A stretch of DNA of 64,000 bases from Fistulifera solaris (Eukaryota). Location of the stretch: positions 1,426,001-1,490,000 of the forward strand of contig AP026124.1 of NCBI GenBank assembly GCA_030295235.1. Reading direction: 5' to 3'. This document shows positions 1 through 64,000 of this stretch, one piece after another. The position numbers and the translations under genes are program-made. Within the stretch, counting starts at the first letter, position 1, and each line of letters starts with the position of its first letter. The notes beneath the pieces are model-generated. The model was given only the letters and a program-made list of their open reading frames with translations. It did no database searches and was not told the origin of the DNA.

Positions 1-326
1 GGGCCAACCTTGATGTCGAACTCGGCGTAAAAACAACAAAAGAGAGGACATCGTGAAGGATGCTTCGGAGTTGGAACAGTTCTCTTTTGCAAATGAGGGA
101 GATGGTTCTCGGGAACTAATGAGGCTCTCGTAGTTTCTGTCGAGCTATTCTTTGTTGAGGGCCGTTTTGTGAACTGCGTTGCAACCTTTCTCGCTCCCTG
201 CCGAGGCGTCGAAGCTTCGGATCGAATACTCAAGAGCGAAGGGCTCGCCGCATCCTTTGCTTTCGGCTCTGCTTCTTGACTACTATCTGGTGAGCATGAT
301 AAAGGAGTTGATATGTCCTCGTTCAT
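1..326 (-). CDS. NPRL2: Nitrogen permease regulator 2-like (GATOR1 subunit), N-terminal part; runs off the window start
   Basis: Manual translation from ATG 326 is open to the window edge: MNEDISTPLSCSPD...RCPLFCCFYAEFDIKVGP. The last residues match the NPR2/NPRL2 N-terminal longin signature (F-x-EF-x-x-x-x-GP). Not in the ORF track because there is no stop codon in the window. Confidence 0.6.
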   Translation of the reverse strand, partial: MNEDISTPLSCSPDSSQEAEPKAKDAASPSLLSIRSEASTPRQGARKVATQFTKRPSTKNSSTETTRASLVPENHLPHLQKRTVPTPKHPSRCPLFCCFYAEFDIKVG

Positions 327-1156
327 TGTTGCGGCTTGTTATAGCGTCGTAATTATTTCAGTTTCAATGCAATGTCAATAATAACAGTTTCATTACTACC
401 AGTACGTAGTATGGGTATAATCATAATGCAACGACTGACCCGTGACTGCTGTCCAGTCCTGGAAATTTTGATTGTGCATATTGAGCCTACCAGGTACAGT
501 ACTTTGCGATGACAAATACTCGCAATGTCTTTCGCCGTAAAAAAGTCACTAAGGCGTGTACTGCAAATGATGTTGAAGATAATAGGATTCGATTGAAACA
601 AATGGAGCTTGACCAGCTTACACAACGAAGGAAGGGTTATTGAGAAATAATAATGCTCGGGAAACTGTTAATTCATGACTGAAATGCAGTCGTGACGAAA
701 AATGAACAAAACTTCACCTGGTAGCTTGGTAGCAAATATGGAAGAATAAGATCCGCAAGGATAATTGCCGTAATGAATCAAGTTGTGGCATGTTAAATGC
801 CACTAAACACAATTCTGTCGTCTTCCACCATCATACTTGTAGGGTTCCTATGGCCTTTCGGCGAAATGGAGTTCGTAGTTTGTAGGGATGGCGAGGTCGG
901 TTTAGCAGTTTCAGTCTCGGAGATTGTCGCGACGGTGGGCGCAAAGCGCAAAGTACCCCGAGTGAAAATTTAAATTCTACATTCCCTCGGAAACTTTCCC
1001 GCCACAATGGCAAAGTACAGCGGAATGTACAAATACCCCAATCTTTCACCGTTCATTATCTGGTATCGCGCACGGCTCTCATCTCAATTTGTTGCACCTT
1101 TTCATCAGCAATCAAATTTGTCGATCAATATCTGCTGAACAGAGACTGAGAATACT

Positions 1157-4100
1157 ATGGCAGAGCTTGATGTCGAACGCTTTTTCAAGCGACTTGGGAA
1201 GTTGCATTCCAATTTTTTGAAAAATAAGTGAGTACGGCGCTTGCTTGCATTTGTGCCGTTCCCCACCGCATTGCTGGTTAATCGCCGTGTATCAAGTCTT
1301 GCTGGATATCATCGCTCTTGTGTTTCTAATCCTCTTGTTTAGCTCAACAGTCTGGAATGGCGCAGATTGTCTATTACTACATCGTGGTCCCCTGAATGAT
1401 GACGATCCCTATCAGAAGTCGGGTCTTTTGCATCAATGGCTTTGTGGATACGAACTACCCGATACGATCATTTTGCTGCGCAAAGATGGGAACATGTGGG
1501 TATTGGCGACAAAGAAGAAGTGCGATTTTCTCAAGCCTGCTGCCGATGCAGTCCCTCAAAAGTCACCCATTCGTAGTATTACGTTTCTGCTCCGTAGCAA
1601 GGACGACGCGAACGCGAAAAACTACGACATTCTCTGGAAAGAGCTTTCTGACGCACGCATTAATGGAGACAAACGCAAAATTGGTGCTTTTGTGAAGGAG
1701 AGAGAAGGGAATAAAGAAGGCGGGGGTCTTCTCGGACCGTGGGAGAAGAAACTCTCCGAGATGATCGAATCGGACCCCAGTGACCTCGTTGATATCAGCG
1801 CAGGGGTTGCTTACAGTATGATTGTCAAAGATCCCGATGAGCTAGACTTGATGAAGAAGGCGAGTGTTCTAGCCAATAAGGTGATGAAGCATGGCTATGT
1901 GAAAAGGATGGAAGAAATAATCGATCGTGAAGAGACCATCACGCATGAGACTCTCGCTTCTTATGTCGAGGAAATCATCGAAGATCCTTCAAAGATCTCG
2001 CTGAAAGTTTCAAAAGACGATGTTCAGTCTTGTTACTACCCTATTGTGCAGTCGGGCGGTGCTTATGATATCCGGGTGTCTGCTCAGTCGACCAGTGTCA
2101 ATCTCTCACCGGATGTCATTATGATTTCGCTCGGGGCCCGCTTCTGCAACTATTGCAGCAACATTTCGCGCACCTTTTTGGTAGACGCACCCAAGAAGGT
2201 TTCGGACACTTACAAAATTCTTTTGGAAATGCAAGATGCTTGTCTAGCTGCCATGACACCAGGAAATCCTCTTAAAGCAGTCTACAAGGCAGCGGTCCGA
2301 TATCTTCAGGAGCACGGCCACGAACATCTTGTAGAGCGGCTACCGAAGAACCTTGGCTTTGCATCAGGTTTGGATTTTCGCGAAAGTAGCATGTTGCTGA
2401 CCCCAAAGAATATGTCCGTTTTCAAACAGGGAATGGTGTTTTGCTTGTCAGTTGGTTTTCAGGACTTGGAGCTATCTGAGGCCGACCGTTCGGCGGTCAA
2501 TGACAAGAGCCCGGCAAGTGTCTTTAAGATGATACATGGACCTCCACTTCGACGTGCTAACATTTTTTTCTGCAATATCCTTAGATCAAAAAATTGTCCA
2601 GCTTTGCGCTTCTTGTATCGGACATGGTAGCCATTACTGCCGATAATCCTGATGTCATGACAAAGATGGGGAAGGATCTCACAGATGTGTCTTACAATAT
2701 CAACGAAGAAGGTGAAGGTAGCGAAGATGACGACGAAGATGATGGTGACGACGACGAAAGCGTCGAAGCTCCTGATGCCCCCAAAGGCGACGAGAAGTAT
2801 GCACGAAGCCTTGCTAATCAGAGAGGTGGTGTCCGCCAGTCATCCCGACTTGCCAAGGACGCGGCTGCCATGCAAGATGCACAAGAAGGTGTTGCTGAAC
2901 GAGAAAGACGCCAAATCAAACTCATGGAACGACGCAATGAAGAGAGGCTCAGAGAGCTCGCCAGGGCTAATCGCAAGAAAGGAGATGACGACAATAAAGA
3001 TCAAGCCGAGGAACTTGAAGCCTACAAGCGGACTCGGGATTACCCGGATAACATCCTGCCAAATCAAGTGAAAGTGGACATGGCGAATCAGTGCGTCTTT
3101 TTACCGATTTATGGGAATCCTATACCCTTTCATATCAGTACAATTAAAAACGTTGTGATGCCGGAGGGTGACAGCGCAACGCTGTTGCGCATTAATTTTT
3201 ACACAGCTGGCATGGCAGTCGGCAAAGATGCCCCTGCAAATATGGTGAAGCTTGTACAAAAGTATGCCCCGTATGCTTCGTTTATCCGTGAACTGACGTT
3301 TCGAAGCTTGGATGGTCACAACCTGACCCAGGTAAGTAACGTATTCATTTTTACTTTGCTCTTTGATCATCTTTTGGTTGTCTCATTTGTCACTATCTTT
3401 CTTAGGCTTTCCGTCAGATTTCGGAACTTCGGAAGAGAGTTCGGACTAAGGAATTGCAGCAACAAGAGGAAGCGGATCTAGTTGAACAGGAGAAGCTTGT
3501 TCGAACAAAGAACGAGCGCGTACCCCGTCTTGCTGATGTTACCATGCGCCCAGTCTTCGCTGGTCGCAAGACTCAAGGAAACCTAGAAGCTCACAGTAAC
3601 GGTATGCGCTTCATTTCCACCCGACAGGAAATTGTTGATGTGATGTATAGCAATATCAAGTACGCCATTTATCAGCCCTGCGAGAATGAGATCATGGTTC
3701 TAATTCATTTCCACTTAAAGAATCCAATTATGATCGGCAAGAAGAAACATAACGACGTGCAGTTTTACACTGAAATCGTCGATTCCAGCCAAGCAGTCGA
3801 TAACAGTAGAAGAAGTATGTACGATCCAGACGAAATGGACGACGAACAACGTGAACGGCAGATGCGAAAGAAGCTCAATCAAGCCTTCAAGGACTTTTTG
3901 TAAGAAAGTGGATGCAGTTGCAAAAAAGAATGGTTACGAGCTTGAGTTTGATATTCCCTATCGTGACCTTGGTTTCACTGGCAACCCGCACAAGGAGATG
4001 GTTACTATCATGCCTACATTGAACTGCCTTGTAAACTTGACAGAAACGCCTTTCTTCGTCGTCGATTTGGTGGATGTCGATCACGTCCATTTCGAACGTG

Positions 4101-4672
4101 TCACCTACATGAGTAAAGCATTTGATATGGTCTTGGTAAATAAAGACTTTAACAAGGAACCTTGGCGAGTCGATATGATCCCCAATGGGGATAAAGACTC
4201 TATTCAAGATTGGTTGACCGACATGGAAATCACTTACACTGAGGGGCCTATGAATTTGAACTGGAAACAGATAATCGCTACAGTGCGTGCTGATGATAGA
4301 TTCTACATGAACACGGAGGAAGATTCCGTCACTGAGAAAGAAGCAGGATGGGAATTTTTGCGAATGTTTGGGCGAGACGATGACGATGAAGGGGATGAAG
4401 AAGACGATGACTCTGCCTTTAGCCAAGAACAGGAGGAAGATGCCGAAGAAGAGGAATCGGAGGAAGAAGATTTTGACTCTGATGTGGACGATGAAGACGA
4501 GGACGACTTCGATGGCGACGAAGATTTAGAAGAGGAAGGATTAGACTGGGATGAGATGGAAGAGAAAGCTGCAGAAGAAGATAGACAGAAGCGCCGTTTG
4601 GGTGACGTGGACCCTGACGAAGGTCGCAAGTCCAGTAACAAGAAGCCGCGGAATGGGGGTAGACGTCGCTAG
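1157..4672 (+). CDS. SPT16: FACT complex subunit SPT16
   Basis: Introns 1228-1342, 2514-2584 (GC-AG) and 3332-3405. Aminopeptidase-like N-domain (YYPIVQSGG, GARFCNYCSNISRT), middle domain (GNLEAHSNGMRF, HFHLKNPIMIGKKK, YTEGPMNLNW) and acidic C-terminus. One extra T in the T-run near 3895-3899. Confidence 0.95.
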
Positions 4673-4900
4673 ATTCGTACTTATTAATCACTTATGTATG
4701 ACGTTCTATTGCCTCTGTAGGAAGAAAACTAGTGGAACGGATTAAAAGTAGTGCGTTGTAGTGTCTGTTAAGGTAACGAAAAAACAATTGAACTTGACAA
4801 CTCTGTTTCATTGAGCTGCCCGTATGTCGATAAAGATGAAGCGCGCAGGCCAGATGTAGAAACGTTTTCACGTAAAGTGTATAAGTAAATTGCGAACTAA

Positions 4901-5655
4901 TCAATCTTCGTCGAGCGTGATCATCCATCCCATCGCTTCTGCCTCGGCAAACTTGCGATTTACGATGTCTTCTACTGTCCATGTCTCTCCTGTAATAACC
5001 TCGTCGTCGTTCGATCCGTCGCCCCGAGAGCCAGCGTTTGCATTCATTCGGATCTCTTGATTAGTGCTTGTTCTATTCTTTGCTCTTTCTTCATCCCTCA
5101 CATATTTTCTAATGACTTGTAGCAATGGTTCTCCAATATTTTGAAATTTTTTCGGTCCCATGCCAAATATATTCATCATTTCTAACCGGTTCCTTGGCAT
5201 TTTGATAGTCAGATCGTCAAGTGTAGTATCATGGAAGACATAAAATACACAGTCGGAGAATCCCAGTCGGTGCGCATAGAGTAGACGAACTTGTCTCAAC
5301 ATCTCTCTAAGCTTTGCTCTCTCGCGCAAGAGCTTTTCCTTCACTCGCGCTTCCTTGTTGTGTTTTTCGAGCTCGTCTTCGGGGGTGCTGCCTCCCGGCA
5401 ATGCAAGCGTGTGCTTATCAGGGAAACAGTCCTCGTGATAATACTGGAAGTAATCTCCATAGATTGGCCTGTAAGCTCTCTTCCCCACACGCTTCGTCCC
5501 GGTTTGGATCTTCTTTTGCACTTGAGACATGTGGACCGACTATTCGGAGAGCACTCGAACTTGTCGAAATTTCCTATCGAAGGCCTTGTCGGAGTTCTAT
5601 AGTAAGGCGATGCTGCTTCCCGGCTCGAGAATGATTTCGTTGGTGTTTTGGGCAT
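4901..5655 (-). CDS. PARP-type zinc finger + HRDC domain protein
   Basis: Joining ORFs 5341..5655 and 4901..5530 across an A-run (~5514) gives ECSPNSRSTCLKCKKKIQTGTKRVG...YYHEDC (zf-PARP), then LRQVR...YVFHDTTLDDLTIKMPRNRLEMMNIFGMGPKKFQNIG (HRDC). Confidence 0.75.
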
Positions 5656-5891
5656 GTTAGATGCTTTTGGTCATAGTCGACAAAGGAAGGTGCTTGCAAC
5701 CTTTTTACTACTTGTAACACATACTGGAGTTTGTTTCGTTTTTGAAGTTTTTTTGCGAAGCGATACCGGGTAACTGCAAACAAAGAACAAAAATAAAACA
5801 GCAACGCATAATGCGGGCGACTGACTGACTATTTCGGCAAGTACTACGCTACTTTGTACGCTACGCACGTACAACCCTTTGATCCATACCA

Positions 5892-5974
5892 GGGAAACGG
5901 CGTTAAAAATTCTGCCTCGTCGTAGATGCTACGTAGAATCTTGTACTGGGAGGCAGAATTTTAACGTCCTTCCC
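5892..5974. mobile_element. MITE-like hairpin element, copy 1
   Basis: Terminal inverted repeats GGGAAACGGCGTTAAAAATTCTGCCTC / GAGGCAGAATTTTAACGTCCTTCCC around a ~31 bp core. Near-identical copy at 54961-55044. Confidence 0.7.
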
Positions 5975-6990
5975 GTGCTCGGAGTAGCATTTTTGAAATT
6001 TGAACTGCACATCACTGCGCAACGAAGTCCCTATAATTTAGCGCGAGCAGCAGCAATGGGTATCACCGTAGATAAAAACGCTTAGTCTTTGCTAGTAAAC
6101 TATGTAGCGTCTGGAAGCAAACGGAAGTATAGGAGAGGCAAGTAACGAATTGGATGAACGTTTGCTGAATATGGCCTGGCGAAGTGTATATTTACCAGGA
6201 ATGTGTTCCACATCATTTTTCTGGTGCGTTTGGTCGCCGATAGTAATTCTTAGTTGACTAGAGAGCTGCTTTACTCTACCAGTGTCTACAAGGTGGTTGA
6301 GTCTTCCGATCTGGTTTCACAATTCATTGTGCATTTCATGCTAACAATACGTGTTCACAACAGGCGATAGAAATGAAATTGCGTCACTTGTCAATACTGC
6401 GATGGGCGATAATCGATAGCAACTCCAAACGAACTACTCCGTATCTTAGATACCATCGAGCGAGGCTGCTTGATCTGGCTCTAGGGCTCTTTTTGTAAAC
6501 TGTCAGTCAGTCAGTCAAGAACTGCAAGGGACTTAATTCGGCGATCAGACTTTCCAGGATTATTCCGAACAAAGAGATCAATTGAATAAACCAATAGATC
6601 GGGGGCGATAGAAAAGTTATTACAATCCGCTATGGGCCTTGCGAACTGGATCAGGGAAAACTCTTCGACATGACGAAAATAGCACGCTAAATATCGAGCG
6701 ACCAGTCGAAAGTAGAGGATGCGTTTTGCCACACTGGTCGCCCGATTCCGTTGTCGATCCAAATTACTGATATTTTGACAGCAACGACACGACTGCATAA
6801 GCTACAAAACGTATTTTGGTGCGGGATAAAGTATTTAGGATAAGTTTTCTGTAAAAGAACGGTTTTTATAGTATCTGTTACCCGAAGGATGTGTTATGCA
6901 CGAATTCAATGGAGGATTTCTACAAATTTTCACGCTTTCACAAATAATTTGATCAGACTCGGTCGTTAAGTGGAGGTCGCAATTTTGTGT

Positions 6991-7995
6991 CTAGCACCCG
7001 TATTTCGCCCGCTTGTTAGCACGATATTGTTCGGTATTCATTTCACGAAGTGTCTGACTCGCCTTCTTGCGAGCGACAATGTTTTTCACTCGATACCATT
7101 TGTCGGTTTCCTCATCTAACTTCAAAAATCGACCACCCCAAGTTTCTACAATATCGACCAGCTCCTGACTAATACCCGTCTTCGCTTCCTTATCGGCGGC
7201 CAAGTACCTCGGCTGAATTTTTTCCTTTTCGATCAGATAGCGTTTATTTCCCGCATGATGATTGCTACGACCACCACGACCCAACAACACGTCATCGTCC
7301 GTAACCTCGCAGTACTCCATGACTTCGGGATCGTAGTTAGGTTTGGTTCTATTGCGTTTTCGTCGCTTTTTCTTGGGTGAGGAGGCAGCCGGCTTGGCAT
7401 CGTCATCCGCTATTGTTGATTCCAATGTAGCGGAAGGAATACGAGCTTCGCTGCTCGCAGGTAACACATGAGCTAAAGACGGCGGCAATTGCGATTCGAA
7501 CATTTGATCCCAGTCGGTGCTCTTCTGTGCAATGGCGCTGCCGGTACTCGTCGAACGAAAGAACATGCTCTGGATGGAACTGTTATCAATGTGCTTTGCA
7601 GCATCGTGAGGAAGCCACTCCTTACTGGTGAGCATATCGGAGAACTGAGCCATCATCAAAGCGCCGGTGTCCATTCGCTTCTGCTCGTCGGGTCGTGCAC
7701 GACTACGACTTTGCAGTATTTGGGCAATCATCGCCGCACTGTCAGAGCTGCGGAACGCTTGTTGAAACATTTCCGAGCTCTTTCCTATGGACTTCATAAA
7801 ATCAGAAATACTCTCGTCTGACTTGAGAAGTTTTGATACAGTGATATCGTCTTCCAAAGCGTCCATCAGACCGGTCGAATCACTGCTACGCAGTAACTGT
7901 TGTAGCATGTTCGTGTTGTCTTGTGAGACTTCGCTGTTTTCGATTAAAGGGTGCTTTTCTGGAGAAGATGATAAAAATGACGACATTTCTATCAT
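6991..7995 (-). CDS. DUF6824 domain protein (diatom-expanded, putative DNA-binding)
   Basis: C-terminal DDDVLLGRGGRSNHHAGNKRY...VETWGGRFLK...WY...ARKKASQTLRE motif, preceded by a basic NLS-like stretch (PKKKRRKR). Confidence 0.85.
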   Translation of the reverse strand: MIEMSSFLSSSPEKHPLIENSEVSQDNTNMLQQLLRSSDSTGLMDALEDDITVSKLLKSDESISDFMKSIGKSSEMFQQAFRSSDSAAMIAQILQSRSRARPDEQKRMDTGALMMAQFSDMLTSKEWLPHDAAKHIDNSSIQSMFFRSTSTGSAIAQKSTDWDQMFESQLPPSLAHVLPASSEARIPSATLESTIADDDAKPAASSPKKKRRKRNRTKPNYDPEVMEYCEVTDDDVLLGRGGRSNHHAGNKRYLIEKEKIQPRYLAADKEAKTGISQELVDIVETWGGRFLKLDEETDKWYRVKNIVARKKASQTLREMNTEQYRANKRAKYGC

Positions 7996-8462
7996 AGTTG
8001 AAGATTATTTACTTGGGTGAAAATAATAATGAAAACAAAGTCGATGTGTCGATGTCTATGTCTATGAACTTTTCTCAAGCGATAAAGCTAATGCCATCGT
8101 TTTGTGACGTGTATTTTTCGTGGCGCGGAAGCGCAAATCCAGACCCGCGGCCACTTTCCCAAAGAATTCATCAAGACCAATCGCACACTAGGATTAAACT
8201 GTAGGGGGTACCGAATGGCTCGTGGTGCTAAGGATGGAGTTTGCAACCGGTTGCCGGTTAGGCGGTGTACGTGTTGACAAAAAAAGCAAAACTGACAAAA
8301 CGACATAACAAAACTCTTTTATTGAGTGAATCAGAAAACCAACAACAAGGATGACAAAGGGCTTGTTGGAAACAAGATATTATTAAAAGATAAAAGACAG
8401 ATCAAGCGCCTATTTTTCGAAGAGCAGATTTCTTTGCCCATCGTGAAAGGAATACAGTTGAA

Positions 8463-9641
8463 ATGGGTTTGAGACATATAATCCTCGTTCTGTCGTTGAC
8501 ATCGGCATCGGCATTCTGTCCGTCGAAACCGTTTGCGATCGGTTTGCAGACACATACTTTCCAATTACCGAAAACACAATCCCGTCTTCCCGCTGTGGAA
8601 GGCGATTTTGATCCAGAAGCCATTTCTCGCGCTAAAGAAGAAGCGGCGGCTGGTTCTATGAAAGCGAGACTTCGGGCCCTTTACAAATTCACTCGACCTC
8701 ATACGATTCGTGGAACCATACTGGGATCTATTGCGGGTACAACGCGCGCTCTACTAGATACACCTGGATCGATTGCATCTGCCAACTGGGGAATTATGCT
8801 TCCTAGGGCCTTTATAGGTATGGTAGCATTGCTTCTGGGAAACGCGTTTATTGTGGGAATTAACCAAATTTATGACGAAGATATTGACAAAATGAACAAA
8901 CCTTTCCTCCCTGTAGCGAGTGGAGAGATGAGCAAGCGATTTGCCTGGATTGCCGTTGTTGTTTCATTTTTGTCGGGTCCTCTCCTCGTGAAAAAGTTCT
9001 TCCCACCATTGCTATTCAAGTTGTACTCCTTTGGTATCTTTCTCGGGGCAATTTACTCCATCCCGCCGGTTCGAACCAAGAAGAATCCTGTTCTCGCTGG
9101 CTTGACAATAGCTACAGTGCGCGGTTTTCTTTTGAACTTTGGCGTCTACTACGCTGTGAAGGACGCACTTGGTGCCAGCTTTTCGTGGTCTCCCAAAGTG
9201 GCCTTCATTGCGCGTTTCATGACGACTTTTGCCTCTGTCATTGCGATCACTAAAGATTTGCCGGATGTTGAAGGTGATAAAGTAAGTGCGAGAATACCCA
9301 ATGCGTTTTTGTCTATTCATTCGGTTTATACTAATATCGTTGGCAACATCAAAGGCGTACCAAATCGAAACGTTTGCAACCAAGATTGGTGTAGCTCGAA
9401 TTGCTAAAGGAGCAACCTTTGCCTGCTTCTGAATTATATTCATGCGTTAGCGACTGGCTTACTTTCGCCTGCTGGAGTGTTCAGAATGATCCCAATGATT
9501 GGTGGTCATATCGCTCTTGCAGCAGTTCTTATTGCACGATTCCGACAGTTACAAGCGGACTCTATCCAGTCTGTCAAGAAGTACTACAAACACATCTGGG
9601 ATTTGTTTTACCTCGAGTATGTGCTTTATACACTTATTTAA
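8463..9641 (+). CDS. HST: Homogentisate solanesyltransferase (UbiA family), plastid-targeted
   Basis: Signal peptide ending in [62 protein letters not shown]. Intron 9282-9354; frameshift in a T-run near 9419. Confidence 0.9.
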
Positions 9642-9770
9642 AAAAAGAATTCAGTTTACGACGCTATTTTCAAAAGGTTTCACTTATGGTTAACAATTGC
9701 CATTCGCCTGTTGTGGAAAATTGTACCCTAAAGCATTGGGCCTTACCGCAGATGCATCACAATATATCAT

Positions 9771-11646
9771 TTAAGCCTTAGCTTTCTTAGCAGCAGGACC
9801 ATCCAACTTTGTGTCCGCTTCAAAAGTCTCATCATATGCAGAGTCATGTACTCCAGCAGCTCGTCCACTCGGATCGGCTCTTGAAGCAAACGATGCATCC
9901 CATCTCATGGCGCGCTCTGTCGAACATGCGATAGATTTTCCTCCCGGAACTGTCTTTTCGGCAGCTTCACCAGGGAAGAACTCCTCAAAGATCATTCGGT
10001 AGCGGTAACCTTCCTTCGTCGTTGGTGTGTTGTGCGGAAATCGATTCTTGGCGCTAGCAAACATTTGGTCGCTTATTTCTGACTCTGCAATCTCCTTCAA
10101 GTGATCAACCCAGCCATAGCCGACACCATCACTGAACTGCTCCTTCTGACGCCACAAGATATCGTGAGGCAAGTATGGGTCATCGGGAGTGTCAAAAGCC
10201 TTACGAATGACCCATTTCTCAAAACGCTGGTCTTCTTTCTTCACGTTAGGGCCAGTGCGAATCATCTTCTCTTCTGGATCAAGGTTCATGGCAACGTCCA
10301 AGAAGTCGGCATCTAGAAACGGGCAGCGGGTTCGACACCCCAAGCACTCATTGCCTTGTTGCAACGAAGGCAATCGTACATGTGAAGTCGACTCAACTTA
10401 TCGACGGTCTCATCCATGAACTCTTGAGCGTTGGGAGCTTTGTGAAAGTAAAGGTAGCCTCCGAAGACTTCGTCGGCACCTTCTCCACTCAATACCATCT
10501 TTATTCCCATGGCTTTGATCTTGCGAGACATCAGATACATCGGCGTCGAGGCTCGGATAGTAGTAACATCGTACGTTTCTATGCAGCGAATGACATCGCG
10601 GACCGCATCCGAACCTTCCTGAATGGTGTAAGTGTACGAATGATGAATCGTTCCCAAAAAGTCGGCAACCTTCTTGGCGGCGACCAAATCAGGGGACCCC
10701 TCCAAGCCGATCGTGAACGAGTGGAGTTTCGGAAAGGAAGTGGAACGGCGTCCGATGTTACGAGCGCAGATAGCGGCAACCAAGGAAGAATCCAGACCAC
10801 CCGAAAGAAGGACACCCCACGGCACATCGGACATCATACGGCGAGTGACCGCGCGTTCAAATGCAAGGCGCAAATTTGCCTGAGAACGAACAATAGCCAT
10901 GAGAATAAATATTAGTTTGCACACGAAACAAAAGATAGCAAAGTATTCATTCAGAAATTACTTACCGCATTGAACTTTTCCTTCGGAAGAGGCACGCCCG
11001 GAAGCATTTCGGGAGCCCAGTTGGGGGTATACCATCGTTGAAATTCGCCGGCCTTGTCACCTTTACTAACATACATGTGTCCAGGAGGAAAGTTGTGGAA
11101 TTTGGTGCACTTATCAACCAAACTCTTCATTTCAGAGCCGACGAAAATGGATCCATCGTTGGCGTATCCCATGTACAACGGTGTTTTCCCCATATGATCG
11201 CGTGCAATCACAAAGAGATCTTTTTTCCTGTCGTAAAGAATGAACGAGAACATTCCTCGGAGCTGTTTGCAAAGATCCACCGTCGCTCCGTGCTCTTCGT
11301 ACAACGGAATAATGACCTCACAGTCGGACCCCGTCTTAGGAGTGTAGGGCTTGGCGAGAGTCTCGTACAGCTCCTTGTAGTTGTAGATTTCACCGTTTGC
11401 GGCTACGATGATCGACTTGTCATGCGATTCTAGCGGCTGAGAGCCCGATTCAGGGTCCATGATGGCAAGACGCTCATGCGCGATACCATGAGCATGAGTA
11501 ATGTTCATGGACTCATTCGGCTCAATGACACGATATCCTGACCAGTCAGGACCGCGATGGCGGAGACGCGACGAGCACAGAATAAGCTCACGTCGAAGAT
11601 CGGCTTCAGACGCGCTCGAATGGAAGATTGCGAAGATTCCACACAT
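9771..11646 (-). CDS. ASNS: Glutamine-hydrolysing asparagine synthetase
   Basis: N-terminal [50 protein letters not shown]. Intron about 10879-10965; frameshift near 10325. Confidence 0.95.
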
Positions 11647-12359
11647 AATTACGAAACTTCACACAGAAAAAATGCTTTTCGAGCTGTTGACAAATAGGCA
11701 CGACGAAAGGATGCCAAATTTCGATTATTGTATTGCAAACTTCCTGATGAACCGCACGTGTTTCCTGTCGGCCGATGGGAGACTGCAACGAGTGGCTTTG
11801 AAAGTGTGCGTCGTGCGTCGCGAACGAAAATCGCGAACCTGTGTTGTTGGAGGATCGGAAATCAAATTTTATGTATGTTCGGACAATGTGACGGCTATGT
11901 ACGGACGCCTATGCGACACATGGCGAAAATCTTTCCGGTACTGCCAGTTTTCATCTCTAAGCTTGAATAGATTTACTAACCAACAACATAAACAACCATC
12001 GCCCTACGGCTTTATCGTTTCCTAGGATTGCCCCTGGTAGACTAGTTTTAGTGCTTTGTTACTTTCTATGCTATTTACAATTTCCGGAACGAGCTGTGTC
12101 ATAAAGAAGTCACCTCTACACTTTCGGATATACTCGAAGTCGACGTCTGTTCGTCGCTCCCCTATCGGAGGGAACACGCGAAATCATCGCTTTCCTCGAA
12201 ACGCCCGCCGCAAAGAAAAGACGAAAAATCCATCGGCAAACATTTCAATGGGAGTGCGTACCAGGTATAATGATGTTAAGCAGAATTAAAAGAACTACGA
12301 TTTCATATTTTTAACGAGTTAACGCAATTTCACACATTACAGCAAACGAGCCATTGATC

Positions 12360-14304
12360 ATGATGTGGTCGGTGCACGTCTTCCTTTTGAACTTGCTTTC
12401 CTCCCTTTCGTTACATCGTACTCCACCCTTACATTCACTTCGTTTGCACCCCGTGTTTCCTCCCGCCCACGTAGGAGATTCCGTAACATTGCAGTATCAC
12501 AGCAAGATACCACACAAGATATCATAGATGACGAAGAGTTGCTCAAAGAAGTCACAGAAAGTCAACTTGTAGGTCTCTGCAAACAATTTGAGCTACCGAC
12601 AGAGGGAACCAAAGAAATTCTGCTGCTACGTCTTCGAGAATATGCCGAACAAGAGATTGAAAGGGAGAGAAGGGTATTGAAAGAAAGGGTGGATAAAGTG
12701 GAGCAGGGCTCTGAAAATGATAAAGAACGGTACGAACTTGCCGAGGGTAACCCGATCGATGACAACGACGACGATGAAGATGCTGCTTTTTTCTACTATC
12801 ATTTGCCCGACGACGACACGTCCAACTCAACGTCAGCAAAAGCTACACCTTCCAGGCCCAAAAAAGCAACAATTATTGATAGCAGTGTAGTCACGGCCCC
12901 ACCTCCGCCAGCTGAACCGAATGAGGACGGCGAACGTGTCGTGACAATTTACTCAACGACTGACACGAACGACTTGACTGGCGTAGCTGCAGCGCAGCCT
13001 GGTCAATCGAGTATCGCAGGCGGTGATTTGACGTCCGTTACACCCAGTATTAAAGGATCTCAACCCTGGGAAATGGAATCACAGCAAAAGACTACTACAT
13101 CTAGAGAAATAGAACAAGCAAAAGAACAAATCAACGAGCTTGTTCAGATTCTCCTGCCATGACAGGTGCCCCAGCTTTTGCTGCTATGGTGGACGACGAT
13201 GAGTTGGCGAATAAAATGCCTTCGTATGCGCCACGGAATGGGTTTGTCGGCTTTGATCCGTCGCTTGTCCCGCAACAATTGTTATCGGCTTCCTCCCAGG
13301 CACTTAGAACAAGCCGTGGCGCGGTACTAGCAGATGTGCTGCGGCAATATGAACTTCAGGGAATAGGCCAAGATGGAATGGCCGGGGATGACACCCAGAA
13401 AGGAGGTGGTCACTACCGGGAAGTGTCAAAAGTACGCGCGTTTCTCGAAGGATATCGGAGGGCTGAAGTTCGTCGACTCGCACGAGAAACAACTGTCATG
13501 CTGCTGGATAAGCTTGTGTCGGAAGGAGTTAATGGACTAGATTTTATGCTGGCTTCCATGACCAAAAGTTCGGACGATGCATCTGCCTATGCGGGAGAGC
13601 TGAATGATTCTTTGCTTGAGTATCTCAACGACGCCATCCGTCAACAACAGGCAAAAGTTGACCAGCTGGTCGCTGATAGCCCAAAGATTGAGTTGTTGGA
13701 AGAAAGATATCCAAAAAGCGATCAAGTTGATGCTCTCTGGGAGGTTTCTTACGAGAATGGTGAGAAACTTGAAAGCATCGATCCAAATAATCCAACGGTT
13801 CAGAAAACTCTTCGAGAAGCGTACGGCGATTCAGAGACATCTTTGAGCATCACCAACGAACGGATCCCCGATAGTGCCGCGGAAAAGCTACTACTTCTCC
13901 TCACGCTCCTTCGTGAACGAATAAAGGTCGAAGCGGCTTTCGCGCCCGACGAGAAAGGTCGAAATCTGCGTTTACTCGCATACTGCCTTCGATTACAATC
14001 GGACAGGGAACGTGAGCAGCTGATTCTCAACAGCTTGGGAAGCTCTTTAGATGTGAGTGATTTGCGGTGTGGTGGAATTCTTTACACGAGGAGTTAATCA
14101 TGACGCTCACACTCACTACCTGCAGGCCTTAGATTCTTTCGATGAACTTATTTCGAGTTCCATTGAATACGGCGAGAGCACGTCATATCAGCTGCAACCA
14201 GCAAAAGAGTAACGTTGAACTTAAAAGAGTTACAACAAATCCTAGGGCTTGTGGACAAACTTCGTCGTCAACAATCTCGAAAGGCTTCTGGATTTCAACC
14301 TTGA
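12360..14304 (+). CDS. SAP-domain protein, probably plastid-targeted, function unknown
   Basis: Hydrophobic N-terminus followed by a Ser/Arg-rich transit-like region; SAP motif LVGLCKQFELPTEGTKEILLLRL. ORFs 12365..13162 and 13159..14097 joined by a frameshift; intron about 14054-14126. Confidence 0.6.
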
Positions 14305-14424
14305 CGAATCACCACCTTTTTCTAAGCAAAAGTATTGTTGAAACAATTCATTTCTACATAACCCAAATTAACCGATAGCCCATAGTATTAGTCGCCGTAA
14401 AACAAGGCCGTTCCCCCCTACACG

Positions 14425-14881
14425 TTAAGGATTCAATGTTTTTTCGGCCTTGGAAGGAGTTTGTGCTTTCTTTGCAGGTTTATCCGCTTGAACGCTCCCA
14501 AGAACAGCAGGGGAATCTGCAACAGGTCGCGAGAGTACCATCAGCAGTGTTCCTGTGTTGTACTTCATTCCACCTTTCACACTATCGTGGATTACATTCA
14601 TCAAATCGACCCAGTGCTTTTCATCTTCTCGTGACATGCGGGCGTATCCTTTATTGGAGATGTAGTTGAATGCCTGCAAAAACCCGAAGACATCAAGTGG
14701 GAGGAGTAAGACATCATGACGCAGTGAGTGATGGCAGAAAGCTGCATTACACTTACTTCTTCAAAAAAATCAAAGTACACACGGTTTCCTTGCTCCTCTC
14801 GAACGAGGAAATCTCCCTTTCGAAACCAGCAGAGATGGTGGCGATGTTCATTGGCGACGGTTCAGGCTTTAGTTCTGCCAT
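14425..14881 (-). CDS. Hypothetical protein (2 exons)
   Basis: ATG 14881 (MAELKPEPSPMN...), GTAAGT donor near 14756 and CAG acceptor near 14674 lead into AFNYISNKGYARMS... The C-terminus is uncertain. Confidence 0.45.
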
Positions 14882-15481
14882 ATTGCACTAGGATATATCA
14901 GCTGGCGGGGTTGCTATGAATTTATCCTCAATAAATGTCCAACGCTAGAGTTTAGTTTCAAGTTGACGGTCCTTTTGTTCTCGTCTCGTCGCCATCGCCG
15001 GTCATCTCCAAGGTCGTTTTGAGGATGAAATTTGACGCACTTCGAGTAAATATTCAATATACAGATTTTTATACAATCACAACAGGAGCTGACCGAAGGA
15101 ACGTTCCCCTGACTTATTTAGATAGACGTTGCGATCTCAACGGAAGTCTACTATGAAATTCAACAGTTCTATTGCGTTTCGCACTTATACTATCGATCGT
15201 CGAACGATCTTACACGACTGAAATTCAGTCATGAGAAAAGTGCCAAAACACCTTGAAGTTCAAGTACCTTTAGTTTTTGTAAGAGGTCTACGGAATGGCC
15301 TCTAGAAAACAATGTCCTCTTTGACAAATATCGTATTAAGAATTGGTCGGATATAGCCGCTAAGCTACAGTAGGCTTTTATATTTGGATGTGCGCTCGTC
15401 TGTGGTGAGAAATGTGACTTTGGACGCTCTTGGTAGACGCTTGTCCTCTACTATCCGCGCCATTCCATTTAAATATAAGTT

Positions 15482-16163
15482 TTAGTTCGCGATTTCTTTC
15501 GTAAGGGGCAGATCGACTTCGGCGAGGTATGAATCAAGGCTAGAAATTGCAGCGTCGAAACTTGCTTTCGCTCCTTTGTGTCTTTCTTTTCAATGATTTG
15601 GTCATTCCTTCAACATTGGCGGCGAACGCTTTCCATTTCTATAAAAAAGATCATCAATGAGAAACGATACCTCAATTGACCAGATAACTAACAAGTTCAC
15701 TTCATACCTTTACTGCCGGAAGTGAATCTGGCGCAGCGCTGGAGTTTCGTCGAAAAGCATTGGCCAGCAAGTAGCCTGCAGCGGAAAAATCTTTCCACGA
15801 GCCGACATCCTCGCTGGTAAAGAACGAGCGCAGTACTTCAATATCTCCGCTATCTAGAGGATTTGTCAGCGATGCAAATGTCTTGACACCTTGTTTGACT
15901 CGGTCGTTGTAGCGCTGCTTCGCTGAAAGAAGATAAGCACCCCCAGCTGTTGCTCCACCCGAGGCCCGCGCATTTCCATGGGGAAGTGTCACGGTGCCGA
16001 TCAAGGCCAAGGTGCAAACAGAAATATGATTCACAACATCCCTGCGAGACAACATGAGGGCTAAATTTTCATGCAAGGATTTTTTCGCAGGGACGGCGAC
16101 GAAGCCGAAAACTGTTGCCGCAGGAAGGAATCCTAGCAGGCTCAGGATTAAGAGCAGCTTCAT
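15482..16163 (-). CDS. Thylakoid lumenal protein, PsbQ-like helical bundle
   Basis: Signal peptide plus transit peptide, twin-Arg (SRRD) and an AxA cleavage site. Second exon (after intron ~15639-15707) reads KWKAFAANVE...AISSLDSYLAEVDLP. Confidence 0.6.
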
Positions 16164-16709
16164 CGTGGATAGCCAAGTTTTGCTTTGATTAGTATATGAT
16201 GAAGCCTCTCAGCTTTGATTTAGAATGAAGGAATTTGTCGAAAGATTTCATGCGAGAATCATCTTTCAACGTGGTAGTGTAAAGCGGTGTGACACACACC
16301 GACGTCAGCAATTTCGCGGAAGTTTACATTCTCGTTTAGCAAATTCGTGGGGTTCATAGTTTTTGGCTCTTTATTCGATCAACAAGTCATGAAAAAAAAA
16401 TTTAGTCAACTAGAACTCATATCTCATGTCCAAACTCAAAATTAGTTCCATTGATAAATTATGACTGGAATGCAGTCGTGGCATAGGTGAGACTTCGCTG
16501 TGAACTATCGAAAGAATGCGGATGCATAAAGATTTCGACAGAATTATTCGAAGTCTGCACTGGAAATGCTGCTTACATTCATAACATGGTGATTGGAGGT
16601 AGCGGTACCAAATTTAATAAAAGGGACCGACGCTCGTTTGCGTGACCTCCTTTACTTGTACTGGCTTGTAAAATCTTCGATTTGAGTAATAATTTAGTCG
16701 TAACATTTA

Positions 16710-16890
16710 CAGAATTTCTGTATGATCGGAGACACTGTCCATGATACCCAGAATTTCTGATGGACCAAAGCACTGATTCCAGAATTTCTGGAGCATTTAC
16801 AGGATTTCTGAATATCCAAAAACACCTTCTCCAGAAATTCTGCATTATCAGAAAAACTGCCTACAGAATTTTACGTCCACAGCATATCTG
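16710..16890. repeat. Array of ~8 CAG-N5-CTG (consensus CAGAATTTCTG) spaced palindromes
   Basis: Copies start at 16710, 16749, 16780, 16800, 16832, 16849, 16864 (partial) and 16880. Confidence 0.75.
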
Positions 16891-16956
16891 TATGAACAAA
16901 AGGCCAGAACGTGTTTGTCACAGGATTTAAATCTTCAAACTTTAGTAAACTTTCTC

Positions 16957-17172
16957 ATGGATTTCTACCAGCTAGCGTCCCTTTACAAGTGAAAAAAACA
17001 GCAACACGATAAATTCAGAGGAGTTAGAGCCAAGAAGAAAGCAGGGCTGAACCCACTGCTGTCTTCTTATGGATTTCGACCAGCTAGGGTCCCTTTACAA
17101 ATAAAGTTATTAACAGCAATACGATATATTCAGAGAGTTAGAGCCAAGAAGTCAGCAGGGCTAACCCCACTG
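16957..17172. repeat. Diverged tandem duplication (~100 bp) of the last codons and 3' flank of the DUF285 gene
   Basis: 16957-17058 versus 17069-17172; both read ATGGATTTC.ACCAGCTAG.GTCCCTTTACAA...GTTAGAGCCAAGAAG..AGCAGGGCT.A.CCCACTG. Confidence 0.85.
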
Positions 17173-19224
17173 TGGTCATCCATAACATGTCCCTTCTACC
17201 AAAAGCGCTAGAGCTTGATCCGGCAGGAGATGGCGCTACAGGAGGAACAGGTACAACCGGTGGTACACCAGTAGGGGTGGAGGCAGGGTTTGGTGCAGCG
17301 GTCATATTCTGACGAACAAAGTTCTGTTCCAGTGGCGGACATGACGAAGGGCGTGATGTTGGAGAGCGCATCTGCGCAGATATTGGACAATCAGCAGCCT
17401 CGGTGCAATGAGTGCAAAGTGGCGATATTGGGCGCGATGAAAAATCTGGATCGGCTGTGTTTGAACAACCGCTAGATTCGAACATATTGGAAACGCTGTC
17501 ACCGGCTATGCGGTCTCCCCAAGCACAGAGACTACTGTTGTAAGAAGATGCTCCAGAGAACATTTGCATTGTACTGACAACATTAGTCACATTCCAACTG
17601 CAGAGGTCTGCCGCGAAACTGCTTGCGCCTTGGAACATGCCACTGGCGCTAGTAAGTTTCTCGACGTTCCACATCGACAGATCGGCACTAAAATTTGATG
17701 CCCCTGCGAACATACTTTGCATGTCAACGACATTAGATGTATCCCACATTCCAAGATCCTGATTGAATGAGGCAGCGTCACCAAACATGAAAGTCTGAAA
17801 CAAAAAACGATTCAATGATTGCTCGCAGCAGTAAGAACGAACAATTGCATCTGGTCTTACCATTGTTTCCACTTTACTCGTAATCCAAGTGTCTAGGGGT
17901 TGATCGAAAGCAATGGCGTTCCGGAACATATCGGTCATGTCGACCACATTCTCCGTGTTCCAGCAGGCAAGATCTTCATTGAAGGTCTCTTGAAAACGAA
18001 ATGTATTGGCCATGCTTGTGACCTTGGTTGTACACCAATTGCCGATAGGATAACCGTAAGTTGCAGCGACAGGATTCTGTTGATTGTTGGGAGCACGGAA
18101 GTAATCTTGAACTGCTCTATGAAAATCTTCATCCGAATTAAAGCACTGGCATTCTCCCCTCGCTGCGTCACACGGAGTCAGTTGACATAACCCACATAAT
18201 GGACCAACATACTGGCTGGTAAACATAACATCAAGCTGAGATTCGCATGCGGTCTCAATGAACATATCGGAGGTCACCAAATCGCGTCCGAGAAGAGAAT
18301 CTTCCCAGGCACACAAATTTTGGGAGAAGGACGTTGCTCCCTCAAACATCTCGGAAAAACTTACAGCAGACGACACGTCCCAACCTGATAGATCCGTGTT
18401 AAAGTTTTCCACAAGCTTAAACATGCCATCAAATTCCGTTCCTTTTGAAACACTCCAACTTTTCACTTTCGAAAGATCGAAGCCACTCGATTCACCGAAC
18501 ATGTATGCAAATAGTTGATTGTTCGAAACATCCCAGGTGGAAAGATCAAATTGAAAGGATGTTGTTCGGAAGAACATGTAGCGCATATCGGTCGCGGCTG
18601 CGACATTCCACGATGACAAATTTTCGGTAGCGCTCGTGGCACTGTGAAACATGGCATTGAAGGTTTGCACGTTACTGACATCCCATGACGACAAACCTTG
18701 TCCCGTGAAATTTGTGGTTCCACGAAAAGCTCGAGCCATATTTTGTACGGAACTGGTGTCCCATGACGATAGATCTTGGTTGAATGCGACGGCATTGTCA
18801 AATGCTGAAATCATGCTGGTGACTTTGGACAAATCTTCCCGTGGTTTACGTAGACAAAAGGTAAGATAAAAGCACTCGTCAGCAACGTATTGTTGGTTGA
18901 AAACTTACTCCATCCCGAGATATCTTGATTGAACGCCGCTGCTCTATCAAACATGCCGTCTATTGTTGTTGCATTCGACATGTCCCATTTTGAGATATCT
19001 TCATTAAATGTGACGGCATTTACAAAAATATCCGTAAAGTCGGTTACTTGTCCGACACACCAACTACCGATAGGATAACCGTACGTTTCTGTTATCGGTG
19101 TTCCCTCTACAGGATTGTTCAGATACTGGATGACAGCATCACGCAATTCGGTTCCGTTGGTAAAACAATTGTTCTGTGCCAACGCGAGAGGAAGCAAAGC
19201 GAGTGCTGCTGCGAACCATTTCAT
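17138..19224 (-). CDS. Secreted DUF285 (BspA-like/PARCEL 25-aa repeat) surface protein with a hydrophobic GPI-like tail
   Basis: Signal peptide MKWFAAALALLPLALA; two YGYPIGxWC caps, each followed by FNQDLSSWDTSSVQNM..MF repeats; Pro/Ser-rich stalk; hydrophobic C-terminus. Introns 17795-17860 and about 18830-18909. Confidence 0.9.
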
Positions 19225-19734
19225 TGTTATTCAAGGGCTGTCTAAAGCGATATTTCGTTGTTTTATGTCTGAATGCAATATCAACGACGATGATTATCGT
19301 GTAATAACAATGATGAATGATGACAACAAAGCAAATATCATTATTTCAAAACAATCGAGAGAAAGTTCGTCTTGCCTTGAAGACAAATCAACATTGAGGT
19401 CGCATCGATTTTGAAAGTTTTAAGCATGGTTAATCGACTAACTGATACGGTACTCATAAATACGGTCCTCTGCACGATAGATTTACTACTATAACTTTAA
19501 AAGTCATTTTTTTTCCGTTGAGTACCAGTCGTCTTGCAACGGTCCGCTCTTGTTTCTCGCTTTTGGTCGCGAAATTATGGTCACGACGATGACGCAAAAC
19601 TCAATCATTTGCCCGTTTGATGCGATTCAAGTAAGCACAGTATCTCCACAGTCATATAGACTGCTTTCCCTATCAGCTTGACGATACGTTAAGGCATCTA
19701 GGCTAGTTACTCTCGCTTCCGAAATAACAAACAA

Positions 19735-22700
19735 ATGAGTAGCACAAAGATTGCGGAGCTCGAAGATCGATCGGCATGCGCCGCTTGGTCACCCGTCTCC
19801 GGCTACGGATCTCTCATTGCACTCGGCACCAAGGTATGTCCTTTTACGACCATCCATAGTGAGTAAAGCTAATGCTGGAATTGTCTGACTTTTGTCATTC
19901 ATCCTTTTAGGACTCGGGAGGAGTTTCGTTTGATCAAGATACCGGAGGAACTTTAGAGCTTTATGACTCGGAAAAGAATGACATTGTGGGAGCTTTAGTA
20001 ACAGCGGCACGTTTTTCGAGCTTATTGTGGGTGGCTGCTACAGATGCGTATCCAGCGGGGCTTATTGTAGGAGGAATGGCGGATGGAACGCTGCAGATAT
20101 GGGACGCGCAGGCAATGCTCGAGGCCACCGATGCATCCGTAGGATCCGTGTCGCTCGATTCGACCAACCCCGTCACTGCGCTGGCCGCGAGTCCGTTAGA
20201 TACACAAAATATTTGTGCCGGAACGTCCAGCGGACAAGTCGTTGTTCTGAATTTATCGTCGCAACCGTTTCGAAGCAAGGACCCTGCACCGGGTCACAAA
20301 CACAAGTCAGCGGCAGTGACTGCCGTAGCGTGGAACAGTCAAGTAGCTCACATCGTGGCAACAGGGAGTGCCGAAGGAACAGTTACCGTCTGGGATCTTG
20401 CCTCGGGGAAGCCATGGTGCGAAATTGCTACCGGATCGGCGGTGGCGGACGTGCATTGGAATCCGACGCAGGGCTTGTACCTGGTCACCGCCTCGGCGGA
20501 AGATCGCAACCCCGTTCTGTTGCTTTGGGATTTGCGCTCGAGTACAAGCATGCCATTGGCAACCCTCACGGGTCATCAGTCTGGAATACTCAAGACGGCG
20601 TGGTGTCCACACGATGATGCACTTCTCTTGTCTTGCGCTAGGGATCATCGTACCATTTTGTGGGATCTATACACGTTACAACCTCTCGCGGATCTTCCCG
20701 TGGATTCTACGGCTGCCGCACAACCACAGCAACAGCAGTCGGTGAATCCCAGTGCGTTGTTCGCCAGTAAATCATTGAACGATCAGCATTTGCTGCGATA
20801 TTTTGTGCAGTGGTCAACGATCAAGCGCGGCGTAGCACTGACTTGCTCGCTGGATCGTAAAATTCAAGTTCATTCGATTTTGGCATTGGCAAATAAGTCG
20901 GGACGGCCACCGGCGTGGATGAAACCAAAGTCGTTTGTTTCCACTGGATTCGGTGGCTTGCTCGTTTCTTCGGCACCGAATAATGTTGTCTCGATTTCGT
21001 GCGTTTCGGAAGATGTCGCCCTGGTGAAGCGAGCGATCGACATTGAAACGTCTTTGGCGTACGGTAGTCCAGCTGACTTTTGTGCGTCGAGGACAGGACA
21101 TCCTTGGGGCTTTTTGAGTGTCATATTTGCCAGCAATGCCAGACAAGAACTTTTGCAGCACTTGAAACTGGATGCAAATGAGATTGCTGCAGCGGCAGAA
21201 AATCTTTGTCAAGACTTGTCAAAATCTCCGGAGCATTCCTTGCCGCTCCCGCCGGATCGTGCTTCGAAACATCGAGGCATGACGCCGCAAGTTACAAATA
21301 TCGTCCAGAAAGCGATGATGGTAGGAAACTTTGAGGCAGCAGTCGAATGTTGTTTCCAAGCAGGAAACTTTGTCGATGCACTTCTTCTCGCGTCCTGTGG
21401 TGGCAGTGAGCTTTGGTCGAAAACTCAGGAGCGTTACTTTGCTCAGGAGACGAACAATAAGCCGTACTTGCCAATAGCTCGAGCTATCTTGAAAGCGAAC
21501 GGGTTAAGTGATTGGGTTTCCGAGTCCGAGTTGAAAGAGTGGCAACAAACTTTGGCAATTTTAGCGACTTATGGTCAATCGGAGGAATTTCCACTACTCT
21601 GCACTCTGCTCGGAAATCGTCTTGCTCAACAAGGGGAGCTAGAGGCGGCCACCGATTGTTTTATCTGTGCATTGAACCTGACAGACGCCGTACCTTACTG
21701 GCAACTGCAGATGGAAAGAAAGGCAATTAGTCTAGAAGAGTTCTGTTTAAGAGTTTTCATTTTGCAGCAAGCGACACCCCAGACCCCAGTCCCAGAATCT
21801 GTGGCTAATAATTTCTTCGAGTACGCATTTTCTTTGTCTCAGCAAGGGTTGCTGGCAACGGCGGCGAAGTACTGTGCCATGGGCGGTGATTCTGAGTCGA
21901 ACCGGCAGCTAAAAGATAGGTTGTATCGAAGCCGAGCTAGTCCCCGGTGCTTGGCTGCAATGAAGAATGTTCCACCTGAGTTTCCTTATTCTGCTATGAA
22001 TTTAACAAAGAGTGCTGGGCAATACCTAGTATATCCTCTGCACGAACAACAGGAACAGCAGCACAATGCTGAGGTGTATTCAAACAGCCATCAAAATTTT
22101 CCGCTGCAGACGGAGTCTGTGCAGTCGAGCCAACAGCCGTACCAACAACAATCGACCCAAAATGGCCAGAAGTACGGATCAGACGAGCTACCGGATGGCT
22201 GGGTTGCCCTTCAGGACCCTTCAAGCGGCATGACCTACTACGCGAATCAAAACACCGGAGAGACGACCTGGGAAAAGCCGCAGCCGCTATTTACCCAACA
22301 ACCCTCTCAACAACAACCCTATGTGACTAGTAAAGCAGCAGTCACGCCATCCAAGCGAGAAGCAGTCGTCGCTAAGTACGGGGATGGATTTGTCACGTCT
22401 GCGTCACATCCGGAACTTGCTTCGCAGTACGGCAACGTTGGTACGAGCAATCCGTATAAAGGCACAGAACGCCCAGGGATCGCCGTGGTGGGTGGAGGCC
22501 AGAAGCCACCAATTTCCGGGACGCTCAACTTCGACAATTTCGAATTGACGGCTGATCACCATGAGATCAAAGATTCGTTGCTGGGATTGGTTGACGCCTT
22601 GAGAAACAATGCGCAATTGAATCCTGTTGAGAAGCGTCAGTTGGCAGAAACTGAGAAAGCGATAGCAATATTAGTAAAGAAAATGGCACGTGGTGAATTG

Positions 22701-22874
22701 GCGGAAGACACAACAGGCAAGGTGTACTCTATGGTTGGAGCCGTTAATAATTCGGATCTAGTTTCGGCATCGTTGGTTCAGACTGATTTGGCAAATCACG
22801 ACTGGCGAGACCACAAGGATTGGCTAAAAGGTATCAAGTTGCTGATTCAGCTTGGAGTCAAAAAGTTCACTTAA
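19735..22874 (+). CDS. SEC31: COPII outer coat protein Sec31 (WD40 + ACE1, internal WW domain)
   Basis: ATG 19735, intron about 19834-19910. WD40 repeats (AVAWNSQVAHIVAT, VHWNP, AWCPHD), PPAWMKP...GFGG, DALLLASCGGSELW, WW domain (LPDGWVALQDPSSGMTYYANQNTGETTWEKP), C-terminal helical domain. Confidence 0.92.
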
Positions 22875-23030
22875 TCGTAACAACATACTTTTACCGATTT
22901 AACGAGACAAGACTAGTAGGTAGAAATCCTTAGTGAAATAGATTGAGCACTTTGCGTATGCGCTCGCTTTGAGACTTGAAAAGTTCCAAAGCAGCCTATG
23001 AGTATCGGTCGAGTCGATCAACGTCACGCT

Positions 23031-26000
23031 TTACATCTTTTTCCGTTTCGGGATAGAAAAATTGCTCGAAACAGGCGACTCTTTTCGTTTCTTAGGCACG
23101 TGAACCGCTTTCATATCATCTTGGCTTTTCAAACGATCGAACATTAGTAGTTCGCGAGCATATCGTTGTTTGTCCCACTCCGTCCATTCACGCCAAACAG
23201 CCTTGTCGTCTTCGGAGAGTTTTGTCCATCGATCCTTTAGCATACCATTTAAGATAGCTTTGTCCTTCCTGTCTTCGAGAGGCAAAGTGTTCTTTACTTC
23301 TTTTCGTGTCCTGATGCAAAATTGTGTGAATGGTTTCTTCCATTCAATGGGAGGTTCGCTTCCATCGTATTTGGGAAACTCCACAAATTCGCCTTGCACT
23401 ACTGCGCCATCTTCATTTTCTTTGGTAGGGTTATTTTCATTTCTACTTTTTTGTCGATAATCCTCTTCGTCCTTTTTGACGTTCGATACCTCCTCCCGTT
23501 TATCGGAAAGAACTCGGGCAATAGCCGCGCCTTCATTGAGCTCCTTCAAACGTTTCTGTAAAATACCGATTTGAGCGCTCAGGTCGTCAACTTTTTCTTG
23601 AGCTCTTGTTGATGCTGCTCAGCCTCCATTCGCTCTTTTTGAATTTTTTGTCGAAGAAGGACGCGGTGCTTAGGCAACTGCACGGGGGCGAGCACTCCAG
23701 ATTGATCGGGCTCAGTTGGAAGACCATTGTCTTCGCGATATTTTCTCTCTAGCTGCTCAACCTCCTTTTCAGCAGCTTTCATCAGTTGTTCACATCTTCT
23801 CCCTATCTGCTCAACAGGCAAGCTACGTAAAAAATAGTCAAATCGAAACAGGGGGTTTCGACGGATCGCCAATTTTATGGCTTGCCACTGACCGTAGCCA
23901 TACTGAATGAAAACATAGACGTTAGTACAGTGAAGAAAAGCACGTCAAGTCGGTTAAAGCTTACCTTACGTGCCCAACAAAGAAGATATCTGTCCTCGTC
24001 CACAGTGAACATTTTATCTTTGCAATTGATGTGCGTGAACTCCAACTCTTTCCAAGGATTGTCGAAAAGAGAGACAAGAATTTTCGTCCCGCGTTCGAGT
24101 CCTTTGATTTCCTCTATCTTCTTTTCTCCACGTTCGATGAGCTTTACAACTCGGTCGTACTCGTGTTCGGATATGCGTGATTTACCGATATCTCCCCAGA
24201 ACGCATCAGTAAATTCTTTGACGGCCTGCTCTGACTTCGATAATTCGAGTGCAATTTTGCTTAGAGCATTTTCTCTACCGAACTTAGCACTTAGTTTGAT
24301 GAACGTTGCGAAGTCGTGACGCTTCCAATCTGAAAAACCCTCCGAGAGCAGTTGATCCTTTTCAGCTTGTCTTTCGGTGGAAAGAAGCGGAGGTAAATCA
24401 AAAGGAATCTTTTCTTCGTCTCCTATGGGAGCATCCTCTAAAGAATCACTTTGTTCCGATTTCGAATGCTCGTTTAAAGCCAATTTCTGCTGCTCTTCTG
24501 GAAGACTTTTAAATGCATCCTCTTCTTCTTCCTGAATTTTAAGCAATCGCGGCCTGTCATACATCTGCCACTCTTCCATCCGTGGAAGTCGTAGGTGCTT
24601 CGGTAACTTCAAGGCCTTCTTCTTCTTTAGCTTTGGCGTGATATTCCCTTGCATTGCAGCAACTTGACGCTGGTACAATGAATTTTCGTTGTAATTCGCC
24701 TCTTTCCTTTCCCGCTTACCTATATCAAAAATGCCTAGCATTTCTTTGCGGGCCTGGGCAAGCGAATAATCCACCCCTTCGAAAGTTTGTACGGACGATC
24801 CATCGAGCTTGAAGTCGAGAAGATCACCTTTGTCCGCAGCTTTTAGCTTTTCATTCATTTCCTCAGTCTTTCGCTTCCCCGCTTGAAGAATCAAATCAAT
24901 GTCGTCATCAGTAATGGATGAGTCTTTACTTTTGAAAATTTTATCCGCTCCAAAACGAACAGCAGCAAGCAATTCGTCCCTCGACAGTTTGTCTTTCTCC
25001 TTTAGCCGCCCTGACTGGACTACCATCGCATCGAGCTTAAGCTTTTGCTGAGCTCTTTCTACAATCTTTTCCTCGATCGTATGCTCAGTGACGAAGCGAA
25101 ACACTTGAACTGGTTTCTTCTGTCCGATTCGATGCGCACGATCTTGCGCTTGAAGATCAGCCTGTGGATTCCAGTCGCTGTCGTACAAAATGACAACATC
25201 TGCAGTTTGTAAATTGATTCCTATAGTCGCAAAAATGTGAGGATCTGCAAACATGTCCTATCAGTCTGCAGGCGCGACACTCGTACCTAATCCACCAGCA
25301 CGTGTTGAAAGCAGAAAAATAAACTTCTCGGAGTCAGGAGCATTATAAGCATCGATATATTCTTCACGATCCTCGTGCGACGTATTACCGTCAATGCGGC
25401 AATACGGGAACCTTCTCATCACTAAATAATCCTCCATGATATCCAAAACTCTGGTCATCTGCGTGAACAACAGAACACGATGCCCCAACTCTCGCATCCG
25501 CTTTAGAAGCTTATCTAGAAGGACCATTTTACCACAATTCTCAACCAAATGTTCACCTAAAGGAGGCAGCGTCCGATCTTCGACTCCGGGAAAAGATATG
25601 GATGTCCTGCACATTTACGAAGTTGCATGACGATGTTCAGGATGGCAGTCCGACTTCCGGAGGTGCCTTGAATAGCATCGATGTCTCGAATAAGAATGTC
25701 GCGATAGAGTTTCTTTTGCATGGCACTCATACCTGTGAAAAGGATAGTCTCGTGCTTTGGGGGAAGTGACTTCTCTACATCAACTTTCAGCCGGCGAAGC
25801 ATAAACGGTCTCAGAATTTTGTGTAGCTGTGATATCAGCTTGTTTTTTTCGTCATTGTCTTCAATATCCAGATTGAACCATTCGCTTTTGTTACAAGGCG
25901 TAAGAATATGATCGAACAACTTTATCCTTTCAAACCTAGGTACTTACTCAAATTGTTCGGCACTTTCAAAAACATCAGGGACGAGAAAATTTAACAGAGC

Positions 26001-27515
26001 CCATAATTCGTGTAAAGAGTTTTGAAGAGGGGTACCCGTCAGAAGAATGCGATGTCGTGTCTCAAACATTCTCACAGTTTTTGAGAAGGCCGATGCTTCA
26101 TTCTTTAATCTATGGGCCTCATCGATAATCAGGTAGCACCAAGCGAATTTACCTAGTGTCGTTTTTTCAATATTGCAGACTTCGTATGTAGTGACACAAA
26201 CGTTCCATTCCCTATTCTCGTCTCTCTGGGCAGGTTCTAAATGGGTCTTAATAATGTCCTCTCGTGTCGCTTTGTCTCCGTGAAACCGAATAGCCGTCAA
26301 TGTAGGAGCCCATTTTTGAGCTCGTTCATCCAATTGCTGAGCGTGCTCTTTGGCACGACAATCAAATGGGGCCCAGTCACCAGCTGGCATTCCAGCATGT
26401 AAACAAGAATGGATATCGATTGCAGGGTCTTACCAAGTCCCATTTCTGCCACAAAGCCGATTGCGTCAGAACGATGGCTAATGAAGACCAACAAATGGCA
26501 GCGGATACGTACCGTCTGCAAGAATTCCGTTTACTCCATTTTCCTGTAATCGAATCATCCAGTTTAAGCCTTCAAGTTGATAGGGTCTCATCTTTCCGTG
26601 TCCTAACGTAACGGGTTGGGCTGTTAAACGGGTCGCTTCATGCTCATCTGCCTCTTCTAAAGCATCTGCTGCGTCTTTTCCTTCTCCATCGTCATCACCA
26701 ACAATTATTCGCCGTGTAGTCGTTTCGCCCTCTCTCCGGTCTATCCTCTTAATACCGTACTTAGCAGTGTCTTCTTTGACACGTCCAAAATGAGAAAAGA
26801 TATTTCCGCCCTGCTGCAAGAGGTATTCCAGCCGCTTTTTAGCTTGTGCCGATCGTTCTTTTCGAAGAACATCTTGTCGACCAATAATGTATTCTTCTTT
26901 ATCTTGCTTTTCTTGCTTAAGTTTGGCACGATACTCCAGTTGTTTCTGCGTAGCTTCCCGACTGCGTGGCGGCTGCGATTTTTAGCCTTCTTTACTTTCT
27001 TTTTACCACTTCCATCATCGTCGCCATCGTCGTCTGACGACGACTCGTCACTCGCATTCCAAGATGCCTCCGAAGAATCCTCCGAGTCTCTATCTTGCCG
27101 ATCCCCCGACTTTCGTTTTCGTTTCTCTTCTCTCCTTTGCTTTTTTATCGAGTCGCCCTCGTGTCAGTCGTTTCCCTGAATCGTCTATTAGAAGCTCATT
27201 TCTTCCTTGCAACAACTTGTCACGACGTTCCAAAGCCGCCACATCGGCCGCATGAGACTCTTGCGCAAAGCGTGCGACATCCTCACGATGTAAAGCTTCG
27301 TAATACTCCTTCTTCTTGTCCGAAAGATTGTTCCATTTCTCTTTGACGATTCTTCCATACTCTGCAATATCCACTTTGCCGTATTCGTCACGAATTTGTT
27401 GAGCGACATCTTTCTGAAAGAAATGATAAGCCGAAGTTGCTTTCCGAATTTCGTTTGCCGGCGGAGCAAACTCGGGCTGAACCGCCACCCAATCCGAGCG
27501 ATCCTCTTTGGGCAT
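23031..27515 (-). CDS. ISWI: ISWI-family SNF2 chromatin remodeller with N- and C-terminal HMG boxes
   Basis: [87 protein letters not shown] region ([19 protein letters not shown]). HMG boxes at 27090-27515 and about 23140-23350. Several introns and homopolymer frameshifts. Confidence 0.88.
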
Positions 27516-27995
27516 GATTTAGGAAGTAGATGAAGATGAAATGAGCAACTACTTGCACATGAGGAGAGTCGTTCCTTCTTGACTGCGATGTGAACGAGCG
27601 TTATGTTGCCGTCGTTTCGTCAAGGGTTGGATTTTTTGTGCCCCAGTGCCATTCAGTATGGTTATTACTGTACAAAGACGAAGTGCGTGCAGCCGGGTGC
27701 ATTTTTTCGAAGTCATGGATGGTGTTGGCGTTTTGTACTTAAAATATTTTAATCGAGACTATAGCCTTTAACCTACTGATAACATCTTCTCCGGTACTAC
27801 TTTGTAATACTACAAAGCGTCTTTGTCCTTGCCGCCGACCGTCGATTGCCGAACACTTTCTCCGCCGTACTTTTTTTTGCCGTGTCGGGTATTTTTCTTT
27901 CTGTCATTGTTGTTGTCATTCATTGCGATGATCGAACGCATTAAGTGGGTTCTTTCCCAAAGAATGCCGCTGTTTCGATAAGAAAGATTTTCCAA

Positions 27996-29217
27996 ATGAA
28001 CGGCGTTTCACCAAGTCGCGAAAAGGTTTCACCCGAGGCTCCTTACTTCTTTGTAACAGCCTCGGGCGCTCAAGCCATCCGTAAATTTCAATACTCGGGG
28101 CAAGACAATTCACTGCTCTACAAGTATATTTTATCCCCACTGGCTCAATATTTCGTAGACAACTGGACTCCTCGAACGGTGGCTCCTAACACAATCACCG
28201 TTCTCGGTCTTGTCCTCATGTTTCTGTCCTACGCGATTCAATACTGCTTCGCACCCACCATGGTCGCGACGCCGGAAACACCGGGATGGATACACTTGTT
28301 TCACGGAATTGCGATGCTTATTTATCAGACACTCGATAATATGGACGGAAAACAAGCCCGACGTACTTCCTCGAGTAGTCCAGTGGGGCAACTGGTCGAT
28401 CACGGATGTGATTCCATCAATAGCATGTTCGGCTCGGCCGGATGGATCCTCGGAATGGCATTGATACCAAGTGATGATAAGCTCGTCAGTTGGATGGTCG
28501 TCTTTATTCCTTTAGCTATCTTCTTCAGCACGACGATGGAAGAGTACTTTACGGGGAAGTTTACGCCTGCCGGCGTTCAATGGTCCCAACGAGGGACTGC
28601 TCGGTGGAGCTCTGCTGAGCTTCTCGGCTTGGTATTTGGGGCCACACACTTGGCAACAACGACAAGCGTGGACTGCCAATCTCTTTTCATGGTATCATCC
28701 AAAAGGCTTACGGCTACTGGAATTACTGTTTCTGGTCGGTGCACCTGTATTTCTGCTCGAGATCGTTCGCACGAACGTTCGCCTTTGTCAACAATACGGA
28801 ACGCGGAGAGTGTTACAGGTATTCTCTCCATTTCTTTGTTTAGCATCTTGTACTCTGGTGATTGGCTTTATCGATTGCGACGTATTTTTGCGCGTTCCTC
28901 GAACATTGCTGCACTTGATATGTGCCCTCTTTGTTGAGATGACGACCCATCTCATGTTCTCGCACATGACCAAGCAGCCTTATTACGGCTTTCGGTGGAC
29001 CCTATTACCACTGCTGTTCTTGACTACCGCTGTGGGAACGGGGAAAATGCAAGCCAGTGCGTCGACTGATCTTTTCCTGTTCGCTTACGCTGCAGCGGCA
29101 ATCACCTGGACGGTTACCAAGATTGCCGTTGTTCTACACGAATTTTGCTACATTTTGCAAATCTGGTGTTTTGACATCACAACACCGCGAATAACGAGCG
29201 ACACAAAACAATCTTAA
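27996..29217 (+). CDS. Choline/ethanolamine phosphotransferase (CDP-alcohol phosphatidyltransferase)
   Basis: FQYSGQDNSLLYKY, APNTIT and YQTLDNMDGKQARRTSSSSPVGQLVDHGCD signature. Frameshift near 28560 into the frame of ORF 28636..29217. Confidence 0.9.
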
Positions 29218-29322
29218 TCTTAAAAATTATAACTTTTTACGTTCTTACTTCTAGAAAAATATTCTGACTCTGGAGATCTCTTTATAGTTTGTTGTCATCT
29301 ACCTTCAAAAGGCATTGCAAAA

Positions 29323-30914
29323 TCAGGTCATAGTGACCATTTTCCCTGTGTACACGTCCATTTTCTGGACAGCTTGCGATCTGCGCTCCATTTCGTCGAA
29401 ATCAATGTGAGACGGTCGTTTCGTCATGGCTCCTGTCCCATCATCGTGTCCTTCCAGTTTGTCATGGGGTGCAATTCCTGCCAACCGAAGAATAGTCTTT
29501 AAGATGTACGTTGTCTCCTGAGGGTTAATGATCCAGATGCAAGGACTGACATCTCGGGCTGCGTAATCGTTTCCCGTGTTGAGGAACTGATCTCCAATGT
29601 GCAAGCTGCGTTCGGGAGTGATTCCCAAATACGACTGCAAAATTTGCACTCCAACTCGTTTGTTGCCGACATCGACCCAAGCATCCGTGCCACCATTAAA
29701 CGCACAATAGGGTAATCCGGGACCTTCTCCATTCCGCATTTTCCTAAGCGCTTCGTGCGATCGCAAAACCGTTTCGTCCAGGCTTTCTCGAGAAATTTCC
29801 GTCTGCTTTCCTGGTTCGAGTGGCACCAATCCGACGGATCGCTTCTTTCGAATGGCACGGGCTTTTAGATTCAACTCGGATATAGTATATTCAACGGTCG
29901 CGAAGGCTGAATCTAGCAAGTTCGAGATATCTTGCTCACTCCAATTTGCCGGAGAATCCTTTAAGGATTGCGTCGCGGTTAGCCATCCGTTGGGACCCTG
30001 CTCTGGGACAGGAACCAAGCGATAGTCCGGACCCAATCGAAGCAAGTAGTTGCATTCCCCACCAAACAAGTAAAAGCGACTGCACTCTTCAGGAGTGAGC
30101 TGCTTGTTTTCAAAATACCGAAGCAATCCGGAGATGCGGTATTCGTACTTTTCGACGTTGTACTCGTAACCTGCCGCCGTCACAATCGCGACGGCCACTC
30201 CATGACGGAGTAATGTGTAGAGTTGATGAGCTAATTTTGGGTTGCTTTCAAAGTTGGCCCCGTCTGAATAGAGTGTCTGGTCTCCGTCGAAACTGATGAG
30301 CTGTGGACCGTGGAATGTTCCAATCGGCGCGTTCTTCGCAACCTTGGTATCATTCTGACCGTCTTGACTGCGTTTCTCACTCGATCCCGAAGATTCATCG
30401 TCTTGAATGTCACTGAAAGCCCGCAAAATCTTTCGACGATCCGAAAACGCCATGATCTGAGCCAGATTGAGAATGTGACGCAACTCGTTGAACGAGATTT
30501 GGATGTGTTTCCTTTTGGTGAGTTTGTGTTTGTCATTGTAGGCTTCAAAGGCATCCCGAAGGGGCAAAGGCGTGTGAAATGTTCCAATCGTTGGCACGAG
30601 CTGCTGTAGACGGGACGGTTGCGGACTATCCTGACGCTCTCGGTGCTCGTCGATAAGTGTTTCGAAATGTTCAAAGGTATCAGCCCCGGTCGTTTCGAGT
30701 GAATCCAAAACAAAGGAATGCTGCAACATCGATTTCATCCTGTCGTTGATAGCCGAATAAGTATCGTCGCATGAATGATGTATTAGGAAGCTTTAAAATC
30801 GACCGAATTTCACAAGTCAAGCCAATACAGATCAGAAGACACTTACCATTCGACGAGACCGTCGCGCCTGTGAGGCGTCAAAAGGTAATTGCGTCTTCGG
30901 GACGAGAAAGACAT
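29323..30914 (-). CDS. ISN1: IMP-specific 5'-nucleotidase
   Basis: Exon 1 MSFSSRRRNYLLTPHRRDGLVEW; SFNELRHILNLAQ, SFDGDQTLY, VTAAGY, GGECNYL, AFNGGTDAWVDVGNK, HIGDQF..GND. Confidence 0.93.
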
Positions 30915-31646
30915 CTTTGCACCTTTCGAAGAATCTTCTTCAACACTTAATGCTTCTCTTATAAATTCTATCCAAAATTATACGGATCGTTACGTTGAAA
31001 TGAAGTAGATTGTGTCAACAGGACGTTGTCAATTGGCTTTTTCGACGTCTTCCTTGCAAAAGTTCTTGCCCCCGAGACGAATCTTCTCGGAACTCCAGTG
31101 ACCCGCGCGTTTCAGACCTGTCACTCCGTCACCGCGGATTGAAACACGAATTTCGTGTCGAACACAATGTAGGAAGCGACCAATCTACGTAAAGAGGGCA
31201 CTCCAACTTCATTGCAAAGGAGTTGAAATAACTGCATCGTAATGAAGACAAGTACAGCGTACGAAGCTTTTAGAACGAACCTAGAGAATAAGGTGGCAGT
31301 CTAGCTCATCGAAATATCGTAATGATGACTCGTGACTCGTGACACTCATAACAAAGTGCGAAAAAAGGCAGTCTACAGTTGGGACTATACTCCGTGATGA
31401 ATTCTGAAGACAAGAGACTGAATACCGTATAGAATCACACCGGTAAAAAACCCTCATACCATACATCATCATCAGGCATCCCCAAACATCCAGTCCCGGA
31501 TACCTGCTACGGCAGGAGAGATGTTGGCAACGTGCAACGTGATCGAGGGCGCATTAAATCAGTCGTCTCGAAAGACCACCCTCACTAACAGTAAAACTCA
31601 TTTAACGAAAGATTCTTGCATACCACGCACACTTACAACTATACAC

Positions 31647-33053
31647 ATGTCCACGTGGTCTGTTCAACTAGCCGTTTACGATCTTTCACAGGGCATGGCG
31701 CGTGGCCTTTCCGCTCAATTTCTAGGCCCCGCACACGCCATTGATATAATTCCGCATACGGGCATTGTCGTTTACGGCCGAGAATACTTTTTCGGGGGAG
31801 GCATTCAAAGTGAACCGCCGGATCTATTTCGCAGAAATACAGGATTGCATCCCATTCAAATCATATCGCTGGGAACGACGACTGTAACTCAAGTCGAATT
31901 TGAACGATGGTGTGCTACTATGATGGTATCGGGACAGTACAGTGCGGCTGCTTATGACTTGCTATCTCGAAATTGCAACAATTTTAGTCACGACGCTGCT
32001 TTACAGGGATTGAGATTGTCTACGGGAGTCCCTCAATGGATTTTGGATGTTCCAAGTCGATTTCTTTCGTCACCAATGGGGCAGCTGGTAAGGCCAATGC
32101 TACAAAATATGCAACTGACCAGCGTAGAGGGAGCCCAACCTGTTGGAAATGCAGTATCGAGTGCGACGGCCCCTCCTGCATTTAATCCTTGGGCAAATAT
32201 TTCTCCGCCGACCGAAACGAACGTTTCTCGCCTGCTCGAAACTCCTACTCTCGACGCATTCTCCAAGCCGCTGTTGGCAAATGACAAAAGCACAGTGCCA
32301 TTGTGCATCAAGAAAGTTCGAGCGTGTCTAGGAGAGTCAGAGCAGAATGCTTTAGATAGATTCTACAGCCTATGGACAAATGGCGAGCCAATCGATTCGC
32401 ACCTATCAAAGGATGTTTGCGACTCCATCTGCACTTGCTTCACGGCAGATCCATCGGTTTTATCATTCGCACTCATGTTGTTCCGTATCATTATTCTCAC
32501 GGCAAATGCGGAGGATATTTTGGCTTGCCTAAACTGGATTCGAACAAACCTTGGGTCAATAGAGAGTCCACTTCACACGTCGGTAGCGGCCCGTGCACTG
32601 GCTTGGACTTGTCTTGCTAATTGGATGTCAAAAAGCTCCAAAGAATCATTCGTAGACGAGTTGGTGGATCTGGCTATAGCGGATTTACCACACGCTTCAC
32701 AACCTCGTCCTGAAGTCAGGCAAGCCGCGAGTGCCTTCCTCTTCAACACTGTTTTGATGCGAATACAAGTTGGTGAAAATCTTAATAGCGAGATATCTGA
32801 TGCCGAAGTAACCTTGCTTTGTAGTGCTTTGGAGGGTCTTACAGACGAGCCGGATGCATTGGTCCAGTTACGCCGTCTAATGATTGCTGGGCGCATCCTT
32901 AAGCCTCGAACAGCTGTCCAAACGTCATCCGTTAGTCTGGTGCAAGATCTAGGACTCGTAGAAGCGATAAGAGCCATATCTCTGAAGTCTCCTGAGAGCA
33001 AAATGGACGAGCAGTGTAAAGCGCTGGCTACTGATCTTATACAAATACTATGA
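31647..33053 (+). CDS. PPPDE/DeSI-family isopeptidase with a C-terminal PUL-like helical domain
   Basis: VQLAVYDLSQGMA, HTGIVVYGREYFFGGGI, YDLLSRNCNNFS (His/Cys dyad); EVRQAASAFLFN is PUL-like. Confidence 0.85.
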   Translation: MSTWSVQLAVYDLSQGMARGLSAQFLGPAHAIDIIPHTGIVVYGREYFFGGGIQSEPPDLFRRNTGLHPIQIISLGTTTVTQVEFERWCATMMVSGQYSAAAYDLLSRNCNNFSHDAALQGLRLSTGVPQWILDVPSRFLSSPMGQLVRPMLQNMQLTSVEGAQPVGNAVSSATAPPAFNPWANISPPTETNVSRLLETPTLDAFSKPLLANDKSTVPLCIKKVRACLGESEQNALDRFYSLWTNGEPIDSHLSKDVCDSICTCFTADPSVLSFALMLFRIIILTANAEDILACLNWIRTNLGSIESPLHTSVAARALAWTCLANWMSKSSKESFVDELVDLAIADLPHASQPRPEVRQAASAFLFNTVLMRIQVGENLNSEISDAEVTLLCSALEGLTDEPDALVQLRRLMIAGRILKPRTAVQTSSVSLVQDLGLVEAIRAISLKSPESKMDEQCKALATDLIQIL

Positions 33054-33299
33054 CACGTGAAATAGCGACTGTGTTATACTCGTAAGTCATAAGGAAATGT
33101 TAGATAGCTGTAGTCTCAAAAGTGAGAAAAACGTCATTTATTTGTCATGCCGATTTACTTTTTTGAAAGAGTGGCGCACTTAAGGCCGAAACACAGCAAG
33201 CTCGTTGACATTCGACACTTAAAACGGCTAAAGTATTGAGCTCAAATAATCCAATATTCATTGTACAAGGTACAAGGTGTATGCACTAAATCCGATGAT

Positions 33300-34343
33300 T
33301 CAGTCTTGCCATCTCATATAGTCTGGACTGTTGGCCCAAACAATGACGTTCCCATCGTAGCTGGCTGTTATGACTACAGAATTATTGGAGCTTCTGGGAT
33401 GAACAGCGACTGCACACGTTAGCGTATGTCCAATGAGACTTTGAATACACGTACCATACACCAGATCATACAAGATACATTGGCCATCTTCCGATCCTGT
33501 TATTATTGTCGAATCATCGGCCGAGACGCCGCACATTAGTCCATACTGTCCAGCTGTATGATGCTTGTCGTAGGTGTTGACCAGCTCACCCGAAGTTCAC
33601 CTCCATCAAGTTTAACGGCTCCATCCAAGCACGACACTACCAAAAATTGACCATCGTGCGTCTGTGTCATGCTAGTTATCGGACTAGAGAAATCGTCGCA
33701 CCGCGAAAATCCCTTCCGAAGATCGTACGTTCTTACAACGCCGTCAACACTGGCGGTTCGAATCAATGCTTCATTGTCATCCTGCACAACATGGACATCC
33801 GTCACAGAGTCCTTCGCCTCCTTCAGGATCTGTATTGGTTCGAAACTCCTACTTCGTCCATCCCATATCCGAACAGTTGCATCATAGGACGCCGGATAGA
33901 AAAGTCTCAGAGTCTTTGCTAATTGCAACAGCATTCACGCCGGCCGCTGTGACCTTGTAATCGTCGTTTGGCTTGCTTCGTAACAATGTCAGAAACGACA
34001 ACTGTTTTTTCCCGAAGCTGAAGCTATTATAGATGATTTCTCGTCGATTGCGATGGCCGAAATGGGATGAGTGATACCATCTTCGTACACTTGAATAGGA
34101 AGAGCTCTCGGAATTGCATCGATTGGGATATCATCCCCGCCGGCCCACGGACGCTGGAGGAAAAGCAGGATCCAGTCGACTGGGGTTCCATAAACGAACC
34201 GTTCGATCAACTCCCCCGGTCAAACAGTATTTTCCATCGTCTGGAACGAGAATGTAAGAGCCTGTATGTGAACAAACAACAAATTCGACGAGGAGTCAAC
34301 TATGACCTCAGATCAAAGTGAAGGAATTTCTGGGCATCATCAT
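33300..34343 (-). CDS. WDR83: WD-repeat protein 83 (MORG1)-like
   Basis: SYDATVRIWDGRSRSFEPIQILKEAKDSVT, ASVDGVVRTYDLRKG, TGSEDG. Split by several frameshifts. Confidence 0.75.
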
Positions 34344-35100
34344 TTGTATTGCACATGCAGATATGATAAAATAAGAAACGTTTGCATCATTGGTTTTGTT
34401 GTTTGAACAGAGAACTGAATGAATACTGGAAAATAAAATAAATAGTAAACGTACTTGTGAAGCAAATGGTTTGCGCAGGGCCTTCATGTCCTACTAGCCG
34501 CGAGACCGGGCATGATGGATACTTCGCCGGCGCATTTGGATTCAATACTCTCATTTACATCCCCTCTTCTTGCTTCTTGCTTCATCGAAGTGTCTAATCA
34601 ATGGAAGGTCGCGCTCGCTGACTTATCATTTTATACTCTGCGCACTCTGCGGTTACTCCGTACGGAGTATTATTTTGGGAGACTTGAGTCCTGGTTATCC
34701 GGGACTGTAACGCTAAAATTACTCCGTACTACGTGTGTGTTTGGAACCAGAGAAGTCAGCCAACTAAAACGTACACAAGAAGTAATTATAATTCTTTTCT
34801 AAACTCAAAATCTATTAATTACTAGCTGTGCCGTGAAACTATGAAAATACTGAAGAAAAGGATGCAAAACTCGATCGCGAAAGCATACATGCACATGCGA
34901 GTACAAAGTTACTTGTGGGGGTAGTTTGTGAGGGCAGCTTGCTGATTTGCTCGTTCCAGCTCCTTCTTTCGGAAGTAAAGCAACATCTCTATGTTCTCCT
35001 TTGCCAACGTACGAAGTTGTTGCGTGCCCATGACAAATTTAGCCGAAGTTAACTATCATCATTACATTAAGATGAGCTTTCATCAACTATTGCATGCTTA

Positions 35101-37400
35101 TCAATTCAATTGGAAATGTAGGTGCTTGCTTCCCAAATACTTGTTCATAAGCAAGTCGTCTAGGTATGTCATCAAAGGGATCTCTTTACGGGCTCGTCTC
35201 AAGTCATCCAAGCCCTTTTGTACTGTTTGTTTGGCGTCACGGTAAACTTTCTCGCAAGCGTCTCTGTCGTTAGGATCTAACTCACGGGTGTCAATCGGTT
35301 TCCCAAAGATAAAATAGTTCCGTTTTGGAAAAGCCGGTGTAAATATGGGAAACCCCATATTTTCTTCCCCCTTTGACCATCGTACCTAGCAGCTGTCACG
35401 TTCAATGATCCTTCTCTCAGTCTTTCCCCAATAAACGGCAGGTTGAAGGATTCCTCCACTTCCAGTATGCCATTTACACTATCCACCATACCGATTGCAC
35501 TAAAGGGTATAATTGTTGCATTGAAACGGGCGGCAGTTCGTACAAAATCCACCTTTTCGGGCCACTTCAAAGCATAATCTTTGCTGATCGAGAGCGCCTC
35601 TTTGCACCGCCAGGAAACAACATGGTCGGTTGACCGGATTGCAGAAGTCGATAAAAGTTACGAGGAGTCACCGGTACTGCACCAAATGCTTGAAAATTAC
35701 GCGCAAAGTTGTCCGATTCCTTAATACCGGCGGTACGGCCTTTCAGCTCATTGAATGGTCCGAATCCCACAGCTACAGGATGGGCCAAACCCCGTGGAAT
35801 CTTATTCTTTTCTTTGAGCATTTGAGCAAATATTAAATTCAAATCCAAAGCGACTTAATGCGAAAGGAAATGCGGTTTTTCAGAAACAACTTCAAGATTG
35901 ATCTAGTTGCAACGCTGATCGGATTTACTTACAAAATTGATGGTTACCGACGAACAAAACGGGACCGTCCATGTCGATCTTGGACAAGCCCCTCCATCGA
36001 TTTCCATCGGTATCAGTACTGAAGAAAACAGGACTGTGCGCTCTTTCGAGAGGTCGAACAGTACTCGCTAGGACCTCTTCCAATTCTTTTCAGTTGGCAT
36101 AGTCCAATCGAGAATGGGGTCGTAGGGTTTCTTTCCCTTATGCTTGAAAGGATCAATTTTTGAGTACAAAATGGCTTCCGTCAAATTTACGCTGTCATCC
36201 AAAACAAAGTGACCGCGATTTTTAACAAGTAACTTCTCCGAATGAGGAATCAATTTCAGTAACCTGTCACATTCCGTTGCAGAAGGTACGAGTGCATCTT
36301 CTTTCCCAGCAACGACTAAAGTGGGAACATTGATTTGTTCCAAGCGAACAGCTGCCGTCCCCGGTAACAACCAACGCGTGACACGATGCTCGAGCAGCGA
36401 TGCTGGCAGACGCTCTTCTGTCACCGTAATGAAATGCTGCGCGGTCTCAAGTATATGTTGAAGTAAGGCCGGGCTCGGTTGACGCAATGATGGCAGACTG
36501 ACTATAGTATCCAGAATCCGTTGTTGCTGCTGTCGATCTGGAATCGTTAGCCCAAGAATGAAACTTCCCAGTAGCCCATAAGGTGTAATGCCATCAGTTA
36601 ACTCATTTTTTGGCAAAGAAGCCAACAGCGGCACCAAAGTGTCCCACCATGTTTGGTCAAATGAGGTTGCCGGGTTGACGAGAACAAGACCATCGAGTAA
36701 TTCCACTTTCCGCAAGCGAATGGCTACCGCAGACGCCATCAATCCTCCACAACTTTCTCCAATCAAAATCACTTTGCGTTCAGGTGTTGAAGTTTCCTTT
36801 ATAAATAAAGCAACAGCGTCCACAACCTCTAGAAAAGTCGAAGTGTCATTCGGACTGACCACGAGTCTCCACGTTTCGAAAGTTCTGGCCAAGTCATCAA
36901 ATTGAGAAACCGCTGAAATTCCGTATCCGTCCAAGCCTGGTAAATAGACTGCAAGTGGTTTGTTGCTGCTATCCAGACTATTGAGGTGCGAGGAGTCTCG
37001 CCAAGTTCCATCAGAGGACGGAGGAGCGATGTAGTCGAAGCGAAGTGTCGGTGTAATTTCCGTAGAAAGAGCCGACGGTCTCTCTAAATCCCGATACACT
37101 TGTTGAAACGAGTCAACGAGATCTTGTAAAGTTTGTGGTTGAGGGGGACACAAGAGCATGTGCCACATGCAGAGTCACGACGAACAGTGCGCTTAGGAAC
37201 GTTGACAGAGAATTTATTTTCTTCATTTGTTCGTTTGGCCTTTTTGAAGCTTGAGAAAAAGATGCTTGTGAGCGAATCCCTCTTTGGAAAGTAGCTTTCG
37301 AATAACTGATCAGACCTGGGGCTTATATTATCCGGAGATGATAATAAGAACGTTGACAACAACAATAGAAAGCGTTCGCGATCGGTATCGCAACAACATT
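35101..37400 (-). CDS. Phytyl ester synthase-like protein (alpha/beta hydrolase + DGAT2-type acyltransferase); start approximate
   Basis: YLPGLDGYG, LIGESCGG, LVLVNPATSF, GH(F)VL; VLFVGNHQ, RGLAHP, FGAVPVTPRNFYRLL, LFPGG, FVRTAARFNATIIPF, YFIFGKPIDT. Confidence 0.85.
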
Positions 37401-37646
37401 TTCGTTGTAGCGAATGAGTCATAATCGTGACTCAAAAGGAACTCGTGACCCCGACAGCTTCGTTGCTGGTCCGCGTCTGTCCGTTCTTCGAGTGCCCAGC
37501 ACCAACCGAAAAATTTTGGAGATGAAGAATAGTCCTAAAACAACAAATATCCATTTCCATCGTTGCAAAATTCAAAGTGAACAAACAACCTTGTGCTTAG
37601 CAATCTTCTCTCTTGTTTTTCCTCATTTCCGGATAGCAGATTGATC

Positions 37647-38177
37647 ATGTGGAAGCCCGGTTCCTCCAAGCCAAGGATCGCAGACGGCATCGATCCTCTA
37701 CAAGCCACAAAATCGACCCCAGCTTTGAAAGAACAAGTGGACACCACTAGTTCGACTCAACAAAAGACACGGCAGTTATCTGGCTTAACTATGAATATGA
37801 AATTTATGAAACGGAAGATAGACGAGCAAGAGAATCATCGACGACATAGTCATGACGGTGTGATACACCGACAATCGGATCCAGAGGAAACGATATCTTC
37901 TCTTTCGACGGAACCGTATCGGATGGCAACATCGACAGACATGTACTGCTACAACAATCTACTTGGAAGACGATCGTTCGGTAACTTCAATAAATTCATG
38001 GAATCAGCGTGGACGGCTTGCTATGAGCAATCGAAACAGAGTAACAGTCGGCACTCAGCTACCGATGAAGAGCTACTGCAGCGTTACAAAGACTTTGGTA
38101 GGAGGAAAGCTGTCGGTAACGACATTGATGATAGACCCGTAAAGCGGAGCAAACGGAGAGCCAAGCAGTCGCTTTAA
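37647..38177 (+). CDS. MPP6: M-phase phosphoprotein 6-like exosome cofactor
   Basis: LSGLTMNMKFMKRK and GRRSFGNFNK correspond to the two conserved MPP6 blocks; basic C-terminus. Confidence 0.65.
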   Translation: MWKPGSSKPRIADGIDPLQATKSTPALKEQVDTTSSTQQKTRQLSGLTMNMKFMKRKIDEQENHRRHSHDGVIHRQSDPEETISSLSTEPYRMATSTDMYCYNNLLGRRSFGNFNKFMESAWTACYEQSKQSNSRHSATDEELLQRYKDFGRRKAVGNDIDDRPVKRSKRRAKQSL

Positions 38178-38276
38178 GCATATAAAAGCTATGTTTGTGA
38201 CGCTGTCTTAAATTATGAAATGTTAAGTCTATTCGTTCGTTGTCAAAATTGCAAAAGAAAAGCGACACCATCAGGA

Positions 38277-38795
38277 CTACAGGTCGTCATACCGGGCAAT
38301 CAGACCGATCTGACGCAACTTCTCTAATGTCATATCCATATCACCATCGTGATGAACGAATATGCCGCCGGCGGCTTCCCATTTCTCACGGAGACATAAG
38401 CGATCGTCAATGAGTACAGCATTCGGACCGCTCTCGTACTGTTTGTTATCGGACCAACATGTGATGACGTTACACTTGTCTGTGGAAACTTTTCTGCCAT
38501 TCATGTTCAAATGAGTGCGAAAATGGCCAGCCATATCAATGTGATTCACTTGCACCCCCAACTCGCGCTCGCACCAGCGCAATTTCTCCACGCGTGACGA
38601 AGGATGATTGGGTACTCCGGTCAAAATGTCTGGCTGCAAATGCCGAATGGCACTCCAGAGGCGCTTTCCCTCGCGTGTCCATGGTAGCCGTTCAAAAAAC
38701 GCATCGGCTTCTTTGACTTTTTGCCACATCGTTGTGCCATAGCCTTGATAAAATTCTTTAGATTTTCCTTGACAAACTCCTGTATTTCGGATGCA
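38277..38795 (-). CDS. HAD-superfamily 5'(3')-nucleotidase-like protein, N-terminus not found
   Basis: FFERLPWTREGKRLW, PDILTG, KLRWC..ELG, VLIDDR..LREKWEAAGGIFVHH. No DxD motif I seen upstream. Confidence 0.6.
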   Translation of the reverse strand, partial: CIRNTGVCQGKSKEFYQGYGTTMWQKVKEADAFFERLPWTREGKRLWSAIRHLQPDILTGVPNHPSSRVEKLRWCERELGVQVNHIDMAGHFRTHLNMNGRKVSTDKCNVITCWSDNKQYESGPNAVLIDDRLCLREKWEAAGGIFVHHDGDMDMTLEKLRQIGLIARYDDL

Positions 38796-39153
38796 ATAAG
38801 AATGAATAGAGGAAAGAAGCCTCGGGCAGTCATGGCCGGGAGAAAAAATAAGGCAACAGAGAGGGTAGACAAAGAATGATCTGTGCGAGCTCGCCGAACT
38901 TAGTCAAATGTCTGCAAAAGTCAAGTTGATTATCTTCTCCTTTCGCCTCTTTAATGAGTAGCTATTCGATCGTTTGTCAATGCAGTTTAAAGTGTATTCA
39001 CATCACTACCAGAGTCATTTCAGTCGTGATTTTCTTGATGGTTGCGTTGAGATGACGACGAGCATTCCAACGACATCATCAAATAAATAATAATAAATGC
39101 GCCGGCTTTTTTTTTCTCTTTTAGGAAATTTGACGTCATCCAGTGTCTCAAGG

Positions 39154-39193
39154 CTCGCCAGAGAGCTGTACTACTCGCCAGAGAGCTGTACTA
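39154..39193. repeat. Perfect 20 bp tandem duplication, followed by TACGTAG micro-repeats
   Basis: CTCGCCAGAGAGCTGTACTA x2, then CGTAGTACGTAGCTACGTAGC. Confidence 0.85.
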
Positions 39194-39453
39194 CGTAGTA
39201 CGTAGCTACGTAGCACTGAAAAGTAATCTTGCGGACGCGACTACAACAAGTTGAGGCTTCCTGTGAGTACCGCTACGCGCTAGAGAGTTATGGTCGGAGT
39301 TTACCGCCTCTTTCTCCTCCACCTCGTCCGGATGTTGTTGACTTTTTCAACCCTCTATCTTTTTGACCCTCAACCTTGGACAAACAGTCCGTGTCTTCAC
39401 TCTGCCTCTTTCTAAAAGCGATTCTCGGTCTACTGTTTAACTTCTAAGCAGAT

Positions 39454-40466
39454 ATGAATCAACGCATACGATATGATGGTTCTAGCGCCGATGAAGAACA
39501 ACCGAGCGAATCCAAACCTCGTCCTGTTTTGATTTCAGTATCGCAGGGTTCATCTGCCGTTGCTGAATCGGAAGTAACCCACGCGCATCCTCCGATACAT
39601 GCTTCTGATTCCTTCGATCCCTTCGGAATTGGTGAATTACAGCAACAGCCGTCAAAGGCAGTGCCTTTCATTAAACCGCCCCCGAATGTGAGCCGCTTGA
39701 GTCGGACCAACAAAATTCTGCCGCCCAAAATGCTAATCAAGCTTACAATACACGAGCAGGTTTCGTCGGTGGCGAAGCCAGGAAAAGAACGTGAGGGAAC
39801 TTCAGAAGTCACCATAGATGGCACCATATATGCTCAAGTGCAATGCAGTGACGCGAATCGAAATGCACCTTTCTCTCTAAAGACGGGAGAATTAAGTTCC
39901 GGAACGTTGACTTTGTATCCCAATCAAGACTTTTCGGCTTCTCCGACAAAATGTGATGCAATTGAAGTTCCGAAGAAAGACGTTGGATACGTACCGGTTG
40001 CTTTCTATACCATAATGGACGAGATCGAGCACATGCCGGTTCTTCTCGAACGAAAGGTGACTGTGCAAGAAAAGTCCGTTCGAATTGCCATCCAAGTTCG
40101 ATCCAAATTATCCAATTTAGGAAAATGGAAGATTTTTCGATTGCATTGGCTATTCCAGAACGAATAGATGGCAACTCTGTGGAAGTGGTCCGGGGGGAGG
40201 GGCAATACGATGAGCTCAAGCGGACTGTTATTTGGAAGCTAGCATCGCTCAACAAGGGGGGAAAGTTTTATGGTCAGTGCTAACGCAAACTTATGGACAG
40301 TATTGGGCCTTGACGAAGATGTACAATTTCCGGTGATTCTTCGGTGTAGTTCTTCAGCGGACCACATCAGCTCGCTCGACGTGCAGGTTACCGAATGTGC
40401 TGAACATCCGGCCTCTTTGACTACACAAAAATTCATTCCTTTCAACTACTGCATCGCTTGACGTAG
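39454..40466 (+). CDS. Mu-homology-domain (adaptin mu/muniscin-like) protein; ends approximate
   Basis: DPF motif; KLTIHEQVSS...EVTIDGTIYA; later G.YDELKRTVIWKLASLNKGESF in a shifted frame. Confidence 0.55.
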
Positions 40467-40573
40467 AGAATATCAACTATCCTAATGATCGTGCTTGTAT
40501 GACTAGAGCTTTTAAATCAACGCTTGCAATAAATGAAGGTGAAATTGAATTCTGTTAGAGTTTATCGAAGTAG

Positions 40574-42122
40574 TTACTGCACACCAGTCTCGACCATCAT
40601 GCAATCTTCTTTTCCGTCAGACTCAATTTTCCCTTCTCCGTCATTTGTCGAATTAACCCTTGACAGGGCTTCGCTACATGCCTTTGCGAAAGCACAGATA
40701 GCTTCGACAACCTCAGGACGGACCCGAGTTACAACTTGCTCAGAAACTTCTTTACCTTCAGCTTCAGCGTGGGAGCGCTTTCGCGATTCAGCTTTTTCGA
40801 ATAGCCCACATTTTTCTAAAACGTAGTCTCTCGTCTGAAGGAACTTTCGAGAAACGCACTCGTCACATTCCCAATCGCCTTCGGGAATTTTCGCTAACTT
40901 TGGACGAAGACAAGTAGCATGATACTCTTTGTTGCATCCATCGCAAATTAGCAAGCTCCCACCATCACCACAAACGCAGCAAGCATCGACGCTATTCTCA
41001 ACGTTGTTGAACCGTTCCATTCTCTCTTCGCAGCATACTGTTTTGAGCAATCGATAACCCTCAGATGCTTTGAAGGTTCCCAAATAGTAAGCTAGAGCTG
41101 TCTTTATTGGAATGCCCATCTCGTTCGCAACAGACGACATATTCTTGCGTTTTTGAAAATCAAATCAGCAAACTGTTTTCTGGTCTGCTGATCCCAATCG
41201 GAGCCATCGATAGGTGTCAAATTCTTGGCAGCATCCTTGAATGCGTCCACATCGAAGTTCTTTTCCATCAGAAGAATGTACGCTTCTTCTCGGACGTTGT
41301 AAGGAACAGTTTTCATGAGTTCATCAACATCTAGTCCTTTTTCGAGGGCCGCGGCGGCACTCCATATAAGGTCCGACCTAAACAGCATTAGTCGAGACAG
41401 AGTTGGCATCCACCTTCATCTTTGCAATACGTACCTTGCTTGACATTCTTCCTCCGCATAAACCCCAGCCTTCGGTAAACTATCGACTTGGAAGTCAGGC
41501 CCTACACTGCTGCTCTTAGTTGGGTAATGTCTTCCTCCACGCTTCCAACTAAGATCAATGTCGTCATCATCAGCAACGCTTGATGTCTCGCTTTTCAAGC
41601 CTTCCTTGGAGCGCAAACGTCGTGCCGGAAATTTCGGTGAGAGTACTGGCTTCTTGGACAGCTTGTTCACTCCTCTCCGCAACAAGTCAGCCACGGAAGA
41701 CTCTAGGTCGTTGCGCCTTTCATTAAGGCGATCTACGACGTCCTTGATTCTGCTATAGTAGTCAACGCCTTTCACGCCCGTGCCTGGGTCAATATCCTTA
41801 GGAACAAAAACTAGTTCATCGTTGAACAGTTGCTGTGGAAAAGTTCGGTTAGAACAAACAAATAATGGAAACGTCCATGGCTATGGTTCGGAGAAAACCT
41901 AGACAAATGGTCTGTCCGTCTTCATAAACGTACCTTCGACCATCCGCCCGAAAACAGCGCTGGCCAAGCCACCGTGTGAAATACCTCAATGACCTTTTCC
42001 TTTTCAATGTGCTTTGCAAAACCAGAATTCATGCCATCTTTAATTTCTTCAGCCTTTATTTTTGGATTATTGTCAGATGCAACATCCTCTTTGCTTTCGA
42101 GTGTTGGAGTAGCAACATCCAT
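40574..42122 (-). CDS. Chromatin protein with ELM2-like, SANT-like and PHD finger domains
   Basis: SVGPDFQVDSLP (ELM2-like), WDQQTRKQFADLIF...ALAYY (SANT-like), CCVCGDGGSLLICDGCNKEYHATCLRPKLAKIPEGDWECDEC (PHD). Introns about 41835-41933 and 41378-41434. Confidence 0.8.
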
Positions 42123-42364
42123 TGCTGCCTTGCTAATGATTAATGATTTCAAAAAAAATAAAGTGCGACGAGTTTTTTGTTTTGCCTGGATCGCGAAGCG
42201 ACGCGACGTTTTGGCACCGCCGCCATGACTCATGACTCATGACTGAATGATAGTCGGAAATATCTTGCTTGCAGTGCAATAAGGCTTCGAAATACTCATA
42301 AAACAACAACAAAAAATAGGAGTAATGATAATACTACGTAAGCCTTGCGAAAAATACTTAGACA

Positions 42365-43160
42365 ATGAACGCGAGTGATAAACCATTGTCTTTGCTAAAA
42401 TGCCTAGTGACTGGCGCCTCTTCTGGCATTGGAAGAGAGACTTGTCGAGTGTTGTCATCACAAGGGGCTCAAGTTGTGGGAATCGGGCGAAATGAGGTAG
42501 CTCTTTCTTCACTGAAAAGTGAAGGTGCAATCGTCGCATTTCTTGTAGCGGATTTGACAAAACCAGGAGAATGCGAGCGGATCGTTACCGAAGCATCATC
42601 TATATTAGATGGATTAACGACAGTTGTGAATGCTGCAGGAGTGTTGAAAGGTGGCGGATTGGGTAAAATCGATCTTGCTAATTATCACTACAACATGACT
42701 TGCAATACACAAGCGCCTTTTGAAATCATGGTCTACGCCATTCCTTTTTTGAAGAGAAGCAAGGATCTTTTCCCATCCATAGTTAATGTTAGCTCGGTGA
42801 ACGGCAAGCAATCCTTTGCCGGCTGCGCCACTTACTGCATGAGTAAAGCTGCACTCGATCAGCTTACGCGATGTGCTAGTGTCGATCTTGCCGCGGATGG
42901 CATTCGAGTCAACTCGGTAAATCCTGGTGTGATCAAAACCAACTTACAAAAAAGCAGGAGGGCTTTCCGATGAACAATATCATGAATTTCTTGCTCGCAG
43001 TATCGAAACGACACACCCTATCGCTGCCAGTTTGGGAAGAGTGGGCGAACCTGCGGAAGTTGGGGAGCTGATTGCATTTCTCGTTTCAGATAAAGCCAAG
43101 TTTATCACCGGAGAGTGCATTGCTATCGATGGTGGCCGCCAGAATCTAGGAGCACGATAA
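42365..43160 (+). CDS. Short-chain dehydrogenase/reductase
   Basis: TGASSGIG, NAAG, NVSS, YCMSK, GIRVNSVNPG; C-terminal ITGECIAIDGG after a frameshift near 42953. Confidence 0.92.
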
Positions 43161-43229
43161 TTATATTGCCGCATTCTCGATATGTTCGTTTCTAGTAACA
43201 ATCAAATTACAAATACCCGGGAATTATGA

Positions 43230-46200
43230 TCATTGTATAGAGCGATTTTTCTGCTGAGTTGCCAGAATATGCGGTGCGCCTTCACAACCTTCGGTGCTAA
43301 GCTTTCTTAGTGAATCTTCAACTAGTGCTGTCTTCCAGACCTTAGTTTTAATCATCCGCGCAGATAACTCAGCGACTTGACTTGAGCTCGAGGTAGAAAT
43401 ACCGAGAGATATGATGCTACTGAGAGTCTTGACTTCCGTGCATCTTCTCTTGAGGGCACACAGGCCATGATGTGACCAGGATTGGATGTCTGCGGCTAAT
43501 GAAAGGTACGAGCGCACAATTCGCCAACGACTTTCGAAGCTTTCGTCGCTCGTAAGCGCGCAATTCAGAACATCTGAGGACGACTTATCCAAGTCAAACA
43601 CTGCGACAAAGAGCATTCTTAGATTCTCTTCTGGAGGTATTTCCTTGCCCATATCACCCGACAGCACCTGAAAAGCCTTACTCGCCTCCTCAATCAAGGG
43701 CATGACTTGATCTATGCCTAGCAACTTTGACATAACACCCGAAAGTTTGTTCGCAGCATCGATACAATGTTCGACTAATTGTGCTGCATCGTTTCGGTTT
43801 GGCCTTTTCAAATCAGTTGGGAATAATTCTTTCCCAACGCTCGGCTCCAATTTCGTCCAGAGCGCTCTTTGACTTTCAATTATTTGTTGACACATGCTCC
43901 CACTCTGTTTAAGTCCATGTTCAACTCCAAGTGAAGTGGCAACGGTTAGGACCCGGCGATCAAGGTGTACGGGCGACAGCAATTCTAATGCTTTTTCCAA
44001 ATGTTCTTCTAACCACTTCCGCAAAACGTCATTGCAACACGCGACCAGTACGTCTTCTGTGCGATTAATAGTTCCATTCTCAGCTGGACAGCGAGATCTC
44101 ATTACCTCTTCGATTTTTCTTTGAAATTTTTCGACTGGCAATTTCTTGAGTAGTCGAGAAACAACAAATTCACAGATTAGCTTCATTTCCGGTTGCCGGT
44201 GAAAAAATCCATCCAACAAACTTGTTCTCAATATATCTTCAGGTGTAGAATACTCTTCTACTCCTTTAACGTTCCTAGGAGACGAGCTCGTGACATGACT
44301 TAGAATGGACGGCCTTAATTTTCTGGAGACACCGGGGCTCTTGGTCGATTTGTTGCTTTTCCGAGAAATGCTAGAAACGAGTGAACGCAAATCTTCGAGA
44401 TGCGCTATGGATAAAAATATCGCATTTGAAGGGATTGTCGCAAAAACATCAGCCTTTTTGCGTTCTGTAGACATTGCTGGAAGAGAGCAAGGTGAAAGTT
44501 TGGACGCTGCTGCAACACCGACTGCATTTGCGAAGAAGCTCTCCACGGCTAAAGCTACATGACACCAACTCACATCAGAAGCTTCCTTCGCCTTAGCTTT
44601 TTGCAATTGCCGCAAGATTGAAAGTACTTCGACGTACGTCTGTGACTTCATAGCTGATATGTCCCAAGAGCTCATCTGAAGTAGCTCTATGATCCAAGGT
44701 ACTATGAGATGTAGCTTATTGTTCAATAGCGCACTTTCGATAACGGAAATAACACACAGTCCGCATCCCTTAAGCTGCAGTAGCGCATCTAAGGCGGGAT
44801 CGGCGCTTAGATGTTCGGTAGTTGTTCCAATAGATCTCCAGTTGGGAGAGAAAAAAAGCAATCCAATATACCGAGCAAGCATAGACATCTCCAATAGCTT
44901 TGTTTCGCTTGATGCATCCTCATCAATTATCTTTGTCATTTTGTTAATTATGACGGATCTCAGATGAATGGCGAAGATGTACGAGTCAGCGGAAAGAATG
45001 AACAGAAAGAAAAACTCTTGGTGCCCAGGGAACAAATGCAAAGCCTCCGACCGAGGAGAGTTGGTGCCACGAGCAGGATCTGCTGCAACCTTGTGTGAGC
45101 TACTTCGACTCTGCGATGAGGACTGTGAGAATCGTTGATGAAGCTTTTGCAACTTGTCCTTGTCTGCGATTTCTAAAAGTTCTTTGTCCGTTTCTTGCAG
45201 CGGAACCAAACCAATTTGTAGTAGTAAATCCACAAAAGAGACGAAAACCAAGTATAGTTGGTTTCCATGAGACCCTCGATCACCGATCTTGACGACCGCT
45301 GGATCGACAGAAGTGATTTCTCCACTTTTGAGGCATCGAGGACTCTTCCTCGTACACTAAGAAACGATCTTAGCTGATATAAGAATGCATCTCTGCTAGC
45401 TTCCCTGTTCATGTAAATAAGCTGCTCTTCAGGTGAGCGGAAGTTGTGTCGTGAATCTCTTTGTTCGTCAAACGGCAGACTCAGTAATGCTGTCTGATTG
45501 CTTTTAAAAGATGAGGGTAACGTGCCGTTCCGACCCCACGCTTTCAACAGGCGGTCGCATTCATTATAAACGGAGGGAACGAGCTCCAGAAGAGGTGGAC
45601 ACCGAGCAAGAGTCTCCCACATAACAGGCCCAAGACCATACAAAATCTTTTCTTGGCATCGAATTGATTCTGAAGCAAAGTAGATGCACGAGGAATTGTC
45701 GACAAGAATATGACCCAGTGGACTCTTTGACGAAAGTCCGTTTTTGGTTTCACTTGGAAGGACAAGTAGCCGAAATAGCAAATGAAGTTCAAGGGGAGTC
45801 GAAGGAACAAGGCATGAATCGATTAACGCCGAATAAACAGCAACCAGATGTTTTAGTGCTATAGCTTCCGACAAACCTTCGTTCTTCTGAGGGGTGAAAG
45901 CAGGCTGAAGCGGTCTGTCTCCGTCATCTTTCCACTTGAACGTGCCTGACTTTTCAGGAGTCACCGGAGCACTCGCACATCGACCTAAGACATTACTAGA
46001 CGCGGAACTGCCAGGTTTCGATGCAAATGCTTTGGCAAACTGTTTCTGTGTTGGTACATCGAGCGGTTCTTCTGATTTCAAATCAACCAGATTACCTTTC
46101 GACACCGCCCATACTGATGCATTGAAAGCCGGTGTTAACGTGGCTGGGCGAATTCGTCGTTTGTTCCCTTTCTGAGAAGAAATTTTCGTCATCAATGTAG

Positions 46201-46498
46201 TATCCTTTTTCGACTTGACGGAGAGAGCGGGAAAAGATTCCTCGAATGACGGTGTTGTTTGTTTATTGTTTGTATCTTCGAGAAAAGGGCGACATGCATC
46301 TCGTACGCCGTTGAGTAAGGCAAGTGACGTCTCCACGCGATTATTGCAGCTGTAAGTTCCACAAAAACTCTCACTTTCTCCAGAGAGCCATGATATAAGT
46401 AGATGCGTTGTTTCGGGACTCTCCAGAGCTTCAACGGCATTTTCAATAGCACGAAAGCGATGGCAAGGACAAGCATCCACTTTTTCCGATTGAACCAT
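43230..46498 (-). CDS. CDAN1: Codanin-1-like protein
   Basis: SFEESFPAL, KRRIRP, YSALIDSCLVPSTPLELHLLFRLL, DSRHNF...NREASRDAF, FPGHQEFFFLFI..ADSY.F, FFHRQPEMKLICEFVV. Two ORFs joined by a frameshift near 45250. Confidence 0.75.
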
Positions 46499-47114
46499 TG
46501 TCTGTTCGATGCTGTCAGTTTGCCCACGCCACAACAGTCGTTATAGTTTCTCTATTCAAAGTACAACTGAGTAATTTATTGGCATGGCAGAAGCTCTTGC
46601 TTTGTTGAATCAAAAGAATGGTTCGCTCGTGGCGTCGTATGTGTATAATGTGATGCGATGATTGTTTTTCCCTGGGTCGTTCTTTTTTTGCAATTAGGCG
46701 CCACAAATCAACAAGTAATTAAGGTTGTGGTTTGTGGCGAGGCACTGTATATCAGACTGTAGGCGACCTTTTCCAGTTACTCAACTTTACCAAGTCCGAC
46801 TTGTTTTCGCCCAGTTAGCTTCGCGTTATATCTTTCAACCACGGTGCCGTAGATACACCATTCAATAATGACGGGTCGATTATAGATCGAAGTGAAGTAA
46901 CTAAAAGGTAATTCATAACCAACTTTGCAAACTTAAACTGTGGTGATTCTGGCTTCAAATATTTCTGGTGATAACGTATACCGTCTCACAACGGTTACGC
47001 CCAATTAGTCATGTTAAGGTTTTCACACGTTAAACCTTGCTATGTCAAGGTTTCATACAAATGTATTAACCAGGGACACGCCATGATCTAAATCAACGAG
47101 CATCAATCTTTGAC

Positions 47115-47885
47115 CTACCCCCGCCCAACAAATGGCTGAGTGGTTGGCATAACGACAAGCTCAAGTATAGTTGTAGTGGGTGGCATCACTACCATTGTTA
47201 ACACACATTCTGCGACATTGTTGGCGTCCATAAAACCTTCATGTTGACGCGCTTGAATCATCTCCTGCGTCAGCAGATCACTTGAGACATTTCCAGGATG
47301 GATGATACCCACCGAAATACCGTGTTCGCGTCCATCTAAAGCGAGCGAGCGACTCAAGCCGTTCAGTGCAAACTTTGAAGTCGTATAAGCAGTAGAGTCA
47401 GGTCGTGGCGACATCGCTGAAAGACTTCCAACGTTGATGATTCTGCCACCATTCGGCATATACTTAAACGCTTCACGGGAGCATAAGAAAGGTCCGAGCA
47501 CATTAACTTTCATGACCCACTCAAAGTCGTTTGATGTTAAATTTGAAAGGGGTTTGTCGACGTTGGTTCCGGCATTGTTGATTAGAATATCAATGCGATG
47601 GCCGTCAATTCCTTGAATGCGCATGAAGAGGTCTTTCACGGAAGTTTCATCCGTTACATCACACGAGAAAGTCTCCACAGTGGGAATATCGTTCGCATCG
47701 TTGTTGTCAGTCGTAAGATTCCTTTTGATGTTTGCGGCGGCTTCTTTCAAGCTTTCCAAGTTCCGCCCTGTCAACACGACCGAAGCACCTGCCTGCGCTA
47801 ACTTGTTGGCAATGGCTTGGCCGATTCTGCCGCTAGCGCCTGTGATGAGAGCCCGTTTTCCCTTAAGAACGGATATTGTGGACAT
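47115..47885 (-). CDS. Short-chain dehydrogenase/reductase
   Basis: TGASGRIG, INNAG, IINVGS, YTTSK, IHPG. Confidence 0.92.
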   Translation of the reverse strand: MSTISVLKGKRALITGASGRIGQAIANKLAQAGASVVLTGRNLESLKEAAANIKRNLTTDNNDANDIPTVETFSCDVTDETSVKDLFMRIQGIDGHRIDILINNAGTNVDKPLSNLTSNDFEWVMKVNVLGPFLCSREAFKYMPNGGRIINVGSLSAMSPRPDSTAYTTSKFALNGLSRSLALDGREHGISVGIIHPGNVSSDLLTQEMIQARQHEGFMDANNVAECVLTMVVMPPTTTILELVVMPTTQPFVGRG

Positions 47886-48250
47886 TATTTTTTTTAATTG
47901 GTTCCTTGCATAGCGTTTTTTCCAATAAAAAAGTACGGAATAACAATAAAATAATGTTGTGGTGAGTGGTGAAACAGTTCCGAAGACCAAAGAAAATAGT
48001 TTTGAGTACCGGTAGGGTCTTGTCCTGGACTGGGACGAAATAATATCGCATCGTCATAACCAATCGGGCATCTCTAAATTTAGCGGTCACCAATCTGAAA
48101 AGTATAGCAGTAATGGCTTGACATCTTTCTGTTTCGATTGAATTAAACGCCATTTGAATTATCTTCTATCTTATTCGACAGGAAACGTCAATACACTTGT
48201 GTTTCGATAAACATTATTATTGTATCAAAAATTCATCGAATGTCGTATCT

Positions 48251-48333
48251 GCAACTTTGTCCGAGTTGGTCTAAGGAGGTGGTTTCAAGCACCACTGTAT
48301 TCGTACGCATGGGTTCGAATCCCATAGGTTGCA
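48251..48333 (+). tRNA. tRNA-Leu-CAA: tRNA-Leu (anticodon CAA)
   Basis: Acceptor GCAACTT/AGGTTGC+A; anticodon arm GTGGT-TTCAAGC-ACCAC; long variable arm; T-arm ATGGG-TTCGAAT-CCCAT; T-rich terminator follows. Confidence 0.95.
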
Positions 48334-49764
48334 AAATTTTGTTTTGATTTTGAGGGAGCTAAAGGTCTAATCTACGTAGTAGCTGTTCTTGGTACAACAG
48401 CGAATATTACGTGGTACAATTGCTCCTAGTTTACTGTAATCTGCCTTTAAACTTAAAACCAGGTACCATCTGTCCGCTGCATTATATGTTATCCTTGATC
48501 GTCATTATTGGGACAGTGACAGCACTCCAGCTGGGTCAAACCGACAAAGCCCGGAATGCCAGCTACAAGTAGTTCGGCTGGGACAAATTGCTTTGAAGCT
48601 ATCAATGGTGTATCCAGTATCCAGTGAAGCCGTAAGCTCTAGGCCAAGTGCGGTAGATATTAAGGGTTTTCACTACAAGAATGATTTTTTACATTGTTGC
48701 ATCATGCTAATTATGTTATCTCTGTAACTACACAACAGTCGGGACGGACGTTCGATTCGACAAATCTTTCAAACTAGATGTCGAATTCTCATCCAAATTT
48801 TTGTCCATCCGTGTGCTTTTCTTTGTGTATTTTCTTGTTGTAGCTTTGCCCCAAAACAGATGTCGCAACAAGGTTATCTTTGCTGTTATCGTCGCGTTCA
48901 TTTTTTACATGATCAACTGTCAAACCCATGCCGGCCAGAGAAATTTGGTTCTGGATTTCATAGCACAAACGACTGAAAATGTACCGCGTGCGCGAACCAT
49001 TCACATCTTCTATGTCGACCGTTTTTTGAAACCATCCATCTTCATACCAAGTCTCAGTGATACTGAGCATTCCATCAGGACCCACCCAAATATATTCCAG
49101 GTGTTCTTCCGGATAGCGATCTCATGTTGCATAATCAACCTTGACATTGGGATCGATGCGCTTTAGATCGAAACACTGGGCAAAGAAACGAGAAAGAGAA
49201 CGGTGAGAGCTTTAACACCAACACAAATGACAGCGAAGTTGGCGCAATACGCATAGAGGGTCCAAATTTTCTGCCCGATGATTGTCTTCCCATGGAATCC
49301 ATCTGAACACGCCGGATGTCGTTATTCGATCGGTGACTGTCGTGCTGACAAATGTGACCCGCAGGTCGAGATCCAACGAAGGCGGTCAAGTTGAGGTGTC
49401 CAATCGCAAATCTACAAGCCCGACCGATTTGTTCACTTCGAAATGTGGCATATCTTTTGCACCTCGCGCCGGTGTCGATTAGCATACTCCCGAATGTCCG
49501 AATCAAGTACACTTCATAGAGCTCTATGAACTCCTTGAAGTCAGACCGAGCTCGATTCTTTTCCGCAATTACACATCGAACACCTATAATTTCTGTGTCT
49601 CCGTTAAAATTTTTTGGATTGCAATGGCTTTGCTTACAAAGCGAAAATGCACCCAAATCACGCAATCGATATTGCATATCAAGTAGACGACTGGAAAAAC
49701 GTAGTATTCAAACCCCAGCCCTGTGCCTGAAATGGCATAATCAACTTCAAAGATTGCTTTCTCA

Positions 49765-50410
49765 TCCACAAAAAGGAATTCGGCAAAGATTCATCCTACG
49801 CTCCACATATCTGCCGGGGAGGAATATTCCGTCGAACCGAGAAGAAGCTCCGGAGATTTGTACCACAATATAATCGCTTGCGGTGATAAATGTGGGCATA
49901 CCATACATGCGCGCTAAACCAAAATCTGCCAATTTTATGGTTCCGTCTCTTAGAAACAACATGTTGTTTGAGATCCAGCGCATGAGAGATATGCGTTGCC
50001 TTCCAACTCCAAAAATGAATCCTCCGTTTTTCTTACGGAGTTTCAAATCGCGGAGTTATATCCACCGATCATAACACGCTGCTATAGAGGTCAACAGGGA
50101 TTTCATATGTTAGACACAGAAATGGCTTTGTTCGATAGGATTTTTTTAACTTCGGTAAACACACACTCGTATACGAGGCAGACTCCCAAATCAGGTGTGG
50201 TAAAGCAGTCGACTAACTCGATGATGTTTTTTCGTGTTTGAATGCTCGCAATAATCTGATCTCTCGTACGGCAGTAAAGTTGATACCTTCTTCGGGTCGT
50301 TTGGATTTGATCTTTTGATGGCAACGATGCGAGCGGAAGCGATTTGCATAGCCAAAAGTGAACGACACCCCGTGTTCGCTGGCCCAATGCTTTTTGTAGT
50401 TCTCGTACCA
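49765..50410 (-). pseudogene. CDK7/CDKD-like kinase pseudogene, 3'-truncated
   Basis: RIVAIKR, EGINFTAVREIRLL (CDK7 NFTALRE signature), NIIELVD, I*LRDLK (stop, HRD lost), [30 protein letters not shown]. In-frame stops and frameshifts outside homopolymers. Confidence 0.8.
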
Positions 50411-50442
50411 GGTACAATCGTTTTCAGATGCTACAAGTGCTT

Positions 50443-50480
50443 GTACCAGGTACCGGTACCGGTACGGTACGGTACGGTGC
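50443..50480. repeat. GGTAC/GGTACC microsatellite-like array
   Basis: GTACCAGGTACCGGTACCGGTACGGTACGGTACGGTGC; a related array lies at 54938-54960. Confidence 0.8.
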
Positions 50481-50663
50481 CGAGTATCATTCTTCGTCTA
50501 ACCTTCGCCCGTTTCGCCATCTGTCATTTTCGTGAAAATGAAAAAATAACAAAATATCGACGAGTAGACTACCAGTAGTATTAATAATCACAAAGACTGG
50601 TCTTCTTATCACACCTTTTCATGTCACCACGTTTTTCTTCTTGCAAGTCACTCAATAGATACA

Positions 50664-50942
50664 ATGTCACTTCGAAGGCCACCAACGCGGATCGAGCTTA
50701 AAGCTGATGACATCGAAGAGTTCGACAAGGTAGGCGTGAAACGTATACAAGGTGTAAGAAAACCTGACCCCGTTATGTTAACTAACACCGACAATTTTGT
50801 TCAGGTTCGCAAAGAGGAAGCTTACACTCTCTTTCAAGTAAAGAATGATCACGCTGATGCAAGGACGCCCCACACGCAAGCCAAGAAAATGGCGGCACTC
50901 TCTCGTATCGGAGTGACAGGCCGATTGCCCGAGAAACGGTAA
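50664..50942 (+). CDS. CDC26: Anaphase-promoting complex subunit CDC26 (APC12)
   Basis: MSLRRPPTRIELKADDIEEF N-terminal signature and RIG near the C-terminus; in-frame intron 50730-50804. Confidence 0.8.
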   Translation: MSLRRPPTRIELKADDIEEFDKVGVKRIQGVRKPDPVMLTNTDNFVQVRKEEAYTLFQVKNDHADARTPHTQAKKMAALSRIGVTGRLPEKR

Positions 50943-51143
50943 GGTCGAGGTGCGCCTTAATTGAATGTGAAGTCTATTTTGGCTTGTGACTGTAGCAGTG
51001 TGTGAAGCAGGCAGATTACACGTCATTTATTAGAATCTGTGTTTAAGACCTGAACGGAACGTTCGACGGAATCGTTGGCATTGTCTCCTCAAGTATAATC
51101 CTTCTATCGTTTAGGCTAACGAAACATGCAGGGTGCCATACTT

Positions 51144-51656
51144 TTAAATTCGATATTCTGGAGCACTGAGGTCGATCGTTTGCGGTAGAGAATTAGACAC
51201 TTCGTCGAATGTCCCCGTGGACGGAATTCCTATTTGATTTCCTAGCCATCCAGGACCCAAGATGACATTCATACTGAAGAAGAAAGCGATTGCTGCTGCA
51301 AGAATATATGTAAATACATTGATTCCGAACATCTACGTCGCCTCGCAAGGTGAGATTCGTCGAATCAATGTTGATATCAAAATTTAGTAAAATGAATATG
51401 AATATTCGCCACGCACCCGTTGTATTACCATCCAGTTTGATGGCTTTCCAGCTTCGATTTCTGCTAGTGTCGCTTCATCCAGTTCTTCATCACTAAGTTG
51501 GATTAAATTACGATTATCTTCGTTGTTGAGCTGCCCATGAAGGACGCATTGCGTTTTCATTTGTAAGTGAGCTGAAAGGGAATGCGAAAAAGCGTCAATC
51601 GTCGACCCTGGTATCTGAAACATCAGAATTATCTTGAGTAGCAATAAGTTCCTCAT
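51144..51656 (-). CDS. Small plastid-targeted membrane protein, unknown function (2 exons)
   Basis: Signal peptide ending in IDAF; GTGCGT donor near 51416; TM segment INVFTYILAAAIAFFFSMNVILGPGWLG. Confidence 0.6.
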
Positions 51657-52271
51657 GATTTGTATGCATCAAATTTTATTCAAAATGTAGTTCATACTTC
51701 ATACCAGGTACGAACACGAGGTTGGAGGAGTGCGACAATCATCGCGCCATGCGAAAAGACAAAAACGTCGCAGACGCCTCCTCTCACGACTCACGACTGA
51801 AATCCAGTCACGGGATATGAAACCAACACTTTGACTCTATAGTGGAGTATGAAACGCATCATTCGGCGGATTTCTATTACTTAAGAGTAAACTTTGAAGG
51901 GCTCACTGCAGATGTAACTGACAGTGATCATTCAATTTGCTGGATGGCAGAAAAATTGGAGAAGTTTGACTTGACGCGAGACGCAAACATTCGTACCAGG
52001 TACATACGGTCGTGGGTACGTGGCGCACGTGCCCACGAACGGGTATTAGTTCGTTAAGTAAAAAACAAAGCCCAGTTGCCAACGGATAGCATGTAAGTTT
52101 CCCGCCTTTATTCACACCTCCCACCAGGTTTGAGATCGTTGCGATCGACATGAATGAGTGCACGTTAAGAAAATGACATTGCAGCTGCTCGGTCCCAGCG
52201 GCAATTCTTCTTCCAAGCGTGCCAGTGATATTGTAAGCAATCCATTGAACTATCAATAAAGTAGATAAGCC

Positions 52272-53415
52272 ATGTTATGGGTAGATGAATACCGCCCCAC
52301 GAAACTGGAGGATCTTTCCTACCATTCGGATATTACCGATCGTTTGCAAGCCCTGGCACAGAACCCTGACTCCATGCCCCATCTCTTTTTTTTACGGACC
52401 ATCAGGAGCCGGAAAAAGACTCGCATCAACTGCTTACTCGAAGCTCTCTACGGTCCGGGAGCGAGGAAACTCAAATTGGATCAACGCACATTTACAACAC
52501 CCACCAACAAGACGGTACAAATCAACATGGTTACGTCGAGTTATCACATTGAAATCAGCCCTGGTGATGCAGGATTAAATGATCGGTTTGTTGTTCAAGA
52601 TATTATCAAAGAGATTGCGTCCAATCAGAATATCTCGGCAATGAACAGTACCAGGAAAACAGCACTTTTCAAAACTGTGGTTCTCGTGGAAGTTGATCGA
52701 CTCAGTCGTCAAGCCCAAGCCGCCTTGCGTCGCACCATGGAAAAGTACGCCAAGACATGTCGTCTCATTTTATGCTGTGATTCAATGAGTAAAGTTATGG
52801 AACCTGTTCGCAGTCGATGTCTAGGAATTCGTGTGCCAGCACCGACTCACATCGAGGTAAGCGCCTTCGTGAATCGAGTTCGTGTACAGCATTGGATTTA
52901 CTAAGCACTTGTGTCTCGTCTTTGTAAAGATTTCCAACGTACTGATCAAAACCGCCCGTCGTACCGAACATACTCTTCCAGAAGATGTTGCGAGCAATAT
53001 CGCTCGGTCCTGCGATCGCAATCTACGCCGTGCCATTCTCATGTTGGAAGCCATGAGTACGCAAGGTCTCACCAAAGATCAACCGGTTCCAGTGACGGAC
53101 TGGGAACTTTACATTCGTCAGATTGCCATTGATATTACCAAAGAGCAAAGTCCGCAACGCTTGGCAGCGACACGCGAAAAAATGTACGAACTTTTGGTCA
53201 ACTGCATCCCTCCGACCATTGTGCTCAAGACGTTGGTCAGGGAATTGCTGAGAAATCTCGATGATACACTGAAACCTTCGGTCGTGGAGTGGGCAGCGTT
53301 TTACGAGCATCGCATCGCCATGGGAAGCAAAGAGATATTTCATCTAGAGGCGTTTGTGGCAAAATACATGGCGCTGTACAAGAAGTATCTCAACGACCTA
53401 TTCGATGACTTTTAA
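52272..53415 (+). CDS. RFC3: Replication factor C subunit 3 (yeast Rfc5 orthologue)
   Basis: MLWVDEYRP, YGPSGAGKKT (across a T-run frameshift at ~52386), SSYHIEISP, AQAALRRTMEKY, SRCL, RNLRRAILMLE, IFHLEAFVAK. Intron 52857-52930. Confidence 0.95.
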
Positions 53416-53452
53416 AAGTATATCAGAAAGTAATCTTACAACATTCGACTTT

Positions 53453-54742
53453 TCATGAGTCAACTGTAGACAGCACTATTTTTCCGACTGTAGCACCACT
53501 GGATATTAGATCATGCGCCGACGCAATGTCATTCATGTGCATCTCCACCACTCGCGGACACGATAGCTTTCCTTCTTCCAGCCAAGCCAGTACTTGGTCG
53601 AAAAGATCAGATAGCATCTCGCGCTCATTGGCAAAGAATGACAAGTTAAAAGCCAAGACAGCTTTATTCACGGCTCCCATTTCCATGGGATCTAGCTTTG
53701 GCATGTTGGTCATCTTGTATGCCATTTTCAGCCATTGCCAGGGCGACAACATATCACGGCCCATGGGTAGATTTGTGTGAAAACCATAAACAATCAATCG
53801 TCCAGTCATTGCTAAATGATCGTACGACTGTTGCAAGGTATCTACTCCGGAAGAATCCATAACCGCAGCATAGCCTGAAGGAGAAGCCGCCGCAATCTCA
53901 TTCCACATGTTTCTCGTCGCACTCTTATCGATCACAACATCACATCCTAAGCGTTTGGCTTCTTCTACTTTGGCAGAGCGCCCAACGACACCTACTACCG
54001 GTGACAAGCCCAATAACTTCGACATTTGAATGAGCATGCTACCCACACCTCCCGCCGCTGAATGGATCAAAATACCTGTGTTACTGAACTTGGACGGCGT
54101 CGGAAAGTGTCCAGCTAAGAACAAGGAATAAAGTGAAGTGAGGGCCACGGTAGGGATCGCCGAAGCCTGACTGGTGGACCATCCGCTGGGAATTAGTCGA
54201 AGGTGTAAGGCGGGGACCATGACGCGAGAGCTATACGCCCCAAATAAAGTACATCCAAACACACGATCACCCACTCTAAATTGCCGCACATCGGTGCCCA
54301 CGTGTTCGACAATACCGGCAATGTCAAAACCAGGAACAATCGGATAGCCTACATACTGATTGGCACTCTCATAGAGGCCCCATCGAATGCAGATATCAGC
54401 GTAATTCACAGAAAATGAATCGATTCGTACAATGACGCAATCATTTGGCAGGTCCTTTATACGAGCAAATGCTCCTTCACGGGGCGACACGTTGTAGCCG
54501 GTCGTACAGTAACCCGGCTTCAATGTAATGACGCGCAACTGCTCCACGCCACCGGGACGTGCAATCACCACACATTTTGTATTGTTGGAATCAGTAACGG
54601 GACCTTCTGTCTGTTCCTGGGGCAAACGAGGAACCAATACGGGCAGCAAGCTCGGCACAAACGTTCGAACGAACCATGAGAGTAGATTGGCGCCCATGGC
54701 TACCAAAATGGCGGTGTCTTGACCGAAAATTTTCTTGCCCAT
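53453..54742 (-). CDS. VAT-1-like NADPH:quinone oxidoreductase (MDR superfamily, Zn-independent)
   Basis: SVNYADICIRWGLY, VPGFDIAG, LIHSAAGGVG, GRLIVYG, GKIVL. Confidence 0.88.
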   Translation of the reverse strand: MGKKIFGQDTAILVAMGANLLSWFVRTFVPSLLPVLVPRLPQEQTEGPVTDSNNTKCVVIARPGGVEQLRVITLKPGYCTTGYNVSPREGAFARIKDLPNDCVIVRIDSFSVNYADICIRWGLYESANQYVGYPIVPGFDIAGIVEHVGTDVRQFRVGDRVFGCTLFGAYSSRVMVPALHLRLIPSGWSTSQASAIPTVALTSLYSLFLAGHFPTPSKFSNTGILIHSAAGGVGSMLIQMSKLLGLSPVVGVVGRSAKVEEAKRLGCDVVIDKSATRNMWNEIAAASPSGYAAVMDSSGVDTLQQSYDHLAMTGRLIVYGFHTNLPMGRDMLSPWQWLKMAYKMTNMPKLDPMEMGAVNKAVLAFNLSFFANEREMLSDLFDQVLAWLEEGKLSCPRVVEMHMNDIASAHDLISSGATVGKIVLSTVDS

Positions 54743-54960
54743 GTCTGAATTTGCAATAAGCTACCTGTTGATGAATGAGCTGATGGTAATCGAGGTGTAG
54801 AATATTAGTAATGCGAATGAATGAAGAATCATCATCAACATTGTCATTCATCATCCTCTTTTGAATCACGGATACTTTTTTAGCGGGATAAAATGCGTAT
54901 CGCAGTGGTATGGGAATCTACGGAGCTTAACTTCACACGGTACCGGTACCGGTACTGGTA

Positions 54961-55044
54961 CGGGAACGGCGTTAAAATTCTGCCTCGTCGTAGACGCTAC
55001 GTAGAATCTTGTACTGGGAGGCAGAATTTTAACGTCCTTCCCCG
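54961..55044. mobile_element. MITE-like hairpin element, copy 2, flanked by TA on both sides
   Basis: TA|CGGGAACGGCGTTAAAATTCTGCCTC ... GAGGCAGAATTTTAACGTCCTTCCCCG|TA; 17 bp perfect inverted core CGTTAAAATTCTGCCTC. Confidence 0.75.
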
Positions 55045-55410
55045 TACTCATTGTACTTGTACAGCGGAGTTCAATCATGCCGTCACAAGCTCAAGCAACG
55101 TGAATCATCATCCGAAGCGTGAAGAAGCGGTTATTCGAAGTCTTTTCCGGTTGCACGATTCCACGAAGAACGATTGCATCGAAATCTTTCAACCTTGCTA
55201 CATTACATCTTTATAGTACTCGGCCACTGGCCCAGTCGGAGTGGGCGTTCGATCGATTTCCCGAAATCACATTTTTTTGAAAAAAACGGTGACTGCAAGT
55301 CTCATTATTTATCTCCATCCGACTTTCGAAAACAGTCAGAAGGCGACTTTAACAAGACGGATTTCTTTCTATTCTATTCGGTATACTATCTTTGTTAATT
55401 TATATCTACC

Positions 55411-55746
55411 ATGACACGATCTTCTTCGCGTACTTCCACCTCGGCCTTAACCGTTGCTGAGCGGGCGAAATTCAATCCAGTCCGACTGCGCATGCGCTAC
55501 TCAAGGGGGCTTGGTAGCTTCTCGGCGTCTTCTGCCATGATAACGAATATGGCATCATCTTTGTCCATCAATGAATCATCTCGCAAAGTTCCTCTTATCG
55601 AGAACTTTGATAGCGCGAATGACATTGCGCAGACCCCACGGACGAAGCCTCCGATGATGCAGTGCCCCGATGCTCCTCGCAAGCGACAACACTTCTTTGA
55701 TGTTCCAAAGGAAATTCCGGAAAGAATACAGTTTCCCGAGTTTTGA
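55411..55746 (+). CDS. Small protein with SIAMESE/SMR-like motifs (putative CDK regulator)
   Basis: Intronless 111-aa ORF with an ATG start; C-terminal QTPRTKPPMMQCPDAPRKRQHFFDVPKEIPERIQF. Confidence 0.5.
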   Translation: MTRSSSRTSTSALTVAERAKFNPVRLRMRYSRGLGSFSASSAMITNMASSLSINESSRKVPLIENFDSANDIAQTPRTKPPMMQCPDAPRKRQHFFDVPKEIPERIQFPEF

Positions 55747-56405
55747 AAAAAGCGAATTGCCGACAACTAATTGTTTATACTGCTGTTCAGCATGTCACAA
55801 GTGTAATAAAAGATGAATATTATAATTCTGTTTGATGTAAGCTTGAATCTGATAGTCTAAAAGCTAGTTTGCACATAAGGACCAGATACCAGAATCAAAG
55901 ATTGGACTGTGGTGAATCCGAAGCAGTGACAGTAAAAAGAAGATTTGACAAGCCAAAGTAAAAAGGTTACAAGTTGAGGTTTAGTCTTTTACATTACAGG
56001 AAGATCTTTTGCTCATTTTTCTGTGCAAGCTTTCTCAAACGGACTTTGGCAGTGATGTTCTTAATTACGGGATGAAATAACTTCAAAGAAGAGGTCCGCG
56101 CTTCCTAATTAGCGATCGACTCCGACTCTTTATTCAGGAAAACAATAATCATGGTCAACAAGTTCGAACGGTATCAATGGCGCTAAGACTAAGGGCTAAG
56201 AAACCTGCTTCCAGGCGCTGCAGCGAATGTTACCCAATACTGCAAACTGATAGTCTCAAAACCCATGCAAAAATATAGCAAGCAGCACTCACGATTTGTC
56301 ATAGCAATTCACCAAGTGCAACAAGGAGCAGAAGACACCTCCGTTGATCACGCGTAGAGACTACAAATCATCGTCAATCACACGTGGCTTTCTTTCAAGA
56401 ACCTT

Positions 56406-57822
56406 TTACGTCAATGGCATTTGCTCCTCCGTTTTAGCCGATGACTGAGAACGAAATGCCAATTGAGCGACGTTTCTAGTTATTTGACGGAAGCGCCGTG
56501 CTAGCTTCTGTTCATCTGGTTCCCCTGTAACTTCGGCAGGAGTCGGTAAGCACAACCAGCAGACCGGTAGAAGCCCTTGTACCAAACGATCTTCATACAG
56601 CGCCCTTAGCATGTCGTCTAGTCGTACGAGCTGCGAGGTGTTCTTGCACATCGATGTCTGGCCTTGTTGTTCTTGTACGCGATCTGTAACCATCTTTAAA
56701 TCAGACTGTACGTGATCGAACGCCTCTTTCCCAGTTTCGACTTGCCCTACAAGCCATTGTAGATCGGTTACAAATTGTCGCGTCACCAATGAGTCAGACC
56801 CAGTCCTTTTGTGAAGCACAATAATGAAACTCTCCAGTGCGTAAATATCGGGTGCACCCAGCGATTCGCGAATTAGGTGCAACGTGTCCAAATCGGGCCG
56901 AATTCTCCGACTTAGCTCAGGATGACTCTCGAGATACTCCGAGATTATGGCAATATCATCACTCATTCGTAGCAAAGCCCGTCTTGTACTGATGAACGGG
57001 TGATCACGCCGTCGCCGACAGGCATCGGCTTTTGAATTAGAGATCGAACATAGAAACAGATGCATGCATTTGCCGCCATCCAAAGCGCTTTGTTGTATAG
57101 TATATCGTCGGATAGATATCGCTTGACCGTGCTCAGGTAATCATCTATGGTTTGCATTAACTCTTTGACAACTTCATTCTGTATCAGTTCCTCTTCCCAT
57201 GCAGCACTGAAGATCATTTGTGGTATAGAGGTATTATGCTGTATCGTCCGCAACAGAAAGACTAGCGTCCGCTCGGTCGCCTGTACGGCGAGTCGACTGA
57301 GTTCGTGAACCAGGTCGTCCCCCAACGAAACGAATACGCTGCGTTCTGTTTGCCCCCTTTGAGTAGTCAATTCTTCTACTAGCTTTTCCATCTTCTCGGA
57401 CATACGCAAGAAATCATTCGCCGCTGCGCATGTCTCTTCCAGTGTCACATACATACGCTGATGGTACCGTTCCATGTGTTCATGTTGCACGCACTTGAGA
57501 ACGAAGAGCATTCCTTCGTCGAAAACACGGTCGTTCCCTTGTTCGACCAAGACACTGCGCTGGATCTGAATCAACGAGAAGACGTCCTCAGCAAGAGAAG
57601 TGGAGACTGACCCGTCGAGTGCCTCGTAAAAGTTGTGTTCGGTTCTGTTCGTTTGCAACAGCGGACAACGTTTTGAGGACAGAGAGTGGGATTTATACGT
57701 ACTAGGTAAACGAATAACGAGACTTACGCGTAAGCGTTTCTCACGGACTGAAACGCATGCTTTTGAAAGTGCGTCAGGAATGATTCGCCTTGCAGGTCAG
57801 TTAACTTCGCCTTGGTCGCCAT
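56406..57822 (-). CDS. Exocyst Sec6 (EXOC3) C-terminal-like helical protein
   Basis: Exon 1 from ATG 57822 to a GTAAGT donor; CAAANDF, IFSAAWE, TIDDYL...YL, CFYVRSL, RMSDDIAIISEYL pattern. Frameshift near 57031. Confidence 0.55.
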
Positions 57823-57985
57823 GATGTGCTATTGGTATACTCCTAGATGGGTTTGCGTTTGATTGCTTTTTGGTGTGTTTTTCTTTCTGTTTCGAGAAAA
57901 AGTAATAGATCATGAGCTATTTTGGTGCTCCATTAAGGTTAGTATCATATCTTGATGAAATTTTGTTTTTCCCACCTGGCTAGGT

Positions 57986-58072
57986 GCTACCTTAGCATAG
58001 TTGGTTATTGTACCTGATTCGTAAGATTTGCGCACGATCAGGAGGTCGCGTGTTCGAATCACGCAGGTAGCT
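57986..58072 (+). tRNA. tRNA-Thr-CGT: tRNA-Thr (anticodon CGT) with a 13-nt intron (58024-58036)
   Basis: Acceptor GCTACCT/AGGTAGC+T; anticodon stem CCTGA/TCAGG; loop TT-CGT-A|intron|A at the canonical 37/38 position; T-arm GCGTG-TTCGAAT-CACGC. Confidence 0.92.
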
Positions 58073-58339
58073 CTTTGCAAAATTGATCTTGCTACGCACA
58101 AAACTAATTTTTAAGAAGACAAACCCACCTAGATACATATTTTGTACCTTAGCTCTGTGAATCATCAACCAAACTAGGTTACAACAGGCTGTGCCAGATT
58201 TCCATAGGGTCCGGCACCATTAAATCATCTTGTTTCACCACTTCTCTACTAACCAAGGGTATTTACTTGAGTCTTCCTCGATTTGTGAATAGCTTTCTAT
58301 GTATGAAGTGTAATACTTGAGGCTGCTCATGAGTCAGCG

Positions 58340-58502
58340 CTACTTTGATTTAGTAATAAGGTGCGAGCCCAGGATCCACTAGAAGACTCGATCTTGCGCG
58401 TTCTCGCATACCACAATACGCCTGCTATCAAATTAGATTCCAATCGATTGTGTCGTCTTCTGCCAGTCTTCGATCCCGAGTGTTTACTATGGAGTAAGCA
58501 AA
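58340..58502. repeat. Direct repeat copy A (3' of the HNH-AP2 gene)
   Basis: Aligns with 59827-60003; core 58367-58408 is 40/42 identical to 59857-59898. Confidence 0.88.
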
Positions 58503-58545
58503 CTTAGCTTCACTCCGAGTTTTACTTTTTAGCACAGCATTTACA

Positions 58546-58568
58546 ACACACACACACACACACACACT
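58546..58568. repeat. (CA)n microsatellite
   Basis: About 11 CA units. Confidence 0.9.
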
Positions 58569-58663
58569 GCAATGACAATGGTACCTGGTACAAAAATTGA
58601 CTGCGATTCTATGATTAGTTTTACTCAAAAGTTTTACGGACTTCAGGGTCCACAATCTTGACA

Positions 58664-59806
58664 TCATACGACAATTTGAACGACACGTGTGTCGTACCAA
58701 TCAATTGCCATTTGTTTTGCACTGTTTTCCCCAAAAGTCTTTGTCGAGAACTTTTTGGACTTTTTCTTTCGAGCGGGTAGCCCCTTTACGAATGTACTCA
58801 CGAGCCAAAGCCACCCAGTAAGAATGTACTTTGAGGTCTTTCGTAGCACGGAAGACACCCACAACTGAGCCGTCTTTGCGTACTTTACGGTAGATGCGTT
58901 TGTTATTGGCCTGGTGGAGGATATCTCGTGGAAGGAGATTTCCAACCCAATTGTTCACCCCGTCTTGGTCGGCATGGTCGCATGTCAAATTGCTATCCAG
59001 AACCTTGCCTATATGCTTCTCCAGGACAAAACAGCAAAAGTCTCGTGTTCGCGCCACTTTCTGCTGGTCCACGAAGGTGATGCGGAAAGAGATTACCCCG
59101 TTGATAAGGCTAATCCGCTTTTTGATCGGAATGTACTTGCCTCGGCGAGTATCAATGATGTGGGTTCCATCCTCGCTGACAAGAATATGATCAAAGAGAG
59201 GGTGTTTCCACCAATTGTGTTTCCCACTGCTGAAGTACCACGGAATGATTTCGAGCGTGGACAATTCGTAATATTTTCTAAGTTGTAATCGATGAGTAAT
59301 GAGTAATGATCAATGAACGAGCGCATTGGCTTTCTTGCACAGCATTGCAAGCGCTAAACGTACTCTTTGTCTTTGTTGATATTGGTCAAAGCGGCTGTTG
59401 TTGGCAATTGACATCCAATCCAAAACTACGATGCGATTGTCTTGAATGCCGCCATCTATGTGATGACCCACGTGTCCCTCTGGTCGCCGGCCTTTGAACT
59501 TGATCAACACTAAGTGGTGAACAAAAATGCTTTGTTTGTGTTGTTGCAGAGGTTGCTGTAAAGCCAGACTCATAGGTATCCATTGCCGTCAGGTTGAGAG
59601 CTTAGCACCATGTAGGATCTGGAAAGAACATGACCTTTGGCACCGGGCTTAGCTATGAAAGCCTCTCCTATGATGTCGTCAAACTCTGGGTCGAACTTGA
59701 ATTCATCCCGAATTGGTCGCCAACCCTGGTCACGGCTGATGATGAAACCATTTTCGTGCCAGAGATAAACCGCCGGACAGAACGAGGCCGATCTCAGTTG
59801 GGTTTC
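58664..59806 (-). pseudogene. Tandem NUMOD4/HNH-NUMOD4/HNH-AP2 homing-endonuclease-like gene, disrupted
   Basis: HNH1: GNGYL*VWLY...IFVHHLVLIKFKGRRPEGHVGHHIDGGIQDNRIVVLDWMSIANN. HNH2: TCDHADQDGVNNWVGNLLPRDILHQANN. AP2: GVFRATKDLKVHSYWVA...KKFSTKTFGENSAKQMAIDWY. GT-AG intron 59278-59363; TGA at 59570-59572; frameshifts near 59530, 59390 and 58765-58785. No clear ATG. Confidence 0.8.
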
Positions 59807-59826
59807 TCAACAAAATTTTACGAGAC

Positions 59827-60003
59827 CTAACTTGGATTTTAGTATCAACGTATGAGGCCCAGGACCCACTAGACGACTCGATCTTGCGCGTTCTCGCACG
59901 CCAAAATATGTCCGCTTTTAAATAATCATTTTGTTTCCAAGCGGTTTTGCCGTCTTCAACCAGCCTTCGACCCCAAGTGTTTATTAGACTACGGAGTAAG
60001 CAA
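59827..60003. repeat. Direct repeat copy B (5' of the HNH-AP2 gene)
   Basis: Aligns with 58340-58502. Confidence 0.88.
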
Positions 60004-60188
60004 CATCAGGTACATTGGAATAATTATTTTGACTCAAACCCTAATCGTAATCGACTTACCTTGTACTGTAAGGTCCTAGAGTACTCCTTGCGGACGATAA
60101 ACAACCCAGGACAACAGCAGCGTTGAAAATTGAAAGGCATTGTGAATGTTTTACCCTTACTACTTTAATAAGAGCACTAATCAACAAC

Positions 60189-62941
60189 ATGACATCTACA
60201 GGTTCATCTCATTCGTACCTGTCTCCTTCCATGTCGACATCCCAGAGGCCGAAAGTGTCAGCCGTTCTCACGGGAGCGCCGCTCCTATCCGACGTCGGCG
60301 TCTTGTTGGATCAACTCGATTCAGACGCTCGCAACTCGTCTCCGTTTGATCCAGTGGCATTTTTGAATAAGAACTTTGCCAATGAAACGATTCTGACCAA
60401 TCAGCTTCCTTATTTGCGCAAGGCCGTGGGCGAACGCATGGAAACGTTAGACGACCGTATATCGACCGCCTTGCAGCGACAGTCCGAAACCGCTGTCGCT
60501 ACCCGCAAACATGTACAAGATGCGAAAGCATCCGTGGCCGCACTCGAAAAACGCATCAAACAAGTCCAAGAAAAGGCATCACAAAGCGAAAAAGCGGTCT
60601 TGGAAATTACTCGAGACATGAAGCGCCTGGATTATGCGAAGCGCCATTTGCAGCGGACGATTACTACTTTGAAACAGTTGCACATGTTAGTCCATGCCGT
60701 TGAGCAATTGCGCTTGCGCACCGCACAGCAACCATTTCCGGATTATAAGGCGGCGTCACATCTCATGGATGCGACCCGCTTGTTGCTGAGTCATTTCAGT
60801 GGGTACACGCAGAAAGTGGAACCTATGCGCATTTTGTCTCTACAAGTTCAGAGATACGAAGCACAATTGAAAGATGGGCTCGTTTATGGATTTCGAGTTG
60901 TGGCATTTGGGGCTCGGAAGGCGATGGAACTTCAAGACAAAAAGAAGTCTGGAGTCAAAAGTAAAAGTGCAGCCGCAATGGACGATGATTCAGATCATGA
61001 GGAAACGGTGGCTGTCATGACGGTTGAGGATATGCAAGGTGGAGTTTTGGTCTTTGATGCACTTGGAGATAGAACGCGGACTCAGTTCATCCGTACGTTT
61101 TGCGAAGATTATCTGGAGGATTATGTCAAAGACTTTGAACCTCCGTCGCCCGAAACAAAACCAGAAAGACGCGTTTCGAGTTTCAAAGCAGCCGAAACAA
61201 AAACGGAATCAGAAAAGTCGTTCGCTGGTCTGGATCAGCTCGAGAAGCGATATTCCTGGTTTCGCGATTTATTGGAGCAGAATCTGAATGCGAAGTTCAA
61301 GCGTGTATTTCCGGAAGATTGGAACTTGCAAGCCACTTTGGCGAGCATGTTTCTTGAGCTAGTACGTTCTTTTAGCAGTTCATTGAATGGTTTTTGTGGT
61401 AACTTGTGCTAAATCTTCTATTCACCATTATTGCAGACTCGAGATCATGTCCTTGCGTTGCTTGAGGGTCCTCGAAAAGACGCAGACGCAACCAATGCTA
61501 CTATTCTTTTAAAAGCACTCCAGAAAACAATTCTCTTTGAAAAGGACATAACGGCTTATCTTCAGCGTGAATTCCATACTGTGTTCACAGGAATCGACTC
61601 AGCAAAAGCTTCTGATGCTTATGCAATCAAGCCACTCCTAGGCATAGCCTCAGCAGCGTTTGAGCCGTACATGAGCCCTTATATCGGTTTGGAGGAGCAA
61701 AAATGGATGAACAATTGGTCGAGGCACTAGAAGATCGCACCGTAGATACCAGAGGTGAACGCCCTGTCTTTATTTCCTCTACCAATCTGTTTGTGACTAT
61801 CAAAGGCAGTATGGCTCGGTGTACTGCTTTAACGAAGGGTCATGCTTTCTTTTTGTTGTACCAAGCGTTCAAAGACTCTCTGCGCAAGTACGCTCAGATT
61901 TTAAACGGAAAGTTGCCGTCAGTGTTGCCAAGCTCCGCGGTCGTGGGCGGGTTATCGCTTCCGGGGACTTTCGGAGGCAAGCACGACCAGAATGTCGAAG
62001 CATCGTATCGTCTTCCTCCTGGGGAAGAAATCACAGTGTGTCACGTTATCAGTACCTGCGATTACTGCGCTGATACCGTAGAGGCCTTAGAAGATCTGAT
62101 TCGAGATACAATCGATGAGGAATATCAGGATAAAATTGACATGATGTCTGACCAGGAAATCTTTCATGAGACAACTGCCAAGTCTATTCGGGTTCTCGTC
62201 TCTGGTCTTTGTAACCGACTTGATGGCGCTCTCAAAAGTATGGCCGCAATGAACTGGGGAACCTGGGATGCGGTAGGAGAAGAGAGTTCCTACGTCCGCA
62301 TGATTCATGAAGAAGTCCAGCCAATGGTGTTGCAAATTCGTGGATTGCTTCCTGCATCCTACTTTCGCAGCTTTTGCGATAAGTTTGCCAGTCAGTTTAT
62401 TTCTCTTTACAGTGGCAATCTAATGCGCTTGAAGCGAATCAGCGAGCCAGGAACACAGCAAATATTGCTTGATGTGTATAGCGTTAAAACACTTCTGCTC
62501 AAGCTCCCGATCCTAGAGGATGGAAAGGGATCAAAATCGGGTGCGGCAGGGACAGCCCTCGCTCCAGCTATGTACACGAAAATGGTACAAAAACAGTTTA
62601 GCGGCATCGAGACTCTTCTGAAACTTGTCGGCACACCAAACGATCTTTTGATAGACAATTTCAAGGTTCAAACGAGCAATGGAAAGCCTATCGATCTTCA
62701 GGTTGTTATGAATTTGAAAGGATTGAAGCGTAACGAGCAAGTCAGTATGCTGGAAAAGTACGGATTAGATCCAGTAAGTGCGCTAAAATCAGTAACCTCC
62801 GGCTTGACATCGGCAACGATCGTATCGGAACGAGTTCAAGCTTTGCAGGACCAAGGATCTACTGTGGCTGCGAAGATGAATTCAGATTTGAGTCAAATGC
62901 GACAAAAAGTGGACGACTTCCGCAAATCCTTTAGGCCATAA
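60189..62941 (+). CDS. VPS53: GARP/EARP complex subunit Vps53
   Basis: FDPVAFLNKNF, KASQSEKAVLEITRDMKRLDYAKRHL..TITTLK.LHMLV, LDQLEKRYSWF, AFEPYM..YI..E, WGTWDAVGEESSYV, QQILLDVY. Intron about 61362-61436; frameshift near 61700. Confidence 0.95.
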
Positions 62942-63021
62942 ATGTTTTCGCAAGCAGATGCCTTGTAATAATTAGCATGCTTGACAATAATAGCAGGCGC
63001 AATTTATTCGCTCTCTTACGC

Positions 63022-64000
63022 TTATCCTTCCTTCTTTTCTTTGCTATTTTTAATGTATAGTCTTTTCATGCGAGACTTCTTCTTGTCGTACGAAGGAGTC
63101 GTGTCAATTTTTGTCGTTTTGGAGCTCGTTTCTTCTTGTTGTGCTTCCGTGGCAACTGTAACATCCATTCTTCCACTTGACAGCCACTTTGCTTCATAAT
63201 ATTAGCAATTGTTCTTAACTGCTCCAAGTCGGCTTCCGTGAATAACGTAATAGCCTTCCCTTTGCGGCCAGCACGACCTGTACGACCAATTCTGTGTACA
63301 TAGGTTACTCCGGACTGAGGCAAATCATAATTCAGTACAAGCTTTACAGCACTTAAATCAACACCACGCGCTACCAAATCAGTTCCAATTAAAACCCATG
63401 TGTCGCCTTTGCGGAACTTCGCCACTGCATTCTCTCTAGCCGACTTGCTGCGACCCGCGTGAATTACATCAACCCGGATGCCGTCGTAAAGTAATTCTGC
63501 AAATAACGCTTGTGCTCTCTCTTGTGACTGACAAAAGACCAGGGCGGGAAAGTCAAACTCACCGCGTTGCACAAGTTGTCGAATGGCCAGTAACTTTCCT
63601 TGTTCATTACCAACAAACATGAGCTTTTGGTCGATATCAGCGTTAGCGCCGCCGCCACCGCCAATACTAACGTCCACAGGATTACGCAAAATGGATTCAG
63701 AAAGCGCTCGCACGGTGGGCGTCACTGTCGCAGAAAAAAGGGCCCTTGTCGCAGTAGCAGGGATTTCTGACAAGATTGTATCTATTTGCGAGAGAAACGT
63801 TCGACTTTTGTCTGACCCACTATCAGAAGCATCCAGCAGTCGATCGGCCTCGTCCAGAACAACGATTCTCACAGAATCAAGCTTAAGACCTTTCTGGATG
63901 GCATCAACAATTCGCAAGGGCGTCGATATCAGGACATCTAAGCCACTTTGACCACCAACTTGACCCGACACAGCTTGTGCAGCATTCGCTTTCGCTAAAA
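63022..64000 (-). CDS. DDX52: DEAD-box RNA helicase ROK1/DDX52, C-terminal part; runs off the window end
   Basis: STPLR, LDEADRL, LFSAT, DQKLMFVGNEQGKLLAIRQL, YDGIRVDVIH, WVLIGTDLVARGVD, YVHRIGRTGRAGRKG, IANIMKQSGC.V.EWM. Confidence 0.9.

Follow-up and report, generated by a model that had tools for sequence, protein, structure and literature searches.

The locus and its reading frames

A gene encoding two HNH units and an AP2-like domain was found on the minus strand at 58621–59806 of the window, the whole 64,000-nucleotide stretch of Fistulifera solaris DNA that was analysed, where it is set between a tRNA-Thr(CGT) gene and VPS53. Among the host neighbours, VPS53 was recognised from Vps53_N (E 2e-44), and another ORF had a weak likeness to Sec6 (E 1e-4). 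The sequence-only reading had called the gene the best candidate for a novel element; its 3′ part, however, is already an annotated GenBank protein, the Fistulifera solaris hypothetical protein FisN_1Lu663 (GAX19873.1, here P0001). Independent contigs of the same organism taken from Logan (X1) were used for comparison; their depth was even, 15–19 over intergenic sequence, and the set thus behaves as DNA. Two further sets, X2 and X3, aligned nothing to the locus. The features of the locus are as follows.

57986–58073, plus strand: tRNA-Thr(CGT), 75 nt plus a 13-nt intron (58024–58036) at the canonical position 37/38 (Rfam tRNA, 55.4 bits; ARAGORN with introns)
58340–58512, plus strand: left copy of a direct repeat, matching the right copy at 138 of 173 aligned bases (80%), with 15 gap columns
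58546–58567, no strand assigned: (AC)11 microsatellite, read from the sequence, which separates the left repeat from the 3′ end of the gene; the X1 comparison passed over 58538–58574 as a repeat
58621–59277, minus strand: exon 2, with the second I-HmuI-like HNH unit, the AP2-like domain, a C-terminal tail and the stop (58621–58623), located by tblastn of P0001
58660–58892, minus strand: putative AP2-like DNA-binding domain, three strands then a helix (P0001 residues about 146–223)
58860–59219, minus strand: HNH unit 2, an N-terminal beta domain and a beta-beta-alpha-metal core with the motif ..CDHAD..NN..NL..QANN (P0001 residues 37–156)
59278–59363, minus strand: predicted GT-AG spliceosomal intron, 86 nt, its GT start and AG end read from the sequence
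59364–59806, minus strand: exon 1 remnant, with the first HNH unit, no start codon, an in-frame TGA and 2 assembly indels (59391, 59522)
59391–59525, minus strand: HNH_3 core of unit 1 (FVHHLV..GHHIDG..DNR..LDW..ANN), from Pfam HNH_3 and PHROG matches
59570–59572, minus strand: in-frame TGA nonsense codon within the first HNH unit, unchanged in the near-identical X1 contig
59827–60014, plus strand: right copy of the direct repeat, which adjoins the gene at its truncated 5′ end and is upstream of the VPS53 ATG at 60189

The gene had previously been placed at 58664–59806; the 5′ limit was kept, and the true 3′ end is the stop at 58621–58623, not 58664. From there to the tRNA-Thr gene the distance is 548 bp. 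Default ARAGORN reported this neighbour as tRNA-Tyr(GTA), a call that was rejected when introns were allowed and Thr(CGT) was obtained, in agreement with the identity first given to it.

The reading of several broken ORFs as one protein was confirmed when the minus strand was read again. The first stretch, in frame 0, runs ..WRPI..GNGYL and then meets the TGA at 59570–59572. The second, in frame 2, runs ..FVHHLV..GHHIDGGIQDNR..LDW, and the third, in frame 2 again, WWKHPLFDHILVSEDG..TCDHADQDGVNNWVGNL..QANN..GV..YWVA; the fourth, in frame 0, is KKFSTKTFGENSAKQMAIDW. In tblastn, exon 2 was identical to P0001 at 174 of the 175 residues ahead of the first indel, and the homology of exon 1 to two related proteins, P0061 and P0045, begins at 59779.

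Comparison of the window with X1 showed four indels: +CG behind 58696, −1 at 58761, −1 at 59391 and +A behind 59522. A dinucleotide, TT>GC at 59017–18, also differed from the near-identical X1 contigs. As all four frameshifts vanish in X1, they are errors of the window's assembly, which is what had been suspected of them; the practical lesson is that this assembly contains indel errors which imitate frameshifts. With the four indels and TT>GC applied and the intron removed, 375 codons read in one frame, in which the TGA is the only stop. The intron junction is identical to that of GAX19873.1 (..NINKDKE joined to KYYELS..), and unspliced reading reaches a stop after 2 codons. The intron length of 86 nt is not divisible by three, and its two flanks lie in window frame 2; the frame is kept only when the homopolymer difference at 59391 is included. 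The nuclear setting and the predicted spliceosomal intron, as in the GenBank model, support the proposal of a spliced nuclear gene.

The TGA was of a different kind. The X1 contig carrying it showed 0 other letters over 59250–59633, and the close copy P0061, which may be a paralogue instead of a homeolog, has Arg at this position (..GYLRVWLY..); the codon probably arose by CGA>TGA. A by-eye check found no frame-keeping GT..AG interval that would place the TGA inside an intron, which is a weak rejection of that idea. P0061 further has a 138-residue N-terminus with a Met start, and the locus has neither: a search of the window with the P0061 N-terminus returned nothing at E<5, and no in-frame ATG lies between the upstream stop at 59807–59809 and the Met codon at 59609–59611. 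Because the TGA persists in X1 and the P0061 N-terminus and start are missing, the copy is 5′-truncated and nonsense-mutated. No complete translatable gene is therefore present, and the suggestion of a dead copy is right as far as the full-length gene is concerned. A 235-codon ORF is still open, from an internal Met across the 86-nt intron through unit 2 and the AP2-like domain; this is the ORF of GenBank FisN_1Lu663.

Domains and relatives of the gene

Unit 1 matched Pfam HNH_3 above the cut-off (E 4.8e-7, 29.8 bits vs 24.8) and PHROG families phrog_1492 (E 1.7e-8) and phrog_959 (E 4.6e-8); it has His where Asp is usual (..GHHIDG..). In the locus copy, unit 2 gave no Pfam match (202-aa piece; P0001); its counterparts in the paralogues P0002 and P0045 scored 30.1 and 34.7 bits, respectively, against HNH_3. 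The PHROG match of unit 2 was phrog_14913 (E 3e-4).

An AF2 model was obtained for P0001, which consists of unit 2 and the AP2-like domain (pLDDT 83.5, pTM 0.72), and the fold evidence for an HNH module concerns unit 2. The best Foldseek match of the unit 2 model was 1u3e_M (prob 1.00, E 1.1e-2), which is I-HmuI, a homing nickase of the HNH type encoded in an intron of Bacillus phage SPO1. Superposition on 1u3e by VIA gave Z 8.2 and rmsd 2.7 over 105 aligned residues. A profile built from 21 family members matched I-HmuI 1u3e at E 0.0046, and in this alignment the family residues DH, NN, NL and terminal N(N) align with DH..NN..NL..N of I-HmuI. NUMOD4 (PF07463) gave no match at E≤1 in the four pieces, P0001 or P0002; the N-terminal region of I-HmuI that corresponds to NUMOD4 is matched by the fold of the model.

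Pfam AP2 (PF00847) was matched below the cut-off, at E 1.7e-4 to 4e-4 and 21.1–22.2 bits vs 33.3. In the AF2 model, the AP2-like part had strands at residues 158–160, 170–178 and 186–194 and helices at 195–212 (DSSP). VIA comparison with Toxoplasma AP2-domain chains gave Z 7.9, 7.8 and 7.4, and lower values were obtained with PfSIP2 (Z 5.6), 2gcc (Z 4.8) and WRI1 (Z 4.7); values of Z < 8 may reflect a common arrangement. The family profile matched the Toxoplasma AP2 protein AP2IX-6 at E 0.035. AP2 was found at E≤0.01 in 15 relatives, with only 1 (P0042, 88.5 bits) over the cut-off, when 30 of the 43 relatives described below were scanned. The domain carries a family-specific insert with the consensus ..YTPDGPT.S...

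The phage-type order HNH, HNH, AP2-like was thus upheld by Pfam, profile, Foldseek/VIA and PHROG evidence. For the separate domains that had been named, HNH_3 was found above the cut-off, and AP2 fell below it and NUMOD4 gave no match. The intact family protein has a variable N-terminal extension and two tandem I-HmuI-type modules, each a beta-sheet DNA-contact domain with an HNH/His-Me-finger nuclease core, followed by an AP2-like three-strand-plus-helix domain. To judge from I-HmuI and the phage HNH-AP2 homing enzymes, such a protein would recognise a particular DNA site by means of its AP2-like and N-terminal domains, and its HNH cores would then cut the DNA. I-HmuI is a strand-specific nickase; two cores could nick both strands. 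In the copy at the locus some ~138 codons are missing from the front, the start codon among them, and unit 1 carries the nonsense codon, so that a full-length protein cannot be made.

Searching of 1.84 billion representatives yielded 43 relatives at E≤1e-3, mostly single-unit proteins of 166–272 aa, and the only ones named by organism were the F. solaris paralogues 7Hu104, 6Hu206 and 5Lh380. A second family fragment lies within the window at 48804–49781. DNA similarity of 57500–60300 to the rest of the window was not detected by blastn, and the flanks of the two HNH loci have no common sequence, their tRNA-HNH spacers sharing at most 12 nt. In metagenome contigs, a 6-sequence alignment gave 76 pattern matches and 0 relatives, and P0001 as the query gave 91 pattern matches with 1 distant relative, L001 (35% identity, 1712 bp, without a tRNA). 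Viral contigs (IMG/VR) gave 30 pattern matches and 0 relatives, and no tblastn match was found in 50,697 phage records. A virus or phage origin, as previously proposed, is in keeping with the profile and fold similarity, but no relative was found in the phage records or viral contigs.

These results make it likely that the gene belongs to a multi-copy nuclear family of Fistulifera solaris and that the copy at this locus is decaying, the remaining 235-codon ORF being, on this account, a pseudogene. It is also conceivable, but unlikely, that the locus still works, the 235-aa FisN_1Lu663 with its one HNH module and AP2-like domain being a domesticated DNA-binding/nicking protein and unit 1 a dead leader. 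The ORF is open in X1 as well as in GenBank, the DH..NN..NL..N motif residues are kept, the AF2 model is confident, single-unit proteins of similar length are the majority of the relatives, and over its last 80 residues the protein shares 89% identity with P0003. Against this stand a +2 insertion of the diverged copy behind 59184, inside the 235-codon ORF; the pieces of that copy, which are short ORFs only (P0003, 80 aa, and P0028, 70 aa, which reads through the intron); and the position of the Met, which sits within the remains of the unit 1 HNH core.

Flanking repeats and tRNA genes

Direct repeats of ~170 bp do flank the gene, as had been noticed, and their alignment at 80% identity corresponds to a K2P divergence of 0.20–0.24. 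An exact 24-mer common to both copies occurred twice in the window vs 0 expected and nowhere else in it. X1 depth over the repeats was single-copy (≥85% likeness). In the two copies of the window no shared terminal inverted repeats and no TIR/LTR hallmarks were seen, and a MITE or LTR nature was disfavoured because the copies have no inverted termini in common. The repeats were rejected as RNA genes or tRNA-like sequences, the Rfam rows at E≤1 over 57000–61000 being the tRNA and three chance-level ones. Both tRNAs of the window compared with it by blastn-short gave chance matches of 9–13 nt and nothing more. An empty site, with the two repeats joined directly, was seen in none of the X1 contigs, although contigs cannot prove absence.

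One X1 contig covering the gene is ~9% diverged from it, with 47 differences over 504 bases. Another diverged contig joins 59780 to 60199 (VPS53 start) and links the 5′ end of the gene to VPS53, which suggests that a second, homeolog-like copy also adjoins VPS53; this is seen in one Logan contig, the middle of which is given as not known. The left-repeat core (58343–58478) and the right-repeat region (59781–60198) were unaligned by the diverged X1 contigs. The repeats differ by 20% and the diverged gene copy by 9%, a disparity that counts against the reading of the locus as a decaying copy flanked by an old duplication.

Past mobility had been argued from the direct repeats, and this part of the earlier interpretation was not sustained. 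It appears highly improbable that the 1.49-kb unit of repeat and gene moves as a selfish element or did so recently, with the repeats marking its insertion and the tRNA gene as preferred target. The gene does lie close to a repeat on either side, with 27 nt between its 5′ end and one copy and about 110 nt between its stop and the other, the parts of the repeats named above were unaligned by the diverged X1 contigs, and both tRNAs of the window are near an HNH-family fragment. However, the identity between the repeats is just 80%, TIR or LTR hallmarks were not seen in them, and they are not tRNA-like; there are two copies in the window, at single-copy X1 depth, with no empty-site contig; the two HNH loci share no flank sequence; and the gene is truncated and nonsense-mutated. 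Recent mobility of the gene is not supported. The decaying copy would rather be old at its site and flanked by an old local duplication, and it is not demonstrably mobile.

Thr-CGT and Leu-CAA are the only two tRNA genes of the window, and each is 470–548 bp from a truncated HNH-family fragment, which at both loci lies beyond the tRNA 3′ end and on the opposite strand. A post-hoc permutation of this closeness gave P 0.0015, or 0.012 if placement was restricted to outside long ORFs. It may be proposed, as a speculative reading with rather low odds, that the double-HNH/AP2 family behaves, or once behaved, as a homing-type element of the nucleus targeting the neighbourhood of RNA-polymerase-III tRNA genes. 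If so, the truncated copies and odd flanking duplications would be scars of nuclease-initiated, repair-mediated insertion. Yeast and Dictyostelium have tRNA-targeting retroelements, and the family would be their DNA-level counterpart.

That the gene is fully intact, all breaks including the TGA and the missing start being assembly artefacts, is scarcely credible: four of the four frameshifts and the one dinucleotide difference are indeed assembly-specific, but the TGA stands in an independent X1 contig with 0 other letters, the GenBank model begins downstream of it, no in-frame ATG lies between the upstream stop and the Met codon named above, and the P0061 N-terminus is missing from the window. 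As a whole, the sequence-only reading was supported in the architecture, the nuclear setting with a predicted intron, the death of the full-length copy, the frameshifts as errors and the tRNA-Thr, and its proposals of mobility and novelty were not retained.

Comparison with known systems

The beta domain and HNH core of unit 2 superpose on chain residues 1–106 of I-HmuI (PDB 1U3E; HNH_3 PF13392). I-HmuI has one HNH module, whereas the diatom family has two in tandem, and where I-HmuI has a C-terminal helical/HTH DNA-binding part the diatom gene has the AP2-like domain. I-HmuI is the ORF of a phage group I intron; the diatom gene, in contrast, is nuclear and has a spliceosomal-type intron, and the copy at this locus lacks its front part and carries a nonsense codon.

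The plant AP2/ERF and apicomplexan ApiAP2 transcription factors have been proposed to descend from HNH-AP2 nucleases; HNH-AP2 homing-endonuclease-like proteins are said to have been treated by Magnani et al. and Wuitschick et al. in 2004. To our knowledge, a double HNH is not a reported feature of known HNH-AP2 proteins. The nearest ESM-Atlas clusters of the diatom family were phage "AP2/HNH endonuclease" proteins, with a score of 0.94. HNH-AP2 homing-endonuclease-like proteins are described from phages, cyanobacteria and Tetrahymena germline-limited elements (PMC6781369, PMC4117751). These have the same fusion of HNH nuclease and AP2 as the diatom family but are distant in sequence, and the diatom AP2-like domain has its own insert. 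No description of a multi-copy, intron-bearing nuclear double-HNH/AP2 family of diatoms was found in the titles and abstracts of the papers retrieved. The family adds a eukaryotic lineage in which HNH-AP2-type genes became established in the nucleus and went through duplication and decay.

A polinton-like virus element of Symbiodinium encodes a NUMOD4-HNH_3-AP2 protein with a confident I-HmuI match, beside a recombinase (PMC12220804). This too is an HNH_3 and AP2 fusion resident in a eukaryotic genome. It lies in a viral element, whereas the diatom locus lies among VPS53, tRNA-Thr and the Sec6-like ORF with no viral genes seen, and it has NUMOD4, for which the diatom copy gave no Pfam match.

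The locus itself is a fossil, one more member of the family, and the lead that it offers is the non-random closeness of the family to tRNA genes. SegB is a free-standing homing endonuclease in the tRNA gene cluster of phage T4 (PMC2330249). Its gene, free-standing and among or beside tRNA genes, may serve as an analogy for the tRNA adjacency in the diatom; SegB is a phage GIY-YIG enzyme, whereas the diatom family is of the HNH type and is known here from sequence and model.

Reading frames and assembly errors

In the window as assembled, the gene lies on the minus strand in three reading frames; what the sequence-only reading observed was correct. Its parts are as follows, unit 1 and unit 2 being the first (N-terminal) and second I-HmuI-like HNH modules.

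From 59806, minus strand, frame 0: part of unit 1, reading ..WRPIRDEF..DGNGYL, then TGA at 59570-59572
Minus strand, frame 2: continuation of unit 1, reading ..FVHHLVLIKFKG..GHHIDGGIQDNR..LDWMSIANNSR
59278-59363, minus strand: predicted intron of 86 nt, GT-AG, separating the two frame-2 stretches
3′ of 59278-59363, minus strand, frame 2: unit 2, reading KYYELS..WWKHPLFDHILVSEDG..TCDHADQDGVNNWVGNL..QANN..GVFRATKDLKVHSYWVA..
Minus strand, frame 0: C-terminal end, reading ..KKFSTKTFGENSAKQMAIDW

The top database match was Fistulifera solaris GAX19873.1, 'hypothetical protein FisN_1Lu663' (P0001, 235 aa), in whose main block 174 of 175 residues were the same as those of the window. The locus is already present in GenBank under this accession, and its earlier description as a novel element is therefore not supported. 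The junction between ..NINKDKE and KYYELS.. in the GAX19873.1 sequence is exactly the proposed 86-nt GT-AG intron, a prediction common to the GenBank gene model. This intron initially seemed out of frame because the frame is kept only after a correction at 59391.

One public run containing the window stretch (X1, an independent run of the same organism) was available as Logan contigs, which were aligned to the window. The pattern of X1 is that of a DNA run, with a depth of 15–19 that was even across intergenic DNA. Near-identical contigs differed from the window by +CG behind 58696, −1 at 58761, −1 at 59391, +A behind 59522, and TT>GC at 59017-59018. Scripting these five differences into the window sequence and removing 59278-59363 gave a single frame that extends from 59806 through the stop codon 58621-58623; it includes P0001 in full, and the TGA is its sole break. 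As four independent indels all restore one frame, the X1 version is probably the biological sequence, and the window's four frameshifts are assembly errors, as had been considered from the sequence. Over 57800-59600, indels at 57867 and 57878 were found besides the four in the gene and the TT/GC difference; homopolymer context was observed for three of the four in-gene indels (58761, 59391, and 59522), that at 58696 being a CG dinucleotide. Before any other 'frameshifted' gene of this genome is labelled a pseudogene, it should be compared with independent contigs.

Nonsense codon, 5′ truncation and flanking repeats

The TGA at 59570-59572 was unchanged in the X1 contig spanning 59250-59633 (0 other letters). 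Searching with unit 1 yielded P0061, a close copy (250 aa) with 80–89% identity to 59779-59445, which reads ..GYLRVWLYSNLCNNTNKAFFVHHLV.. and has Arg opposite the TGA; because of this Arg, CGA>TGA would be a reasonable origin of the nonsense codon. P0061 has 138 extra N-terminal residues, including Met, homologous by eye to the region before the nuclease part in the paralogue FisN_7Hu104 (P0045). Because this 138-residue N-terminus had no match in the window at E<5, and no ATG was present in the window frame from the upstream stop to the Met codon at 59609-59611, the copy is 5′-truncated at about 59780-59806 in addition to being nonsense-mutated. What remains open is a 235-codon ORF starting at an internal Met. 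For the full-length gene, the earlier view that this copy is dead is thus upheld by the TGA in X1 and by the missing N-terminus and start.

A second X1 contig, with 47 differences over 504 bases (approximately 9% divergence), carried a +2 insertion behind 59184. Short ORFs resembling pieces of this diverged copy were P0003, which has 80 aa at 89% identity, and P0028, whose 70-aa frame continues through the intron. Judged from one contig, the sister copy also looks damaged. The GenBank model of P0045 omits about 43 codons at residues about 517-518, which correspond to the unit 1 core (here ..SYMV..GYLRVWLY..FVHHLVLIKFKG..); the alternatives are damage to unit 1 in that gene too, which the predictor avoided by splicing, and a true intron.

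The gene is closely bracketed by direct repeats (58340-58512 and 59827-60014), identical at 138 of 173 aligned bases (K2P 0.20–0.24), from which mobility had been proposed. This proposal was not supported: the repeats are about 20% diverged, only these two copies are present in the window, X1 covers them at single-copy depth, and no empty-site joint between them was found among X1 contigs. No inverted termini were common to both repeats, and no DNA-level similarity of the locus to the rest of the window was detected. A tRNA-like or Rfam-family nature of the repeats was ruled out, with no such match. The 20% divergence between the repeats exceeds the 9% between the two gene copies, and diverged (homeolog-like) X1 contigs were unaligned over both repeat cores, 58343-58478 and 59781-60198 (joints 58342>58479 and 59780>60199). 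In one diverged contig, 59780 is followed directly by 60199, where VPS53 starts, which suggests that the sister copy adjoins VPS53 too. Instead of a local duplication, the repeats may represent an interspersed repeat family of which they are old members. We read the locus as old and immobile, with a local rearrangement having removed the 5′ exon.

tRNA neighbours

ARAGORN by default (no introns) called 57986-58073 tRNA-Tyr(GTA); with introns allowed, it gave tRNA-Thr(CGT) of 75 nt plus a 13-nt intron at 37/38, showing the canonical U33 together with a variable loop of 5 nt, in agreement with the tRNA-Thr named earlier. The same Tyr/Thr-type mislabel may occur in other eukaryotic windows. This tRNA was missed by the whole-window Rfam run at the gathering threshold and scored 55 bits in an E-value run. 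X1 contained at least one more copy of the tRNA-Thr gene, identical in its exons and different in its intron: listed differences were all at 58025-58035, inside the 13-nt intron, and depth was 60 over the tRNA versus approximately 19 in the flanks.

The only other tRNA in the window, Leu(CAA) at 48250-48334, has a family member beside it in the same geometry as at the tRNA-Thr locus:

48804-49781, minus strand: second, more diverged double-HNH fragment, 470 bp beyond tRNA-Leu(CAA)

This fragment corresponds to residues 413-726 of F. solaris FisN_5Lh380 and lacks the AP2 part as well as both ends. In a post hoc permutation test, 0.15% of random placements put both loci at 548 bp or less from a tRNA; the figure was 1.2% when placement was restricted to outside long ORFs. 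Closeness of family members to tRNAs is a lead, not a finding.

Domains, fold and relatives

Pfam HNH_3 matched unit 1 at 29.8 bits, above the curated cut-off of 24.8, and AP2 matched the C-terminal piece at 21.1 bits, below its cut-off of 33.3; the 202-aa unit-2 piece had no Pfam match. Of the profiles expected from the sequence, HNH_3 was thus recovered, AP2 fell short, and NUMOD4 gave no match. A family alignment (A2, 21 members) run as a profile against 177,635 PDB sequences matched I-HmuI (1u3e; E 0.0046, DH..NN..NL aligned) and Toxoplasma AP2IX-6 (E 0.035). The AlphaFold2 model of P0001 from A2 (pLDDT 83.5, pTM 0.72) had 1u3e_M at Foldseek rank 1 (E 1.1e-2, prob 1.00), with no row at E≤0.001. 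VIA, which is independent of Foldseek (48,161 chains), also placed 1u3e first (Z 8.2, rmsd 2.7, 105 aligned, model residues 37-156), followed by AP2-domain chains, including PfSIP2, AtERF1 2gcc, and WRI1, at residues 146-223 (Z 7.9, 7.8, 7.4, 5.6, 5.3, 4.8, and 4.7). PHROG HNH families matched unit 1 (E 1.7e-8) and unit 2 (E 3e-4; 9e-10 for unit 2 in P0045). The proposed HNH/AP2 architecture therefore holds.

Searching 1.84 billion representatives with P0001 yielded 43 proteins at E≤1e-3; 11 of these reached E≤1e-10, and 3 reached E≤1e-30. Among the 30 of these 43 covered by a Pfam scan, HNH_3 was found in 19 (8 above cut-off), AP2 in 15 (1 above cut-off), both in 11, and neither in 7. In cluster look-ups covering 30 proteins, organism-named entries were all from F. 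solaris (1Lu663, 7Hu104, 6Hu206, and 5Lh380), the others carrying at most the label 'hypothetical protein'. The majority of relatives are single-unit proteins of 166–272 aa; the double unit was seen in F. solaris paralogues.

No paper on a diatom HNH-AP2 family was found by title and abstract. This locus is a fossil, belonging to a diatom variant of the HNH-AP2 nucleases that is as yet undescribed. HNH endonucleases with AP2 domains are described from phages, Tetrahymena, and a cyanobacterium; where AP2 domains occur in organisms other than plants and Apicomplexa, they are mostly linked to homing-endonuclease or integrase domains (PMC6781369, PMC4117751). SegB is located in the T4 tRNA cluster (PMC2330249), and a NUMOD4-HNH_3-AP2 protein is reported in a Symbiodinium polinton-like element (PMC12220804).
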